Positions 1 to 64,000 are shown, numbered from the stretch's first letter. The stretch is DNA of 64,000 nt from Caecitellus pseudoparvulus (GCA_965644315.1 CBFFRQ010000030.1:617083-681082), one strand, 5' to 3'. Notes: generated by a model from the letters alone, not told the origin. Made by a program: numbers and translations.

Positions 1-1578
1 CACCCGAGCACAGCCAGCCAGGTGGAAGCTGCGGTGAATCCCGTGAATGGCACCTTTGGCTTTGCACTGCGCCAGCAGGTCGTGTGTGCTAACCCCGCCT
101 GTCGGTACACCCGCTGCCACGACGCAAGTCACTTCGATCTACCCCTGGACTTCCCGCCCCCTGACGACACTGCGGACCCTGACCCGTCGCCAAGCATGCC
201 GGCGGCGAGTGTGGTTGACCTTAATGCTGCAGTTGACGATGCAGCTCCACTGCCCATGGGCTCTGCCAGCGCCCCACCTCCCACACCAACCGCAGCAGGA
301 CGGCGCCTCTTTCCCTTGCCTGAGCTGCTGCAACGCCACTTTCAAGAAGAGACGCTGCAGCTCCGGTGCGAGCGGTGTGGCCACGACAAGGTGCGCAGCA
401 GGTCCTTCCTTGCCTCGCTGCCCCGCGTGCTGGTGCTGCACCTGAAGCGCTTTGCCGTAGACCCGGTGTCAGGCGTGTGCCGCAAAGTCAACGACCTCGT
501 GCCCTTCCCCGCCACCCTGGACATGGAGCAGTACTGCTGGAAAGGCCTGCCTCCAGGCACGCAGTGGGCCAGCGAGGCACCCACGTGCCGTGACCCAGGC
601 TCGCTCGCCGTGGTTGGCGCGCCCCCCCCTCTGGACGTGGGGCAAGATGTGGAAGCGGCGGTGTCTCGTGCCCTGGCCTCCGCCTCGCCTGCACCTCCCC
701 AGGCGCCCAAGCATGACACCAGCCCCCCCCGCCCTGGGCAGGCGTCACCTTCCTTCGGCCTGGACGCTGATGCAGACGCGGCCTTTGGCCCTCAGCCGGA
801 GAGTCTGGAGCGCAGAGCCACGCCCACTGCGAGCAGCTGGGGTTGGGACATTCCCAGCGCCACAGCTGGCGCACGCCGCCCCCCTCTGAGTGCAGGCATG
901 TCCGGTTCTCAGCGCATGCAGGCGTTCGTGGCGCGCCGGCGAAACAGTGCCGCCAAGCCGCCGTCGTCCCACGCGCCAGGCTGGCGCGGTGCTGTGCCGC
1001 GAGATTTAGGGAGTGCTTTTGCTGCTGCCAGCAAGCGTGGAGCAGGTGGTGGCGGCCTGAAGGGGGGCGGCCGGGAGGGCAAAGTGCCGCACTGCGAGGG
1101 GCACGGCGACGTTGGGGTGGCGCTTGCGCAACGAGCCGCAGAGGCGCCCGCTGATAGTGCCGTGGGTGCAGGCGCAGGTGCAGCAGATGGCGGTGGTGGT
1201 GGTGGTGGTTGTGGTGGTGGTGATCCCTTGCAGCAGGGTGTGCTGTGGGCGGGTGCGCGGCCACGGTACACGTGCCAGGCCATTATCCAGCACGAAGGGC
1301 GGGGGGCCAGGGTGGGGCACTACACCACCCTCGTCGCTGGGCGGGCCGATGGGCGCATGCAGTGGGGTGCGGGGGCGTGGGAGGGCCCCATCGCGTGGGC
1401 GGCAGAGCAAGCGCAGGCAGGGGGCGGAGGCTGCCACGCGGGGGGAGAGGCATGGTGGCAGTACAACGACTCCACCGTTCGGCGAGCTGCCAAGGCGGAA
1501 GTGTTCGGGGATGACACCATGTCGGCGGCGTACCTTCTCATGTACGTCCTGGAGGAGCCGTTTGCTGGGAGCGCCTGA
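1..1578 (+). CDS. Ubiquitin carboxyl-terminal hydrolase (peptidase C19, USP26/29/37-like), 5'-truncated by the window edge
   Basis: Frame is open from base 1. USP motifs: CxxC finger pairs (CANPAC, CERCG), LPRVLVLHLKRF, His box HEG...GHYTT, WWQYNDSTV, AYLLMY. A long low-complexity insert sits between the boxes, as in USP37. The Cys box lies upstream of the window. Confidence 0.9.
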   Translation, partial: HPSTASQVEAAVNPVNGTFGFALRQQVVCANPACRYTRCHDASHFDLPLDFPPPDDTADPDPSPSMPAASVVDLNAAVDDAAPLPMGSASAPPPTPTAAGRRLFPLPELLQRHFQEETLQLRCERCGHDKVRSRSFLASLPRVLVLHLKRFAVDPVSGVCRKVNDLVPFPATLDMEQYCWKGLPPGTQWASEAPTCRDPGSLAVVGAPPPLDVGQDVEAAVSRALASASPAPPQAPKHDTSPPRPGQASPSFGLDADADAAFGPQPESLERRATPTASSWGWDIPSATAGARRPPLSAGMSGSQRMQAFVARRRNSAAKPPSSHAPGWRGAVPRDLGSAFAAASKRGAGGGGLKGGGREGKVPHCEGHGDVGVALAQRAAEAPADSAVGAGAGAADGGGGGGGCGGGDPLQQGVLWAGARPRYTCQAIIQHEGRGARVGHYTTLVAGRADGRMQWGAGAWEGPIAWAAEQAQAGGGGCHAGGEAWWQYNDSTVRRAAKAEVFGDDTMSAAYLLMYVLEEPFAGSA

Positions 1579-1943
1579 AACGCCGCCGCCTCCGCCCACT
1601 GCGTCGTGGCGGGGCGGAAATGCAATGCACCGCCCTAGATACCCTGCGGCCGCCCGCCGGCTACCCCCCAAGCCGGCATTGTCTACGACTTGGCAACATT
1701 TGTAACTCTCCCGCTGGATGGTCCTTGGGTTGGTACCTGCTGTGCTGGTTGATCGAGTTCATGGTGTCTCTCTGCGTTGGCGATGTCTGCATGCTCCGCG
1801 TCCTTTCTTCGACAGTGTCCCGTTCTACACAGTCCGCGAGTGTCCCGCCGGCGAAGGGGGGTTGGGAGTGCGCGACGTCGCTGATAATCCTCCCCTCAGC
1901 TTTTTGCCTGGTGTGACGACCAATTTCCGCGCCACTCTCTGCA

Positions 1944-2720
1944 ATGGCTCACGCACCGCTCGTGCAGCGGTGGCTCAACGCCGTGCAGGCATGCAAAGCT
2001 AGCAGTATTTGGCTGGATGTGGGCAGGGCAGAGTACGGCGCGACGCTCGCCCTGCAGCGTGCTCTGCTGCAGCAGCGCCTGGACGCCGTGGCAGGCAAGC
2101 AGGCTGAGCAGCACAGCTTGCCCGACGTCGTCATCGCCACTGAGCACGCCCCTGCAGTGTACACGCTGGGGCGCACGTCCACAGAAGCCAACCTGTTGTT
2201 TGACAGCAGGAAGCCTCCGCTCCCCGTGCACCGTGTGGAGCGGGGCGGGGAAGTCACGTATCACGGCCCTGGCCAGCTGACTGTGTACCCAGTGCTGAAC
2301 CTCACTCGCTTCAAGAAAGACGTCCGGTGGTACGTACATACACTGGAGAGCGTGCTCATCGACACGCTGGCGCACTGGCACCTGCAGGGCACGCGCTTGC
2401 CGGGCCTGCCTGGCGTCTTCCTGTCAACGGCCAATGGTGCGACGCCCAAGGTTGCCCAGGTGGGCATCGCGGCTAGCAAGTGGCACACCATGCATGGCAT
2501 CGCCCTGAACGTGGCCCCACACATGCCACACTTCAAGCACATTGTCCCCTGCGGCATCGCCGAGCACGCGGCCACCAGCATGGCGCAGTGTGTGGCGGCG
2601 GGCGCACCCCCCCTCACACTCCCAGCGGTGAAGGAACGACTAGCGAGGCACCTTCGCGAGGCACTGGGGTGTGATCTGGAGCACGTGGACCCGGCCGCAG
2701 ACAGGCGTGGGTGGCTGTGA
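1944..2720 (+). CDS. lipB: Lipoyl(octanoyl) transferase LipB/LIPT2
   Basis: Motifs EH.PAVYTLGR, RGGEVTYHGPGQLTVYP, KVAQVGI, TMHGIALNV and FKHIVPCGI (catalytic Lys/Cys). No intron needed. Confidence 0.95.
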   Translation: MAHAPLVQRWLNAVQACKASSIWLDVGRAEYGATLALQRALLQQRLDAVAGKQAEQHSLPDVVIATEHAPAVYTLGRTSTEANLLFDSRKPPLPVHRVERGGEVTYHGPGQLTVYPVLNLTRFKKDVRWYVHTLESVLIDTLAHWHLQGTRLPGLPGVFLSTANGATPKVAQVGIAASKWHTMHGIALNVAPHMPHFKHIVPCGIAEHAATSMAQCVAAGAPPLTLPAVKERLARHLREALGCDLEHVDPAADRRGWL

Positions 2721-2732
2721 CACGCTGCTGCA

Positions 2733-3755
2733 TTACTGCCCCTGCTTGGCGGTCCACTGCCGCAGCCACGTGCTTGACTGCAGCGTGTTGTTGCGCCGAG
2801 CAATGCAGATGACTTCCAGGGGGGGCATGCCTGCCGCCGTGCGCTTGTTGTTGATCCACGCCGCGCCAGAGAGTGTCTCGGTGGACACCACGATGGCGGT
2901 GAAGGCGGGGTCCGTCGCCGCCGCGCCACCTGGGTCATCCAGCCGTGCCACGGTGAGGTGCAGGTCAGGCGCGACGCTGGCCAGAAACCCCCGCACAGCG
3001 CCCTCACGCTCCTCGTAGCTCTGCAGCACCTCGGCATGTTTCTTCTTGGACAGCAGGGCGGGGCCCGTCAGGCCGATGTACAGGTGTCCGCTGCCTGCCT
3101 CCGTCACCGCCGCCGCAGTGGCCAGCAGCTTCCGGTGCCCTGCGTGCATGTGGTCGAAGGTGCCGCCCACGGCGACGAGGGAGTGAGCGGGAAGGGGCGC
3201 AGAGGCAGCCTCCACCACCGTCACGCCACTGTAGTCCTGCGTGGGCACTTGCACCAGCTGTCCAGACCAGGCCGTGGGCAGCCACTGCACCAGCTTCGCG
3301 TCGGCAGCATCCACCAACACTGCGTCTGCGGCCTGGGCCACTGCGCCCAGCTCCTGCGCCACGACGGTGCCGCCCAGCGCTGCTCCGGGCACCACTGTGC
3401 ACTGCAGCATGGGCTTGCCCACGTCACAGGCTGCCGTGTACGCTTCGTCGTACAGTGCCATCATGTACTTCGCCAGCAGCGCCTGGTCCAGGCTGGTGGG
3501 ACCTGGTCGCAGCCAGATGGTCAACTTCTTCGCCACCTGCTTGCAGCTCTCAAACAGGACTTCATTGTGGTTGAAGGTCGGGGCAGACTCGTTTGCATAG
3601 TCAAGAACTAGCACGCCGTGGTCCAGGGTGGGTGTCGCCGGCTGTGCGGCTGTGGCCGATGCCCAACGCGCTGCTGCTGCACACGCGCAACGCCGGCGTA
3701 ACGCCGCCGTCACGCCCAAGGCAGCCCCCGCGCTGAGGGCCAAAGCAGCAGCCAT
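2733..3755 (-). CDS. Eukaryotic-type phosphopantetheine adenylyltransferase (cytidylyltransferase superfamily) with N-terminal extension
   Basis: Motifs VGGTFDHMHAGHRKLL (HxGH), KKH.E.LQSYEER, IVVSTETLSGA..IN.KR...GMPPL and SSTWLR. First ATG at 3755. Confidence 0.88.
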   Translation of the reverse strand: MAAALALSAGAALGVTAALRRRCACAAAARWASATAAQPATPTLDHGVLVLDYANESAPTFNHNEVLFESCKQVAKKLTIWLRPGPTSLDQALLAKYMMALYDEAYTAACDVGKPMLQCTVVPGAALGGTVVAQELGAVAQAADAVLVDAADAKLVQWLPTAWSGQLVQVPTQDYSGVTVVEAASAPLPAHSLVAVGGTFDHMHAGHRKLLATAAAVTEAGSGHLYIGLTGPALLSKKKHAEVLQSYEEREGAVRGFLASVAPDLHLTVARLDDPGGAAATDPAFTAIVVSTETLSGAAWINNKRTAAGMPPLEVICIARRNNTLQSSTWLRQWTAKQGQ

Positions 3756-3890
3756 CCAAAGCACTCAAAGTGGGTAAATCAACACAAAACACCTTGATAC
3801 TGGCTCATGTGGTACAGTGCGCGCTTCTGACTGAGGATTTGCCCACTCCCAGCAATTGTCGCTGCAAATCGAAGGCAGCCTTCGCTTGCC

Positions 3891-5233
3891 ATGGCTGCCG
3901 CCGCCGCTACTGGCGCTGAGGGTGGAAGCAGCAAGGCGCCGAGTGGGGCAGGTGAAACCTGCATCAGCATTCCATCTGCTGGGGGCTACGATAAGCTCCT
4001 TGTCGCGCAGGGGGGAGAAGTGCAATGCGACGCGCTGCTGGCTCCGCAGAACCAGGACAAGCAAGGCGGCGTGGACCGAAGCCGCACGGTGACAGTGCAG
4101 ATCCACGCTGCAGGGGTGAACTACGCCGATGTCTGCATTCGATGGGGGTTGTATGCGTCTGCAGCTGAGTACGTCGGCTACCCCATCACGCCTGGTGTGT
4201 GTCGCATGCCTGCTCAGCGATTTCCGCAGCCGCAGCACGCGCCCCCACTCACTCCCTGCTGTCCCCGCCAGGCTTTGAATTTGCGGGGACAGTGCTGAGC
4301 ACATCACATGCCGATTCACCGTTCCACGCTGGGCAGCGTGTGTTTGGCGTGACGTTGTTCGGGGCGTACAGCACCGGCGTCCGCGTGCCGGAGCACCAGC
4401 TGTTTGCCATGCCAGATGGCATGACCATGGCGCAGGGAGCAGCGGTGCTGGCCACGTACTTCACAGCGTACTACGCGTTCCACGAACTGGCCAGACCACC
4501 CCCCGGCTCCAGCGTCCTCATCCACTCGGCAGCCGGCGGGGTGGGGTCCACCCTTGCCCGCCTCGCCCACGCCGCTGGATGCCGTGCAGTGGGTGTCGTG
4601 GGTGCGCCCAACAAGGCCGCCTTCGCCGCCGCAGCGGGCTGTGCGGCGGTCATCACCAAGGCCGCTGCTGCCTCGACGGTGAGTGACTCCGCACAGGCGG
4701 GTGCGGCAGGCAAAGCGACTGTGCGGCACGCCATAGGCAGCTCAGCGCGCCTGTGGCAGGCAGTGGCGGAGGAGGGGGGTGAGGGGGGGTACCGGGCCAT
4801 CTTCGACGCCAATGGCGTGGCCACGTTGTCAGGCAGCTACAGTGCCCTGGCCCCAGCAGGGCGCTTGGTGGTGTATGGATTCCACTCCATGCTGCCGCGG
4901 CAGGGGGGGGTGCTGGGCCTCGGCCAGTGGCTGCGCATGGCGTGGGACTACCTCTGTACGCCGCGCTTCGACCCCCTGCACATGGTCACGGCCAACAAGA
5001 GCGTCATGGCCTTCAACCTCAGCTTCCTCTTCAACGAGGTGGCTCTCCTGGACATTGCCATGGACACCTTCCGGCGCCTGTGGGCGGATGGGACCTTGGC
5101 AGCCGGCCTCACAATCGCGACATTCCCTCTGGAAGACGTGGCCGCTGCCCACGCCGCAATTGAAAGCGGCACGACCAAGGGCAAGCTGGTGCTCATCACA
5201 CGGCACTGTGCCGAGCACGACGCCAGTGCGTGA
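3891..5233 (+). CDS. VAT-1-like NADPH quinone oxidoreductase (MDR superfamily); exons 3891-4194 and 4272-5233
   Basis: AAGVNYADV..RWGLY in exon 1. Intron 4195-4271 (77 nt, GT..AG) restores YPITPG/FEFAG. Later motifs VLIHSAAGGVGS, IFDANG, GRLVVYGFHSMLP and IESGTTKGKLVL. Confidence 0.9.
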
Positions 5234-5261
5234 GCCCAATGCACAGCCCTCCACGGCAGAG

Positions 5262-7502
5262 TCAGTCACTGTCGCTGCTGTCGCTGTCACTGCTGCTGTC
5301 ACTGCTGCTGGACTGGGGGCTCTGCTCGCCTTGAGGCTCGAACGCGTCGTCCAGGGGAATGCGCTCACCCTCACTGGCGGTCAGGGCCGCCACCGGTTCC
5401 ACCTCCTGCAAGTCCCCGGCCCGCTCAGCGGCCAGGATACTAGGCACTTGGGCCAGGCAGCGCTTATAACGGGGCACCAGCGGCGTGAAGGCAGAGCGCT
5501 CCAGCTGCAGCTGAGACACTTTGGCGCTGCCGTCGGGCAGCACCATGTCTGCGCGAAGGGTGTGCATCATGTCCAGGAAGAACTTGCGCTGCTTGGAGAG
5601 CAGGATGGTGTAGGCGGCGCCATCCCGCCCAGCGCGGGCAGCTCGCCCCACACGGTGCACGTACGTCCGGATGCTGCCTGGTGGGTCGTAGGACACGGTG
5701 GCGGCGACGTTGGGCAGGTCCAGCCCGCGTGCAGCAGCGTCTGAGGACACCAGGACGCGCACCTGGCCACTGGCCGCCTGTGCCAGCATGGCTGAGCGCG
5801 CATCCTGCCGCAGGCTGGAGCTGAACTCGGCGACAGTGCAGGTGGCGCGGGCAGGCGTGGCCTGGGAGGGCGGGATGTCGGCCCCCGTGCCGTGCAGCTG
5901 CAGCAGGCGTGTGAGGCGGTGCGTGGCGGTGAGGGAGCCCGTGAACACGAGGACAACGCTGCGGGGGGGTGCCGCTGCCAGTGCTGCCAGGATGAGGTGC
6001 AGTGCCGCCAAGGACTTGTCACGCGCCTTGACGGTGACGAACCGCTCGGTGAGGTTGGCGGGGGTGATGAACTTGCCCCCTGCCGTGCCCTCGTGCAGGG
6101 CAGCCGCCTCGCCGGCGTCGCTGCCTGCCGCCACATCCCGCACAGTGGTGAAGTGGGTGGGCCTGTGCAGGGCCAGGGCTGCCATGTGCTGGGGGTTGTT
6201 GGTGAGTGTGGCCGACACCAGCACCCGGCGGAGGGGGTGGGCCAGGGCAGCAGGGGGAAGACAGGCAGGGCTGGACGTGCCTGGCAGCGCCAAAGCAGCC
6301 AAGGCAAAGTTATGGGCGACGAGGCTGCTGTTGGAGCCCGCCCCCGCGCCCAGCATGCCTGATGAGACCAGGGTGCCGGGGATGGCGCTGCCCACTGCTG
6401 GGCGGTGCTCCGTCCACACAGCCTCATACACGCGGCGAATCCAGTGGTTGTACGACTGTGCCAGCAGACGGTCTGCCTCGTCCACCACCATCCACTGCAG
6501 CGCCGCCAGGCTGAACCCTGGCGTGCGGTCCAGGTGATCCACCAGGCGCCCGGGCGTGGCCACCACGACATCCACCGGACCCGACACCGCCGCCGCCTCC
6601 ACAGCCAAGGAGGTGTGCCCCGTCACCAGCTCTACCCGCAGACCCAGGGCGCCACCCAGGGCTGCAGCGATGCCGTGCACTTGCGCGGCAAGTTCTCGCG
6701 TCGGCAGCAACACCAGACCCCGCAGACCCCGCCCGCCCTGCTCTGCCAGGGCGTGCAGCATGGGAAGCAGGTATGCGAGGGTCTTGCCGCTGCCCGTGGG
6801 AGCGGTGATGGCGACATCTCCAAGGCAGCTGACGTCCCCAGCGGCCGTCGCCGCCACCAGTGCAGGCACGACGTCGCGCTGGACAGGGAACCACCTGTCG
6901 TGCCCCAGCGCTTCCACGGCAGCTATGAGGTCCGACCGCAAACCCCACTCTGCCGCCTCCTTTGCCAGACTGCCTGCCGGGCTCGGGGTCGTGCCAATGG
7001 CCTTCGTGCTCAGCACGGCACGGGTGCCCACTGCAGCGCCTGCACCACTGCCGGCAGCCTCCACTGCCGCCTGGCGCACTGCGCGCCGCCCAGCACTCTC
7101 CTTCGCAGAGGGAGCAAGGGCGCCATCCTGGCGCATGTGCTTGGCAAGGCTGGCCAGCGTGAAGTCTTGCGGGGCTTCAGCGGCACTGGCATGAGCTGTG
7201 GGGCTGCCGATTTCCGCACTGCTCCTCGAGCCGTCACTGGACGCACCAGACCCAGACGAGGAGGACGATCCAGAAGCGCTGGATGCATGGCTAGCGGCAC
7301 TACTATCTGAGTCTGCTCGGGCGCGCTTCGGTGTCGGCGCAGCAGCTCTGGAATGGGGTGCATCGGCTGTTCCGTGCGGGGAGGCTGCGGAACTTGGGCG
7401 TCCACGCTTGCCTCGTGCAAGAGTCGCCTTCAGCTTCGCCACAGCATCTTCTTTCCCCTGCACCGCAGCATCACCAAGTCCGTGCCGTTGAATGCCGAAC
7501 AT
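5262..7502 (-). CDS. DDX51: DEAD-box RNA helicase DDX51/Dbp6 (60S ribosome biogenesis)
   Basis: Q-motif WFPVQ, APTGSGKTLAY, PTRELAAQV, TPGRLVDHL, DEADRLL, SAT, ARGLD, YVHRVGRAARAG. DEADRLLAQSYNHW and SATLTNNP..MAAL.LH.P fit the DDX51 subfamily. First ATG at 7502; the ORF-track start at 7577 is TTG. Confidence 0.85.
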   Translation of the reverse strand: MFGIQRHGLGDAAVQGKEDAVAKLKATLARGKRGRPSSAASPHGTADAPHSRAAAPTPKRARADSDSSAASHASSASGSSSSSGSGASSDGSRSSAEIGSPTAHASAAEAPQDFTLASLAKHMRQDGALAPSAKESAGRRAVRQAAVEAAGSGAGAAVGTRAVLSTKAIGTTPSPAGSLAKEAAEWGLRSDLIAAVEALGHDRWFPVQRDVVPALVAATAAGDVSCLGDVAITAPTGSGKTLAYLLPMLHALAEQGGRGLRGLVLLPTRELAAQVHGIAAALGGALGLRVELVTGHTSLAVEAAAVSGPVDVVVATPGRLVDHLDRTPGFSLAALQWMVVDEADRLLAQSYNHWIRRVYEAVWTEHRPAVGSAIPGTLVSSGMLGAGAGSNSSLVAHNFALAALALPGTSSPACLPPAALAHPLRRVLVSATLTNNPQHMAALALHRPTHFTTVRDVAAGSDAGEAAALHEGTAGGKFITPANLTERFVTVKARDKSLAALHLILAALAAAPPRSVVLVFTGSLTATHRLTRLLQLHGTGADIPPSQATPARATCTVAEFSSSLRQDARSAMLAQAASGQVRVLVSSDAAARGLDLPNVAATVSYDPPGSIRTYVHRVGRAARAGRDGAAYTILLSKQRKFFLDMMHTLRADMVLPDGSAKVSQLQLERSAFTPLVPRYKRCLAQVPSILAAERAGDLQEVEPVAALTASEGERIPLDDAFEPQGEQSPQSSSSDSSSDSDSSDSD

Positions 7503-7976
7503 GACGTTCGAATCCGGTGCGCAATGCCCCTGGGCAAGACTTCCAGTCGACGAAGCTGCAGATTCGAGCTGCTCCAACCCACGCGCAGACCTGCCACACT
7601 TGCAAAGCAGACAGGTGCTTCAAGGTCCTCAGTTTAAATGGTGGTTATTTGAGTATTGGGGAGTGGCCTTCCTTTCATTCCAGTGGCACGAAGCCCCCAT
7701 CCTTGGCCGCTGGCGCGAGGCAAAGATCGTGTCAGAGTCGCCTGGACGCCGAAATGTGAGGGGGGCAGCGGGGGGCACAAGGGCAATCGCCACCACTGCA
7801 CACAATCCAAACACACACCCACAAATGACAAGCTTCCCAACCTTCAAGGACACCTGGTTCACTCTGCCCTACTTCTGTGTGAGTACCCGCATGGCGGTGG
7901 CATGTGCACTGCGGCACTGCACCTCACGCACCACCACGCCGTTTCCCTCTCCAGGCCCAGCAGGCCACGCATTCAG

Positions 7977-10779
7977 ATGGCTGCAGCCTCAGACACGTTC
8001 GGCTCGGCAGTTGACCCTGAATCGGAGGAGGGGTTTGCCTCCAAGACGGCCGTTTCGCCTGAGGAAGGTAAGTTTGTGGTGTGTTGCGGGTCATTCTAAG
8101 AAATGTCTTGGCGCTCTGAGCACTCCGCGCGTCGCATGCACGGGGACGGCCATCGCCGCCTGGACTCGCACACTGGGCGTGTGATGGGAGTATAAGACTA
8201 TGTTCCTGCTCTGTGTCCTGCTTTGCGCTCCGAAGGGCTCCGCTCCGCGCCACCGCGCCCTGTATCGGCCGCGTCGGCGGCGCCTTCCTTCACACACGCA
8301 CGACACACCACCGCACCACGCAGTCGGCGTGGAGCTTGGCGGGACAGCCCTCCCTTACGAACGCAAGCATGACGTGCCTGAACACCTGGAAGCCGAGTTC
8401 GGCATGACCCTGCCTGACCCAAGCCAGCCCCGCACCGAAGACAGCTTCAACACGCTGGGCATCGACATCGTGCGGGACAACAGCAACCGAGTGAACACCA
8501 ACGCCGACCTCGTGCGGGCCGTGAACGACTACGACTACACGGGCTCCTGGGCAGGGCGCACCGTGGGCATCCTAGCCACGGCACTCAGCCTCGGCGGCTA
8601 CTACGCCAGCCAACGCAAAGTGGTGCGTCCGGGGCACTTTGGGCACTACGTCAGCTCAGGCCGCCACATGCTGGTGCCGCCTGGCATCCACTCCCTGGTG
8701 TCCACGACAGACACGTGGGCTGTGCCGTACGAAGTGCCCATGGATGACGAGGACCGTGCCGTGCGCACGTTCGGCAGCAAGACGCTGCTCATCTGCCCAG
8801 AGAACCATGTGGGGGGCGCCTTCCGCATCGGCAAGCACGCCGATGACCGGGAGGATGGCGAGTTTGTGCTCATGCTGCCGGGCCGCCACGTGCTGCCCGA
8901 GGAGAACTACCGCCAGGTGCAGGTGGTGCAGCTTGAAGCGGGGCGTGTGCAGCTGGGCCCCATCACCCTCCTGTGGGTGAAGGAGAACTTCCTTGGTGGC
9001 GCATACCGCCGGGCAACGGGCGTGTACGAGGTGTTCAACCCGGGCGCACCATACTGCCTGCATGCAAAGCACTGGGACGACATTGAAGTCGTGGAGCGCC
9101 GCCTGGACGTGTTCCGCCTGGGCCCCCTCACGTTTGTGACGGTGCTGGAGGGGCAGCTGGCTGGGGCGTTCGAGAAAGGCACAGGGCAGTACCGCATCTT
9201 GCCCCCCGGCCACACGTACCAGCTGCACAACAAGGAGTACGAGGGTCTGCAGGTGGTGGAGCGCGCCGACAACTTCCGCCTGGGGCCCTACTACTTCATC
9301 ACGGTGCAGGATGGCTGGGTGGCTGGCGCGTACGCAAAGAAGACAGGCCGGTGGGTGCCGCTGCCCGCCGGCGCCTCCTACCAGCTCAATGTGGAGGAGT
9401 GGATGGAGCCCAAGATGTCCCGCCGTGACACGCACGTGGTGACGGTGGGCCCCCTCACATACCTGACCACCCGCCCCGACACGCTGTCTGGCGCCTTCCG
9501 TGTCGATGATGGCGCATGGGTGGAGTTCGACGAGGACGGCAAGGAGTACGTCCTGCACAACAAGGAGTACCACTCCGTCACCTCCATCGGCAAGTACTCC
9601 AACAGGCCCCAGACGTTCGGGCCCAACGTCGTCGTGACCATCCCCGACGGCGCGTGGGGCATCATGACCCGCATGGGTACCATGGAGATCAAGAAGCCCG
9701 GGTACTACAAGGTGTCCTCCGAGTACACCGTCCTGCCCTCCATCCCCTCCAACACCTTCACGTCCCAGTTTGACCAGCACCAGTTCAAGAGCAAGGACGG
9801 CATCCTCATGGACGTCACCCTGAACATGGTGTGGCGAGTGAGCGACCCTCAGCTGGTCGCGTTGTTCCCAGGCTCCTTCGAGGAGCTCCGCGCCACCCTG
9901 GGCCGCACAGTCCTCAGCAACCTCGTCAAGCAGTGCATGAGCTACAACCGCGAGCAGCTGCTGCCCACCCAGCAGGACATCATGGCCGGCCGCGGCAGCG
10001 ACTTGGGGGAGGAAGAGCTGGCTGCGCTGGTGGCCGCCGCAGACGACGCCAAGGCGAAGCTGTACAGCAGCATCGAAGGTGTGGTGCTGACAACCCTGCA
10101 GGAGCGCAGCAAGATGGGTTCCTGGGGGCTGGAGATCGTCTCCGTGCTGGTGGAGGGCTTCCGTCTCCTGGACGAAGGCATCATCGCCGACCTCGCCGGC
10201 ATCACCCGCTCCATCATCGCCACAAAGGCGGAGAAGGTGAAGGGGGAGCTGTCCATCGCCCAGGCCGAGGCAGAGAAGGAAGCCAACAAGAAGCGCGCCG
10301 AGGCGTCCGGTGCCGTGCGCATCCAGGAAGCCCAGGCGGCTGCGGAGGTGCAGGAGACGGAGGCACGTGCCTTGGCCAAGGCGCGTGTCGTGGAGGCCAA
10401 GGCTGAGCGTGACATGCAGGTGCTGGAGGCGTCCTCCAAGGCCAAGGCCGATGCGGAGGCCCGCAGTGTGCAGCTGGAGATCTCCACTCGGGAAAAGCGC
10501 GAGAGCGCGCAAGCCGAGGCCGACGCCATCAAGCTGCTGGCGGCTGCCAACCACGAAAAGGCCATGAAGGAAGCGGAGGCTGCCGCCGCCATCCCACCCC
10601 AGCAGGTGCAGCTGGAGCAGGCTCGCTATGCCGTGGAGGCCCTGGAGAAGCTCGGCGCGGCTGCGTGGCGTCACCCGGAGCCCATGATGGAGGCGCTGGA
10701 CCAGCTGAAGCCTTTCCTGCGCCTGGGCAGCACTTCCCTTGCAGACCTGCCTGCCACTCGAGGCAGCGCGGGGCACTGA
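7977..10779 (+). CDS. SPFH/Band 7 protein with about seven tandem N-terminal beta-repeats and an Ala/Glu coiled coil (vacuolin/flotillin-like); exons 7977-8067 and 8324-10779
   Basis: Intron 8068-8323 (GTAAGT..CAG) joins MAAASDTF...PEE to VGVELGG in frame. SPFH core: SKDGILMDVTLNMVWRVSDP...WGLEIVSVLVEG. C-terminal AEAE/AQAE heptads. Repeats of about 55 aa matching [FL]xxVxEGxxxGA[FY]xxxxGxxxxLxPGxxY...LGPxT. Confidence 0.85.
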
Positions 10780-11135
10780 GCTGTGACACGCTGCACCCAT
10801 GCTGTGGGCGCTGGCGCAAGCTTTTGTACATCGAGAGCCTGTGCCGAGTGGGTCCGCGCCAATGGGCAGCGCTTGCCACAACCGGTTGACCTGCACGTGC
10901 AGAGAAATGCACACCCGTGCGTGAGCTGAGCGCCACATTGCCGCACATTTTCCACACACCACAGGACTCAAACCCGTGCAGCTGTCATCCACGTATGCAG
11001 CGCTACCTGCTTCGTGTTGGCTTCTGGGCGGCGTTGGAGGAACAACACCCTGCGCGCACGTGCAGCGGCCGCTTTGTCCGCAAGCGCAACCAAGCGTAGC
11101 TCCGGGGCAGTACGCCCCGCAACACACATTTTCGA

Positions 11136-14100
11136 ATGGAAAAGCCTTATGTGGCGTTGGAAACGAACAGTCCCTTGTTGGGACACGCAGGCCTGGGGCA
11201 GCGGCTGGCACAAGGCGGGCACATGTCGGTCCCTGCTTCGGCGGTGCAAGCCAGCTCTCTGGCGAAGCCGGGACAACCATCCCCTGGCTGCTGCGAGTGT
11301 TGGACGAGCCCTCGCTGCAGGTGTGGCGTGCCGTACCTGTGCTGGTACCATGTGCGCGGGGCCCACCCCCATTGCAAAACATGCTGCTGCGTGTGGCCCG
11401 TCACGCTGCCCGTCATCCTGGACATGGTGCAGTGAGTGGCATCGACCGCCTCGCGCAGCCAGCGTTTTGGCAGCGTTTTCCCTCGGCACACGCCCCCTTG
11501 CAGAGACCGCGTGCGAAGTCGCATGCTGACCCTGAACGTATTCATGTTGGCAGTTGCCATTGTGTTTGTTCTCGTCGCGGCCCCCTGGATGACTGATCCG
11601 TACAACAGCCTGACCTTGGCCGCAGAGCCTGCCTCCGTGAGCTTCGCAGTGGAGCTGCAGGATTCCATGGTTTCAGGGGCGCAACTAGACACGCCTGTCG
11701 TCGTTCAGGTGCGAACATCCGCAGGAGCCCCTGTCGCGGGCGTCCCCGTCAAGTTGTTCCTGCGCCCCCGGAAGCACACTGGCCTCAGACTGTGGAGTGG
11801 CGAGCGCCTGGCCATTGTCCCTGGGTCGGCGCTCGACAACAACCTCGCCACGCTGGACAGCGTGGAATTGACAGGAACACTCATCCAACACTCGAATGAG
11901 GCCGGATTTGCGAGGTTTGATGATATCGTGCTGCGCGGGGCCCCAGGCGACGTCACGTTCTCTGCTGGCCTCGTGAACCAGCCGGCAGCAGTCGTGGCCG
12001 ATGCCCAGCCTCTGTCCACACAGCTGCAAAACCGCATCGCCAACATGTCCACACAATTTGACGCTGACGCCCTGCTCCAAGCAGGCGCAGTCCTGGGTCG
12101 TGCCTTGCCTGTCATGCCTGTCGTATCAGTGGTGAACGTCGACGGGCAACCTGCTGTGGGCACACACTGCTTCATCGGGTACTTGCCGCACTCAGAGCCT
12201 GGCGCACCACAGTTCCGAGCACCCGTCTTCCTGACGGGGAACCGAAGCACGACAGCGAACGCCACAGGCTTCGTCACGTGGCCTGAGCTGGCTGTGGCAG
12301 GGGCTGGGCAGAGTGCCCTGCGCCTCTTCGTGCAGTGTGGCGGCCAGTTTCAGCCCCTGCTCCCCGGCTCACTGGCGGTGCGCAGTGCATCAGTGGCGAG
12401 TATTGAGCTCGTCAGTGCGGCGCAAGCTGCTGTGCCCGAACTTGCGCCGCTCCCTGGAGCCCCTGCCGTGCGGGTGCCGGACAGCGCGGGCCAGCCTGTT
12501 CCGGGCGCTGTGCTTGTCGCGTCCATCCGCTCCGAGCTGTCATTGACCTGGACAGACACTGCACCAGACTGTGTGCTTTGCACTGCTCCAGGGGCCCATC
12601 GCTTGATGAAGAGCGTACAGCAGGCCGCTTCCCAACCGTCGGATTCAGATGGCATCGCCAGGTGGCCTGGTCTGTCCTTCCCCAGCCAAGGCCTTGCCGG
12701 ACAGTACTCACTGCGACTGTCAACTCTGAACACAGCAGGCAAGTCACTTCACGTCGCACTGGGGCCCATCAACGTGACTTCCAGCGTGGCAGATGTGTCG
12801 CTGCTTCCAGGCACTGCCACCGTCGTCTCTGCCCGACTGGCTGCTTCGTGTGTGCAGCCTGCCTGCGCAAATGGCGAAGTCAGCAACAGCCCGGTCTTCC
12901 TCTTGACTGATTCAAGCGGTGCGCCTGTCGAGGGGAAAGTCCTCGCACCGTTTGTTGTGGACAGCTACATGGCTCTCGCACCAGCCTCAGCGGCCCAGCC
13001 GCCCGTTGTTGTGACCGGGCAGGGAAACCCCAGCGACGAAAATGGGCACTTTTCCTTCGACATCGAACCCCTAACCATCAAGGTCTCGGGGAATGGAACC
13101 CACACCATTGGCTTCCGGGAGGTGGCGAGTGGATTCGGAGGGCACGAGTGGCCTTTCTTGGCCAGCTTGCCACCGATGACCAGCGCCAGTGCCAACTTCC
13201 CGACCCAGATGGTCACCGTGACGAACCTGCTACCTGCACATGATGACCGCTGCGCGCATGTTCAGGCCGAGGAAAGTGTCCTACACGCCTCTGTTGGAGG
13301 CACGCTGGCCGACCGCCTTCAGGTTCGAGTTGTGAATGGCTGGGGGTCGCCTGTGTCAGGCGTGCCGCTCCTTGCCACCATGCACAAGCCTGCTGGTGCC
13401 GCGTGGAAGGCCCCCGTCGCAAACACAACCTCTGCAAGCGGGGAGGCAAGCCTTGGCGGGGGGGCTGTCATCTATGCCCCCGGAAGTGCCACGGTGCTCT
13501 CCGTTGCTGCAGCAGGATCGCCAAGTTGCTCCAGCGGAGTGCTGGCGCTGCACATAGCCAGCGACGTGGAGCGAGTCACCGTCCAGTCGCCATCTGCCGC
13601 AAGCGGGGACTTGGGGTCGCGCGCCAACCCACTCCCGTGTGTGACCGGGCAAGCCTTGAACGAGACGTTGGAAGTGTTCGCCCAAACCTCCACAGGGAGC
13701 GCCGTGACCTCTGCCGTGCTGGGGCGAGTGGCCTTGTCTGCCTGGCCAGGATACCTGGACGTGCTTCCTGGGTACTCCACTGCCTCTGGGCAGACCATCT
13801 GTGATGTTCAGTCCGGGTACGGAGCTCTCGGCGCCCAGTGGTGCTCCTCTGACCAATCAGGCTTTTTCCTTTCTGCCGGAACCAACGTGGAGGTGGGCAG
13901 CCCGAGTGGTGGGGTAGTTTCCTGGAGCGGAGTGACCGTGACACGGGGCCAGCCTGGACTGTACGCCCTGCTCTTGGAAGTGAACGGTGTGCAAGCCGAC
14001 AAGCCAGTGTGGACTTGGTGCCCGTCCGAGCTTGGCAGCATTCGCTTGGCGCAGAGCATGGACGAGAGGACGGCGGCAGACCCAATCGTCATCGGCAACA

Positions 14101-17100
14101 AGGTGGATGGCATGCGAGGCGCTGTGGTATCCCTAGTGGATGTAAACGGGGATCCGCTGCAGGGATACTCTGCGTGGGGCGCCGTCGACAGTCGCCGATC
14201 TGGGCACCCTGCTCCATTTGGTTATTTTCTGAGCCAGGGTGTGTTTTCCCTGCAGCGTGCAGTGGGAACAGTCGCAGGAAGGGGGACCCTCCCGGCAGCT
14301 CCTTACAACGGCTTCGTGTTCTCGGAAGCAAGCAACTCTGCGGGGAATGTCACCTTTGGTCTCCTCCGAGTCGTGAGTGGCGATCCCTGTGCAATTGTGG
14401 CTGAGCCCAGTCCGACTTGCGACGGTTTTGGGGAGCTCTTTATGTTGTTCACCTTCCCAACACCCGGGCAAGAGGGCACCGGGACCGCTGCGACTGGATC
14501 GCTGTCTGCCAGGTCCGCAAGGTACTTCACAGTCGCCCAAACTCTGGAGCCACAGCACGTGTTCAACCCTGTGCAGGCAGTTGCCTTGCGTGTGCTGCCC
14601 AGCTCCGTCACGGCTAGTGGGGCGACCTTTGCGGCGCAGCCCATGGCACAGATCGAAATGCGGCTGCCGTTTGCTCTCCCATCAAGCACTAATGACTCGG
14701 CACTTGCAGTGTTCAGCCCACAGGACATTGCAGTTGTGCCGTTCCTGGACCCTGCCGGTTCAAGCGACGCCGCTTCTGGGCCACTGCCCACGCTGGAATA
14801 CTCCAGCCTCATCCTAACGAACGCGACGTCAGAGGCAACTCGCTTGGTAACGGGGTCTTCCTCATTCTCAACAGGGAGCGTCGCTGGAGCCGGAGGGCTT
14901 GCTCCCTTCCAAGGCCTACGCATCACCGCTGCCTCCACCCTTCTCGGCAGCTCCGCGAGTAGTTCCAGCTTGGGCAAGTACCCCATCCGCTTCACTGCAC
15001 TGGGCGTGGCCAGCAAGGCTGCCAATGTCGAGCTCGTGGGCACCCCAGATGTGCTGGCCATCGTACAGCAGCCCCCCGAAGTAGTGTACATTGGGCAGCC
15101 CTGGACAGGGACTGTCGTAGTTCGAGCCGAGCTGCGGAACGGAGTTGCCGTTCCTGGCGTCGCGCTGCGAGCGGAGATTGCCTCCATGGTCACAGACGGT
15201 GCGGCTGCAAACGCAGAGCTGACTGCACTCGCCAGGGAGGCAGGTGGCATCACACCAGTGCTGCGCACCCAAGCGGGGCAAGACATGACGGGATCGGACG
15301 GGACACTGGCTCTGCAGCTCGAACTGCGACAGGCCCTGCCTGGGACGTACACTTTTCAATTCTCGTCCAATAATGGCTTGACGTCGCAGGCCACGAGCAA
15401 GGTGCGCGTGCGCTCCCCCGTGCAGGCCATCTCGGCGAGCGTCGATGGCATGACCCTGTTTTTGCGTGCTGGCAACGCCTTGGACCCGGCTCCCAGGGTG
15501 ACTGTGACCTTGCAACAGTCCGGAGGTATGGACCCTGCCAGTACCAGCACACTCACTAGTTGGTCTGATGACAGGGATACCGCAGCAGAGGACCGCTCGG
15601 TCGACTTCTCAGACGTGTCACTGGAGGGCATGCAGGTACTGCCCATCGTGCTCCCTCTGTTTGAATTGCAAGAAGGTGCTGCCCGCCCATCCATCATTCG
15701 TGGAGCCGCGTTTACGGATGCGAACGGCACGGCCACGTTGGCGTCTATGCGCATCATAGGAGGCGTGTCAGGATCGTACCAGCTTGCGTTTTTGGCAGGC
15801 GGACAGGTGCACCAGCCTGCCAACGCTGCCACAGTGCAGTACAACAACCCCAGCGATGTGGGCATTCAAGCACGGACTTTGGAAGACCTGTCCACGGTAG
15901 TTGGAGTCATGATCTTCTTTCTCATGCCCTTGCTATGCGGCAACAGCATCTACTGCGCCAAGGGCTGTGTGTGCTGCATGGTGCCGTACATGACAATACT
16001 GTGGATACTTTGCATCGCGTACGCCTCTTCCATTGCAACAGCTGGGGTTGGTGTCAAACTGCAATACGCCGACCCTTTCATCTCTCTCCTCGTGACCAGC
16101 GTTGTTGTGCTTGCGACGCTGGCCTGGTGCTCGGTCTGTGGCGTGTTTGGCAAGGCGCTGGCTGACGCTAAGCACCAGGACTCATCCATCATTCAAGCCG
16201 TGGTGGAGCGGTTAGGTGGGCCCAGCGGCCCGGTGGGTCGCGCGCTCCAGGCCATGGGGTGTCTTGCGCCCCGTGTCCGCATTGCGGCACGGCACCGAGC
16301 GGCACTTGCAGTGCTGCAAGCCAAGTTGGACCGAGTTGAGTCTTCTGCCGACGACATGACCGTCGCCCCCTCCCAGTTGGGCTGGACGATGAAGCACTTG
16401 CCCTCCTCCCGGCCGAAGGTGCATGCAAAAGACGCCAGTGGGGACGTCGAGCTGGTCGATCGCAGCCAAGGCAGCCTGGTTGCTGCCGCACCAGCCGCGG
16501 CACCCACAGCCGCCCCTCCATCTCCACGGCATGCCCACGCTGTTGATCTCGGTGGCTCTTCATTCCAAGAGCTTCCCTATGATCCTTGGGGCGTGCCCCG
16601 TGACACGAAGTTTGGCATCCCCATGATTCCATTGGAGGCCCTGGCCCAACTGGCGCCGTACAAGCCGCTGTACACTCGCAAGCTCATCGCATACACGCTC
16701 CTTGTCAAGCGCCTGCTGCCTGTTGGCGTCTCGGTGTTCGAAGCAAATGTGGAAGCGCTGCGCATATTCAGGGAGGATGTGCTGCGCGTGTCCGGCGAGT
16801 CGACGGCCGCTGGCGACCTGTCAGCCTCCGGGGCTGCCAGCCCCAGCCCGCTGAAGCAGCGGCATACGCGGGTGCAAGTCGCTGGGGCACTGGCCGCAGA
16901 TCGACGGCAACAAGCGCCAGCGCTGAAGCCGATCAAGTCCAGGCGCTTCTTTGATGCAGTGCAAGACCGCTTAAAGCAGTTGATGCAGCCGACAACAGCC
17001 GTCACAGGGCACGCGCTGTACGAAAAGCCGGACGACGCCTTCTTGCCGCTGCGACTGGTGCTGGCATGTGGTCTGAGTATACAGGCAGTGTGGATTCTTT

Positions 17101-18275
17101 GTATGCTGTCAGCGTGGGTCATCCGCACGAGTTTGTTTGCTGTGGATATTGGGTACAGGAGGGCAGTGCGTGAGAAGGAGGCGTTGCAGGTGTCTGCCAT
17201 TGGACGAGCTGTGGCATCCGGCCAGGTGGAGGCGAACCTAAGGACATTTGCAGCACTGGCCGAGCTAGGTTCAGGAGGAGGCAGCACTGAATCTGAGTGG
17301 CTCATCCAAGCCGCTGAGCTTGCCGGCGTTGCAATGTCGTTGCTGAACTCAGTGGTCGCGCTTGACTTGGAGCTGTTGCGGGACTGGCTGAAGACAACGA
17401 TAGCGGTGGGAGGCTACGTTGGGCTGGCAGCTGCCTTATGTGGGTCATTGGCGTTGTGGTACTTCATGCTCAAGACGTACCGGCAACGAATCTTCGAAAT
17501 GCGGCAAGGCGTGTACAGCCAGTTGGACAAGTCCAAGGGCGGCGTCTCAGGCGCGACGAGGTACATCCCCTTGCAGCTGTGGCACACGATATTCTCGTTC
17601 CTGGCCTGTCTGTTCTGCGTTGGCATCGTCATCGCGGCATTGGTGACGCTCTTCTATAGCGATGCGTTCCTGTTCAATGCGTTGGGCCTGCCAAACCTCA
17701 TTCTGACACTGGCAGGCGGTACGTTGGTCACGTTTGTCCTTCGCTATGTCTTCTTGAAGTGCTACGTCACACGCGGCAGAACCATCCGACACCGGCGGTG
17801 GTTCAACTACTGTGACCTCCTCAGTCTGATCACGGACCTCGTGACAGGCCTGCTACCCATTCTGACCCGCTTCCTCACCACTTTGGGCTTGAGCCTGCTG
17901 GCCTTTGGCCGCACAGACACGCCCCAACTTCCCCGGCAGCTTGCATTCATGGACCCTTCGTTCACTGCTTACGTTGGCATGCAGACGGTAGACCACATGC
18001 ACAACAACCCCATCGTCATGGTCCTCACCGAGCTGCTGTGGATGGACGTGCAGTGGAAGCGACAACGCCAACGGCAACACGACACGCCCACCCCTGAGCA
18101 AGCACGCAGGGCCGCCGTCCTGGTGCGAGCCAAGGCCAAGGTGTGGCTGGCAGTCACCCTGCACAACAACCCGCAGCTCATCTCCCTGCGCTTGGCGCGC
18201 AGGCAAGGCCGGCCGGAGAGCAACCTGTACAACATGTTGCAGGGCCCTCTGCTCACCTCCGCCGCCCTTGGTTGA
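11136..18275 (+). CDS. Giant STRA6-family (RBP-receptor-like) multipass membrane protein with a large Ig-like repeat ectodomain; exons 11136-11431 and 11504-18275
   Basis: Intron 11432-11503 (GTGAGT..CAG, 72 nt) joins the Cys-rich ORF at 11136 to DRVRSRMLTLNVF. The C-terminal part matches STRA6 as I recall it: FLPLRLVLA, LKTYRQRIFEMRQG, HRRWF...GRTD..QLP....MDPSFTAY.GM..VDHMHNNP, RAKAKVWLAVTLHNNPQLISLR. Repeated [TS]DxxGxAx[FLW] motifs lie at about 11640-15860. Confidence 0.82.
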
Positions 18276-18531
18276 TGTGGGAATCCTGAAGTCGTGAGCC
18301 CATAGCGCCTTGCCATCTCAGTCTGTGCCCTCCTCCCCAGCTGTCTCCAAAATGCATGTCATGCAGCTTGACTCGCCGAACGCTGTGCCCCCCCCGTATG
18401 GCAGCGCCACGGGCCCTCCTTGCGGTGAAACCAGATGCATACTAAATCCAAAAGCACCTGGTGTTGAAGTCCACGCGTCTGCTCACGCGCTGGCTGTGCG
18501 GGCCGGCGTGTGTGGTACCTCTGACGCTGCC

Positions 18532-20266
18532 ATGGCCGCCAGCACCGCACCAGTGCTCATTGTCATCGATGGTGCCAACGTCGCGCTGAGCGCTGCAGAG
18601 GGGAGGGAGGATGCTAGGCGGCCTGAGAGGATCGCAGCAGCGATCGAGTACTTTTCCTCGCAAGGGTGTCGGTGTGTGGCCTTCGTGCCGCGCTACTGGG
18701 TGCACCCTCGACGCAGAGGTGAGGGAGTGCGGAAATCGAGGGGCCACCACGCCGCTGTGCCACAGCTCCCCCTTGCAACACCCCTGCAGAGGGAGACGGC
18801 AACATCGAAACAGATGGCGAGGCATTGCTAAAGCAACTCGTTTTAGATGGCTCTGTTGTCCTGACTCCATCCCAGGTGCGGCAGGGAGCAATCTTGGATG
18901 TGCACAGCGCTCATGCCCCACACACGCCTCGGCCCCCCTTTGTCAGGACTGCGACGACCTGTACATCATCGAGTACGCCCGGTCCAAGGACGGGGAAGCT
19001 GAGGGTGGTGCTGGACAGCATGCCTTCATTGTCACCAACGACATGTTCCGGGACCACATCCAGCGCAACGGGAGCGACTTCGGCGCATGGGTGAAGGGGC
19101 ACGTCGTCTCCTACAGCTTCGTGACGGACGCCGAATTCGTCCCGAATCCAGCAGCCATGCGCAGTGTCAAGTCTGCACTGTCAGGTGTAGGGCGAGCCTC
19201 GCACACGCGTGCCTCCGGGCCTGCCCCCCCCACCGGCAGTCGATCAGCTGAGCGGGGCGCGAGACTGCAGGAGCGATACGGGAAGCCTGCCAGGTCCCGC
19301 GGGGGAGGCACGGGCTTGGAGGTGTCCACATGCATTCTCTCTGACAGTGATGAGGGTGGGGAGGACGAGGATGGCGACGTGGTTGCGCCGGGCGCCTCGA
19401 CCACGGCCGTGGCTGGCCCCAGTATCCCCGCCGCCCCGCCTGCATCCTCGTTTGACCTCTCTTCGGGAGGACTGGGGGCACCTGGCATGCAAGGCGCTGT
19501 GCCCAGCACGTTTCAGCCCTCGGCAGCTGTGCAGGCCTTGCCTGGGGCTGCAGGCACAGTGGCGCCCTTCAGCATATCAGCAGCAACGGCAGGGACAAGC
19601 ACTGCCCCGCCAGCGCATTCGCCAGGCAGCGTTTCCCCTGCCATGCTAGCAGCGACGTGTTCAGCGTATCGGAAGCATGTGGTAGACACGCACTACATTG
19701 GTGGTGCGCTGCCCTTGTTTTGGGCCCCGGCAGCAGTGGTAGCGGCTGCGCAGGCGGTGCAGCGCCTGCCTGCCCTGCCCACAGACCGGGAAGTCATGCG
19801 GCAGGTGTTTGAGGCTGCCCCGGCACGCCTCAAGCGCAGTGGCCGGACGCGGTTCACAGCAGCTGTCGTGTGCGATGTTGCGCCCATCGTAGGGGCGCGC
19901 ATGTTCAACCTGGCGAAAACTGCGCTGCAGCCGCGGGATGTGGGAGAACTCCCGCCAACATATGCCCAAGCTGCCTTTGCTGCGTCAGCTACTCGCTGCA
20001 TCATGGGTCGCTGGCTTGCATACCTTGGGGAGCACGACACGACTCGGCGGCAGGTGTTTTCGTATGTGACGCTTCACCGCTTGCCACGAGACGCTGGGGA
20101 CGACCCACTGAGCCCCGCAGCGCTGGAGGCTGCAGAAACCGCGCTGAATGAGCGGAGGGTCACGAGAGAAGTGTTTGGCTTGCCGCGCTCTGACGAGTGG
20201 GCGGGGGAGGCGAGAGCACGGGGCGTGCGAGAGGTGCGTGGGCGCGCCGGGCTGCTGCCGGAGTGA
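18532..20266 (+). CDS. Zc3h12a/Regnase-like NYN (PIN) ribonuclease; exons 18532-18718, 18790-18875 and 18947-20266
   Basis: Two 71-nt introns (18719-18789, 18876-18946) assemble VIDGANVA...VVLTPSQDCDDLYIIEYA...IVTNDMFRDH, which carries all four acidic PIN catalytic positions. Confidence 0.85.
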
Positions 20267-20292
20267 GGGGAGGGGAAACATGCATTGCGCCG

Positions 20293-21814
20293 TCAAGACG
20301 CCTCTGCCAGCCCCGCCAGCGACCCATGCGCAAACAGGTGCTCGCAGATGTTCGAGAGGCGCATGGCAAAGGCCTGCCGGGAAAACACCGCCTCGGCACG
20401 CGCCCTGCCCGCTGCGCCCATTTGCGTGACACGCCCAGGCTCGTCGGCCAGCTGTCGCATGGCGCCGGCGAAGGCGCCTGGCTCCGGCTGCAGCAGAAAC
20501 CCAGTGGTTTCGTGCCGAATGGACTCCAGTGGCCCTCCCGATGCACAGGCGAGCACTGGGCGGTGCGCAGCCATGGTCTCAATGGGCACGATTCCAAAGT
20601 GCTCGTTTGTGGGCGTGTACACCACCCCAGACGTGGCCTGCAGCAACTGCTGCTTCTCTTCATCTGTGAAGGAGCGGAGGAACCCCACCTGTGGCCCACG
20701 GGCGCCCCCTCCCAGCACCCCCGCGATGACCTCCTCATTCGCCATGGTGTCTGACGCTGCCTCGGGCAGCGTGCGGAGGCCGAGGCCCTGCGACAGACGG
20801 CACAGGGATGTGTGTGGCCAGGCTTCGGCGTGGCAGGTGCGGAGGCTGTGAGACGTACCTTGGCCAGGCTGTGCAGTTCTTCGTAGTGCTCTGTGTTTTC
20901 TGCCACGCGAGGGTCGTAGCCGCCTGCCACCAGCAGGCACACAGGCGACGGCGGGTTGATGCTGTCCAGCTCGGCCAGCGCTTGGATGGCCAAGTTGATG
21001 TTCTTCTTGCGTTCATAGCGGTTGATGGAGAGGAACATGACTGGCTGGGGGTGTGGCGGTGCGGGAGCAGTGCTGTCCGACCCCACGTCAATGCACGGGT
21101 ACAGCACGCGCACTTCCGCCATACGACCAGCGAGAGACTTGAACGTGTTCTGCACCACGCCCTTGGTGAAGTTGGAGTTCACCAGGATGCCGTCGGCGGC
21201 AGCGGTCGTCACTTCCTCCAGAGCGTCAAAGGGCGCTCGGTACAGCGCCTTCAGCCAGCCCCCTCTGGAGGACAGCAGCTGATCTGGGAAGTGGCAGTAA
21301 AACAGCACCTTGGCGTGGGGTGCCAGCATGCGCAACACTGGCACACAGACGGACACCTGCGCAGGGGAGGTGACAATGGAGTCGTGGGCTGAGGTTTGCC
21401 AGCGCCAGCGCCAGCGCCAGCGGCGCACCTGGTCACAGATGAAAATGTCAAAGGTCTTGCCGGACAGCAGCACAGCACAAGTCAACCACAAGTTGCGGAG
21501 AAGTGCGAAGACGATGTGAAGCGTGCCTGCGATTTCCCGGGGCAGCCAATCGCCGTACACGTGGATGGGGAAGGCACCCGAGCGCGTTTCTTGAAATGCC
21601 CGCTCAGGCGAGTAGTGCGACGTGTACATGTCCACGGTGTGGCCCTGCACACAATATGCGAGGTGGGGGCGGACTGTGCACATGTGTTGCACAGCTTTGG
21701 GTTGGCTGGCACATGTCGTACCTTTTCCACGAGTGCCATGGCTGCATCCACCACGAGACGCTCGGCCCCTCCGATGCCGAGGTCTGGGTGCAGCATGGCA
21801 ATGCGCAGAGGCAT
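20293..21814 (-). CDS. ALG2: Alpha-1,3/1,6-mannosyltransferase ALG2; introns 21645-21721, 21357-21428 and 20788-20858
   Basis: Motifs LHPDLGIGGAERLVVDAA, FYCHFPD.LL, ILVNSNFT, FLSINRYERKKNI.LAI, GGYDPRV.EN.EH and YTPTNEHFGIVPIE.M. The three GT-AG introns restore the frame. Confidence 0.95.
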
Positions 21815-21905
21815 GGCCACGGGTCTTGGTTGTTCCACGCCGGCACTACAGACGAGCACGAGCGCCGCATGTGGGCGCGTGGAAGAGGTGTATTGGAAAT
21901 TGAGC

Positions 21906-23540
21906 TCAGTACCCGCCACCGCCGTAGCCACCGCCCCCGCTGCCGCCGCCGCCGTAGCCGCCACCGCCACCGTAGCCGCCACCACCGCCGCCGCCACTGT
22001 ACCCGCCGCCACCGCCACCACTGGCACCTCCACCGTACCCACCACGGTCACCACCGTACCCACCACTTCCGCCGCCACCGTAGCCACCACCGCCGCCGCC
22101 GTACCCGCCGCCACCGCCGCTGTAGCCACCGCCGCCACCGCCACTGTAGCCGCCACCGCCGCCACCATACCCACCACGGTCGCCACCGTAGCCACCGCCA
22201 CCACCATATCCACCACGGCTGCCGCCACCATACCCACCACGGTCACCACCGTAGCCACCGCCGCCACCGTAGCCACCTCGGTCACCCCCGTAGCCACCGC
22301 CACCGCCATACCGGCCGCCGCCACCGCCATAGCCACCGCCACCGCCACCGCCGTAGCCACCACCTCCACCGTAGCCACCACGACCTCCGCCGTAGCCACC
22401 ACCTCGCCCACCACCGTAGCCGCCGCGATCACCGTAGCCACCGCCCCGCTGAGGAGCTCGGCGTGTGGTGTCCTGCTCAGCCTGCACGGAGTAGCCAAAG
22501 AGCTGCTCACCGCCGTTCAGAGCAGAGAGGCAGCTGGAGAGGCCGTGCTCCTCGTCGAACTCTGCGATGATGACCTGGTCAGAGTCCTTGTAGTCGGCGT
22601 ACCGGACCATGCCAAACTTGCGAAGCTCATCCTGCGCAGGGAGCCGTCGGGGGTTCAAAGCCAGGGTGACACGGGTGCAGGCACAGCACGCACCTTCAGA
22701 TCACGCCAGTCCTTGTACTCGGAGACGCCAGTGATGCGAACAAAGTGCCCGCCAGTGCCGCTGCGCCTGCGTGTGATCAGGAGAGAATGGATGCTGCGCT
22801 GAGCGGCGTGGTGAAGTGCTGGTGCGCGCGCAACTCACCCGCCAAAGCGCCCTCCCCGGTCCTCACGGGGCCCACGGCGACCATGGGACACCTCAGCACG
22901 CAGAGTGTGGCCGGCAAAGTTGTACCTGCAGAAGGATTGGCCTCGGGAGTTCCAACAGCGCCTGAATGGCCGCCCAGCGGCAAGGGCGGTGTCAGTCTTC
23001 ATGTTCCGCAGGTCTCACCCGTTGAGAGTTTGCTCAGCCTTTGCGCGGTCCGCATCGCTGGCGTACTCGACGAATGCAAAGCCAGCCTTGCCCATGGGTC
23101 TGCAGGGATTCAGGAATGCATCCAGTGTGCCCGGCGCCCTCACTGCAACTGGCCTCCCTGCCAACTCACGTGCGCACAGACACCTTCACTGTGGGTCCGA
23201 AGCTGTTGGCCAGTGCCTCGAAGTCCTCGTCCACACACGGGTTGGGGAGGCCGCCCACGAAGAGCGGCAGGCCGTCCGACTGGCCTGCGCCGCCTGGCGC
23301 GCCAGTGTCGTATGCAGCAGGTGCCGGGGCGCCTGCGCCGTAGCCGCCGTCCCCGCCGTAGCCGCCATCGTGAGAGGGGTGAGCTGCAGCAGGCTCGGGT
23401 GCAGAAGCCTGCACGGCGTCGGGGGCCTGGTTGTCGCCCTGCACGGTGTCCGCAGGGGCTGGCGCGTCAGCAGGGGCATCTGCTGGCGCAGGGCCAGGCG
23501 CCGGCGCTGCGGCCTCGACGTGGTCGCCTTCTGCAGACAT
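21906..23540 (-). CDS. Two-RRM RNA-binding protein, SRSF1/Npl3-like, with a C-terminal Gly/Tyr/RGG low-complexity domain; introns 23100-23169, 22926-23018, 22767-22838 and 22632-22693
   Basis: The spliced product has RNP2 LFVGGL, RNP1 GKAGFAFVEY and NGYNFAGHTLRAEVSHG. RRM2 reads DWRDLKDELRKFGMVRYAD, compared with SRSF1 SWQDLKDHMREAGDVCYAD. About 180 aa of GGYGG/DRGGY follows. Confidence 0.85.
21909..22450 (-). repeat. Coding tandem low-complexity repeat (GGYGGGG / GGDRGGY units)
   Basis: Repeated ccaccgtagccaccgccg and ccaccacggtc units on the + strand encode GGY[GS]GG and GGDRGG on the - strand. Confidence 0.9.
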
Positions 23541-23857
23541 GTTGACGTGTTGGAGTCAGGTCTAAGAGTTGGCCACAGGAACGTGTGGCTTGTTTTGTAG
23601 GTGGGAATGTGGCGGCAGGAGAGGACTGTACGTGCATTGTTGTCGGGCGCTGTGTCGAATTCCGCAGACTGCGCGAGGTCGCCAACCTGCAGCAACGCCT
23701 GCAAGCTGTGAAACAAATCCTTTGTGGTGTGGCTGGCAGAGCCACAAACAAGGCTTGAACCTTGCACATGAGCCCAGCATTTCCCTCTACTTGCATGCGA
23801 AGCCTGGTGCCCGCGCCCAGCTGAGGAGAGCGTTGCGGCAACTCACATCTGGCGAGC

Positions 23858-26244
23858 ATGGCGAAGCCCCTGGGGGGGGGCGCGAAGTCAGGGGGGTCGC
23901 TGGGCATGGTCGTGCTGTTGAGCTCCGCGTTCATGGCCCTGATTGGAGTGTTGGGCATCACGTTCTCGCAGCAGGCCCGGGACATGCTACGTGGCAGCGG
24001 AATTCGACTCACGCCTAATGTGGCACAGGTCGTCGTGCATGTGACCCATGCCGGGCCAGACACCCCAGTGGATGGCATCATGGCTTCTCTGGAGGTGCTG
24101 TACCCGACCATCACCCCTGTCGTGCTGTCTGCGTCTCCAGAAGTGCGCGCCACGGTGCGTGCGAGCGGTGTGCGACGATGGCTTCCCGTGACCCTCACGC
24201 ACTGCTGCCCCGGCACGCCACCCTTTCGCAGGCAGCAAAGTGGCACATTCCCACCATGGCCTTCAACGCCCGGGGTGAGGGTGGCCGCCCGTCCATGCAG
24301 AGCATCCTGCAGGGCATCAAGAGCCTGCCTGGCCATTCCACGCCCTTCGTCGGGTTCGTGGAAGCGCACTCCCTGCTGCTGGCCGGCACGGCAGAGTCGC
24401 TGTCAGGGGTATTCCAGCAGATGGCCAGGGGCAGGTTGCCGCGCGAGGTGGCCCTCGTCGCCCGGGCACGCATGGCAGACCACTTCGCAGACGTGCAAGA
24501 CGCCGTGGCAGGCATCGCAGCGGCGCGGCACGACCTCACGGCAGCAGAGCACTTTGTGGCTTCCCTGGGCCAGCTGCCACTGGGCAGCAGCGTGGAGCAC
24601 ACGCTAGTCCTGGCGCCTCGGCGGGCAGTGGAGGCCGCCCTCGCGACAGGGGAGTCCCACGAGCACGTGGGCAGCAGCAGCCAGCTGGCGGCAGCACTCG
24701 TGCGGCAGGGGGTGTTCATGGTGGACGCCACAGACACCATCGATGCCGTGCACTGGCGGGCAGCAGGTGGCACGAAGGCGGCACCCAAGGCGGAGAGCGC
24801 CCTGTCCCTGGCCTTGCCTGGCCCAGACGGTGCGCAGGGCGTGGTGGTGGACATGGACCGGCTGACGCTGGCCACGGGGGTGGAGGAGGCGGAGGGCGGC
24901 GCCATACGCGTGCACCGGCGGCCAGCGCTGGTGGCGCCCGATTCCCCAGAAGGGGTGGGGGCAGAGGAGGAGGTGCTGCGGGTGCACGTCAACGCGCACC
25001 ACGACATTGACGTGGTGGATGGCAAGGCCAAGGTCACGCCCTCTCCGCCCCGGACACCGCCGGCGGATAAGGGGGAGGATCGGGAGCAACAGGACAAAGC
25101 AGGTGAGGGAGAGGGGCCAACCACTGCGCCTGGCGCCTGCAGTGGGCCGCACAGCATGGCAGAGGTGCCGGTGGTGGGCGAGCTGGTGGGGAAGCATGGC
25201 AAGTGCCTTGAAGGTGAGACGAGCGAGACGCTGTTGACGGTGTTCACCACGCTCATGATGCGGGAGAAAGAGGACTTGGAGGACGAACACACGAAACAGA
25301 AGCTGCAGATCCAGCGCAACGTATTGAACGCGCTGGCATCCCTGCGACCTCGCATCGCGACGGTCGTGTTCACCGACAACGACCACCTCGCCAGCATGGC
25401 TACCGCTGTGGGTGCCACTGTCGTCACTGAGGGGTACCGACGAGTGCACTTTGGCATCCCCCGCCTGCTGGACATGTACAGGTGGGTGGCGGAGCACTCC
25501 TCTGCCCCCATGTACGGCTACATGAACGGCGACATCCTGTTCGGGCCGGGGCTACTGGATGCAGTGGAGCTGTTGCTGGAAGCGGTGGCGGAGGGGCGCG
25601 TGGGGCACCGCGCGATCATCATGGGCCAGCGCTACAACGTGCGCATGCCCTTCCCCCTGCCGCCTGACCACGCGGACAACGTGCCTCCCGACATGCCTCT
25701 GGCTGAGCTGGGGGCGACAGTGGACCGCCTGAAGCAGCGGGGGCGTCTGTTCCAGACCGACGCCGAGGACTACTTCTTCATCACACGGGACGCGTGGAAC
25801 CTGGACCACATCCCTGACTTCGTGCCTGGCCGGCGCATGTACGACAACTGGCTCATCGACCACGCGTACAGGGACATGCTGGTGCGCCTGGATATCACGC
25901 ACTGCGTGTGGGCGGTGCACATGAGCGGCACTGACGGCGACAAGGCCGGCTTGAACGCGGAGCGCGTGGAGCCAAACTTCAACGGCGGGCTCACGGCGCC
26001 GTACATTGGTGGCTTGGACAAAGGCACCACCACCAATGCCAACTACCGTCTGCGGTGTGGCGGGGATGGCCTGTCCATGACCCACGTGCCGGGCAATGAG
26101 CGCAGTGGGGAGCGGGGGCCGCCCTGGTCAGGCCTGCGCTACGATGGGCACCACGACCCCTTGCACGGCAAGACCTTCAAGTGCAAGACGCCGCCAGCGA
26201 AAGGCGAGCTGGTCAAGCCTGAGCATGGCTGCACGTATGTGTGA
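23858..26244 (+). CDS. Type II membrane protein, putative GT-A-like glycosyltransferase with two related domains; exons 23858-24154 and 24232-26244
   Basis: N-terminal TM segment (MVVLLSSAFMALIGVLGITF). 77-nt intron 24155-24231. C-terminal domain GIPRLLDMY...PMYGYMNGDILF...IMGQRYNV...AEDYFF...IPDFVPGRRMYDNWL...LDIT..VWAVH. Confidence 0.6.
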
Positions 26245-26400
26245 AGCCGGTGGCGCTGGCGGGGAGGACTGGCGTCCCGCGTGACATCCCACGATCAGGC
26301 TCAAATAAACCCCTCCTGCTCTCTGCCTCAGCACCAGTCTGCCGCAGCTTGCGCCCCCCACCGCTGTGCTCACTCACCCACAGCCCACCCCCTCAGCACC

Positions 26401-26747
26401 ATGGCTTCAGCGGCAATGCACATGTTGGCCAAGCAGCCCCTGCTGCGCTTCGGCGTCGGCGCGGGCACTGCTGTCGTGACAGAGCGCACCCTGTCTGCCA
26501 TGGCCGGCACTGACCAGAGCATGTACACATGGATCGCCGGCACCACTGCAGGCGGCGCCGCGTGGGGTTTCGTGGGTGCGTGCCTTGCTCCGCACGAAAG
26601 CGCTGCCTCTTCGCGGCACTCTGCACACGCTTGCCGTCGCTGCGCGCAGGGACTGAACTGGCCCTGGGCGGCATTGCAGGTGTCATGATTGGCCTGTCAA
26701 CCCAGGCGGCGTATTTCGCCATCACAGACGCCATGAAGGAGAAGTGA
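26401..26747 (+). CDS. 90-aa Gly-rich small membrane protein (possibly Tim17/22/23-NDUFA11-like); exons 26401-26575 and 26650-26747
   Basis: Intron 26576-26649 (GTGCGT..CAG, 74 nt) gives ...WIAGTTAGGAAWGFV-GTELALGGIAGVMIGLSTQAAYFAITDAMKEK*. Three hydrophobic GxxxG-containing segments and a good cACCATGG start context. Confidence 0.7.
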
Positions 26748-26827
26748 TGCGGGCGTAACACCGCAGTGCGGAAGTCGGTGGGCACCGCCCTGCCGCCAGC
26801 CGCCCCAGCACAATGTATTTCCCAGCA

Positions 26828-28189
26828 TCACCGCTCACCCGCGCCCAGCTGTTCCAGGCTGCCCCAAATATCTTGCAGCAGCGCCTCGTGGCTGGCTGGG
26901 CAGACGAAACAAGGCGGCGGCATGTGCAGCTGTCCCTGCGCGTCGATGTACACACCACACGAGGGAGCTGGTGTGCCGGGCAACACGTCAGGCGCCCTCA
27001 CATGCTCATCTGCGGGGGGTGGCTGGGAGAAGGCCTCTTCGCCCAGCTGCTGTGCCAGGTGCCGGCCGTACAGCTCTCCCAGCACACCTGCACCCTGCCC
27101 GTCCGCCACCGCCCGCCGCACGGCAATGGCATCTCGCAGGGCAGCAGCGATGTCCACCAGGGCGGCACACGTGCCCAGCTGGCTGGTTTTGAGGAAGTCT
27201 GGCAGGCCCTCTGCTGCGCCCTGCAGCCGAGCCACCTCTGCCTCAGGCTGCCCCGCCTCCGCCGCCGCCGCAGCGCTGTCAGCCGCCTTGGACACCGCTG
27301 CCGTGGCCGCCTCAATCACGGACATGTCCACAAGCAGGTCGCGATGCGCGCGCCGCACAGCAGCTGCGAAGTACCCATCAGGCGCCACGTCAGGGGGCGG
27401 TCTTGGGTCGCTGGGCAAGGGTGCGCTGGGGAGCCCCTCGCCCCCCAGCACAGCGGCAGCGGTGCGCGCCCCAGCCAACAGCAGCCGCCCTTCCTCTGCC
27501 GCGGCCAGGGACGCCTCGTTAAAGATCTCGTGGGCGTGCTCTCCGTGGCACGTCGCCACTGCCATGCTCAGGTACATGCTGAGCCACAGCTGGATGGTGG
27601 CCTGGCTGCCCACAGCCAGCATGAGGTCGCCCAGGCCCCCCCCTCGCGCCTGCAGCTCCAGGCTGCGAGACCCCCGCCGCACCATGCTGTCCAGGATGCC
27701 CCGATGAGCGTTGTACAGGTAGTACGCTTGGCTGCAGGCGCTGGGCGCGTGGGCGTTGCACATGAGGCAGTATGCGTGTGAAGCGTACCAGCTGTCCTGT
27801 GCAGCAGCGTCGGTGGCAGCACCCCCCAGCACTGCTGGCTGGCGCGGGAGGGTGTCCACAGGACAGTGTGCCGCGACAACGCCGTCCTTGTCCTCCGCCT
27901 CCGCTGCCTGCGCCCCGAAGGTGGATTCGTACCTGGGCACCTCGGACAGCAGAGCGCCTGCCACGCGCAACTGCACTCGTCGCAGCACGTCACTGCTCAG
28001 CACGCTTTCACAGTCGCCTTCATCTGATCCCCCATCAGTCACGCACCTGTATCGGGAGAGCAGCAGTCGCGTGCAGCGCGCGCTTGAGCAGCTGCGTGGC
28101 TGTGGGCAGCGATTTCCGCACACTCACGCGGTGTACAGCGGCCGGAGCAGCTCCTGTGCCACGGAGAGGGAACCCTTGAATCCCGCCAT
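26828..28189 (-). CDS. Hypothetical protein; exons 28189-28128 and 28046-26828
   Basis: Intron 28047-28127 (GTGAGT..CAG, 81 nt) joins MAGFKGSLSVAQELLRPLYTA to the 431-aa ORF in frame. Helical, protein-like composition. No family recognised, and the 3' end may be spliced further. Confidence 0.6.
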
Positions 28190-28328
28190 GGCGATGAAAA
28201 CACCCCTATACCTTCTAGCTGCACTGATATGCACACCTAATGCCCCTTCCTCATGATGCTTGACGCAAGGAAACGCTCGGCCTCTGCGAAGTACGCAGCT
28301 GCATGCATTGTCGCCAGGCACAGTCCCC

Positions 28329-29347
28329 TCAACGGCCCGTGCGCCCAGCCTTGCCGTGCTTCCCGGGCCCTGAGCCATCCACGCCCTCCCGTGCAGCCTG
28401 CAGCAGCTCCTCCCGACTGCTGTGCCCCATCTCCGCGGCCAACTCGTCCAGCGCTGCCTCCAGGTCCGGCACACCGGTCCCCCCCGCACCGCCTCCCCCC
28501 CCCGCCCTGCTCTCCACGTCAGCCATGAGGTTGGACAGCTGCGCCATGCTCTCCTGCAGGGACACGGGGGACTTCGGCACCTCCTCGTCCACTGCCGCCA
28601 CTGCCGCGTCATAGTCCATGCCCTGGGCGTTCAGCGCATCCAGCATGCCCAGCAGACGTGCCTTCTCCTCGCCGCTGGCAGACGCCACAAAGGCAGCCGC
28701 GGCAGCGTCCAAGTGCTCGTCCATGACGCCTTCCCGCACTTGCTTCAGGTGGGCACTCATCTGGGCGCGCCTGGCGTTCGTGAGGGGCTCGTCCCCCGCC
28801 ACATACCGCGTGCGCAGCAGGTTCATCTCGAACGTCACGTGCTGGTCATACGCCTTCCACTCGGGCGTCTCAGACATGGCCTCCACCGCCTCGCGCCGCA
28901 GGTCCTTGCTCGCAAGCAACGACTGGATGTCAGATTCAATGTCCTCCAGCCGCAAGCCCCCCCCTGCCGTGCCGTCGCTGAACGCCTCTGCAGGTGCCAG
29001 CGCTCCCTCGTCCCCTTCCACCTCTGGCATGGACATGCCGTCCCCATCCGCGGCACTCGCACTGCTAGGCTCAGCCTCGTGCGCGGAGCTCCCCCTGTTC
29101 CCACGATCTCCCAGTCCAGCTGGTCGTTTGAAGCCTGGGTTGTTGGGAGCAGTGCCTGCTGCATTTGTGGTGCGGCTGTTTCATGCGCGTTTCACACACC
29201 CTCAGCGTAGGTTTTGGAGATGCTCCGCCCCTCCAAGCCAAGCCGCATGCTGCTGCTGCGGAGCAGCGAGTGCAACCCCCTGGCACAGGGGAACAAGGGC
29301 CCCACATGCCCCTCGGCCCGTCCGATGCAGGCACGAGCCCGAAGCAT
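28329..29347 (-). CDS. Hypothetical acidic helical protein with a putative mitochondrial presequence; tentative exons 29347-29200 and 29158-28329
   Basis: The 235-aa ORF frame stays open upstream to an AG at 29159. A 41-nt GT-AG intron (29159-29199) would add the Arg/Ser-rich leader MLRARACIG...LHSLLRSSSMRLGLEGRSISK. The core ORF 28329-29036 is more secure than exon 1. Confidence 0.55.
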
Positions 29348-29714
29348 GGCCAGAGTTGAGCAGCTGGTCCTGAACAGACGATCGCCGGTGCGGCACACTT
29401 CACTGCAGCTCTACCTTCAGGGCCACTGCTTGTGAGCACCGGTCGAGTGTGGGGAGTAGTCTGCAAGCGTGGGTGTAGTATGTTAGGTTGTACTATTCTC
29501 ACTTGGGTGTACGGAAAAAGTGAGGATCGGCTGTCTACGATGTTGTACTTGTTGAGCGGCAAGGTTCTGACCAAACATGTGCGCCGGCCCGGCAAGTTGT
29601 GCAAGCGTAAAAGACAAGGATCTCCATTTGAAAAACATGTATCCCAAATGTTCTTACACACGAAACAAGCTTCACTGCCATTCTTTCGTCTACTTTCGCA
29701 TGCCTGTGAGAATG

Positions 29715-29721
29715 AAAAAAA
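29715..29721 (-). terminator. RNA polymerase III oligo-T terminator of the tRNA-Asp gene
   Basis: A T7 run on the minus strand begins 2 nt after the discriminator base. Confidence 0.9.
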
Positions 29722-29722
29722 G

Positions 29723-29794
29723 CTCTAACGCCGGGAATTGAACCCGGATCACCCGCGTGACAGACGGGTATACTGACCATTATACTACGTCAGA
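29723..29794 (-). tRNA. trnD: tRNA-Asp (anticodon GUC), intronless, 72 nt
   Basis: Minus strand reads TCTGACGTAGTATAATGGTCAGTATACCCGTCTGTCACGCGGGTGATCCGGGTTCAATTCCCGGCGTTAGAG. Acceptor stem TCTGACG/CGTTAGA, anticodon arm CCCGT-CTGTCAC-GCGGG, T arm CCGGG-TTCAATT-CCCGG, discriminator G, no encoded CCA. Confidence 0.97.
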
Positions 29795-29970
29795 AGGTTG
29801 ATGGAGAGGGTTTGTTTTGATAATATGAAGCAATATGTCACTCCTTGGGGTTCTCACGTGCTGCGCGGCCAGCTTCAACAGCCTGGTCAAAACCATCAAT
29901 CGCAGGACCAGATGGCCTGCCAACTTTTCACAGATTGTGAAGACCTTGCTTGGGTGTCTTGGAAGGGGTC

Positions 29971-32900
29971 ATGGCGGCTCAGGCAGCCAGCCCCCGGGTG
30001 GGCAGGGGCAAGGTGAGATGTGCACCACACCGTCCTCTTGCTCCCGGCTGCACCACTGGCGCTCAGGCGAAATCTTCACAGGATGATGGGAGTGGGATCT
30101 TTTCCATTGCCCCGATGCCCTTTGAGTACAGGGCAGACTTCCGGCTGCCCCCGGGCGCCCGCATCACCGCTGTATGTGGCCTAGTGCACTGCACATGCTG
30201 GGCACCCCGGCACTTTGCGCCGGTTTGCGCCCAACGCAGGTCACTGAGAGCAAGAGCGCAGCCTTTGTGGCCTTCTGCGAACCAGGCGCCATCACGCTTG
30301 TGTGGCAGGGTGAAGAGAGGGGAAGGCTCAGGCACGAGATGGCGGACGGTCGTGGGCGAGCCGAGGTCACTGGCATCGAGGTGCACCCCAGTGGGCAGCA
30401 TGCTCTGGTGTTCACAGCAGAGAGCAGCTCCTTGGCTGCGCCGCACATGGACAGCACTGGGGCATCCAGGCAGGTGTTCTTGCTGTCAGTGGCAGAGTCA
30501 AAGCTGCAGCCTCTCGTGAGTGCGCGGCTCAGCTGGCGTCAGCTCTGCAGCAAAAGTCGACGTCTCCCGCTGCCCCCTGCCTCTTTCACAGGATAAGATT
30601 GCAGGTGCTGTGTGCGGAGTATGGCTGCCCCCGAGCCCATCAGAGTTGCAGCACAGCAGCCAAGGCAAGGCCCGTCACCACGCCCTCGTCGGCACGTCTC
30701 TCGGCAGAGTGCACTGGGTGAGGGTGGGTGGGGGAGGCTTGAAGCCCTTCCAGTCTGGGGCCGACTGTGGGGAAGCATACGCCCTGGACGGACAGGGCAT
30801 GGGCATGACTGCCGGGCGCAGCATTCAGGTGGCAGCCATGGCTGCCTTCCGGCAAGTGCGGGACCCCGAGCAGCTGGTGGTGCTGCTGGCCACGGACGGC
30901 CCCGCGCGCCTGTACGAGTTCAGCGGAGGTACTGACGCGCACAGCCTTTTCCAGGCGGCTGCCGCTTCGGGCCACGTGCCCTTTCTTCAGCCTGGCACGA
31001 ACGAGTTCGTGAACACGCGCATGTCAGTGTGCGTGCCTCGTCGTGTGGATGATTCGCTGGGCGCCATCATGCCGCCCGAAGGTGAGGTGTTGCAGTTGGG
31101 CACTGACAAGCACCCACTACCCCAGTGCCTGGTCATGACCACCTCAGAGGGCCTGCTTGTCGTGCAGCTGGACCTGGCCGGCATTGAAGAGGGCGCCCGG
31201 CAGTGCCTGCGGCGGCACCACCTGCTGCCCCTCCCCACTGCAAGCAGCAAGGTTGGGGACTTCCTCGGCCCCGGCGCGACGGCAAGCCAAGCCGGCGCTG
31301 CAAGGGGGCCAGGCAGCGAGCGGGGCAGTGGGAGGGGTGCCCCCAGTGCGGCAGGTGCCGGCGCCAGCGCCCAAGCGCCTCTGCGCCTCGTGGATGTGGT
31401 CGTGTCTGACTACCACATCCTGTACCTGTTCACTACTCGCCTTGTGGCGGTGAACCGGGTGTCCTACGAAGTTGTGTGGTTGTGCAGTCTGGAGGGCAGT
31501 GGTGGCGGCGCGGCTGCCGCCCAGGCGCCCCTTCTGGAGGGGCGCTTGCTGCCCTGTGGAGGCGCCTTCATCAGCGACCCCGCGCAGGCCGACGGCAAGG
31601 GGCCACCCTCTCTGCTCCTCGCTACTGACCGGTCCATGGGGCACCTGCAGCTGAACAATGAGGGCTCTCAGCTGTGGCACATTTTCTTGCGTCAAGCACA
31701 GGAACAGAAGGATGACTTGCTGTTCACGCGGGCCAGGAAGCTGTGCCCTGTGCGTGCGACACCTGCTGCGCCGTCGCTGTGCCGCCTCACCCACGCACAT
31801 GTCGCCACACCACCCCCTTTGCGCAGAAAGAACACGCAGCGGAGGTGGAGTTGGCATTTGGCCACCTTCTCCTGGAGCAAGGCAAAGTGAAGCAGGCTGC
31901 CGAGGCGTTCGCAGCTTCGACCCTGCAGTTCGAAGCCGCCGTCGTGCTGCTCATGGAGGCAGGCGACAAGCTGGCGCTGCAGCGGTACCTGCAGCTGCGC
32001 CTGGACGCTCTGAGCCCCAGACACAAGCCGCAGCGAACGCTGCTGGCAACGTGGTTGCTGGAGGTGTTCCTGGATCGCCTCGCACTGTTGGACGGTGGGT
32101 GGCCTGCGCGTCCAGCTCGCGCAGCGGGCTAAGACACGCCACCCTCCCGCCCCCCCGCCCCTTCGCAGCCAAGGCCGCCCTGGACCCCACGTGTGAGGAC
32201 GCAGAGGAAGCAGGGGATGTCCTGGCCGCCTTGAAGGACTTTGTGGAAGACCACAACGAGGCGGGGGACCTGCACCCAGAGACCACCTACCGCGTCTTCA
32301 CCGCGAGAGGGCGCATGGACATGTACATTTTCTTCGCAGAGGAGCGCGGGGACCACACCCGCATCGCAGAGTTCCAGGCCCAGCGCGGGCAGTGGGAGCA
32401 GCTCGTGCAGCTGCTGCTGCGCTTGCCGAAGAAAGACGCAGAGCCCCTCATCTACACCCACTCGCCTTCCCTTGTCCTGCACGCTCCAGTGTCCACCTTC
32501 AGCGCCTGGCGCCAGAGCCCATTCATTCAACCCCTGCAGCTCATTCCCGCGCTGACAGTGTACGCACGGTCCCGGGAGATCGCCCTCGCCGTCGTGCGTG
32601 CGCTGGAGCAAAGCGGCAAGGCACCAGCGGCAGGCATGGGCAAGGGTGCGGCGGCAGCGGCACCTCCTCCCCCGTCAGCCGCCTCTGAGTCTGTGGACGC
32701 TCAAGGAGACCTGCTTGGCGAAGTTCCGCCACCCTCGCCTGGCGCCTCGTCAGCCCAACAAGCTGTGGAAGATGCCACTGGCATTCTCGGCATCTCGCCC
32801 CAGGTGTGGCAAGGGCCCGACTTGGCCATCCAGTTTCTGCAGTTCCTGGTGCAGCCAGGCGGCGGCCGACCCCGCAACCGCGACACGGCCCTGCACAACT

Positions 32901-33907
32901 TGCTCATGAAGCTGCACGCCCAGCACAGCGAGGAGCAGGAGCTCATCGCCTTCCTGCAGCAGGAGCTGACGGACAGGGATGGCTGCGTGCTGGACAAGCG
33001 GTACGCCCTGCGCGTCTGTGCACGCCACGCGCGCAAGGAGGCTTGCGCACACTTGTACTCCAGCATGGGCCTGCACGAGGAGGCCGTGCGCCTGGCGCTG
33101 TCCGTGTCTGTGGACCTTGCAGTGCAGTGTGTGCAGCCTGTGAAGGCGCTGGAGGCGTCCACCGAGTCGCGCATCTTGCTGCGGCGCCTGTACCGCCTCA
33201 TCGTGCTGCACGTCCTGAGCCAGGGTGGCGGCAGCCGGGAGAGCGTGGCAGAGGCCATTCGCCTTGTGCACGACAGCAAGGTGCTGAGTGTGGAGGACAT
33301 CCTGCCCATTCTGCCCGGCACCACGAAGATTGACGAGGTGAAGGGGGCCATCGAGGCCAGCCTGGCGCGCTCTACCCAGACCATCGAGGGCTTGCGCGAC
33401 GGCATGAAGGTGCTGACAAGCAACGCTGACAAGATCGGGGAGGCCATCCGGGAGCTGCGCGCTCGCTACGCGGTGGTGTCCAGCGACCAGCGCTGTGTGC
33501 TGTCTGGCGTGCCCGTCCTGGGCTCGCCCATGTACGTGTTCCCCACTGGGAACGTGTACAGGGCAGACGCCCTGGCGCAGTTCGTCGTGCCCCACCTGCC
33601 GGCCAAGACCAGGAAGCAGTTGCACGGACTGCAAGGCAGCATCAGCCAGACGCAGGCCCGACTTAGCTCTGCGCGGGCAGCCATGGAGCGCCGTGGCGCC
33701 GGTGCAGCCGTCGAGGCGGACGAGGAGCCTGCAGCCAAGCGTGTGGAGCGCCTGGCGGCTGAGCTGCAGGGCATGCAGGCGGAGTTGGACGAGCTGGTCG
33801 CAGGGGACGACCCCCTCTGCGGCGAGCTGGTCATTGACACCATCGACACGCCCTTCGGTAAGGCCCCTGGCGAGGAGCTCTGGTGCCGCCTTGACTGGCA
33901 GCTGTGA
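29971..33907 (+). CDS. VPS18: Vacuolar protein sorting 18 (Vps18/Pep3, HOPS/CORVET core); introns 30013-30081, 30172-30239, 30516-30591, 31750-31826 and 32095-32168
   Basis: HPSGQHALV, LLAT..PARLYEF.G, VSDYHILYL...LVAVNRVS, EG..LW..FL, FAAST..FE, QRTLLATWLLEVFL, ALHNLL..L, D.RYALRVC, LYSSMGLHEEAV.LAL, LSVEDILP, a coiled coil and C-terminal PLCGELVIDTIDTPF. Five GT-AG introns restore the frame. Confidence 0.92.
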
Positions 33908-33969
33908 ATGCATGCATGCGAAGCTGGCGATGTGTGTGTGTGTGCACATTATGCATTGGGCCGGGGCCG

Positions 33970-36900
33970 TCACTTGCGTGGGCTGTGGGCCAGCCCGATG
34001 CGCCCAGGTGAGGCCATGGCCAGCGCAGAGTCCGCTTGCCGATCGCGCGGACGCCGCGCAGCCAGACGCTTGTTGGAAGCCTGCACATCCGCTTCGACTT
34101 GAGCAGCGATGCTGGCTTGCTCGGCTGCCTTGAGCGCAGCCCTGGCGCGCTCCAGGGCGGCTTTGGACCGCCCGTGCTTGCCAGTGACCTTGGCGGCGGC
34201 GCGCAAGACAGCTAGGTTGCCTTGCAGGTTCTTGCGCATGGCCGCGGCAGCCGGGCTACGTGACAGCGCTGGCTGTGACTGGCCCGCCGCGGAGGCGGCC
34301 TGTGGTGCATCCTGCTCAACAGCCGCACCATCGTGGATGGAGGCTTCCTTACGTTCCGGCTCGGCTGGGGCAGCGCTTGCGCTCGCATCGGGCGTTTTAT
34401 CCAGTTCCGTGCCACTGCCATGTGAGCCATCTTCACTCGTGTAGGAGTCGCTGGAGGAGTCTGCTGCTTCGGGGCCGGTGCTGTCCTGCACATGCCCTGA
34501 CACAGCATCCCCGATTGCAGCTGGGGTGTCGGCGCCTGCGCTTGGGGATAGCGCAGCCGGCACTTCTTGCTCAAGGGTTGGTGCGGGGCTCGCATCACTG
34601 TCATCTGAAAAGTCTGGCACTGGCGGAGGCACAGGCTGCACAGGTGCCGACTCCGGCGCAGCCACTTGCTGTCCACTTGCTGGCTCGTCGTCAGCTGGGG
34701 GCCTGGTCGCGGACATTGGCGGGGAGGGGGGCGGCAGAGGCAGGGCGTCTTCTTCACTGCTGTCGTCCGATGCAGGCTCGGAGGACACTGACCTGCCTAG
34801 GGCTCTGGCCTTGCCTTTCGGCAGGGACGGTCCGGTCTCGCCTCGAAGGTGCGGGGGAGGCGACCGCGCAGCAGCACCGGCGTTCCGGCGCCAGGCAGCG
34901 GCAAAGCGCTGCTGAGCAGTGACGGATGTCACCGCAGCGGAGAGGCCAGGTGGAGGGCGCGCCTGCCCATCGTCGGCGCCTGCACTGTGGCCCTCCTTGC
35001 CCTCCCTCACTGCCACTCCTTCTTCATGGGCGGAGGGCTCAGTGGGCGGGGCTGCGTTGTCCTCGCCGTCTGAGGGTGGCACGGGGCCTGGAGCGTGGGA
35101 TGGCGCAGGCCCCCGCCCGCCGCGGCCCTGTTCAATGTCGGGCTCAGGTTGACCTCCCATGCCGCCGGCACCCTCCTCCTCCGCCTCTTCCTCAGCATAC
35201 AGGTGTGCGATCGGGTCTCGGGATCGGCAGCACAGGCAGCAGGGGTCCCCCACTTCGTCCCCCTCTGGCAGGCCGGTCTCCTCACGCAGGGTGCGTTGCA
35301 CAGCACCTGGCGGGACAGAAGCCCCTTCATCATCCGCGCGTGTACCATGCCCAATGCTGCTTTCGCGCGAGGGGGCTTCAGAGGACAGGGGAGAAGCTGA
35401 TGGTGTGGTCTGCAAGCCCACGCTATCGGCGACAACGCTGCCGGAGGGAGTGCTCCGCTGGGATTCGCAGGCAGGGTCAGCGAGAGCCCCTGCTCCACCA
35501 AGCCCGCCTTGCATGCTTGACTGGCCTTGATTGAAGCGCTCTGCCGCAGCGGTGGCGGAGTACCCTTGGGGTGGGCCGGGCAGTTCCTCTGAGGAGTGGT
35601 GCCCCATGCGCCCCACCACACGCGACGGCGGTGCCGTGCGCCGCTCATGTGGCAGCGTGCTGTACACATCTACAGGCTCCTCATCATCAGCACGTGGCTC
35701 CTCTCCTCGCTTGGGCGTGCCCACGGCGGCCAGTTGGGCCTGCACTGCGGCTGCCTTGGCTGCGCCGGCCGCCGAGCGCATGCCCCTCACGCCATAGTGC
35801 TGGGCCGCGAGCTGAGCGGCAGTGGCAGACGCGACGGGGTCCATCTCAGCGGCCGCTATGTCTTCGTCCTTGCGCGGGGGGCGGTACACGGCGGCCAGGC
35901 TGCCGTCCAAGGCCACGCCGTCCACGCCATCCTCACCTGCGGCACAGGCCCACACGGCAGCCGGCAGCATGGACACCCGAACAGCGTCATCCACCGCGTA
36001 CAGCTGCTTCATGATGCGCGCGTCGAGGGACAGCAGGACCCTGGGGATGCCCCGCAGGCCGGCAGTGAAGCTGTCCAGGTAGTACGTGCGCAGGGCAGGC
36101 AGGACGGCGGTGAAGGGCGCCAGGGCCATGCCCAGCACCATGGCGACGAGGAGGGCGGGGAGGAGGAAGAGGAAGAGCAGGATGAAGCCGAACTTGGCAC
36201 TTGCAGGGCGCTCCTTGGCGGTGAAGGCGGCGATGGCGCGGGAGTACAGGAGCAGGATGGACAGCGGCGCGACGGCCAGCAGGTACAGCGGCCACAGCAG
36301 GCATAGGGCAGGCAAGGCGATGAGGCCCACTAGCACGCTGAGGGCAGCAGCGGAGAGGTTCAGGGGCGGGGCCTCCTCCCCTGTCTTGGCGCTTTGCGGG
36401 GTGGTGTCCATGCCGATGACGGCGAGGAGGTTGGTGGCGCCGCCGCAGATGAACGCGTTGCTCTCGGAGTTGAGCAGCAGTAGCTTGGACAGCGCGTAGC
36501 CCACGGGGAGGCCGAAGTAGTGCAGGGGCTGGGCGATGGGCGGGCCGACTGTGATGAGCTGAGCGCAGGCTACACTGGCGTGCCAGAGTCCCCACAGCGG
36601 GGACCAGGCAATGGCCAGCGCCAGCAGCACTGGCAGCATGAGGTTGACGCCCATGAAGCCCAGGACGAGGCAGGGGCTGTCCCGCATCTTGGAGCGGGCG
36701 AAGCCATAGTAGGAGGCACGCCCCCACAGCCCTACAAAGAGGCGGCCCAGGAGCAGGGGCGCTTTGAGGGCTAGGATGAGCGTGCCGCCGACGATGCAGG
36801 CCGCTGCGAGGAAGGGCCACAGGAGGAGGGCCACTGCGGCGTCCAGGAAGGAGAACTCGATGGGTCCGCCTTGTCGCTGCGTGCAGCGGGCCTCTTCCAT

Positions 36901-37827
36901 GATGGCGTACACCTCCTCGAAGGCCATGACGTGGATGAACTCCCACAACTCCGCCAGCTGCACCGGCGTGGCCATGAACGCAAAGACGAAGGCACCACCC
37001 TTGTCTGGGCCCAGGATGGTATTGGGAATGCGCTCGTAGTTCAGGGACATGGGGAACAGGAACGCGAAGAGCACGCTGCCGAGCACTGCCGCGAGAACTG
37101 CGAAGGGGCCAGAGCGCTGTGTGCCAGACGCGCCCAGCGTGGCAAAGGGCACCGCGCTCAACGCACAGAAGTTCGCAAGGGCCAGAAGGGCGCCGGGGAT
37201 GAGAAAAATCGCACACAGCACCTTCAGATTCGGTCCGAGTCGTGGTGTGCTGCGGGGGGCGGCGTGGTTGGCAAGTGTGGGGGCCGTTGTGACCCGGGCA
37301 GCGCAGCTGAGCACGCACAAGCGGAGGAAGGCAAAGGCGTGGTCCATGTACGAGAAGAAGTTCAAGGCCACGATGACAAGAGATGCAATGATTGCAGCCA
37401 GCAGGATGAAGGGCAGCATGAGCGCGCCTTGGACCATGGACCAGCTGTGCGAGGGCAGGGTTGTGTGCGGAAATTGAACAGGCGTTGGCGCCAGGCACGG
37501 TTGCCACGCCCTCACGCACAGGAAGACGAGGATCATGGTGAGCACGAGACACACCCCTGTGGGCGCATCTGGACCACGTGGTACAGGTGCCAGCACGCGC
37601 ACACCCTGCCGCCTGTCGCCGCGGCGCGTTGCTGGCCGTTGCACAGAGTCTCGCTGTGAGCCATCCGAGAACTCAGAGCCGTCCTCGCCGTAGTGCGCAC
37701 CGGCTTGGTCCGAGTCCTCGGAGAAATCATCGACACCGTGTGCAAGGCGCTCAGCAGGGGGCTCTGGGGGCGGCAGGAAGGCACTGGGGCCCGCAATGGG
37801 CTTCCTTGGCCTGCTGGGGCTGTCCAT
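33970..37827 (-). CDS. Multipass membrane protein resembling the plant uncharacterised At3g27390 family, with a long disordered C-terminal tail
   Basis: More than 10 hydrophobic segments at about 36050-37550. TPRLGPNLKVL...LGSVLFAFLFP and LILALKAPLLL.RLF resemble that family as I recall it. Pro/Ser/acidic tail. In-frame introns near the 5' end are likely but not resolved. Confidence 0.65.
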   Translation of the reverse strand: MDSPSRPRKPIAGPSAFLPPPEPPAERLAHGVDDFSEDSDQAGAHYGEDGSEFSDGSQRDSVQRPATRRGDRRQGVRVLAPVPRGPDAPTGVCLVLTMILVFLCVRAWQPCLAPTPVQFPHTTLPSHSWSMVQGALMLPFILLAAIIASLVIVALNFFSYMDHAFAFLRLCVLSCAARVTTAPTLANHAAPRSTPRLGPNLKVLCAIFLIPGALLALANFCALSAVPFATLGASGTQRSGPFAVLAAVLGSVLFAFLFPMSLNYERIPNTILGPDKGGAFVFAFMATPVQLAELWEFIHVMAFEEVYAIMEEARCTQRQGGPIEFSFLDAAVALLLWPFLAAACIVGGTLILALKAPLLLGRLFVGLWGRASYYGFARSKMRDSPCLVLGFMGVNLMLPVLLALAIAWSPLWGLWHASVACAQLITVGPPIAQPLHYFGLPVGYALSKLLLLNSESNAFICGGATNLLAVIGMDTTPQSAKTGEEAPPLNLSAAALSVLVGLIALPALCLLWPLYLLAVAPLSILLLYSRAIAAFTAKERPASAKFGFILLFLFLLPALLVAMVLGMALAPFTAVLPALRTYYLDSFTAGLRGIPRVLLSLDARIMKQLYAVDDAVRVSMLPAAVWACAAGEDGVDGVALDGSLAAVYRPPRKDEDIAAAEMDPVASATAAQLAAQHYGVRGMRSAAGAAKAAAVQAQLAAVGTPKRGEEPRADDEEPVDVYSTLPHERRTAPPSRVVGRMGHHSSEELPGPPQGYSATAAAERFNQGQSSMQGGLGGAGALADPACESQRSTPSGSVVADSVGLQTTPSASPLSSEAPSRESSIGHGTRADDEGASVPPGAVQRTLREETGLPEGDEVGDPCCLCCRSRDPIAHLYAEEEAEEEGAGGMGGQPEPDIEQGRGGRGPAPSHAPGPVPPSDGEDNAAPPTEPSAHEEGVAVREGKEGHSAGADDGQARPPPGLSAAVTSVTAQQRFAAAWRRNAGAAARSPPPHLRGETGPSLPKGKARALGRSVSSEPASDDSSEEDALPLPPPSPPMSATRPPADDEPASGQQVAAPESAPVQPVPPPVPDFSDDSDASPAPTLEQEVPAALSPSAGADTPAAIGDAVSGHVQDSTGPEAADSSSDSYTSEDGSHGSGTELDKTPDASASAAPAEPERKEASIHDGAAVEQDAPQAASAAGQSQPALSRSPAAAAMRKNLQGNLAVLRAAAKVTGKHGRSKAALERARAALKAAEQASIAAQVEADVQASNKRLAARRPRDRQADSALAMASPGRIGLAHSPRK

Positions 37828-37996
37828 GCCGCAGGCGCCTCACTCTGGCTCTCGCCGGCGTCCACCACGGCTCCGGGGCAGCACGCAGCTGCGGCGCGCA
37901 GCAGGCGTGGACACAGTGGGCGTTTTGAAAAACCCTGCTCAGGCACAGGACAGGTGGTTCTGCATTTGGCCGCGCACTGCGACTGCCGCACGCCGC

Positions 37997-39281
37997 CTAC
38001 ATGAACAGCACCTGGCTCAGGCGCTTGCGGCCCTCCACGGCCAGAGGCTGGGCAGGCCCCAGGGCGTCAAAGATGGACACCAGCAGCTTGCGCGCAGCCG
38101 CACGGACGTCGCCCTTGTCCAGGCGCACCGCCAGCAAGCCAGCGTCGATGCTGGTGTCCAGGAGGCCCTGTGCCGCCGCCACGCGGCAGGCCAGGAGGTG
38201 CTTGGCTGCGTTCTTGGGGTCTGCCTGCACTGCAGCTGCAGCCTCCTCCATGCTCATGCTCTGGGCCTGTGCATCCTCAGCCACCAGCGCCGTCAGCGCC
38301 GCCTGGGCCAGGGACGCAGCGATGCGCGGTGCAGACACGAACTTCATGAACTCGGCGCTGCGCAGAGTGGCCACTGCCGCCTTGCTCGCCTCCTCGTCGC
38401 CCTGCACCAGCGCCAGGCGCAGCTGTGCCGCCACAGCCTCCGCTCGAGCGCCCTGCACATCCTCAGGCACTTTGCCACTGGGCGCCTCTGCTGCTGCTGC
38501 CGCGCCCAGCTCCACAGCCTGCTCCAGCAGCGCAGACGCCTCGGTGCGTTGGCCCTGCAGCATGGCTGCATCGGCCGCCTCCACCAGTTGCCGCAGTTGT
38601 GCCGCTGGGCCGCTGGGCGCTACCTGCCCGCCGCCCGCCTCCAGCAGCTGCTTCATGAAGCTGGCCACCTCTGTGTCCGGCACGGCGCCCTGGAAGGAGG
38701 CGGCCATCTTGCCGCCGACGATGCCGACGACGGTGGGCAAGGACCGCACCTGCATGGCCTGTGCCAGTTGTGGCTCCTGGTCTGTGTTCACCTTGGCCAG
38801 GATGACGGCACCGCCCTGCGCCTTGACTGCGGCCTCCAGGCGGGGGCCCAGCTCGCGACAGGGCCCACACCAGTCGGCCCAGAAGTCCAGGATGACGGGC
38901 ACCTTGCTGCCCATGACGACATCCCGGAAGGTGGTGGTGGTGACGTCAATGATCCACTCGCCAGGGGCGGCGGCGGCACCACCTGCACCAGCTGGTGCAG
39001 GTGGCGCCGCGGGTGCAGGGGTGGACATGGCAGCTCCAGAGCTGTCCAGGATGACGGGCGGGCCCTGTTGTCCTCCTGGGGGGGGGGAGTGTGGAGCAGG
39101 TGGTGCTCTGCGCAGCGATGACGGCAGCACGGCGGATTCTGTGCGTACCTGCTCCGCCGGCAGTGGAGAATGCGGCCCTGCCAGCAGTCTGAGGCATGGC
39201 CCGCCACATCGTGCGCAAGTATGCTGGACTCCATCTGGCTGCTGCTGCTGAGGCAGCTCGGGAAGTTGCTTGCAAGGCCAT
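37997..39281 (-). CDS. cnoX: CnoX/YbbN-type chaperedoxin (thioredoxin + TPR) with a mitochondrial-type presequence; exons 39281-39149 and 39075-37997
   Basis: IIDVTTTTFRDVVMGSKVPVILDFWADWCGPCREL, QVRSLPTV, FQGAVP, TPR-like helices and the C-terminus ARKLLVSIFDALG...GRKRLSQVLF. Intron 39076-39148 (GTACGC..CCCAG, 73 nt) adds MALQATSRAAS...RAAFST in frame. Confidence 0.88.
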
Positions 39282-39750
39282 GGTGCGAAACGCGCCTGAA
39301 ACGTGTGCGAAGGGTGCTTCCGAACAGGAGCGCAAGGGCGTGAAGCATGCAAGGTGGAGATACTGCACAAGGCGAAAGCAACGTGCGGTGTGTCTACGGG
39401 CAGTTTTTGCACAAGCGGCTGCAATGCGTAGCTCGGCGAAACAGCACCCTCCGTTAGTGAATCCACCTGCACTGCTGCCTCCCACGCAAATTCATGAAAC
39501 GAGCAAGCTGCAACCTAGATGCAGCATCGTCGCGGACTGCCTTCAGTTCCCATTTGCAGAGCTGCAGCGCTGATCGCCGCGTCGAGGCAGGAGCAACGGG
39601 AGGGTTTGGCCGGCCGAGCGGGCGTTTCCCAGCCAAGCGCAGCTGGCACCACCTGTGCCGTGCAGGCCTGCCTGAGCGCCCAGTTGAGCCCCGTGCACAC
39701 GGTAGAGTTGCACACCTTGCAGGTAGCTGCCCGCTGCCTGCGTAGCACTC

Positions 39751-42700
39751 ATGGCTCAGTCAGCATGGTTTGGCGAGGTTGCCGCCTCCTTCCTGGGCTT
39801 CGACCTGCCGTCAGCATGGCCTGCGGCACTGGCCAAAGCAACGAACAAGGAGAAGGTGTCCCACATGCTGTCATCTGATGCAGCATCTGGAACGACTCTG
39901 TACGTGTGGACGGAGGAGGTGTCCATGGAGCGGGAGGTGCCAGCAGGAGGCAACGGCGGTTCAATTTCCGCCGGGCACGCCGGTGGCAGGGAAGCCAGCG
40001 GCGGCGCCGGGAGAGACGCCGTCGGCGGGCCCGGGCATGCCGAGAGCAAAGGGGAAGGCGGCAGCGGCGATGGCGGCGCGGAGGGGCTTCGTCTGGAGGC
40101 GGTGACGGACTACGCCGTTCGCATGCAGCTGCACGATCTGCCATCGGGGTTTGCCGGCATGGCCGTGTACTTCATCAAGTCCGTGGACGAGGCGGCGCCT
40201 TCCGCGCCCGACGACGCGGCGCTGGACGATGTGATGGGAGAGCACTACGAGTACGGCAGTGTGACGGGCGACCCGCTTTCCAGCATGCAGTTCATGCTGA
40301 GCGAGGTGTTCACGCCGGCGCTGTCCACGTTGCTGGGCAGCAAGGTGCCGGGCGGTGACGTCTCCGACCGGCACTCGGACGACTACCGGTCGGTGGTGTC
40401 AGGGTTCATGCAGGGGGCTGGGGGCGCTGGCTCCGCCCTGGGCCACAGCATGCGGTCAGGGGACGTGGGGTCCGTGGCGGGGAAGGGCTTCGGCGGCGCC
40501 AGCGTGATGGGGGGCGGCCGCCGTGGCTTCGTGGGCGGCGCCAGTGTGCGCATGGGGTCTGCCAGCGTGTTGGGGGGACAGACCACCGCCACGGGGGGGG
40601 TGGGCGGCCCTCCCGTGGCGGAGGTGCCGGTGCCGGCGGAGGTGGAGGACAGTGTGGCCACCGTGTCCGATGGCGTGCGAGGGGAGTTCCGCGCCGCCCT
40701 CTCACGCTTCTCGAAGCAGATGGGCAACACGCTGGCGCAGGTGACGGGGAACCTGCAGGTGGCCATGCCCAAGGTGACCATCAGCGACCCCACCATGGCG
40801 GCAGAGGACAGCACGACTCGGGACATTGTGCAGAACGCCGTGGCGGAGTGGTCTGCCACCATCAACGCCGTGCTGGGCGGCATGGCAGAGGAGCTGGACC
40901 GCCGCAGCATGGTGAAGCCCCTGGCGGAGCTGGAGTTCTGGCGCTCCCACAACGCCACTCTGGCCGCGCTGTACGAACAGCTGTCTGCGCCGGAGGTCAA
41001 GCGCATGTTGGAGGTGCTGCGGGCGGCTGGGGACCAGCAAGACCTGGTGCTGTTCGCCAAGGCCTTTGAGGAGCTGGCCCGGGCGCATGTGGAGACGAAC
41101 GACAACGTCCGTTTCCTGAGCACTGTGGACCGGCACTTCAAGGTGCTGGCGTCGGGCAGCCTGTCAGCGGTGCGGGAGGCGGTGCCGGGCATGGTGAGCG
41201 CGCTGCAGACCATCTGGGTCATCTCCCGGCACTACAACACGGAGAGCCGCATGCTGCCGCTGCTGCTGGGCATCGAGGCGGAGCTGGTGGAGAAGGTGAC
41301 GACGGAGGCCAACGTGAAGAGCGTCCTGCGGCTGCCCCGGGCGACGGCGGCCGGCACGCTGCAGGCGGCACACGATGTGCTGCAGGCGTGGGAGACGTCC
41401 TTCGCCGAGGCGCGTGACGCCATTGAGGAGGCCAACGCCGACCGGCGTTGGGAGTTCAGCGACCACAAGCTGTTCGGGCGAGCCCGGCACATGCGCGCCG
41501 TGCTGCGGGCGCTCATGGAGGTGGTCACGGTGACGGACGAGTTCGACGGCTTCTTCCGGGCGCCAGACATCTCCGACATCACCTCCGACGCGGAGCAGGT
41601 GAAGGCTGTCATCCGCCTCGTCAGCCGCCTCAAGCGCCCCCTGCTGAAGCTGCAGTACAAGCCCTTCGAGCCGCAGCGCGTGCGGCAGTGGGAGGCAGAT
41701 ATGCAGACCTTCCGCGGCAAGGTGGCGGACATCGAGGCCCGCACGACGCAGTTCATCGACGCCGCCTTTGACCGCCTGCGCAGCTCCATGGGCGCCTTTG
41801 CGCTGCTGCAGCAGATCCAGCACATGCAGCTGCGCGACACCATCCGCCAGCAGCTGGACTCCAAGACGCAGCACATCGTGGAGCGCGCACGCACGGAGCT
41901 GGCAGAGACGGCGGCGCAGTTTCGGGCCGGCAAGGGTGACCCCCCCCGCTTCAAGAACTACCCCCCCGTGGCTGGCGCCATCGCCTGGGCCCACGCTCTG
42001 TACACGCGGCAGAAGACGCCCATCGTGAAGTTCAGGGCCATGCCGCAGCTGCTGGCGTCGCCGCCGGGGCGCCTGCTGAAGGCGGAGTACCTCGCCTTTG
42101 CCAAGGAGGTGGATGCGTACATCAAGGAGCTGTACGGCGGGTGGGTGGTGCTGGCTGAGAAGGAGGTGCGGGCGCTGCTGGAGACGCCCGTCTTGGGGCC
42201 GGCCCTGCACGATGCGCCACAGCTGCCCAAGGACCTCATGCCGCCCGGATCCGGCGCGTCAGAAGGGCCGGACGCAGGACTGGTGCTGGCTGCCGCTGCG
42301 GCCGCCGCCGCCACTGCAGACCAGGTGCCGGGGCCTGGCGTGGACTGGGATGCCCGCCGCATGCCCGTGCCGCCGTACCACGTGAACTTCTCCCCTGCTC
42401 TGAGCACCATCATCCGTGAGGCGCGCCTGCTGGACCGCCTGGGCTTCGAGGTGCCCGAGGCCGCCCTGAACGTGACGCTGCAGGAGGACAAATTCCGCAC
42501 CTTCGTCGGGCGCCTGCGCGGCATGCTGCAGCGGTACCACACCGTCCTGCGGGACCTGCGCCCCTTCGAGTGCTCCTTGCTGCAGCGACAGCTGGCTGAC
42601 CTGCGCAGCACGGTGCGGCAGGGCTTCTCGCCGCTGAACTGGAACTCCCTGCACATCCTCGCGTACATCGAGGATGTGCAGAAGGCCCTGACGGGCTTCG

Positions 42701-45700
42701 AGTCCCAGCTGTCCCAGCTGCGCAAGAGCAATGACCACATCGAAGACGTCGTGGACAGCATCCGCAACACGCTGCTGGTGAAACCAGAGGACTTCCCCCT
42801 GGAGGCTGGGCCCATGGAGGTGTCGGACTGGTACGAGGCCGTGGAGCGCAAGGGCACGGCCCGCATCACGGCGCTGGTGGAGAAGTACCGCGGCAACCGC
42901 GGCGCCATGCTGCGTGTGGAGGGCATCGTGTGCCAGACCAGCACTGGGGCGGCCCCGGAGTTGGCCGAGTACTACAAGTACTGGGAGCGCCGGACGTACA
43001 ACGCTGTGGCGCAGATGATCCTGGCCAGCATGGGCGCCCTGCAGAGCCTGCTGAATGTGCCTTTCTTCACGGAGAAGGGCGGGGAGGAAGACGACGACAG
43101 CGGCGGTTGGAAGGCCTTCCCGCCCCTCATTCAGGTGCGTGTGACGCAGCAGTCGGACAACTCCTTCGTCATGTCCCCCGACGTGCACCAGATCGCCAAG
43201 TACATGTACCGCGCACACAAGTTCATCGCCAAGGCGGCACGCTCCTTCACGCGGTGGGTGGCGGGCACCTGCATCGAGGCGGTGGTGGTGCCGCAGGAAG
43301 GCGCCACGCCGCCCGACTTTAGCTACTACATGGACATCCGCCACAACCAGCCCATCGCACACATGACCCTGCGCATGCACGCGCTGCTGGAGATCTTCCA
43401 GCGCGTCAAGGCGTTTGCGCAGTTCTGGCAGCAGTACGGCAAGGACTACGACCTGTGGCGCCCGCGGCAGGCTGGCACCTTTGAGCGCCTGCGTGACCGG
43501 CGCCCCCCCGCTCTGTACTTTGACGCTCACCTGGACGCCTTTGCGCGCCTGGCAGGGGCCGTCTCCACCCTGCGCACCAGTCGTGACATTGGCTTCCTGC
43601 GGGTGGACTGCGAGCCTGTCGCCACCGCCTGCCGCACGCGGGCGCTGAACCTGGTGGGCAGCTACGGCACCGTGCTGCGGCAGGTGACGCTGGAGCGCAC
43701 GACGTCCCTCATGGAGCGGTGGGCCCACCTGCGCACACGCATCTCTGCGCCGGCGACGGACCTGGAGTCTCTCAAGGCCCTGCTGGAGGCCATCACCCAC
43801 GTGCAGCGCCTGCGGGCGGAGCAGGAGGCCGAGGTGCAGGACGTGCTGCACCGCGCCCGCATCCTGCACAAGCACGCAAAGGTGCTGGCTCAGGCGGCGG
43901 AGGAGGGCGACGAGGCGGCGTCGGGGGCTGCCCTGCTGTCACCAGAGGAGGCGCGGGAGGTGGCCAGTCTGCCCCGCACGTGGTCGGCGCTGGTGGACGA
44001 CGCCCTCACCCGTGACGCGCGCCTGGTCCGGGACAAGGAGCGCTTCCGTGCCGTCACGCAGCAGTCGGTGCGGGAGTTCGTCGCGACGACGGAGGCGGTG
44101 TGGGCTGAGTACCAAGGCGAAGGGCCGGGGGTGCCCGGCATCCCCCTCGCACGGGGCCTGGAGTCCATGACGTCTTTCAAGGCACGCCTGGCAGAGCTGG
44201 TGCGGCAGCGGGACGAGCTGACCAATGCTGAGCTGCTCTTTGGGCTGGAACTGACCAAGTACCCCGCCCTGGTGGACCTTGCCAACGACATGCGGCAGCT
44301 GGAGGTGCTGTACGACCTGTACGCGCAGCAGAAGTCCTTCGCCGAGTCCCAGTCCAACATGCTGTGGACGAACCTGGACACGCGCGTGCTGGCGCAGGGC
44401 GCGACGGACTTGACGAAGCGCCTGGCTGGCCTGGACAAGGCCCTGCGGGACCTGCCCACGTACCGCGCAGTGGAGGGCGAAGTGCAGGGCTTCAAGGCGT
44501 CCATCCCGCTCATCTCGTCCCTGAAGAACGACGCCATGCAGAGCAGGCACTGGGACAAGCTCATGGCGGCGACGGGCGTCAGCTTCAACATGAACCCCAA
44601 GACCTTCACCCTGCAGAAGCTGTTCGAGATGAACCTGCACCGGTTCCAGGAGGACATCGACGAGATCACCGGGGAGGCCATGCAGGAGGCGAAGATCGAG
44701 CGGCAGCTGGTGGAGATCGAGGACCGCTGGGCAGCCACCGAGTTCGACGTGCCTGCGTACAGCAAGAACGGGCAGTTCCGCTCGTACGTCCTGCGCGTGG
44801 AGGACGAGATGAAGGTGCAGCTAGAAGACGACATGCTGCAGCTGCAGACCATGGCCTCGTCCCGCTTCGTGTCCTTCTTCACCGCCCGCGTGCAGCAGTG
44901 GAGCCGCAACTTGACCACCGTGTCGGAGGTCATCGACGCGTGGGTGGCGGTGCAGCAGAAGTGGCAGTACCTGGAGGGCATCTTCGTCGGGAACGAGGAC
45001 ATCAAGAGCCAGCTCCCCGACGAAGTCCGCCGCTTTGCAGGCATCGACAAGGCCTTCAAGACCCTCATGAACCAGGTGAACGCCTCCCCCAACGTCGTGA
45101 CGGCGTGCTGCTCCGATGGCCGCCAGGAGCTGCTGGAGGAGCTGGGGGAGCGCCTGGACGAGTGCCAGAAGAACCTCACGCGGTACCTGGACTCCAAGCG
45201 CACGGCCTTCCCCCGCTTCTTCTTCATTTCCGACGACGAGCTGCTGGCAGTGCTGGGCTCCAGCGACCCCACCGGCATCCAGGAGCACCTCATGAAGCTC
45301 TTCAACAACGTCAAGGCGCTGACGTTTGGGCGTGGCAACCGCACCGTGCGTGCCATGTCCAGCTCGGAGGGCGAGACGTTTGAGCTGGAGGAGCCGGTGC
45401 CCGTGGAGGGCGCCGTGGAGGAGTGGATGAACGCGGTGCAGGACTCCATGCGGGCGTCCCTGCACGGCATCACGAAAGCTGGCGTGTACCACTACGCGCA
45501 CATGGACCGCAACGCGTGGGTGGAGGAGCAGCTGGGCATGGTCACCATGGTGGGCTCCCAGGTGTGGTGGACGTGGTACACAGAGGACACCTTCCGGCGC
45601 GTGCTGGGCGGGGACAAGTACGCCATGAAGGGCTTCGCGAGCAAGCTCACGCAGCAGCTGATGGAGCTGGTGGCCATGGTGCGCACGCCGCTGTCCAAGC

Positions 45701-48700
45701 TCATGCGGAAGAAGGTGAACACGCTGCTCATCGTGGACGTGCACGCCCGGGACATCATCGACCAGTTCGTGCGGGACAGCATCCTGGACGCGCGGGAGTT
45801 CGCGTGGGAGTCCCAGCTGCGCTTCTACTGGGACAGGGACCTGGACGACGTCCGTGTGCGGCAGTGCACGGGGGAGTTCGGCTACGGCTACGAGTACATG
45901 GGCTTGAATGGGCGCCTCGTCATCACGCCGCTCACGGACCGCTGCTACATGACCCTGACCCAGGCGCTGACGTTCAAGCTGGGCGGCTCCCCCGCGGGTC
46001 CTGCCGGCACAGGCAAGACGGAGACGGTGAAGGACCTGGCCAAGAACCTGGCCCTGCCCTGCTTCGTCACGAACTGTGGTGAAGGCCTGGACTACAAAGC
46101 GACGGGCGGCATCTTTTCCGGCCTGGCACAGGTGGGCGCCTGGGGCTGCTTCGACGAGTTCAACCGCATCAACATCGAGGTGCTGTCCGTCGTGTCTGCG
46201 CAGCTCAAGTCCCTGCAGAACGCGCTGCTGTACGGCAAGGAGACAGCTGACATCGGGCTGGAGAACCCCATCAAGGTGCACCCCAGTGTGGGCGTCTTCA
46301 TCACCATGAACCCGGGGTACGCCGGGCGCACAGAGCTGCCTGACAACTTGAAGGCGCTGTTCCGCCCCGTGACCATGATTGTGCCCGACCTGCTGCAGAT
46401 CTGCGAGATCATGCTGTTCTCGGAGGGCTTCGAAGGCGCCCGGGTGTTGGCCAAGAAGATGACGACGCTGTACAAGCTGGCGTCGGAGCAGCTGTCCAAG
46501 CAATTCCACTATGACTTTGGCCTGCGCGCGCTGAAGTCAGTGCTGGTCATGGCGGGGGCCCTGAAGCGGGAGTACTCGGACATGTCCGAGGAGTTGGTGC
46601 TCATGCGGTCGCTGCGAGACAGCAACATGCCCAAGTTCGTGTTTGAGGACGTGCCGTTGTTCCGTGGCTTGATCGACGACCTGTTCCCCGACCTGGACTG
46701 CCCCCGTGTGGCGTACCCCACGCTCAAGGGCGCCACGGAGAAGTACCTGGAGGACCGCCTCATGCGGCACGAAGACGAGGGCGTCTTCCAGCTGCAGGTG
46801 GACAAGGTCATCCAGCTGTACGAGACGATGCTGGTGCGGCACACGACGATGGTGGTGGGGCCGACGGGCGGCGGCAAGAGCGTCGTGCTGGAGACGCTCA
46901 AGGCCGCGTCCAAGCCGGCCTTTGACATTTCCGTGCGCATGCTGGTGCTGAACCCCAAGGCTGTCACTGTGAACGAGCTGTACGGCATCATGGACCCCGA
47001 GACGAGGGACTGGCATGACGGCATCCTGTCCCGCCTCTTCCGCGACTGCAACCGGCCCCTGCCTGCGGGCCGCGAGAGCGAGGTGCGGTGGATCGTGTAC
47101 GATGGCGACGTGGACGCGGAGTGGGTGGAGAACATGAACTCCGTCATGGACGACAACAAGCTGCTCACCCTGCCGAACGGCGAGCGCATCCAGCTGCAGG
47201 ACCACTGCAAGATGCTGGTGGAGGTGTTTGACCTGCAGTACGCGTCGCCCGCCACCATCTCCCGCTGCGGCATGACGTTCGTGGACCCCAAGAACCTGAA
47301 GTACTTCCCCTTCTACGTCAGGTGGGTGAAGATGCGCGCCGGGGACGCCCGGCCCACTGAAGCTGGCTACCTCATGGACCTGTACGAGAAGTACGTGCGG
47401 GTGCTGGTGGAGTACACGCTGGACGGCGAGGCTGGGGACGTGGAGGGGGAGGCCGGTGAGCCGCCCCTGGACCTGGTCGTGCCCCGCACCGACTTGAACA
47501 TGGTGCGCCAGCTGTGCCGCATGCTGGATGCCACCCTGGAGGGGGAGGAGGAGTACGCTGACTACGACATCTTGGAGGGGCACTTTGTCTTTGCTCTCAT
47601 CTGGTCGGTGGGCGCCGCCGTGACAGCCCAGCACAGGCCCCGGTTTGAGGAGGTCCTGCGGCGCACAGCGGAGATCCCCCTGCCAAAGGACTTATTCGGG
47701 TCCTTCTTCCACGCCCCGTCCCGCAAGTGGCTGTCGTGGAACGACCGCGTGCCAGAGTACGTGCCCCCCGAGCCCTTTGAGTTCTACCGGGTGCTGGTGC
47801 CGACCATGGATTCCGTGCTGTACACGTGGCTTCTCATGCGTATGATGGCAGTGGGGCAGCCGACGCTGTTCGTGGGCGAGTCCGGTACAGCCAAGACGGT
47901 GACCATCGAGAACTACCTGCTGGGGCTGAACCCCGAGACGTCCTCCACGCTGAACATCAACATGTCCAGCCGCACGACCTCTGCAGATGTGCAGATGAAC
48001 ATCGAGGCCAACGTGGACAAGCGCAGCGGCAAGACGTACGGGCCGCCCATGGGCAAGCAGCTCATGGTGTTCATCGACGACCTGAACATGCCGCGGGTGG
48101 ACACGTACGGCACGCAGCAGCCCATCGCGCTGCTGAAGTTCCTCGTCGAGTCCAAGTGCATGTACGACCGAGGCAAGGACCTGGACCTGCGCAGCTACCA
48201 CGACCTGATGTACATCGGGGCCATGGGCCCGCCCGGCGGCGGTCGCAACGACGTTGACCCGCGCTTTGTGTCGCTCTTCTCCGTCTTCAACTTGACGCGC
48301 CCCTCGACGGCTGTCTTGCAGAGCATCTACGGCAGCATCCTCACTGCCTTCACCTCTGTCTTCTCGGACGATGTGCAGGCCGTGGCGCGGGAGCTGACTC
48401 CCCTCACTCTGGACATTTACGCCTCCATTTGCCAGCGCCTGCCCCCGACGCCCTCCAAGTTCCACTACATCTTCAACCTGCGCGACCTTGGGCGAGTGTA
48501 CGAAGGCCTCTGCCTCGCAACACCAGACACCGTGCCCTCAGCGGCCGCCTTTCTGCGGCTGTGGCGCAACGAGATGCACCGCATCTTCTGTGACCGCTTG
48601 ACAACGAAGGAGGACCTGGACCTTGTGGGGGGTCTCGTGGACGGCGCAGTGCGCGGCAAGTTCTCCGGCGTCGCAGATGCTGTGGTCGCAGAGCCCATGG

Positions 48701-51700
48701 TATTCGGAGACTTCAAGCACTGCGTGCAGCGGCTCAAGGCGGGCAAGGAAGACCCCCAGCTGTACCAGGACCTGGGCAGCTACACAACTGTGGGGGAAGT
48801 CATGACGGACGTGCTGGAAGTGTACAACCTGGAGCATGAGAGCCGGGAGCTGAAGCTGGTGCTGTTCCAGGCCGCACTGGAGCACCTCTGCCGCATCTAC
48901 CGCATCATCCGCATGCCCCGTGGCAACGCCCTGCTGGTGGGCGTGGGCGGGTCAGGCAAGCAGAGTCTGACCAAGCTGGCTGCCTTTGCGGCAGGGTACG
49001 AGCTGTTCAGCATCACGCTCACGCGCAGCTACGGTGAGCGGGAGTTCAGGGAGGAGCTGCAGGAGCTGTACCGGAAGCTGGGCAAGGGCCCTGTCGTGTT
49101 CCTGTTCACCGACGCTGACGTCGTGCAGGAGGGCTTCCTTGAGCTCATCAACAACATGCTGACGACGGGCATGGTGCCGGCGCTGTACGAGCCGGAGGAG
49201 CGCGACAGCCTCGCGAACAGCGTCATGGCTGAGGTGAAGGCGGCTGGCATGTACGTGACCAAGGAGAACTGCTGGAACTACTTCGTGGCCAAGTGCCGCA
49301 ACAACTTGCACCTGGTGTTGGCCATGTCGCCGTCGGGTGACACGCTGCGGCGGCGGTGCAGGAACTTTCCTGGGCTCGTCTCCAACTCCGTCATCGACTG
49401 GTTCTTCCCCTGGCCGGAGGATGCCCTCGCGCGCGTGGCAGAGTTCTTCCTGGCGGAGGAGAAGGCAGTGCCGGACGCTCACAGGTCCGCCGTGGTGGAG
49501 CACATGGTGCACGTGCACCAGGGGGTGGTCACTGCGTCTCGCCAGTTCACGGCCGAGCTCAGGCGGTACAACTACGTGACACCCAAGAACTACCTAGACT
49601 TCATCGCCAATTACCGCTCCCAGCTGGACACACATGGTGTGCGGCTGACGACGCGGCTGGAGCGCCTGGAGAACGGGCTTGCCAAGCTGCAGGACGCGCA
49701 GGAGAAAGTGGACGAGATGAACAAGGTGCTGAAGAAGCGCAAGGTCATCGTGGACCGCAAGTCTGCCGAGGTCGAGACGCAGATCAAAGACATCCGTACC
49801 CGGCAGGCAGTGGCTGATGAGCAGCAGGCCGCTGCCCAGGTCTTTGCAAAGGAGCTGGCAGAGCAGGCCATCGTCATCGAGCAGAAGAGCGAGGCGGCCA
49901 ACGACGCTCTGGAGGCTGCACTGCCTGCCCTGGCCGCGGCTGCCGATGCGCTGAAGGACTTGAACGCCAGCCAGATCAACGAGGTGAAGAAGCTGCACAA
50001 CCCGCCGTCTGCGGTGAAGAACACGCTGTTCTGCGTGCTGTACCTCATGAACTCCAGCATCACGTCGGCAGAGTGGCCCATGTGCCAGTCCATGATGGCC
50101 GACGCACGGTTCCTGGACAACCTGCGCACGTACAAGAAGGAGGGCATCAAGGAGCGACAGATGCGCCGTGTGAACGCAATCCTGAACCACCTGGATGAAG
50201 CCTCTGTGCAAAAGTCCTCCGTCGCGGGGCTTGGGCTGTTTAGGTGGGTGACGTCCCTGTCTCATTACTATGACGTTGCGCGGCAGGTGAAGCCCCTGTC
50301 GGAGGAGGTGAGGAAGCTGGAGATGGAGAAGGCGGTGAAGGAGCAGGAGCTGGCCACCATCAATGAGAAGCTGGCGCAGCTGACGGACGAGATTGCCGCC
50401 CTGAACGCCAGCCTGTCCAAGAACGTCTCGGAGCTGGACACGCTGCGGGAGGAGGCGGCAGTCATGGAGCGCCGGCTGAACTCAGCGGAGCGCCTGATCC
50501 GGGGCTTGTCCTCGGAGCGCACGCGCTGGACAGCTGACATCCAGACCTTGCGAGGGCAAGTCACGCGGCTGACAGGAGACTGCCTGCTGTCCGCGGCGTT
50601 CCTGTCGTACCTGGGCGCCTTCACACATGAGTACCGCACCCGCATGCTGTACGAAGACTGGCTGGAGGACGTCAAGTCGCGGGAAGTGGACGTCACGGCA
50701 GACTTCGACCTGCGGCGGTTCATGATCACGGACGCGACGGTGCAGCGGTGGAGCGCGGAGGGGCTGCCTGCGGACGACCACAGCGTGTTCAACGGCATCC
50801 TGACCGAGCGCGCCTCGCGCTTCCCCCTGTGTGTGGACCCGCAGGAGCAGGCTGTGGCGTGGATCAAGGCCAAGGAGCCGGAGCTGGTGGTGGGCACGTT
50901 CTTCGACGCGGGGTTCATGCGGAACTTGGAGCTGGCAGTGCAGTACGGCAAGCCGTTCCTGTTCGAATCCGTGGACGAGTCGCTGGACCCTGTCATTGAC
51001 CCTGTCCTGGAGAAGAACGTGCGTCGCGAGGGGCCGGAGCTGACGATTCAGCTGGGGGACAAGGTGTTGACATGGGACTCCAGCTTCCGGCTGTACATGA
51101 CGTCCAAGATGTCCAACCCGCACTACTCCCCCGAGATCATGGGCAAGACCATGATCATTAACTACTCCGTCACCATGCAGGGCCTGTCTGACCAGCTGCT
51201 GAACGTCGTCGTGGGCAACGAGCGCATGGACCTGGAGACGCAGTTCCGGGAGCTGGTGCAGGACATGTCTGCCAACGCACAGATGCTGGAGGCGCTGGAG
51301 GAAGATCTGCTGCGGTCCCTGGCAACGGCGTCGGGCGACCTGCTGGACAACGAGGACCTCATTGCGAAGCTGGAGCAGAGCAAGAAGAAGGCGGACGAGA
51401 CGGCGAAGAAGCTGAAGGCCGCGACGGCGACGCGGACGGAGATCAACCTGACGCGGCAGCAGTACACGCCTGCTGCGAAGCGCGGCAGCATTCTCTTCTT
51501 CGCCATGTCTGGCATGGCCAACATCATGCGCATGTACGAGATCAGCCTGGCGTCCTTCTTGGGCGTGTTCCAGCGGTCCCTGAAGCAGTCCGCGCGAGAC
51601 GCGTCGGTGGAGGTGCGCCTGGGCAACGTCATTGCCGAGATGACGAAGCAGATGTATGACTACACGTGCACTGGCATTTTCGAGCGGCACAAGCTCATGT

Positions 51701-53958
51701 TTTCGTTCCAAATGACCACCATGATCATGGACGCCGACGGCGACCTGCACCGGGGGGAGCTGGACTTCTTCCTTAAGGGCGACACGTCCCTGGAAGCCCC
51801 CGCAACGGCACGCCCCATGCCCTGGATGTCGGACGCCGGGTGGAAGGACCTGGTGAAGCTGGGCAGCCTGGGCAGCTGCGAGGTGCTGTCTGGCGGGCGC
51901 CTCGTGACGCATGTGTTGGAGCACATGGACAGCTGGCGGGCGTGGTACGACCTGGAGGCGCCTGAAGCCGCGGACATGCCAGGGTCGTGGCAGAGCGACC
52001 TGTCAGCCTTCCAGCGCCTGCTTGTGTACAGGTGCTTCCGGACCGACCGCGTGTACAACGGCGTGAAGGCGTTTGTGCGGGAGCGCATGGGGGAGAGCTT
52101 CGTGCAGCCGCCAGTGCTGAACTACAACCGCATTTACCAGCAGAGCTCGCCCCTGTCCCCCATGGTGTTCATCCTGTCCCCAGGAGCCGACCCTCAGTCG
52201 GACATCCAAGCTTTGGCCATCGAGAAGGACTTCCCGCCGCCGTCCAAGTTCAGGTTCCTGGCGCTGGGGCAGGGCCAGGAAGGCAAGGCGGAGGAGCTGC
52301 TGCACCTGGGGTACACGCGTGGGTACTGGATCCTGCTGCAGAACTGCCACCTGCTGCTGTCCTGGCTGAAGAAGCTGGAGAAGATCCTGGCTGGCATGAC
52401 GGACCCCGCGCCTTCCTTCCGCCTGTGGCTGACGACGGAGCCCACAGACGGCTTCCCCCTGGGCATCTTGCAGCGGTCGTTGAAGGTGGTGACAGAGCCC
52501 CCCGATGGCCTGCAGCGCAACATGGCGGCCCTGTACAGCCGCCTGACCGAGCCAGAGCTGGAGGGCTGCCCTCACCCGGCGTACAAGCCCCTCGTGTATG
52601 GTCTGTGCTTCCTGCACGCGGTGCTGTTGGAGCGGCGGAAGTACGGAAAGATTGGGTGGAACGTCCCGTACGACTTCAACGAATCGGACTTCAAGGTGTC
52701 CAGGCAGCTCCTGGCCATGTACTTGACCAAGGCGTACGACGTGGGGGACGAACTTATCCCGTGGGGCTCCCTGAAGTACCTCATTGGGGACGCCATGTAC
52801 GGCGGGCGCGTGTCGGACGACTTTGACCGCCGCGTGCTGACGACGTACCTGAACGAGTACATGGGCGATTTCCTGTTTGACGAGAACCAGCAGTTCTTCT
52901 TCTCCCGCGCGGGCTTCGATTACACCCTGCCCCCCGTCGGCGGGCTGGGGGATTACCAGGCCTCTGTGGAGGAGCTGCCCCTGCTGTCGGGGCCTGCTGT
53001 CTTCGGCCTGCACCCCAACGCAGAGATTGGGTACCTAACCATCGCCTCCCGGGAGCTGTGGGTGGACCTCATCTCCCTGCAGCCTCGCTCAGCGTCGGCG
53101 GGGGAGGGCATCTCCCGCGAGGCATTCATTGCGCAGGTGGCCAACGACATCAAGAGCAAGCTGCCCGAGCCTGAAGACGTCGTGAACCTGCGCAAGCGGT
53201 ACACCGCTGAGGGTGCCGCGCCCAGCCCCGCCCAGGTAGTGCTGCTGCAGGAGCTGGAGCGGTGGAACGCCCTCGTCGTGCGCATGGCAGCGTCCCTGGT
53301 AGACCTGCTGCGGGCTCTGCAGGGCGAGATCGGCATGTCGGACCAGCTGGAAGCGCTGGGCAGTGCCCTGTTCAACGGTTTTCTCCCTGGAATGTGGCGG
53401 TCCCTGGCGCCGGCCACGGAGAAGCCGCTGGGTTCGTGGATGCGGCACTTTGCCGACAGGCACGAGCAGTACAGCAACTGGATCCTGGACAGGGACCCTG
53501 CAGTCATGTGGCTGTCGGGGCTGCACATCCCCGAGTCCTTCCTCACGGCCATGGTGCAGACGACCTGCCGTGCTCGGGGCTGGCCCCTGGACAAGTCCAC
53601 GCTGTTCACGCAGGTGACGCAGGTGACGTCAGAGGAAGACATCCACGACCGCCTGCCAGACGGCTGCTACGTCCGAGGGCTGTACTTGGAAGGCGCGGCG
53701 TGGGACCTGCACGCCAACTGCCTCAAGCGGCAAGACCCCAAGGTACTTGTCACGGCACTGCCCATCATGAAGGTCATGCCAGTTGAGGCGGCCAAGCTGA
53801 AGCTGCACGGGACGTTCCGCACCCCCGTGTACGTCACACAGGCCCGCCGCAACGCGATGGGAGTGGGCTTGGTGTTCGAAGCCGACCTTGCGACAGATGA
53901 GCACTTTTCCCACTGGGTCTTGCAGGGTGTGGCGCTGTCGCTGAACGTGCGGGACTAG
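39751..53958 (+). CDS. DNAH10: Axonemal dynein heavy chain, inner arm I1/f alpha type (DNAH10 / Chlamydomonas DHC1), single 4735-aa ORF
   Basis: DHC_N1 (PLAELEFWR), DHC_N2 (FPRFFFISDDELL), P-loops GPAGTGKT, GPTGGGKS, GESGTAKT and GVGGSGKQ, CFDEFNRI, stalk coiled coil. The C-terminus RRNAMGVGLVFEADL...HWVLQGVAL is characteristic of DNAH10. Confidence 0.95.
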   Translation: MAQSAWFGEVAASFLGFDLPSAWPAALAKATNKEKVSHMLSSDAASGTTLYVWTEEVSMEREVPAGGNGGSISAGHAGGREASGGAGRDAVGGPGHAESKGEGGSGDGGAEGLRLEAVTDYAVRMQLHDLPSGFAGMAVYFIKSVDEAAPSAPDDAALDDVMGEHYEYGSVTGDPLSSMQFMLSEVFTPALSTLLGSKVPGGDVSDRHSDDYRSVVSGFMQGAGGAGSALGHSMRSGDVGSVAGKGFGGASVMGGGRRGFVGGASVRMGSASVLGGQTTATGGVGGPPVAEVPVPAEVEDSVATVSDGVRGEFRAALSRFSKQMGNTLAQVTGNLQVAMPKVTISDPTMAAEDSTTRDIVQNAVAEWSATINAVLGGMAEELDRRSMVKPLAELEFWRSHNATLAALYEQLSAPEVKRMLEVLRAAGDQQDLVLFAKAFEELARAHVETNDNVRFLSTVDRHFKVLASGSLSAVREAVPGMVSALQTIWVISRHYNTESRMLPLLLGIEAELVEKVTTEANVKSVLRLPRATAAGTLQAAHDVLQAWETSFAEARDAIEEANADRRWEFSDHKLFGRARHMRAVLRALMEVVTVTDEFDGFFRAPDISDITSDAEQVKAVIRLVSRLKRPLLKLQYKPFEPQRVRQWEADMQTFRGKVADIEARTTQFIDAAFDRLRSSMGAFALLQQIQHMQLRDTIRQQLDSKTQHIVERARTELAETAAQFRAGKGDPPRFKNYPPVAGAIAWAHALYTRQKTPIVKFRAMPQLLASPPGRLLKAEYLAFAKEVDAYIKELYGGWVVLAEKEVRALLETPVLGPALHDAPQLPKDLMPPGSGASEGPDAGLVLAAAAAAAATADQVPGPGVDWDARRMPVPPYHVNFSPALSTIIREARLLDRLGFEVPEAALNVTLQEDKFRTFVGRLRGMLQRYHTVLRDLRPFECSLLQRQLADLRSTVRQGFSPLNWNSLHILAYIEDVQKALTGFESQLSQLRKSNDHIEDVVDSIRNTLLVKPEDFPLEAGPMEVSDWYEAVERKGTARITALVEKYRGNRGAMLRVEGIVCQTSTGAAPELAEYYKYWERRTYNAVAQMILASMGALQSLLNVPFFTEKGGEEDDDSGGWKAFPPLIQVRVTQQSDNSFVMSPDVHQIAKYMYRAHKFIAKAARSFTRWVAGTCIEAVVVPQEGATPPDFSYYMDIRHNQPIAHMTLRMHALLEIFQRVKAFAQFWQQYGKDYDLWRPRQAGTFERLRDRRPPALYFDAHLDAFARLAGAVSTLRTSRDIGFLRVDCEPVATACRTRALNLVGSYGTVLRQVTLERTTSLMERWAHLRTRISAPATDLESLKALLEAITHVQRLRAEQEAEVQDVLHRARILHKHAKVLAQAAEEGDEAASGAALLSPEEAREVASLPRTWSALVDDALTRDARLVRDKERFRAVTQQSVREFVATTEAVWAEYQGEGPGVPGIPLARGLESMTSFKARLAELVRQRDELTNAELLFGLELTKYPALVDLANDMRQLEVLYDLYAQQKSFAESQSNMLWTNLDTRVLAQGATDLTKRLAGLDKALRDLPTYRAVEGEVQGFKASIPLISSLKNDAMQSRHWDKLMAATGVSFNMNPKTFTLQKLFEMNLHRFQEDIDEITGEAMQEAKIERQLVEIEDRWAATEFDVPAYSKNGQFRSYVLRVEDEMKVQLEDDMLQLQTMASSRFVSFFTARVQQWSRNLTTVSEVIDAWVAVQQKWQYLEGIFVGNEDIKSQLPDEVRRFAGIDKAFKTLMNQVNASPNVVTACCSDGRQELLEELGERLDECQKNLTRYLDSKRTAFPRFFFISDDELLAVLGSSDPTGIQEHLMKLFNNVKALTFGRGNRTVRAMSSSEGETFELEEPVPVEGAVEEWMNAVQDSMRASLHGITKAGVYHYAHMDRNAWVEEQLGMVTMVGSQVWWTWYTEDTFRRVLGGDKYAMKGFASKLTQQLMELVAMVRTPLSKLMRKKVNTLLIVDVHARDIIDQFVRDSILDAREFAWESQLRFYWDRDLDDVRVRQCTGEFGYGYEYMGLNGRLVITPLTDRCYMTLTQALTFKLGGSPAGPAGTGKTETVKDLAKNLALPCFVTNCGEGLDYKATGGIFSGLAQVGAWGCFDEFNRINIEVLSVVSAQLKSLQNALLYGKETADIGLENPIKVHPSVGVFITMNPGYAGRTELPDNLKALFRPVTMIVPDLLQICEIMLFSEGFEGARVLAKKMTTLYKLASEQLSKQFHYDFGLRALKSVLVMAGALKREYSDMSEELVLMRSLRDSNMPKFVFEDVPLFRGLIDDLFPDLDCPRVAYPTLKGATEKYLEDRLMRHEDEGVFQLQVDKVIQLYETMLVRHTTMVVGPTGGGKSVVLETLKAASKPAFDISVRMLVLNPKAVTVNELYGIMDPETRDWHDGILSRLFRDCNRPLPAGRESEVRWIVYDGDVDAEWVENMNSVMDDNKLLTLPNGERIQLQDHCKMLVEVFDLQYASPATISRCGMTFVDPKNLKYFPFYVRWVKMRAGDARPTEAGYLMDLYEKYVRVLVEYTLDGEAGDVEGEAGEPPLDLVVPRTDLNMVRQLCRMLDATLEGEEEYADYDILEGHFVFALIWSVGAAVTAQHRPRFEEVLRRTAEIPLPKDLFGSFFHAPSRKWLSWNDRVPEYVPPEPFEFYRVLVPTMDSVLYTWLLMRMMAVGQPTLFVGESGTAKTVTIENYLLGLNPETSSTLNINMSSRTTSADVQMNIEANVDKRSGKTYGPPMGKQLMVFIDDLNMPRVDTYGTQQPIALLKFLVESKCMYDRGKDLDLRSYHDLMYIGAMGPPGGGRNDVDPRFVSLFSVFNLTRPSTAVLQSIYGSILTAFTSVFSDDVQAVARELTPLTLDIYASICQRLPPTPSKFHYIFNLRDLGRVYEGLCLATPDTVPSAAAFLRLWRNEMHRIFCDRLTTKEDLDLVGGLVDGAVRGKFSGVADAVVAEPMVFGDFKHCVQRLKAGKEDPQLYQDLGSYTTVGEVMTDVLEVYNLEHESRELKLVLFQAALEHLCRIYRIIRMPRGNALLVGVGGSGKQSLTKLAAFAAGYELFSITLTRSYGEREFREELQELYRKLGKGPVVFLFTDADVVQEGFLELINNMLTTGMVPALYEPEERDSLANSVMAEVKAAGMYVTKENCWNYFVAKCRNNLHLVLAMSPSGDTLRRRCRNFPGLVSNSVIDWFFPWPEDALARVAEFFLAEEKAVPDAHRSAVVEHMVHVHQGVVTASRQFTAELRRYNYVTPKNYLDFIANYRSQLDTHGVRLTTRLERLENGLAKLQDAQEKVDEMNKVLKKRKVIVDRKSAEVETQIKDIRTRQAVADEQQAAAQVFAKELAEQAIVIEQKSEAANDALEAALPALAAAADALKDLNASQINEVKKLHNPPSAVKNTLFCVLYLMNSSITSAEWPMCQSMMADARFLDNLRTYKKEGIKERQMRRVNAILNHLDEASVQKSSVAGLGLFRWVTSLSHYYDVARQVKPLSEEVRKLEMEKAVKEQELATINEKLAQLTDEIAALNASLSKNVSELDTLREEAAVMERRLNSAERLIRGLSSERTRWTADIQTLRGQVTRLTGDCLLSAAFLSYLGAFTHEYRTRMLYEDWLEDVKSREVDVTADFDLRRFMITDATVQRWSAEGLPADDHSVFNGILTERASRFPLCVDPQEQAVAWIKAKEPELVVGTFFDAGFMRNLELAVQYGKPFLFESVDESLDPVIDPVLEKNVRREGPELTIQLGDKVLTWDSSFRLYMTSKMSNPHYSPEIMGKTMIINYSVTMQGLSDQLLNVVVGNERMDLETQFRELVQDMSANAQMLEALEEDLLRSLATASGDLLDNEDLIAKLEQSKKKADETAKKLKAATATRTEINLTRQQYTPAAKRGSILFFAMSGMANIMRMYEISLASFLGVFQRSLKQSARDASVEVRLGNVIAEMTKQMYDYTCTGIFERHKLMFSFQMTTMIMDADGDLHRGELDFFLKGDTSLEAPATARPMPWMSDAGWKDLVKLGSLGSCEVLSGGRLVTHVLEHMDSWRAWYDLEAPEAADMPGSWQSDLSAFQRLLVYRCFRTDRVYNGVKAFVRERMGESFVQPPVLNYNRIYQQSSPLSPMVFILSPGADPQSDIQALAIEKDFPPPSKFRFLALGQGQEGKAEELLHLGYTRGYWILLQNCHLLLSWLKKLEKILAGMTDPAPSFRLWLTTEPTDGFPLGILQRSLKVVTEPPDGLQRNMAALYSRLTEPELEGCPHPAYKPLVYGLCFLHAVLLERRKYGKIGWNVPYDFNESDFKVSRQLLAMYLTKAYDVGDELIPWGSLKYLIGDAMYGGRVSDDFDRRVLTTYLNEYMGDFLFDENQQFFFSRAGFDYTLPPVGGLGDYQASVEELPLLSGPAVFGLHPNAEIGYLTIASRELWVDLISLQPRSASAGEGISREAFIAQVANDIKSKLPEPEDVVNLRKRYTAEGAAPSPAQVVLLQELERWNALVVRMAASLVDLLRALQGEIGMSDQLEALGSALFNGFLPGMWRSLAPATEKPLGSWMRHFADRHEQYSNWILDRDPAVMWLSGLHIPESFLTAMVQTTCRARGWPLDKSTLFTQVTQVTSEEDIHDRLPDGCYVRGLYLEGAAWDLHANCLKRQDPKVLVTALPIMKVMPVEAAKLKLHGTFRTPVYVTQARRNAMGVGLVFEADLATDEHFSHWVLQGVALSLNVRD

Positions 53959-54089
53959 GTCTCGCGTCGGGCGCAGGCAGTGTGTGGTCTTTCGCAAAAT
54001 GCAGCAACTTCGATGCTGGCGTGGTGAAGGCGGTACTAGGGCGAGGAATTGCTTGTAGACTCTTCTGTGGCCGTCCTGTGCGTTGAACG

Positions 54090-57000
54090 ATGGAGGACTA
54101 CGAGGTGCTGGAGCGAATCGGTGAGGGTGGCGTTGGCGTTTCATGAAACGCAAGCAGGCGGCCTCAGACGCTCTCTCCTTCCCTGATGCAGGAGAAGGTT
54201 CCTTCGGAAGGGTCTACCGTGCAAGAAAACGGGAGACATCATGCTACGTTGCTTTGAAGGTGAGGGGGTGTGCTTGCAGCAGTCTGCGGCGTGTGCATGT
54301 CAACGGCGTCCGTTGTTGTTGTCGTGTCCCAGGTCATCCAGAAGCGGGGCAAGAGCAAGCAAGACATCCGCGCCCTGCGGCAAGAGATCGACATCCTCCG
54401 ATCGCTCACACATCAGCACATCATCCGCCTGTTTGACGCCTTTGAAACGCGCAAGGACTTCGTCGTGGTCATGGAGTACGCCCAAGCTGACCTGTACCAA
54501 GTGCTGGAGGATGACGGCACGCTGCCGTTGCAGGAAGTCCAAGCTCTTGCGGGGCAGCTGGTGTCTGCTCTGCACTACCTGCACAGCCACCGCATCATCC
54601 ACCGTGACATGAAGCCACAGAATATCTTGCTCACGGGGGACGGCAAGGTCAAGCTGTGCGACTTTGGCTTTGCTCGCGCGCTGAGCGCGGCGACGGTCAT
54701 GGTGACATCCATCAAGGGCACGCCCTTGTACATGGCGCCCGAGGTAGTGCAGCACAAGCCATACGACCACCGCGCTGACTTGTGGAGTCTGGGGGTCATT
54801 CTGTACGAGCTGTTCGTGGGCGAGCCACCCTTTTACACGGACAGCATCGGCACCCTTGTGGACATGATTCTGAAGCAGCGGGTCAAATGGCCACGCAACA
54901 TGCCGCCGCAGTTCAAGTCTTTCTTGCAGTGCCTGCTGCTGAAAGACCCCGCTCAGCGCATGGCCTGGCCTGACCTGCTGTCGCACCCCTTCATCGCACA
55001 GTCGGTGCCTGGTGGGAGCGGGGAGGTGGGTGCCATTGAATGGGGTTCGCCTGCGGCGTTCGCCCACGCCCACGCGATTTGGTTCGAGCAGCAGGGGGTG
55101 AGTGCATCACAGCCGCCTGTTCCCATGCGCGCATTTGACGTGCCCAAGGAGGTGTGGGCGGGCATGCAGGCCAACGTGCGTGTGTTGGGCTGTCCGCTTT
55201 TCAGCCCGGCTGGCGGCCGCGAGAGCAGTGCCAGCTCGGGCAGCGACGCGGTAGAGCGACGCAGCGGCAGCTCTTGTGGAAGTGTGCAGGGCACCGCTGA
55301 TGTTCCCGCCAGTGCCTCCCCAGCCAGAGCTTGTGCCTCTGCCACCGGGGCGGGGCAGCCGCCCACTCGGCACTCCAACGTCGGCTCCTTGGCGAGCACT
55401 GCTGGCTCTATTGACAGTGTTGTGGCTCGCATGATGCACGAGACGGACGTACGGTCAAGTGGCTTTGCACCAGAGGAAATGACTGTAACGGCTGCTCAAG
55501 TCAATGCTGCAGCACAGGCAGGCAAGTGGGGCGAAGTGTTGGACATTCTGCAAGAGTCGCCGCGCGCCGGGACAGACTGTCAGCCGCTTTGGGACGCCTT
55601 TGCAGCAATGATGGGCGGGACTCCAGGTGTGGTCGCAGACCACTCGCAGCACAGCCTGCTTGTCAGGTGTGTGCGCTGTGCTGCCGCAAACCAGGACCTG
55701 TTGCAGCCAGACAGCCCACTCTCCGCCAGTGCAATCGACGACATGCTGCTGTGGCTGGCGGACATGAGCACAGCGGTTGGTGTGCACGTCACGCAAGGGA
55801 AAGAAGCTGGAGCAGGCGCACCTGCGGTGCATTTGGCGAGGGATGTCTGGGCTGTGCTTGCTTGCCTTGCGTTGCAAGCAGCGCCGTCCACGGCGCGCGG
55901 TGCGTCGGTGTGGCGGCTGTTTCACGCCGGGCCAGAGGCGAGCAAGGAGCACTGCCAAGCCCTGAGACGTGCGGCAGCAGACTTGCCAGCCCTCATGACA
56001 GCGACCTCTGAAGTGCTGCGAGGGTCTGCAGGCCGCCTCGACCTGGTGCCGGTGGTGTGGGGCGTGTCGCTGATGTTGGCACACCACAGCCCCGTGCCGC
56101 TGCAGCTGCCTGCTTGCACAGAGGCCCTGGGCAGCGTGCCTGCATATGTTCACCTTGGGGCTCTAGCTGCGTCTCAGACATGCCCCCGGGAAGTGCTGGG
56201 GCTGGCTTGTCTCGTGGACGCCGGCGTGGGCGGCGAGGCTGTCAAGCAGGCGGCGGGTGTGCTGCTGGCCGATGCGCTGGCGCGGCAGCCCGCAGCTGCA
56301 GCTTCCCCACCTCCCCTGCCTGCCTTGGATGCGGGGGAGTTGCCCTGGACTGTCGCTGCGCTGTGTGGCGCTGGCCCAGCGCAGCCTGCCGCGCTGCCCT
56401 GCAGCTTGGCGGGCCGAATCGCGGCGGCGAGCAAAGGGCACTTGCAGCCCGAACGTGAGGCCCCAGCCGTTTTCGGCTGGCTGGCCGGCGCCAAGGGACA
56501 GGACACCCCCGAGACAGGCTACTGTGCCTTGGCGCAGAGCGGCCTGCCTCCTGCGTGGTCCCTGTGCATGCCAAGGCTGCTGGAGCCTGCCCTGCAAACC
56601 TTCGCTGCTGCTGCAAAGGAGTCCCCACGGCGTTGGGTCGGGGCGCTGGCCCCAGAGTGCCTTGGGGCATGGCACGAACTGCTAGGTCACCCAACTGCCA
56701 GTGTGGCCACAGCTGCAGTGCGGTGTCTGGGCCACATCCTGCGGGCTGGCCCAGAGACGTACGCGGCTCTGGACCGGCCCGCGGCGGCGGGGAGAACCCT
56801 CCTGCAAGACGTCGCGGCGCTGATGGAGAGCCCGCATGCCCCTGCACAGCTGTGGGCATCATACACCTTTGGGAATGCGCTGTACCACTCCGATGCCCTG
56901 TTTGACGCCGTGGCGCCCCTGCTCCACTCTTGCCTGCCGTGTCTGGAAGCAGCCACCCCTCGCGTGCGAGCCAACGCCTGTGGCGTGCTGGCCAATGCCA

Positions 57001-57260
57001 TGCTGCACTCTGAGGGACTACTGGACACCATCGCGTCCTCAACCATGCTCGATGCAGCAGCGCTCATCGCCCTGTACGACGCTGAGCCTGATGTCAGCGC
57101 AACAGCCTGGCTGGTGCTCCATCGAGCTGCGAAGTCTGCCACAGGAGCAGCGTGCTTGCGCAAGCTTTCGTGTGCAGAGGCCCTACGCGACGTGGCCAAG
57201 GGACGTGCCGACACCTCAAAACATCATGCCAGTGTCCTTCAGGCCATGGCAGAGGATTGA
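54090..57260 (+). CDS. STK36: Fused/STK36 serine/threonine kinase; exons 54090-54120, 54192-54259 and 54333-57260
   Basis: Introns 54121-54191 and 54260-54332 give [23 protein letters not shown]...[12 protein letters not shown]...LRQEIDIL. Further motifs [43 protein letters not shown] and C-terminal [15 protein letters not shown]...[10 protein letters not shown]. Confidence 0.92.
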
Positions 57261-57847
57261 CGCGGCACGGCGCTGGCAGGTTTGCATGCGGAATATGACG
57301 CAACACTCCGCGTCGCTGCCACGCTGCTGGGTGAAAGCTGATGCCTACAAGGGCGTTGGTGGGTGGATCGTGGGCATTGTCTCCCCATAGATTCCGGGGT
57401 TTGTTGTGTTTGGGGCTTGCACTGGGGTGCGCTGGACGGCGGTGCAGAAGATGGGAGTTTTGCCGCCGCTTGCGACAAGGAGAGGTGGGGGCGCAGTGCC
57501 ATACAATTATTCGTGTTCACTGTTCAATTCAATCATCCCAGCTGCCTGGCCGCCTGTGATCAGCTTCCAGAGCCGCTGCACCTGAGAAAGGCCACTGTCG
57601 AGGTTTGTCGAGCACCTCCGGCTCAGCCCCATCGAACCAGAACTCCGTCTCGTTCCTTGCCGCCTGGCAACGCGGCTTGTCAGCGCGGATAAAACGAGTA
57701 CTGTGTGCGATACCGGCCTCCAGACCTGAACACGTGCGTTGCTTCACGTGGAGTCGGCATCGGCGTCTGGAACCGGCGTCTTGAGAAACGCCACTGCACC
57801 ATCGTTTCGCCGACTTGCCCCTCACCCAAGCACAGGCCACACGAGAC

Positions 57848-60800
57848 ATGCGGTGCACTACACTGGTGCTGTGCAGTGTAGCGCTCTCGGCAGCCTTTGC
57901 AACCGCAGGTACGTTCACATGGTCCGGCGTGCAGCCTGCCCAGCGTGCGGCAGTTGCCGGCACGGGGGCAGCTCGATCATGGCGAGCTGCCCCTGGGCAA
58001 GGCAAGGACAGCTCGGCGCAAGGCAGGGGCGGAGGGGTCCGCATGTATCACGCGTTGTTTGTCATGTCTGGCTTTGGCTTGCGCATGCGCGGCTGTGAGG
58101 GCAGCCTGGCAGGTGTGCCGTCTGCCGCGACCAGCTGCACGTTGCTTCACGCTACACCCCGCACACCTTCCCGCACAGAAGAGGCCCGCCCGCGAGAGCT
58201 GTTTTTTGACTTTGTGCAAGATGCTGGCAGCAGTGCTGCCTCTGGGGGCTTCTGGGAGCAGGCTCCCCCCGTCGTGGTGTCGCTGCTGTCTCGAGCCAGC
58301 ATGGACGCAGTGGACACACTGAGCAATGCCAGCAGCGCCTTCCCCCGTGATCCAGTCACAGGGGTCTACGCCAACACCCAGTTCACATCGCCGCTGTACC
58401 CTCAGTATCGGCGCTCTGACGTCTGGCAGGTCATGACGGGAGCGCCCGCCTCCACTGTCATCATCCCATCCCTCGTCGTGACAGACACAGCGACAGCTCC
58501 CAGCCTGGCGAGAACCTCGCCACAGGTCGTGGGCATTGCCTGTGGTGACGAAACGTACGGGTCCACCGGCAGCAGTGGGTGGTGGGACGCCTATGCCCCC
58601 TGCGCATCCCCCGCCACATGGTTCTCCGGCACCGCCACAGAGGTGGTAACGCCGAACACCGCCCCTGCAGCTCCCAGTGCGGGGCGAGTGGCCTGGGCAG
58701 CCTCCACCATCACGCTCACCCTCGGACAAGGCCCGCTGCCAGCAACACCTTCCGATGCCCTGGCGACAATCGAGGCACCGCCCGCACCGCCAAAGTACGG
58801 AGCCACGCTGCCTCTGACCCTCACCATTGCCGGGCGCACGGGCAAGGAAGTGAAGGTGCTGGTGACGCTGCAGGTCGTCCCCATGGTGCAACCGCCTCTG
58901 CCAGCAGACTTGCAGCAGGTGTACGGCGGCATCGACTCGGCAGGTAGGTTTCCTCTGTCTGTCACTCCAGGCTACGTGGAACTGCACTGGGTGGCCAGCC
59001 CGCCTGGCAGCTCTGCCGCCGCACCCAGCCAGCCAGGCACCATCCACGTGGATGTCGCTGTGCCAGCCGATGCCAACGATTGGCTCCTGTACCGCCCCGC
59101 GGACACGCCTGACTGGGTCACCGCCATCAACGTGCAGGCCCTTGGTGATACTCGAGTATTGGGTGCCGACCGCGGCGTGGTGAAGCGCGTGACGATCACC
59201 GTGGACGCCAGCGCCAAGCCCGCAGGGTTCTCAGACCACATCACCCTCGCAATGTCGCCCAACGTCACGGGCGTGGACGGCTCGGGCATCCTTGTGGACG
59301 TGGACGGCACCATCACCGTCGAGACGCTACCTCCCACGCCCCTCAGCTTCACAGCGCAGCTGACGGTGCTGTCCTCCATTGCAGCACCTGATGAAGCATC
59401 CCTCTTCACGTCCCTTGTGCCGGAAGGCAACACATCCCGTGTCCTGCGCTTTTTCAACACTGGCAGGCTTCCAGTGGACTACCGCATGTTCGTGGACTCT
59501 CACAATGCGTTGGTGGCAGCGGGCAACCCTGCTGGATGGCTGGAAATGGGTGGAGCTGTGGACTCCTTCACGAGGGTGGGGTACGGCGTCGTGCAGCCTT
59601 ATTCGGAGGTGCGCATCCCCCTGAATGTGTTGGCGCCAGGCAACACCACCACTCCCACTGCGCGCAAGACTGACCTGGTCTTTGACGCCAACGCGCACTT
59701 TGTCGGCACAGACGGCGTCCAGGCGCGGGAGCTGGACAGTGCCGGCAACCCCGGGTCCACGGCCGTCGCGATGGAGCTGGAAAGCGTAGACACGCCTTCG
59801 CCTCGCCCCGTATCCGGTGCCCTGCAGCTAACCATCCCAGTGTCCTTGCAGGTGTCCCTGTACACCATCTGGCCCCAGGAAGCCGTCTTCACGCTGTCCC
59901 CTGAGTCCTCCGACGTCATCATCTTCGAGCTGCTGAACATGGCCCCCATTTACAACCTGGAGCTCGTTATCGCCAAGTCCCAGGGCAGCCCAGAGTGGCT
60001 GAAGATCCTCCTGCCTGCAGAGGACCCAGATGGCAAGACGCGGGTTACGCTGACCACTGACGGTCGGCTGGGCTCCATGTGGCTGCAAGGGGCCAATGTG
60101 CCAGGCGTGACTGGGCAGCCCTTCCCCAACCACCTCCTGGAGCCAGGGGTGTACAAGACGGCAGTGGAGATCACTTCCCGAGTCCTGCCCGACTCCCCCG
60201 GCTACTCTAACCTCGACACGACGCCTGGGCTGGGGTCGGAGGTCAGGGAAGTGCCTGTCACTCTGAACGTAGTGGTGGGCGCAGCAGCCCCCGAGACCAC
60301 CGAGCTGCACCCTGACCGCCCGCTGAACCCGACGTTCAAGGTCATTGCCAACGACGCCGGGCCCCACCAGCTGGAGCTTCGGCTGCGGGACAGGTACGGC
60401 TTCGGCCCTCCCGTCCCCACCATTCCGGAGGTGTCCTTGCTGTCCACGGCATCTGCCGACACGGTCGGCGTCGGGGACATTGACGTCGTCGTGCGGCCGG
60501 TGGTGGGCGGTGAAGTCACCGTGGACATCATCCCCACAAAAGTGGGGCGAGTTGCCGTGGAGGTGTCTCTGGACGGCGCGCCTGTGGAGGGGCACGTGCG
60601 CAGCCCCATCCTGGTGGAGGTGCTGCCCGCGCAGTGCGACGTGGCGGCAGATGGGGAGCCCGCGCACTCCGCCCAGCATGTTCTCAGCGCCAACGGCATG
60701 GAGTGCCTCTGTTCTGCAGGCTGGGAGCGGGTGAATCTGGGCGACAGCAACGCCACGGTGTCCCAGGCAGCGGCCCTGGACGGCGAGAGCTCCCCTGTCA

Positions 60801-63472
60801 GCGGGGAGCTGTACGGGGGCGTGTTCTGCCAGCCCTGCCGTGAGGGCTACTTCAAGTCTGTCCCTGGCAACACCGTCCGGTGCTCTCCATGCGGAGACGG
60901 CAAATTCTCTCGCTCAGACGGTATTGGATGCGACGACTGCCCCAACGAGGGTGTTCTCTGCGTGGCGGGCAACTTGCAGCTCGTGCGCGGGTTCTGGTGC
61001 GAAACTTGCCTTGTGGAGGACGACGTGACGCCCACCATGGTCACGGCCGCAGCGACCCGCCTGAACAGGACCGCCCTGTCCTCGCGCAACAGTCGCAGTC
61101 TGCAGGAAGTCGCCCCTGCGGACGACGACACAGAGGCCGCCGTGGTGGCGGAGCTGACAAGCAACGAAGTCTCCACGGGCACGAGCTTCTTTGCTTGCAT
61201 CCCTGAGGAAGCCTGCGAGCCTGCGCGCAACAATACCGCCGTCCAGTGCCGGGAGGGGCACTCGGGCATTCTCTGCTCTGAGTGTGAGGAAGGCTGGGCC
61301 AAGAGCAACCCGCAAGGACTCTGCTCCGAGTGCTGGCCCAGTGCCGCATCAGTGTCTCTGTCGGCGCTGCTCTTCTCCGTCATGTTTGGTCTGGTGTGCT
61401 ACATTGCGCTGAAGAAGCCCAGCTCCGGGGACAGCCTCACAACTGCTTTGCTGCGCATTGCGTCCACCTGGGCTCAGCTGGCTTCCCTGCTGCTCACAGC
61501 TCGCCTGCCCCCACGGTCCATCTTGGATGACGTCATCACTGTGCTGGGGGATGTTGCCGGAGGCGTGCCACTGCAGTCCAACCCTGTCCAGTGCACGTTC
61601 GGCGAGCTAGTCGGCTTTTACACGCGCTTCAACCTCTTCCTTTCCCTGCCGTTCATCTGCGTCGGCATGGGCCTCTTGCTGGGTGGGCTGTACCTCGCCT
61701 ACCGTCTCGCCACAGCCCCCGCCGCGCCTGCTGACAAGGACAGCGACGCAGCATCCCTACAGTCTGCGCGCTCCGATATCGACATCGATGACGCTGCCAG
61801 CGAGGAACCCGCTGCCCCTGGCCAGTCTGCACCAGGGAGTCTCCCCACTGGCGCCCCTGTCGGCGAGCCCAGCACTTCCGACGAAAGCGGGGCAGATGGG
61901 CTGGCCGGGGAGCCCCTGCAGCAGGAGGGGCAGCGGCCGCAAGTGGACGTCGCGGCAGAAGGCCCGACCATGGGGGAGCTGGCAGCGCCTGCCGTCGAGA
62001 CACCCAGCACGAGCCAAGTGGCAGGCGACGCGCCGGTGGACGAAGGCGAACCGACCCTGTGGGCTGCTGTGCGCCAGCGGGCCTCCAGGGCCACCCTTGT
62101 GCTGCTGTTCCTGGCACACTTTGCCGTGACCAAGGCGTGCCTGCTGTTGCTGGACGTCTTTGACGAGCCGCTCTTTGGTGCCATTCGCTTCCGCTCCGAC
62201 CTCAGGCACGGCGAGTTCGACGACGAGTTTGACAGCTCCCAGGCACTGGCCACCACTGGCCTGGTCGCCTTTGGCATCGGACTCCCAGTCGCGGCTGTCG
62301 TGCTCCTGTATTTTTACAGGTACGAGCTGGACCGCTCCTTCACCCGCGACACGTTCGGGTTCTTGTATGTGGGGTACCGCCTTGGCCCTGGCACGCGCAT
62401 GGGGTCTGCGAGGGCCTCAGCAGTCCTCCAAGAAGTGCAGGAGAATGACGCGTGGAGCAAGTACCGCCCCAAGGCGTGTGGCGGGCTCTGGCAGTGGCTG
62501 CTGGGAGATGACGACGAGGAGTTCTCAGACGACGAAGACGAGCTGGGCGAAACCATGGTGGGCGCCCACATTGTGCACCCCAGCTCAGGCGAAGCAGCGG
62601 CCGGTGAATCCAAGGCAGGCGCTGCCGCAGCAGGAGCCTCTCTGAGCGCTGGAGAGGGTGACTCGGACGGAGAGGACGGCGACCCCATCCCTGCCGGCGG
62701 AGTGGCCTCCAAAACGGGCGCCATCATCACCGACGACGAAGCAGCTGCGTTGAGCAACACCGGGTACTACGCGTGGGAAGCAGTCATCGTCGCCCGGAAA
62801 ATCCTCATGACCACCGTCTCAGTGACGGTGCGGGCACCCTTCACCCAGTCCGCTCTCATGGTCATGATCCTCACAGGCTCCCTCTGCTTGCACGTGTCCC
62901 AGATGCCGTACTCCTCCCTGCTCCTGAACGTAGCAGAGACTCTGGCCCTCATCGTCCTCTGGATCTCGGCCATGTCGGGCGTCGTGCTGTATGAGGGCGG
63001 GGAGCTGGGCGACGAGACTGCCGAGAGCGTGCGGGCCCTCATCGTCTTCTCAAACGTCGTCCTCATGATGTACTTCGCATTCATTGTCCTCTACGCCCTC
63101 TCTGCCGCAGTGCGCAGGTGGGCCATCAGCCAGTACACCTCCTTCGCCAAGTCCACATTCAAGGCTGGCGGAAGCAGCACGCCCTCGTTGGCATCCTGGG
63201 GCCGATCCGCCTGGGGCTCAACGTTCCTGTCATCCCCGCCGCGCAAACAGCAGCAGGCCTTTGAAGCGAAAGAGGGCGAAGCCTTCCACCCCGGCGAGCT
63301 CAAGGAAGCCCCCCCAGCCCTTGCAAGCGCGGCTGGCGAAGAACTCGCCGGGCACACCAGCTCTGACAGCGACTCGGATGGCTCTCATGCTGATAGTGCC
63401 CCTCAGACAACTGGGCAAGCTTGGGCAGGACCGGCACCAGAGCATGAAGTCGTCGTGCCTGTCAAACCCTGA
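57848..63472 (+). CDS. Large signal-peptide-bearing surface protein: Ig-like array, filamin-type Ig, Cys-rich ephrin-receptor-like repeats and a multipass TM domain; probable intron 57909-58178
   Basis: Signal peptide MRCTTLVLCSVALSAAFATA. Filamin-like LRDRYG...PTKVG...V.LDG.PV.G..SP..VEVLP. Cys repeats CQPCREGYFK...CSPCGDGKFS...CDDCP and CREGHSGILCSECEEGW. TM domain with FGFLYVGYR, YYAWEAVIVARK and PYSSLLLNVAE, typical of a widespread protist multipass family. Confidence 0.8.
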   Translation: MRCTTLVLCSVALSAAFATAGTFTWSGVQPAQRAAVAGTGAARSWRAAPGQGKDSSAQGRGGGVRMYHALFVMSGFGLRMRGCEGSLAGVPSAATSCTLLHATPRTPSRTEEARPRELFFDFVQDAGSSAASGGFWEQAPPVVVSLLSRASMDAVDTLSNASSAFPRDPVTGVYANTQFTSPLYPQYRRSDVWQVMTGAPASTVIIPSLVVTDTATAPSLARTSPQVVGIACGDETYGSTGSSGWWDAYAPCASPATWFSGTATEVVTPNTAPAAPSAGRVAWAASTITLTLGQGPLPATPSDALATIEAPPAPPKYGATLPLTLTIAGRTGKEVKVLVTLQVVPMVQPPLPADLQQVYGGIDSAGRFPLSVTPGYVELHWVASPPGSSAAAPSQPGTIHVDVAVPADANDWLLYRPADTPDWVTAINVQALGDTRVLGADRGVVKRVTITVDASAKPAGFSDHITLAMSPNVTGVDGSGILVDVDGTITVETLPPTPLSFTAQLTVLSSIAAPDEASLFTSLVPEGNTSRVLRFFNTGRLPVDYRMFVDSHNALVAAGNPAGWLEMGGAVDSFTRVGYGVVQPYSEVRIPLNVLAPGNTTTPTARKTDLVFDANAHFVGTDGVQARELDSAGNPGSTAVAMELESVDTPSPRPVSGALQLTIPVSLQVSLYTIWPQEAVFTLSPESSDVIIFELLNMAPIYNLELVIAKSQGSPEWLKILLPAEDPDGKTRVTLTTDGRLGSMWLQGANVPGVTGQPFPNHLLEPGVYKTAVEITSRVLPDSPGYSNLDTTPGLGSEVREVPVTLNVVVGAAAPETTELHPDRPLNPTFKVIANDAGPHQLELRLRDRYGFGPPVPTIPEVSLLSTASADTVGVGDIDVVVRPVVGGEVTVDIIPTKVGRVAVEVSLDGAPVEGHVRSPILVEVLPAQCDVAADGEPAHSAQHVLSANGMECLCSAGWERVNLGDSNATVSQAAALDGESSPVSGELYGGVFCQPCREGYFKSVPGNTVRCSPCGDGKFSRSDGIGCDDCPNEGVLCVAGNLQLVRGFWCETCLVEDDVTPTMVTAAATRLNRTALSSRNSRSLQEVAPADDDTEAAVVAELTSNEVSTGTSFFACIPEEACEPARNNTAVQCREGHSGILCSECEEGWAKSNPQGLCSECWPSAASVSLSALLFSVMFGLVCYIALKKPSSGDSLTTALLRIASTWAQLASLLLTARLPPRSILDDVITVLGDVAGGVPLQSNPVQCTFGELVGFYTRFNLFLSLPFICVGMGLLLGGLYLAYRLATAPAAPADKDSDAASLQSARSDIDIDDAASEEPAAPGQSAPGSLPTGAPVGEPSTSDESGADGLAGEPLQQEGQRPQVDVAAEGPTMGELAAPAVETPSTSQVAGDAPVDEGEPTLWAAVRQRASRATLVLLFLAHFAVTKACLLLLDVFDEPLFGAIRFRSDLRHGEFDDEFDSSQALATTGLVAFGIGLPVAAVVLLYFYRYELDRSFTRDTFGFLYVGYRLGPGTRMGSARASAVLQEVQENDAWSKYRPKACGGLWQWLLGDDDEEFSDDEDELGETMVGAHIVHPSSGEAAAGESKAGAAAAGASLSAGEGDSDGEDGDPIPAGGVASKTGAIITDDEAAALSNTGYYAWEAVIVARKILMTTVSVTVRAPFTQSALMVMILTGSLCLHVSQMPYSSLLLNVAETLALIVLWISAMSGVVLYEGGELGDETAESVRALIVFSNVVLMMYFAFIVLYALSAAVRRWAISQYTSFAKSTFKAGGSSTPSLASWGRSAWGSTFLSSPPRKQQQAFEAKEGEAFHPGELKEAPPALASAAGEELAGHTSSDSDSDGSHADSAPQTTGQAWAGPAPEHEVVVPVKP

Positions 63473-64000
63473 GCGCCTGCAACAATGCACGGTTTTGAGA
63501 AAGGCAAGAAGCCGAGACGGCGCGCTGGTCACGATCACCCCCGTTATTCTGTTTTCGGGGCGCGTAGTGAGGAGCGGAGTGTGATTTGGGGAGTATATAG
63601 AATCGTGGGGCGAACGGTCGCTTCGAATTCACTCGAAGTTGACAGCACTTGCAATCAGTTGCAGCGCACAATGAAGTAAAGATTTGCCGCATTTTGCAGG
63701 TCTCGAGAAATGACAGCCTGGTACATTAAACAGAGCTTCTCGAAGTCTCGATGAACTGTTCGCGTCTATGCAGGAGCGCCCTGCAACGGAGCGGGCTTCC
63801 GTTTCACTTCGCCCATGCCAGACTCGCCGAGACGACGCCCAGCTCAGCAGCGTTGAGTGGGAGCGCCAACAGCACCCCTTTTCCATGCTGGGGCGGTAGC
63901 TAACTTCGACCCAGAGCTGCCCGAGTGGTCCTTATAGTGCAGCCAGACAGTCCAAGGGGCTGTGCGTGAGATGAATCGAGCATGCCCAGCACGGCCATCA

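What the first reader, a model, noticed from the sequence alone, without database searches (positions are those of the whole stretch)
11136..18275. STRA6-family transporter domain fused to a ~1,400-aa array of invasin-type Ig repeats in a unicellular eukaryote
Seen in sequence: a Cys-rich N-terminus and TM anchor, then a long beta-rich region with at least eight copies of [TS][DN]xxGxAx[FLW]-like motifs (SNEAGFARF, ANATGFVTW, SDSDGIARW, SDENGHFSF, TSASGEASL, SNSAGNVTF, TGSDGTLAL, TDANGTATL). Each follows a 'V.V....G.PV.G' strand. A multipass region follows. Established knowledge: that motif pair typifies bacterial Big_1 (invasin/intimin) Ig domains, and 17035-18200 follows animal STRA6 motif by motif, including the calmodulin-binding tail (RAKAKVWLAVTLHNNPQL). 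Animal STRA6 has no such ectodomain and captures a soluble retinol-binding protein. Inference: this is a receptor-transporter carrying its own adhesion or capture stalk, perhaps for Ca/calmodulin-regulated uptake of lipophilic molecules (sterol, carotenoid, retinoid) from prey or surfaces. It could bear on the pre-animal origin of STRA6.
Basis: partly seen in the sequence, partly recalled or inferred. Interest (0 to 1): 0.8.

Follow-up and report, generated by a model that had tools for sequence, protein, structure and literature searches.

The report
Ancient stalked form of STRA6 receptor
This gene is a real, spliced relative of our vitamin A uptake receptor STRA6 with about ten immunoglobulin-like domains inside one outer loop, and because distant protist groups share that layout, STRA6 is probably a trimmed descendant of a very old eukaryotic membrane protein of unknown cargo.

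Summary
Confirmed, with corrections. One gene (exon 11136-11431, RNA-supported intron, exon 11504-18275; 2,355 aa) encodes a STRA6-family membrane module (Pfam E 3e-17; a non-animal profile hits zebrafish STRA6 at E 2e-29; fold Z 16.9). It carries about ten Ig-like domains; the four that were folded match intimin/invasin domains best (Z about 10).

It is not a one-off fusion. The same layout, with a collinear array, occurs in Thecamonas, Pelomyxa, Anaeramoeba, euglenozoans and Cantina. Short amoebozoan forms keep the anchor helix but lack the array. The anchor maps best, with modest statistics, to STRA6 TM2. The array is therefore probably an insert in the TM2-TM3 loop, later lost in several lineages; the tree does not prove that direction.

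A retinoid role is unlikely: the lid loop differs, and no carotenoid oxygenase, lipocalin or LRAT was found in the genome. Most likely mechanism (about 40%): calmodulin-regulated exchange of a non-retinoid lipophile, with the stalk as tether. No paper describing this form was found, and the scan had no earlier STRA6 note in this genome.

The parts
11136..11431 (+). Exon 1: cytosolic Cys-rich N-terminus (98 codons plus 2 nt), ending in the first half of the conserved PVxLDxxxDRVRSR motif
   Evidence: Translation; RNA contig covers 11312-11431 and splices; motif shared with homologues. The start codon itself is not covered by RNA.
11432..11503 (+). 72-nt phase-2 GT..AG intron
   Evidence: RNA joint 11431-11504 in run X16; same position and phase in the P0001 gene, L002
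11504..11591 (+). Second half of the juxtamembrane motif and the anchor helix, probably equivalent to STRA6 TM2
   Evidence: Hydropathy; the HMM of this segment hits short amoebozoan forms; best placement on the animal-type alignment is the TM2 segment
11610..13232 (+). Ig-like domains D1-D4 (folded here)
   Evidence: AF2 model mostly beta, mean pLDDT 75.8 with D4 weaker; intimin D0/D1 Z 10.3, invasin Z 9.5; Big_1 clusters in the Atlas
13233..15857 (+). Ig-like domains D5-D10 (not folded; borders approximate)
   Evidence: Repeat HMM; collinear alignment and position-specific HMMs
15876..16163 (+). Three membrane helices, corresponding to STRA6 TM3-TM5
   Evidence: Hydropathy; conserved P..GNS motif; short protist forms align to animal-type proteins from this helix onward
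16164..17021 (+). Long, poorly conserved cytosolic loop (region of STRA6 CaMBP0)
   Evidence: Low conservation with P0001 apart from a YDPWGVPRD block; topology inferred
17028..17471 (+). TM6, extended helical-hairpin lid (about 80 aa; about 30 in zebrafish), TM7
   Evidence: Alignment to 5SY1; AF2 helices
17565..18030 (+). TM8, TM9, intramembrane helix and the conserved RxD / D.xF.xY / HNNP motifs; Pfam RBP_receptor core
   Evidence: Pfam E 3e-17, 63 bits, cut-off 25; alignment A2; 5SY1 Z 16.9
18111..18200 (+). CaMBP2-like basic amphipathic helix; anchor Trp displaced by +1
   Evidence: Family profile hits the CaMBP2 peptide 5K8Q at E 6.5e-5; Trp survey
11504..18275 (+). Exon 2: the whole coding frame to the stop

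Best explanation
A full STRA6-fold membrane protein (TM2-TM9, intramembrane helix, calmodulin-type tail; no TM1) whose first outer loop holds a rod of about ten Ig-like domains. It belongs to an old, widespread protist subfamily. SHOWN: gene structure, transcription, folds, shared architecture. INFERRED by analogy with STRA6: it dimerises, binds Ca2+-calmodulin through the tail, and lets a hydrophobic small molecule pass between an outer cleft and the bilayer without ATP. The cargo is probably not retinol. The loop-anchored Ig rod probably tethers the donor (prey or particle surface, or an opposing membrane) in place of the soluble carrier that vertebrates use. Confidence is about 0.9 for architecture and family, and about 0.4 for this mechanism.
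For: Pfam RBP_receptor; 27 of 30 aligned relatives match it; a non-animal profile hits 5SY1 at E 2e-29 and 5K8Q at E 6.5e-5; Foldseek's only hit at E<=0.001 and VIA Z 16.9 (next 6.4) are STRA6. Ig fold. The window-only repeat HMM hits 24 of 31 relatives with at least 1,200 upstream residues (E<1e-3), controls at most 6.2 bits. An HMM built from 22 other ectodomain-plus-TM3-5 segments covers the window protein end to end at E 1e-103. Named carriers span Apusozoa, Amoebozoa, Metamonada, Euglenozoa and Stramenopiles. A canonical calmodulin gene is in the genome. STRA6 mechanism: PMC5133064, PMC12714816.
Against: No functional data exist for any non-animal member. The RBP-binding lid is not conserved and the tail's anchor Trp is shifted. 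A shared fold does not show shared transport. Localisation (plasma membrane or endomembrane) is unknown. The anchor = TM2 mapping is top-ranked but weak (0.5 against -2.8; global hhalign probability 11%), and the direct local test failed. The genome has an oxidosqualene-cyclase-like gene, so sterol uptake is not obviously needed.
Confidence: 0.4

Rival explanations
1. A signalling or contact receptor without transport: the Ig rod senses prey, substrate or tension, and the STRA6 core relays this to calmodulin or other cytosolic partners.
For: Long intimin-like rod; large cytosolic loop and tail; the named carriers are phagotrophs (own knowledge); vertebrate STRA6 is also reported to signal (PMC8595884).
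Against: The best-conserved residues lie in TM7-TM9 and the intramembrane helix, the part that forms the cleft in STRA6 (own knowledge). The array has been lost several times while the core was kept.
Confidence: 0.25
2. An endomembrane protein (ER, phagosome or other vacuole) whose Ig rod is a luminal spacer or scaffold, as in NOMO or gp210, with the core handling membrane lipid.
For: No cleavable signal peptide, only a signal anchor; weak CarboxypepD_reg, MG4 and SMCHD1-type Ig matches belong to non-adhesive arrays; fixed array length across supergroups suggests a molecular ruler.
Against: Animal STRA6 is a cell-surface protein; no localisation data; the comparison with NOMO and gp210 is from memory, not tested.
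Confidence: 0.25
3. A true retinoid or carotenoid uptake receptor, as in vertebrates.
For: Family membership and conserved core.
Against: No match for RPE65/BCO, Lipocalin_2 or LRAT in the genome while control genomes did match; lid loop differs; members occur in anaerobic protists.
Confidence: 0.06
4. An assembly or annotation artefact: two separate genes.
For: No single RNA contig spans both halves; run X3 shows three 1-nt deletions.
Against: One stop-free frame; a distinct strain's contig spans 14253-16879 without gaps; 21 of 29 listed differences fall at third codon positions; the X3 deletions lie in homopolymer runs; transcriptome-derived full-length homologues exist.
Confidence: 0.02

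Closest known systems
Vertebrate STRA6 (PDB 5SY1) and STRA6-like/RBPR2; Pfam PF14752
   Same: TM6-TM9 and intramembrane helix fold, conserved core motifs, CaMBP2-type tail; TM3-TM5 alignable through short protist forms; probable TM2 equivalent.
   Different: No TM1 or extracellular N-terminus; about 1,400-aa Ig array in the first outer loop; longer lid; shifted anchor Trp; no RBP, LRAT or BCO found in the genome.
Capsaspora owczarzaki CAOG_08692 (UniRef name 'Receptor for retinol uptake STRA6')
   Same: Unicellular STRA6-family member already named in databases.
   Different: 716 aa, animal-type layout with TM1 and no array; groups with the animal-type set (99/92).
Uncharacterised long homologues: Thecamonas AMSG_07193, Pelomyxa Pelo_12283, Anaeramoeba M0812_27979 and M0811_06923, Diplonema DIPPA_11363, Cantina, Papus
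   Same: Same architecture, N-terminal motif and largely collinear array.
   Different: Only about 20% identical; annotated as hypothetical proteins; some have larger arrays or loops (up to 4,166 aa).
Intimin/invasin/FdeC Big_1 rods (PF02369), with MG4 and SMCHD1 Ig-like domains
   Same: Domain fold (Z 9.5-10.3; rmsd 2.9 A over 101 residues for one domain) and the strand plus Gly-turn motifs.
   Different: Below the Pfam cut-off; no sign of the outer-membrane barrel or lectin-like tip; tethered at both ends to a eukaryotic multipass protein.

Membership tests
STRA6/RBP_receptor family (PF14752) | Profile match above the curated cut-off | tested here: met
   63 bits against 25, E 3e-17
STRA6/RBP_receptor family (PF14752) | STRA6 fold of the C-terminal membrane domain | tested here: met
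   AF2 pLDDT 84; Foldseek E 1.3e-4; VIA Z 16.9, 311 aligned, rmsd 6.8
STRA6/RBP_receptor family (PF14752) | Nine TM helices with an extracellular N-terminus | tested here: not met
   Eight helices plus the intramembrane helix; no TM1 equivalent; N-terminus inferred cytosolic
STRA6/RBP_receptor family (PF14752) | CaMBP2-like C-terminal helix | tested here: inconclusive
   The family profile matches 5K8Q, but Trp is at the canonical place in 74 of 91 tails and shifted here
Vertebrate STRA6 proper (RBP receptor) | RBP-binding lid between TM6 and TM7 | tested here: not met
   About 80-aa helical hairpin with no alignment to the about 30-aa zebrafish lid
Vertebrate STRA6 proper (RBP receptor) | Orthology with animal STRA6/STRA6L | tested here: not met
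   The window protein lies outside the animal-type plus Capsaspora group (99/92); deep branches unresolved
Vertebrate STRA6 proper (RBP receptor) | Retinol transport, dimerisation, calmodulin binding | not testable with these tools
   Needs biochemistry; genome context argues against retinol
Big_1 (PF02369) invasin/intimin Ig domain | Pfam score above cut-off | tested here: not met
   23.8 bits against 34.9; best relative 30.9
Big_1 (PF02369) invasin/intimin Ig domain | Ig-like beta-sandwich closest to intimin/invasin | tested here: met
   D1-D4 only: intimin Z 10.3, invasin 9.5; Runt, velvet and C3 MG domains within 1 Z, so tied
Invasin/intimin adhesins | Outer-membrane barrel and adhesive tip domain | tested here: not met
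   No such Pfam or NCBIfam match

The most novel reading that the evidence does not exclude
The last eukaryotic common ancestor had a STRA6-fold receptor with a ten-domain Ig stalk inside its TM2-TM3 loop, used by phagotrophs to move lipophilic molecules under calmodulin control. Animal STRA6 and STRA6L arose by deleting the stalk and adding TM1, and later took on a soluble carrier.
Probability: 0.3. Interest if true: 0.85.

Novelty: new variant of a known kind. Interest (0 to 1): 0.68.

Why it matters
Reviews describe STRA6 as seemingly produced 'from scratch' (PMC3546623) and as a vertebrate protein (PMC5133064, PMC12714816), and STRA6-like proteins were called of unknown function (PMC3184775). 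A conserved stalked subfamily in five eukaryotic groups moves the fold back to early eukaryotes and predicts a function older than retinol transport. It also makes that function testable in culturable protists. The window gene is one ordinary member; the interest lies in the family it exposes.

Tried and rejected
Single-sequence PDB searches found nothing for either half. Word-index searches returned 1-2 hits and badly under-reported the family, so the exhaustive search was used because novelty rested on absence of relatives. Pfam scans of single repeats gave no significant hit. A local profile test of the anchor segment against animal-type proteins was not significant. One alignment script timed out. 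No paralogue was found in the genome and no synteny with the homologue's downstream neighbour. The rhodopsin search was uninformative because no control genome matched. The STRA6 structure and topology papers were not held, so TM numbering rests partly on own knowledge. Literature searches for STRA6 with Capsaspora or LECA gave 0 papers, and PF14752 gave one rotifer transcriptome paper. The joined, spliced protein was not built or searched; exons were searched separately. Rejected: unique fusion, recent bacterial adhesin capture (not formally tested, but the array is collinear across supergroups), two-gene artefact.

Full report
OBSERVATION. A stop-free frame runs 11436-18275 on the + strand. 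All quoted motifs are present and exceed chance: 9 against 0.65 expected for the loose pattern, 4 against 0.06 for the strict one. A marine metatranscriptome contig joins 11431 to 11504, removing a 72-nt GT..AG intron, which gives 2,355 aa by arithmetic. Two independent checks support this splice. The closest homologue's gene has an intron at the same position and phase, and the splice rebuilds a motif, PVxLDxxxDRVRSR, that is contiguous in distant homologues.

ONE GENE. RNA pieces fall in 22 of 30 bins over 10900-16880, but all are short, so a single mRNA is not shown. A distinct strain's contig spans array and membrane part (14253-16879) without gaps, and 21 of 29 listed differences are at third codon positions. 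Three 1-nt deletions in run X3 lie in homopolymer runs and are absent from the other runs; I read them as sequencing errors. The gene is single-copy in a 30.6-Mb genome. The DNA occurs in marine samples. The 18S gene looks bicosoecid to me from memory; this is unverified.

MEMBRANE MODULE. Pfam RBP_receptor matches at E 3e-17. A profile of 30 non-animal-type sequences hits zebrafish STRA6 (5SY1) at E 2e-29 and the CaMBP2 peptide (5K8Q) at E 6.5e-5. The AlphaFold model (pLDDT 84) finds STRA6 as the only Foldseek hit at E<=0.001 and at Z 16.9 against 6.4 for the next chain. Two features differ. The loop between TM6 and TM7, which binds RBP in vertebrates (PMC3546623), is an 80-residue helical hairpin here. 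The tail's anchor Trp, canonical in 74 of 91 tails, is shifted by one residue in this clade and a few others. A canonical calmodulin gene is present; binding is untested.

ARRAY. The first 543 residues fold as four beta-sandwiches (mean pLDDT 75.8, fourth domain weaker). The best solved matches are intimin (Z 10.3; single domain rmsd 2.9 over 101 residues), invasin and FdeC (9.5), with Runt, velvet and macroglobulin domains tied within 1 Z. Atlas neighbours are Big_1, MG4 and SMCHD1-type Ig proteins. Pfam Big_1 stays below cut-off. The domains work structurally like invasin rods but do not pass the Big_1 membership test, and the fold does not imply adhesion. D5-D10 were not folded; about ten domains is an estimate.

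NOT A ONE-OFF FUSION. The exhaustive search found 525 relatives. Of the best 150, 31 have at least 1,200 residues before the module, and 24 of these match a repeat HMM built from the window alone; reversed and shuffled controls reach 6.2 bits at most. Named carriers are Thecamonas trahens, Pelomyxa schiedti, Anaeramoeba (several paralogues), Sulcionema, Lacrimia, Diplonema, Papus and Cantina (supergroup assignments from own knowledge). An HMM from 22 other ectodomain-plus-TM3-5 segments covers the window protein end to end (E 1e-103). Arrays are collinear. D3 and D7 pick their own position in all five lineages left out, D9 likewise, and eight of ten window domains score best with their own position's HMM. 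That test is biased by segmenting on a collinear alignment, but it favours vertical descent of one array.

WHERE THE ARRAY SITS. Short forms from Soliformovum, Cavostelium and Balamuthia begin with the same motif and anchor helix, then pass through a short loop to the next helix. They align with animal-type proteins from that helix onward (E 1e-51). On the animal-type alignment the anchor segment scores best at the P(VL)NFL..SxR plus TM2 segment (0.5 against -2.8 for the next site), and a global alignment puts it there too, although weakly; a local test failed. Helix count and sidedness fit TM2, array, TM3-TM5, TM6-TM9 and the intramembrane helix. I infer that the array is an insert in the TM2-TM3 loop and that TM1 is missing.

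HISTORY. In a 52-sequence tree, Capsaspora and the animal-type proteins group at 99/92. Most amoebozoan short forms lie near them, separated from nearly all long forms by a weak branch (74/96). The long/short label needs 4-5 changes. The tree is unrooted, so direction is not shown. Long forms occur on both sides of the commonly proposed eukaryote root, while named short forms are amorphean, so an ancestral stalk with repeated loss is the simpler reading. The loss leading to animals may predate animals by far. The animal-type rows other than Capsaspora were labelled by sequence, not by name. The window's clade did not group with Cantina; its position is unresolved.

MECHANISM. By analogy with STRA6, which releases retinol into the bilayer without ATP and is bound by calmodulin (PMC5133064, PMC12714816), the most likely role is calmodulin-regulated exchange of a hydrophobic molecule, with the rod tethering the donor (about 0.4). 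Retinoids are unlikely: no carotenoid oxygenase, lipocalin or LRAT matched although control genomes did (absence is not proven). An oxidosqualene-cyclase-like gene weakens a sterol-scavenging need. Contact signalling (0.25) and an endomembrane spacer role (0.25) remain open.

NOVELTY. Membership of the wider STRA6 family is met on profile and fold; membership of vertebrate STRA6 proper is not. Databases already label a Capsaspora protein STRA6, and one long homologue carries the Pfam name, so pre-animal members are implicitly known. I found no paper on the stalked form (most subscription journals are not searched), and reviews treat STRA6 as a late novelty. The scan had no earlier STRA6 note in this genome, and nearby notes concern other genes. 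Verdict: a real, apparently undescribed variant of a known family; interest 0.68.

Noticed in passing
window 8200-10779 (+): 859-aa protein with a Band_7/SPFH domain (E 1.4e-7) behind a long beta-repeat region; directly upstream of the gene.
   Followed up: no
window 5262-7577 (-): DEAD-box helicase, Pfam DEAD plus Helicase_C.
   Followed up: no
P0030, P0074, P0078, P0099, P0137: Proteins in the animal-type group with an apparent signal peptide and a different 300-500-aa N-terminal ectodomain without Pfam match (three scanned): apparently a second, independent ectodomain gain.
   Followed up: partly
P0121: Protein kinase, thioredoxin and cytochrome b561 domains precede a short STRA6 module; possibly fused gene models.
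   Followed up: no
window 12384-12782 and 14028-14567: D3 scores almost as well with the D7 profile (53 against 59 bits), hinting at an ancient internal duplication of the array.
   Followed up: no
P0015, P0020, P0039 and similar: Anaerobic Anaeramoeba species carry several long-form paralogues, whereas this genome has one.
   Followed up: no
L011:880-1700 (G000:C69): Intron-split canonical calmodulin gene.
   Followed up: partly
L008:1447-3558 (-): Oxidosqualene-cyclase-like gene (TIGR03463 718 bits, below cut-off 851; TIGR01787 above cut-off).
   Followed up: partly
G000:C91:18239-19866: A fragmented, divergent eukaryotic SSU rRNA copy, apart from the tandem array on C81.
   Followed up: no
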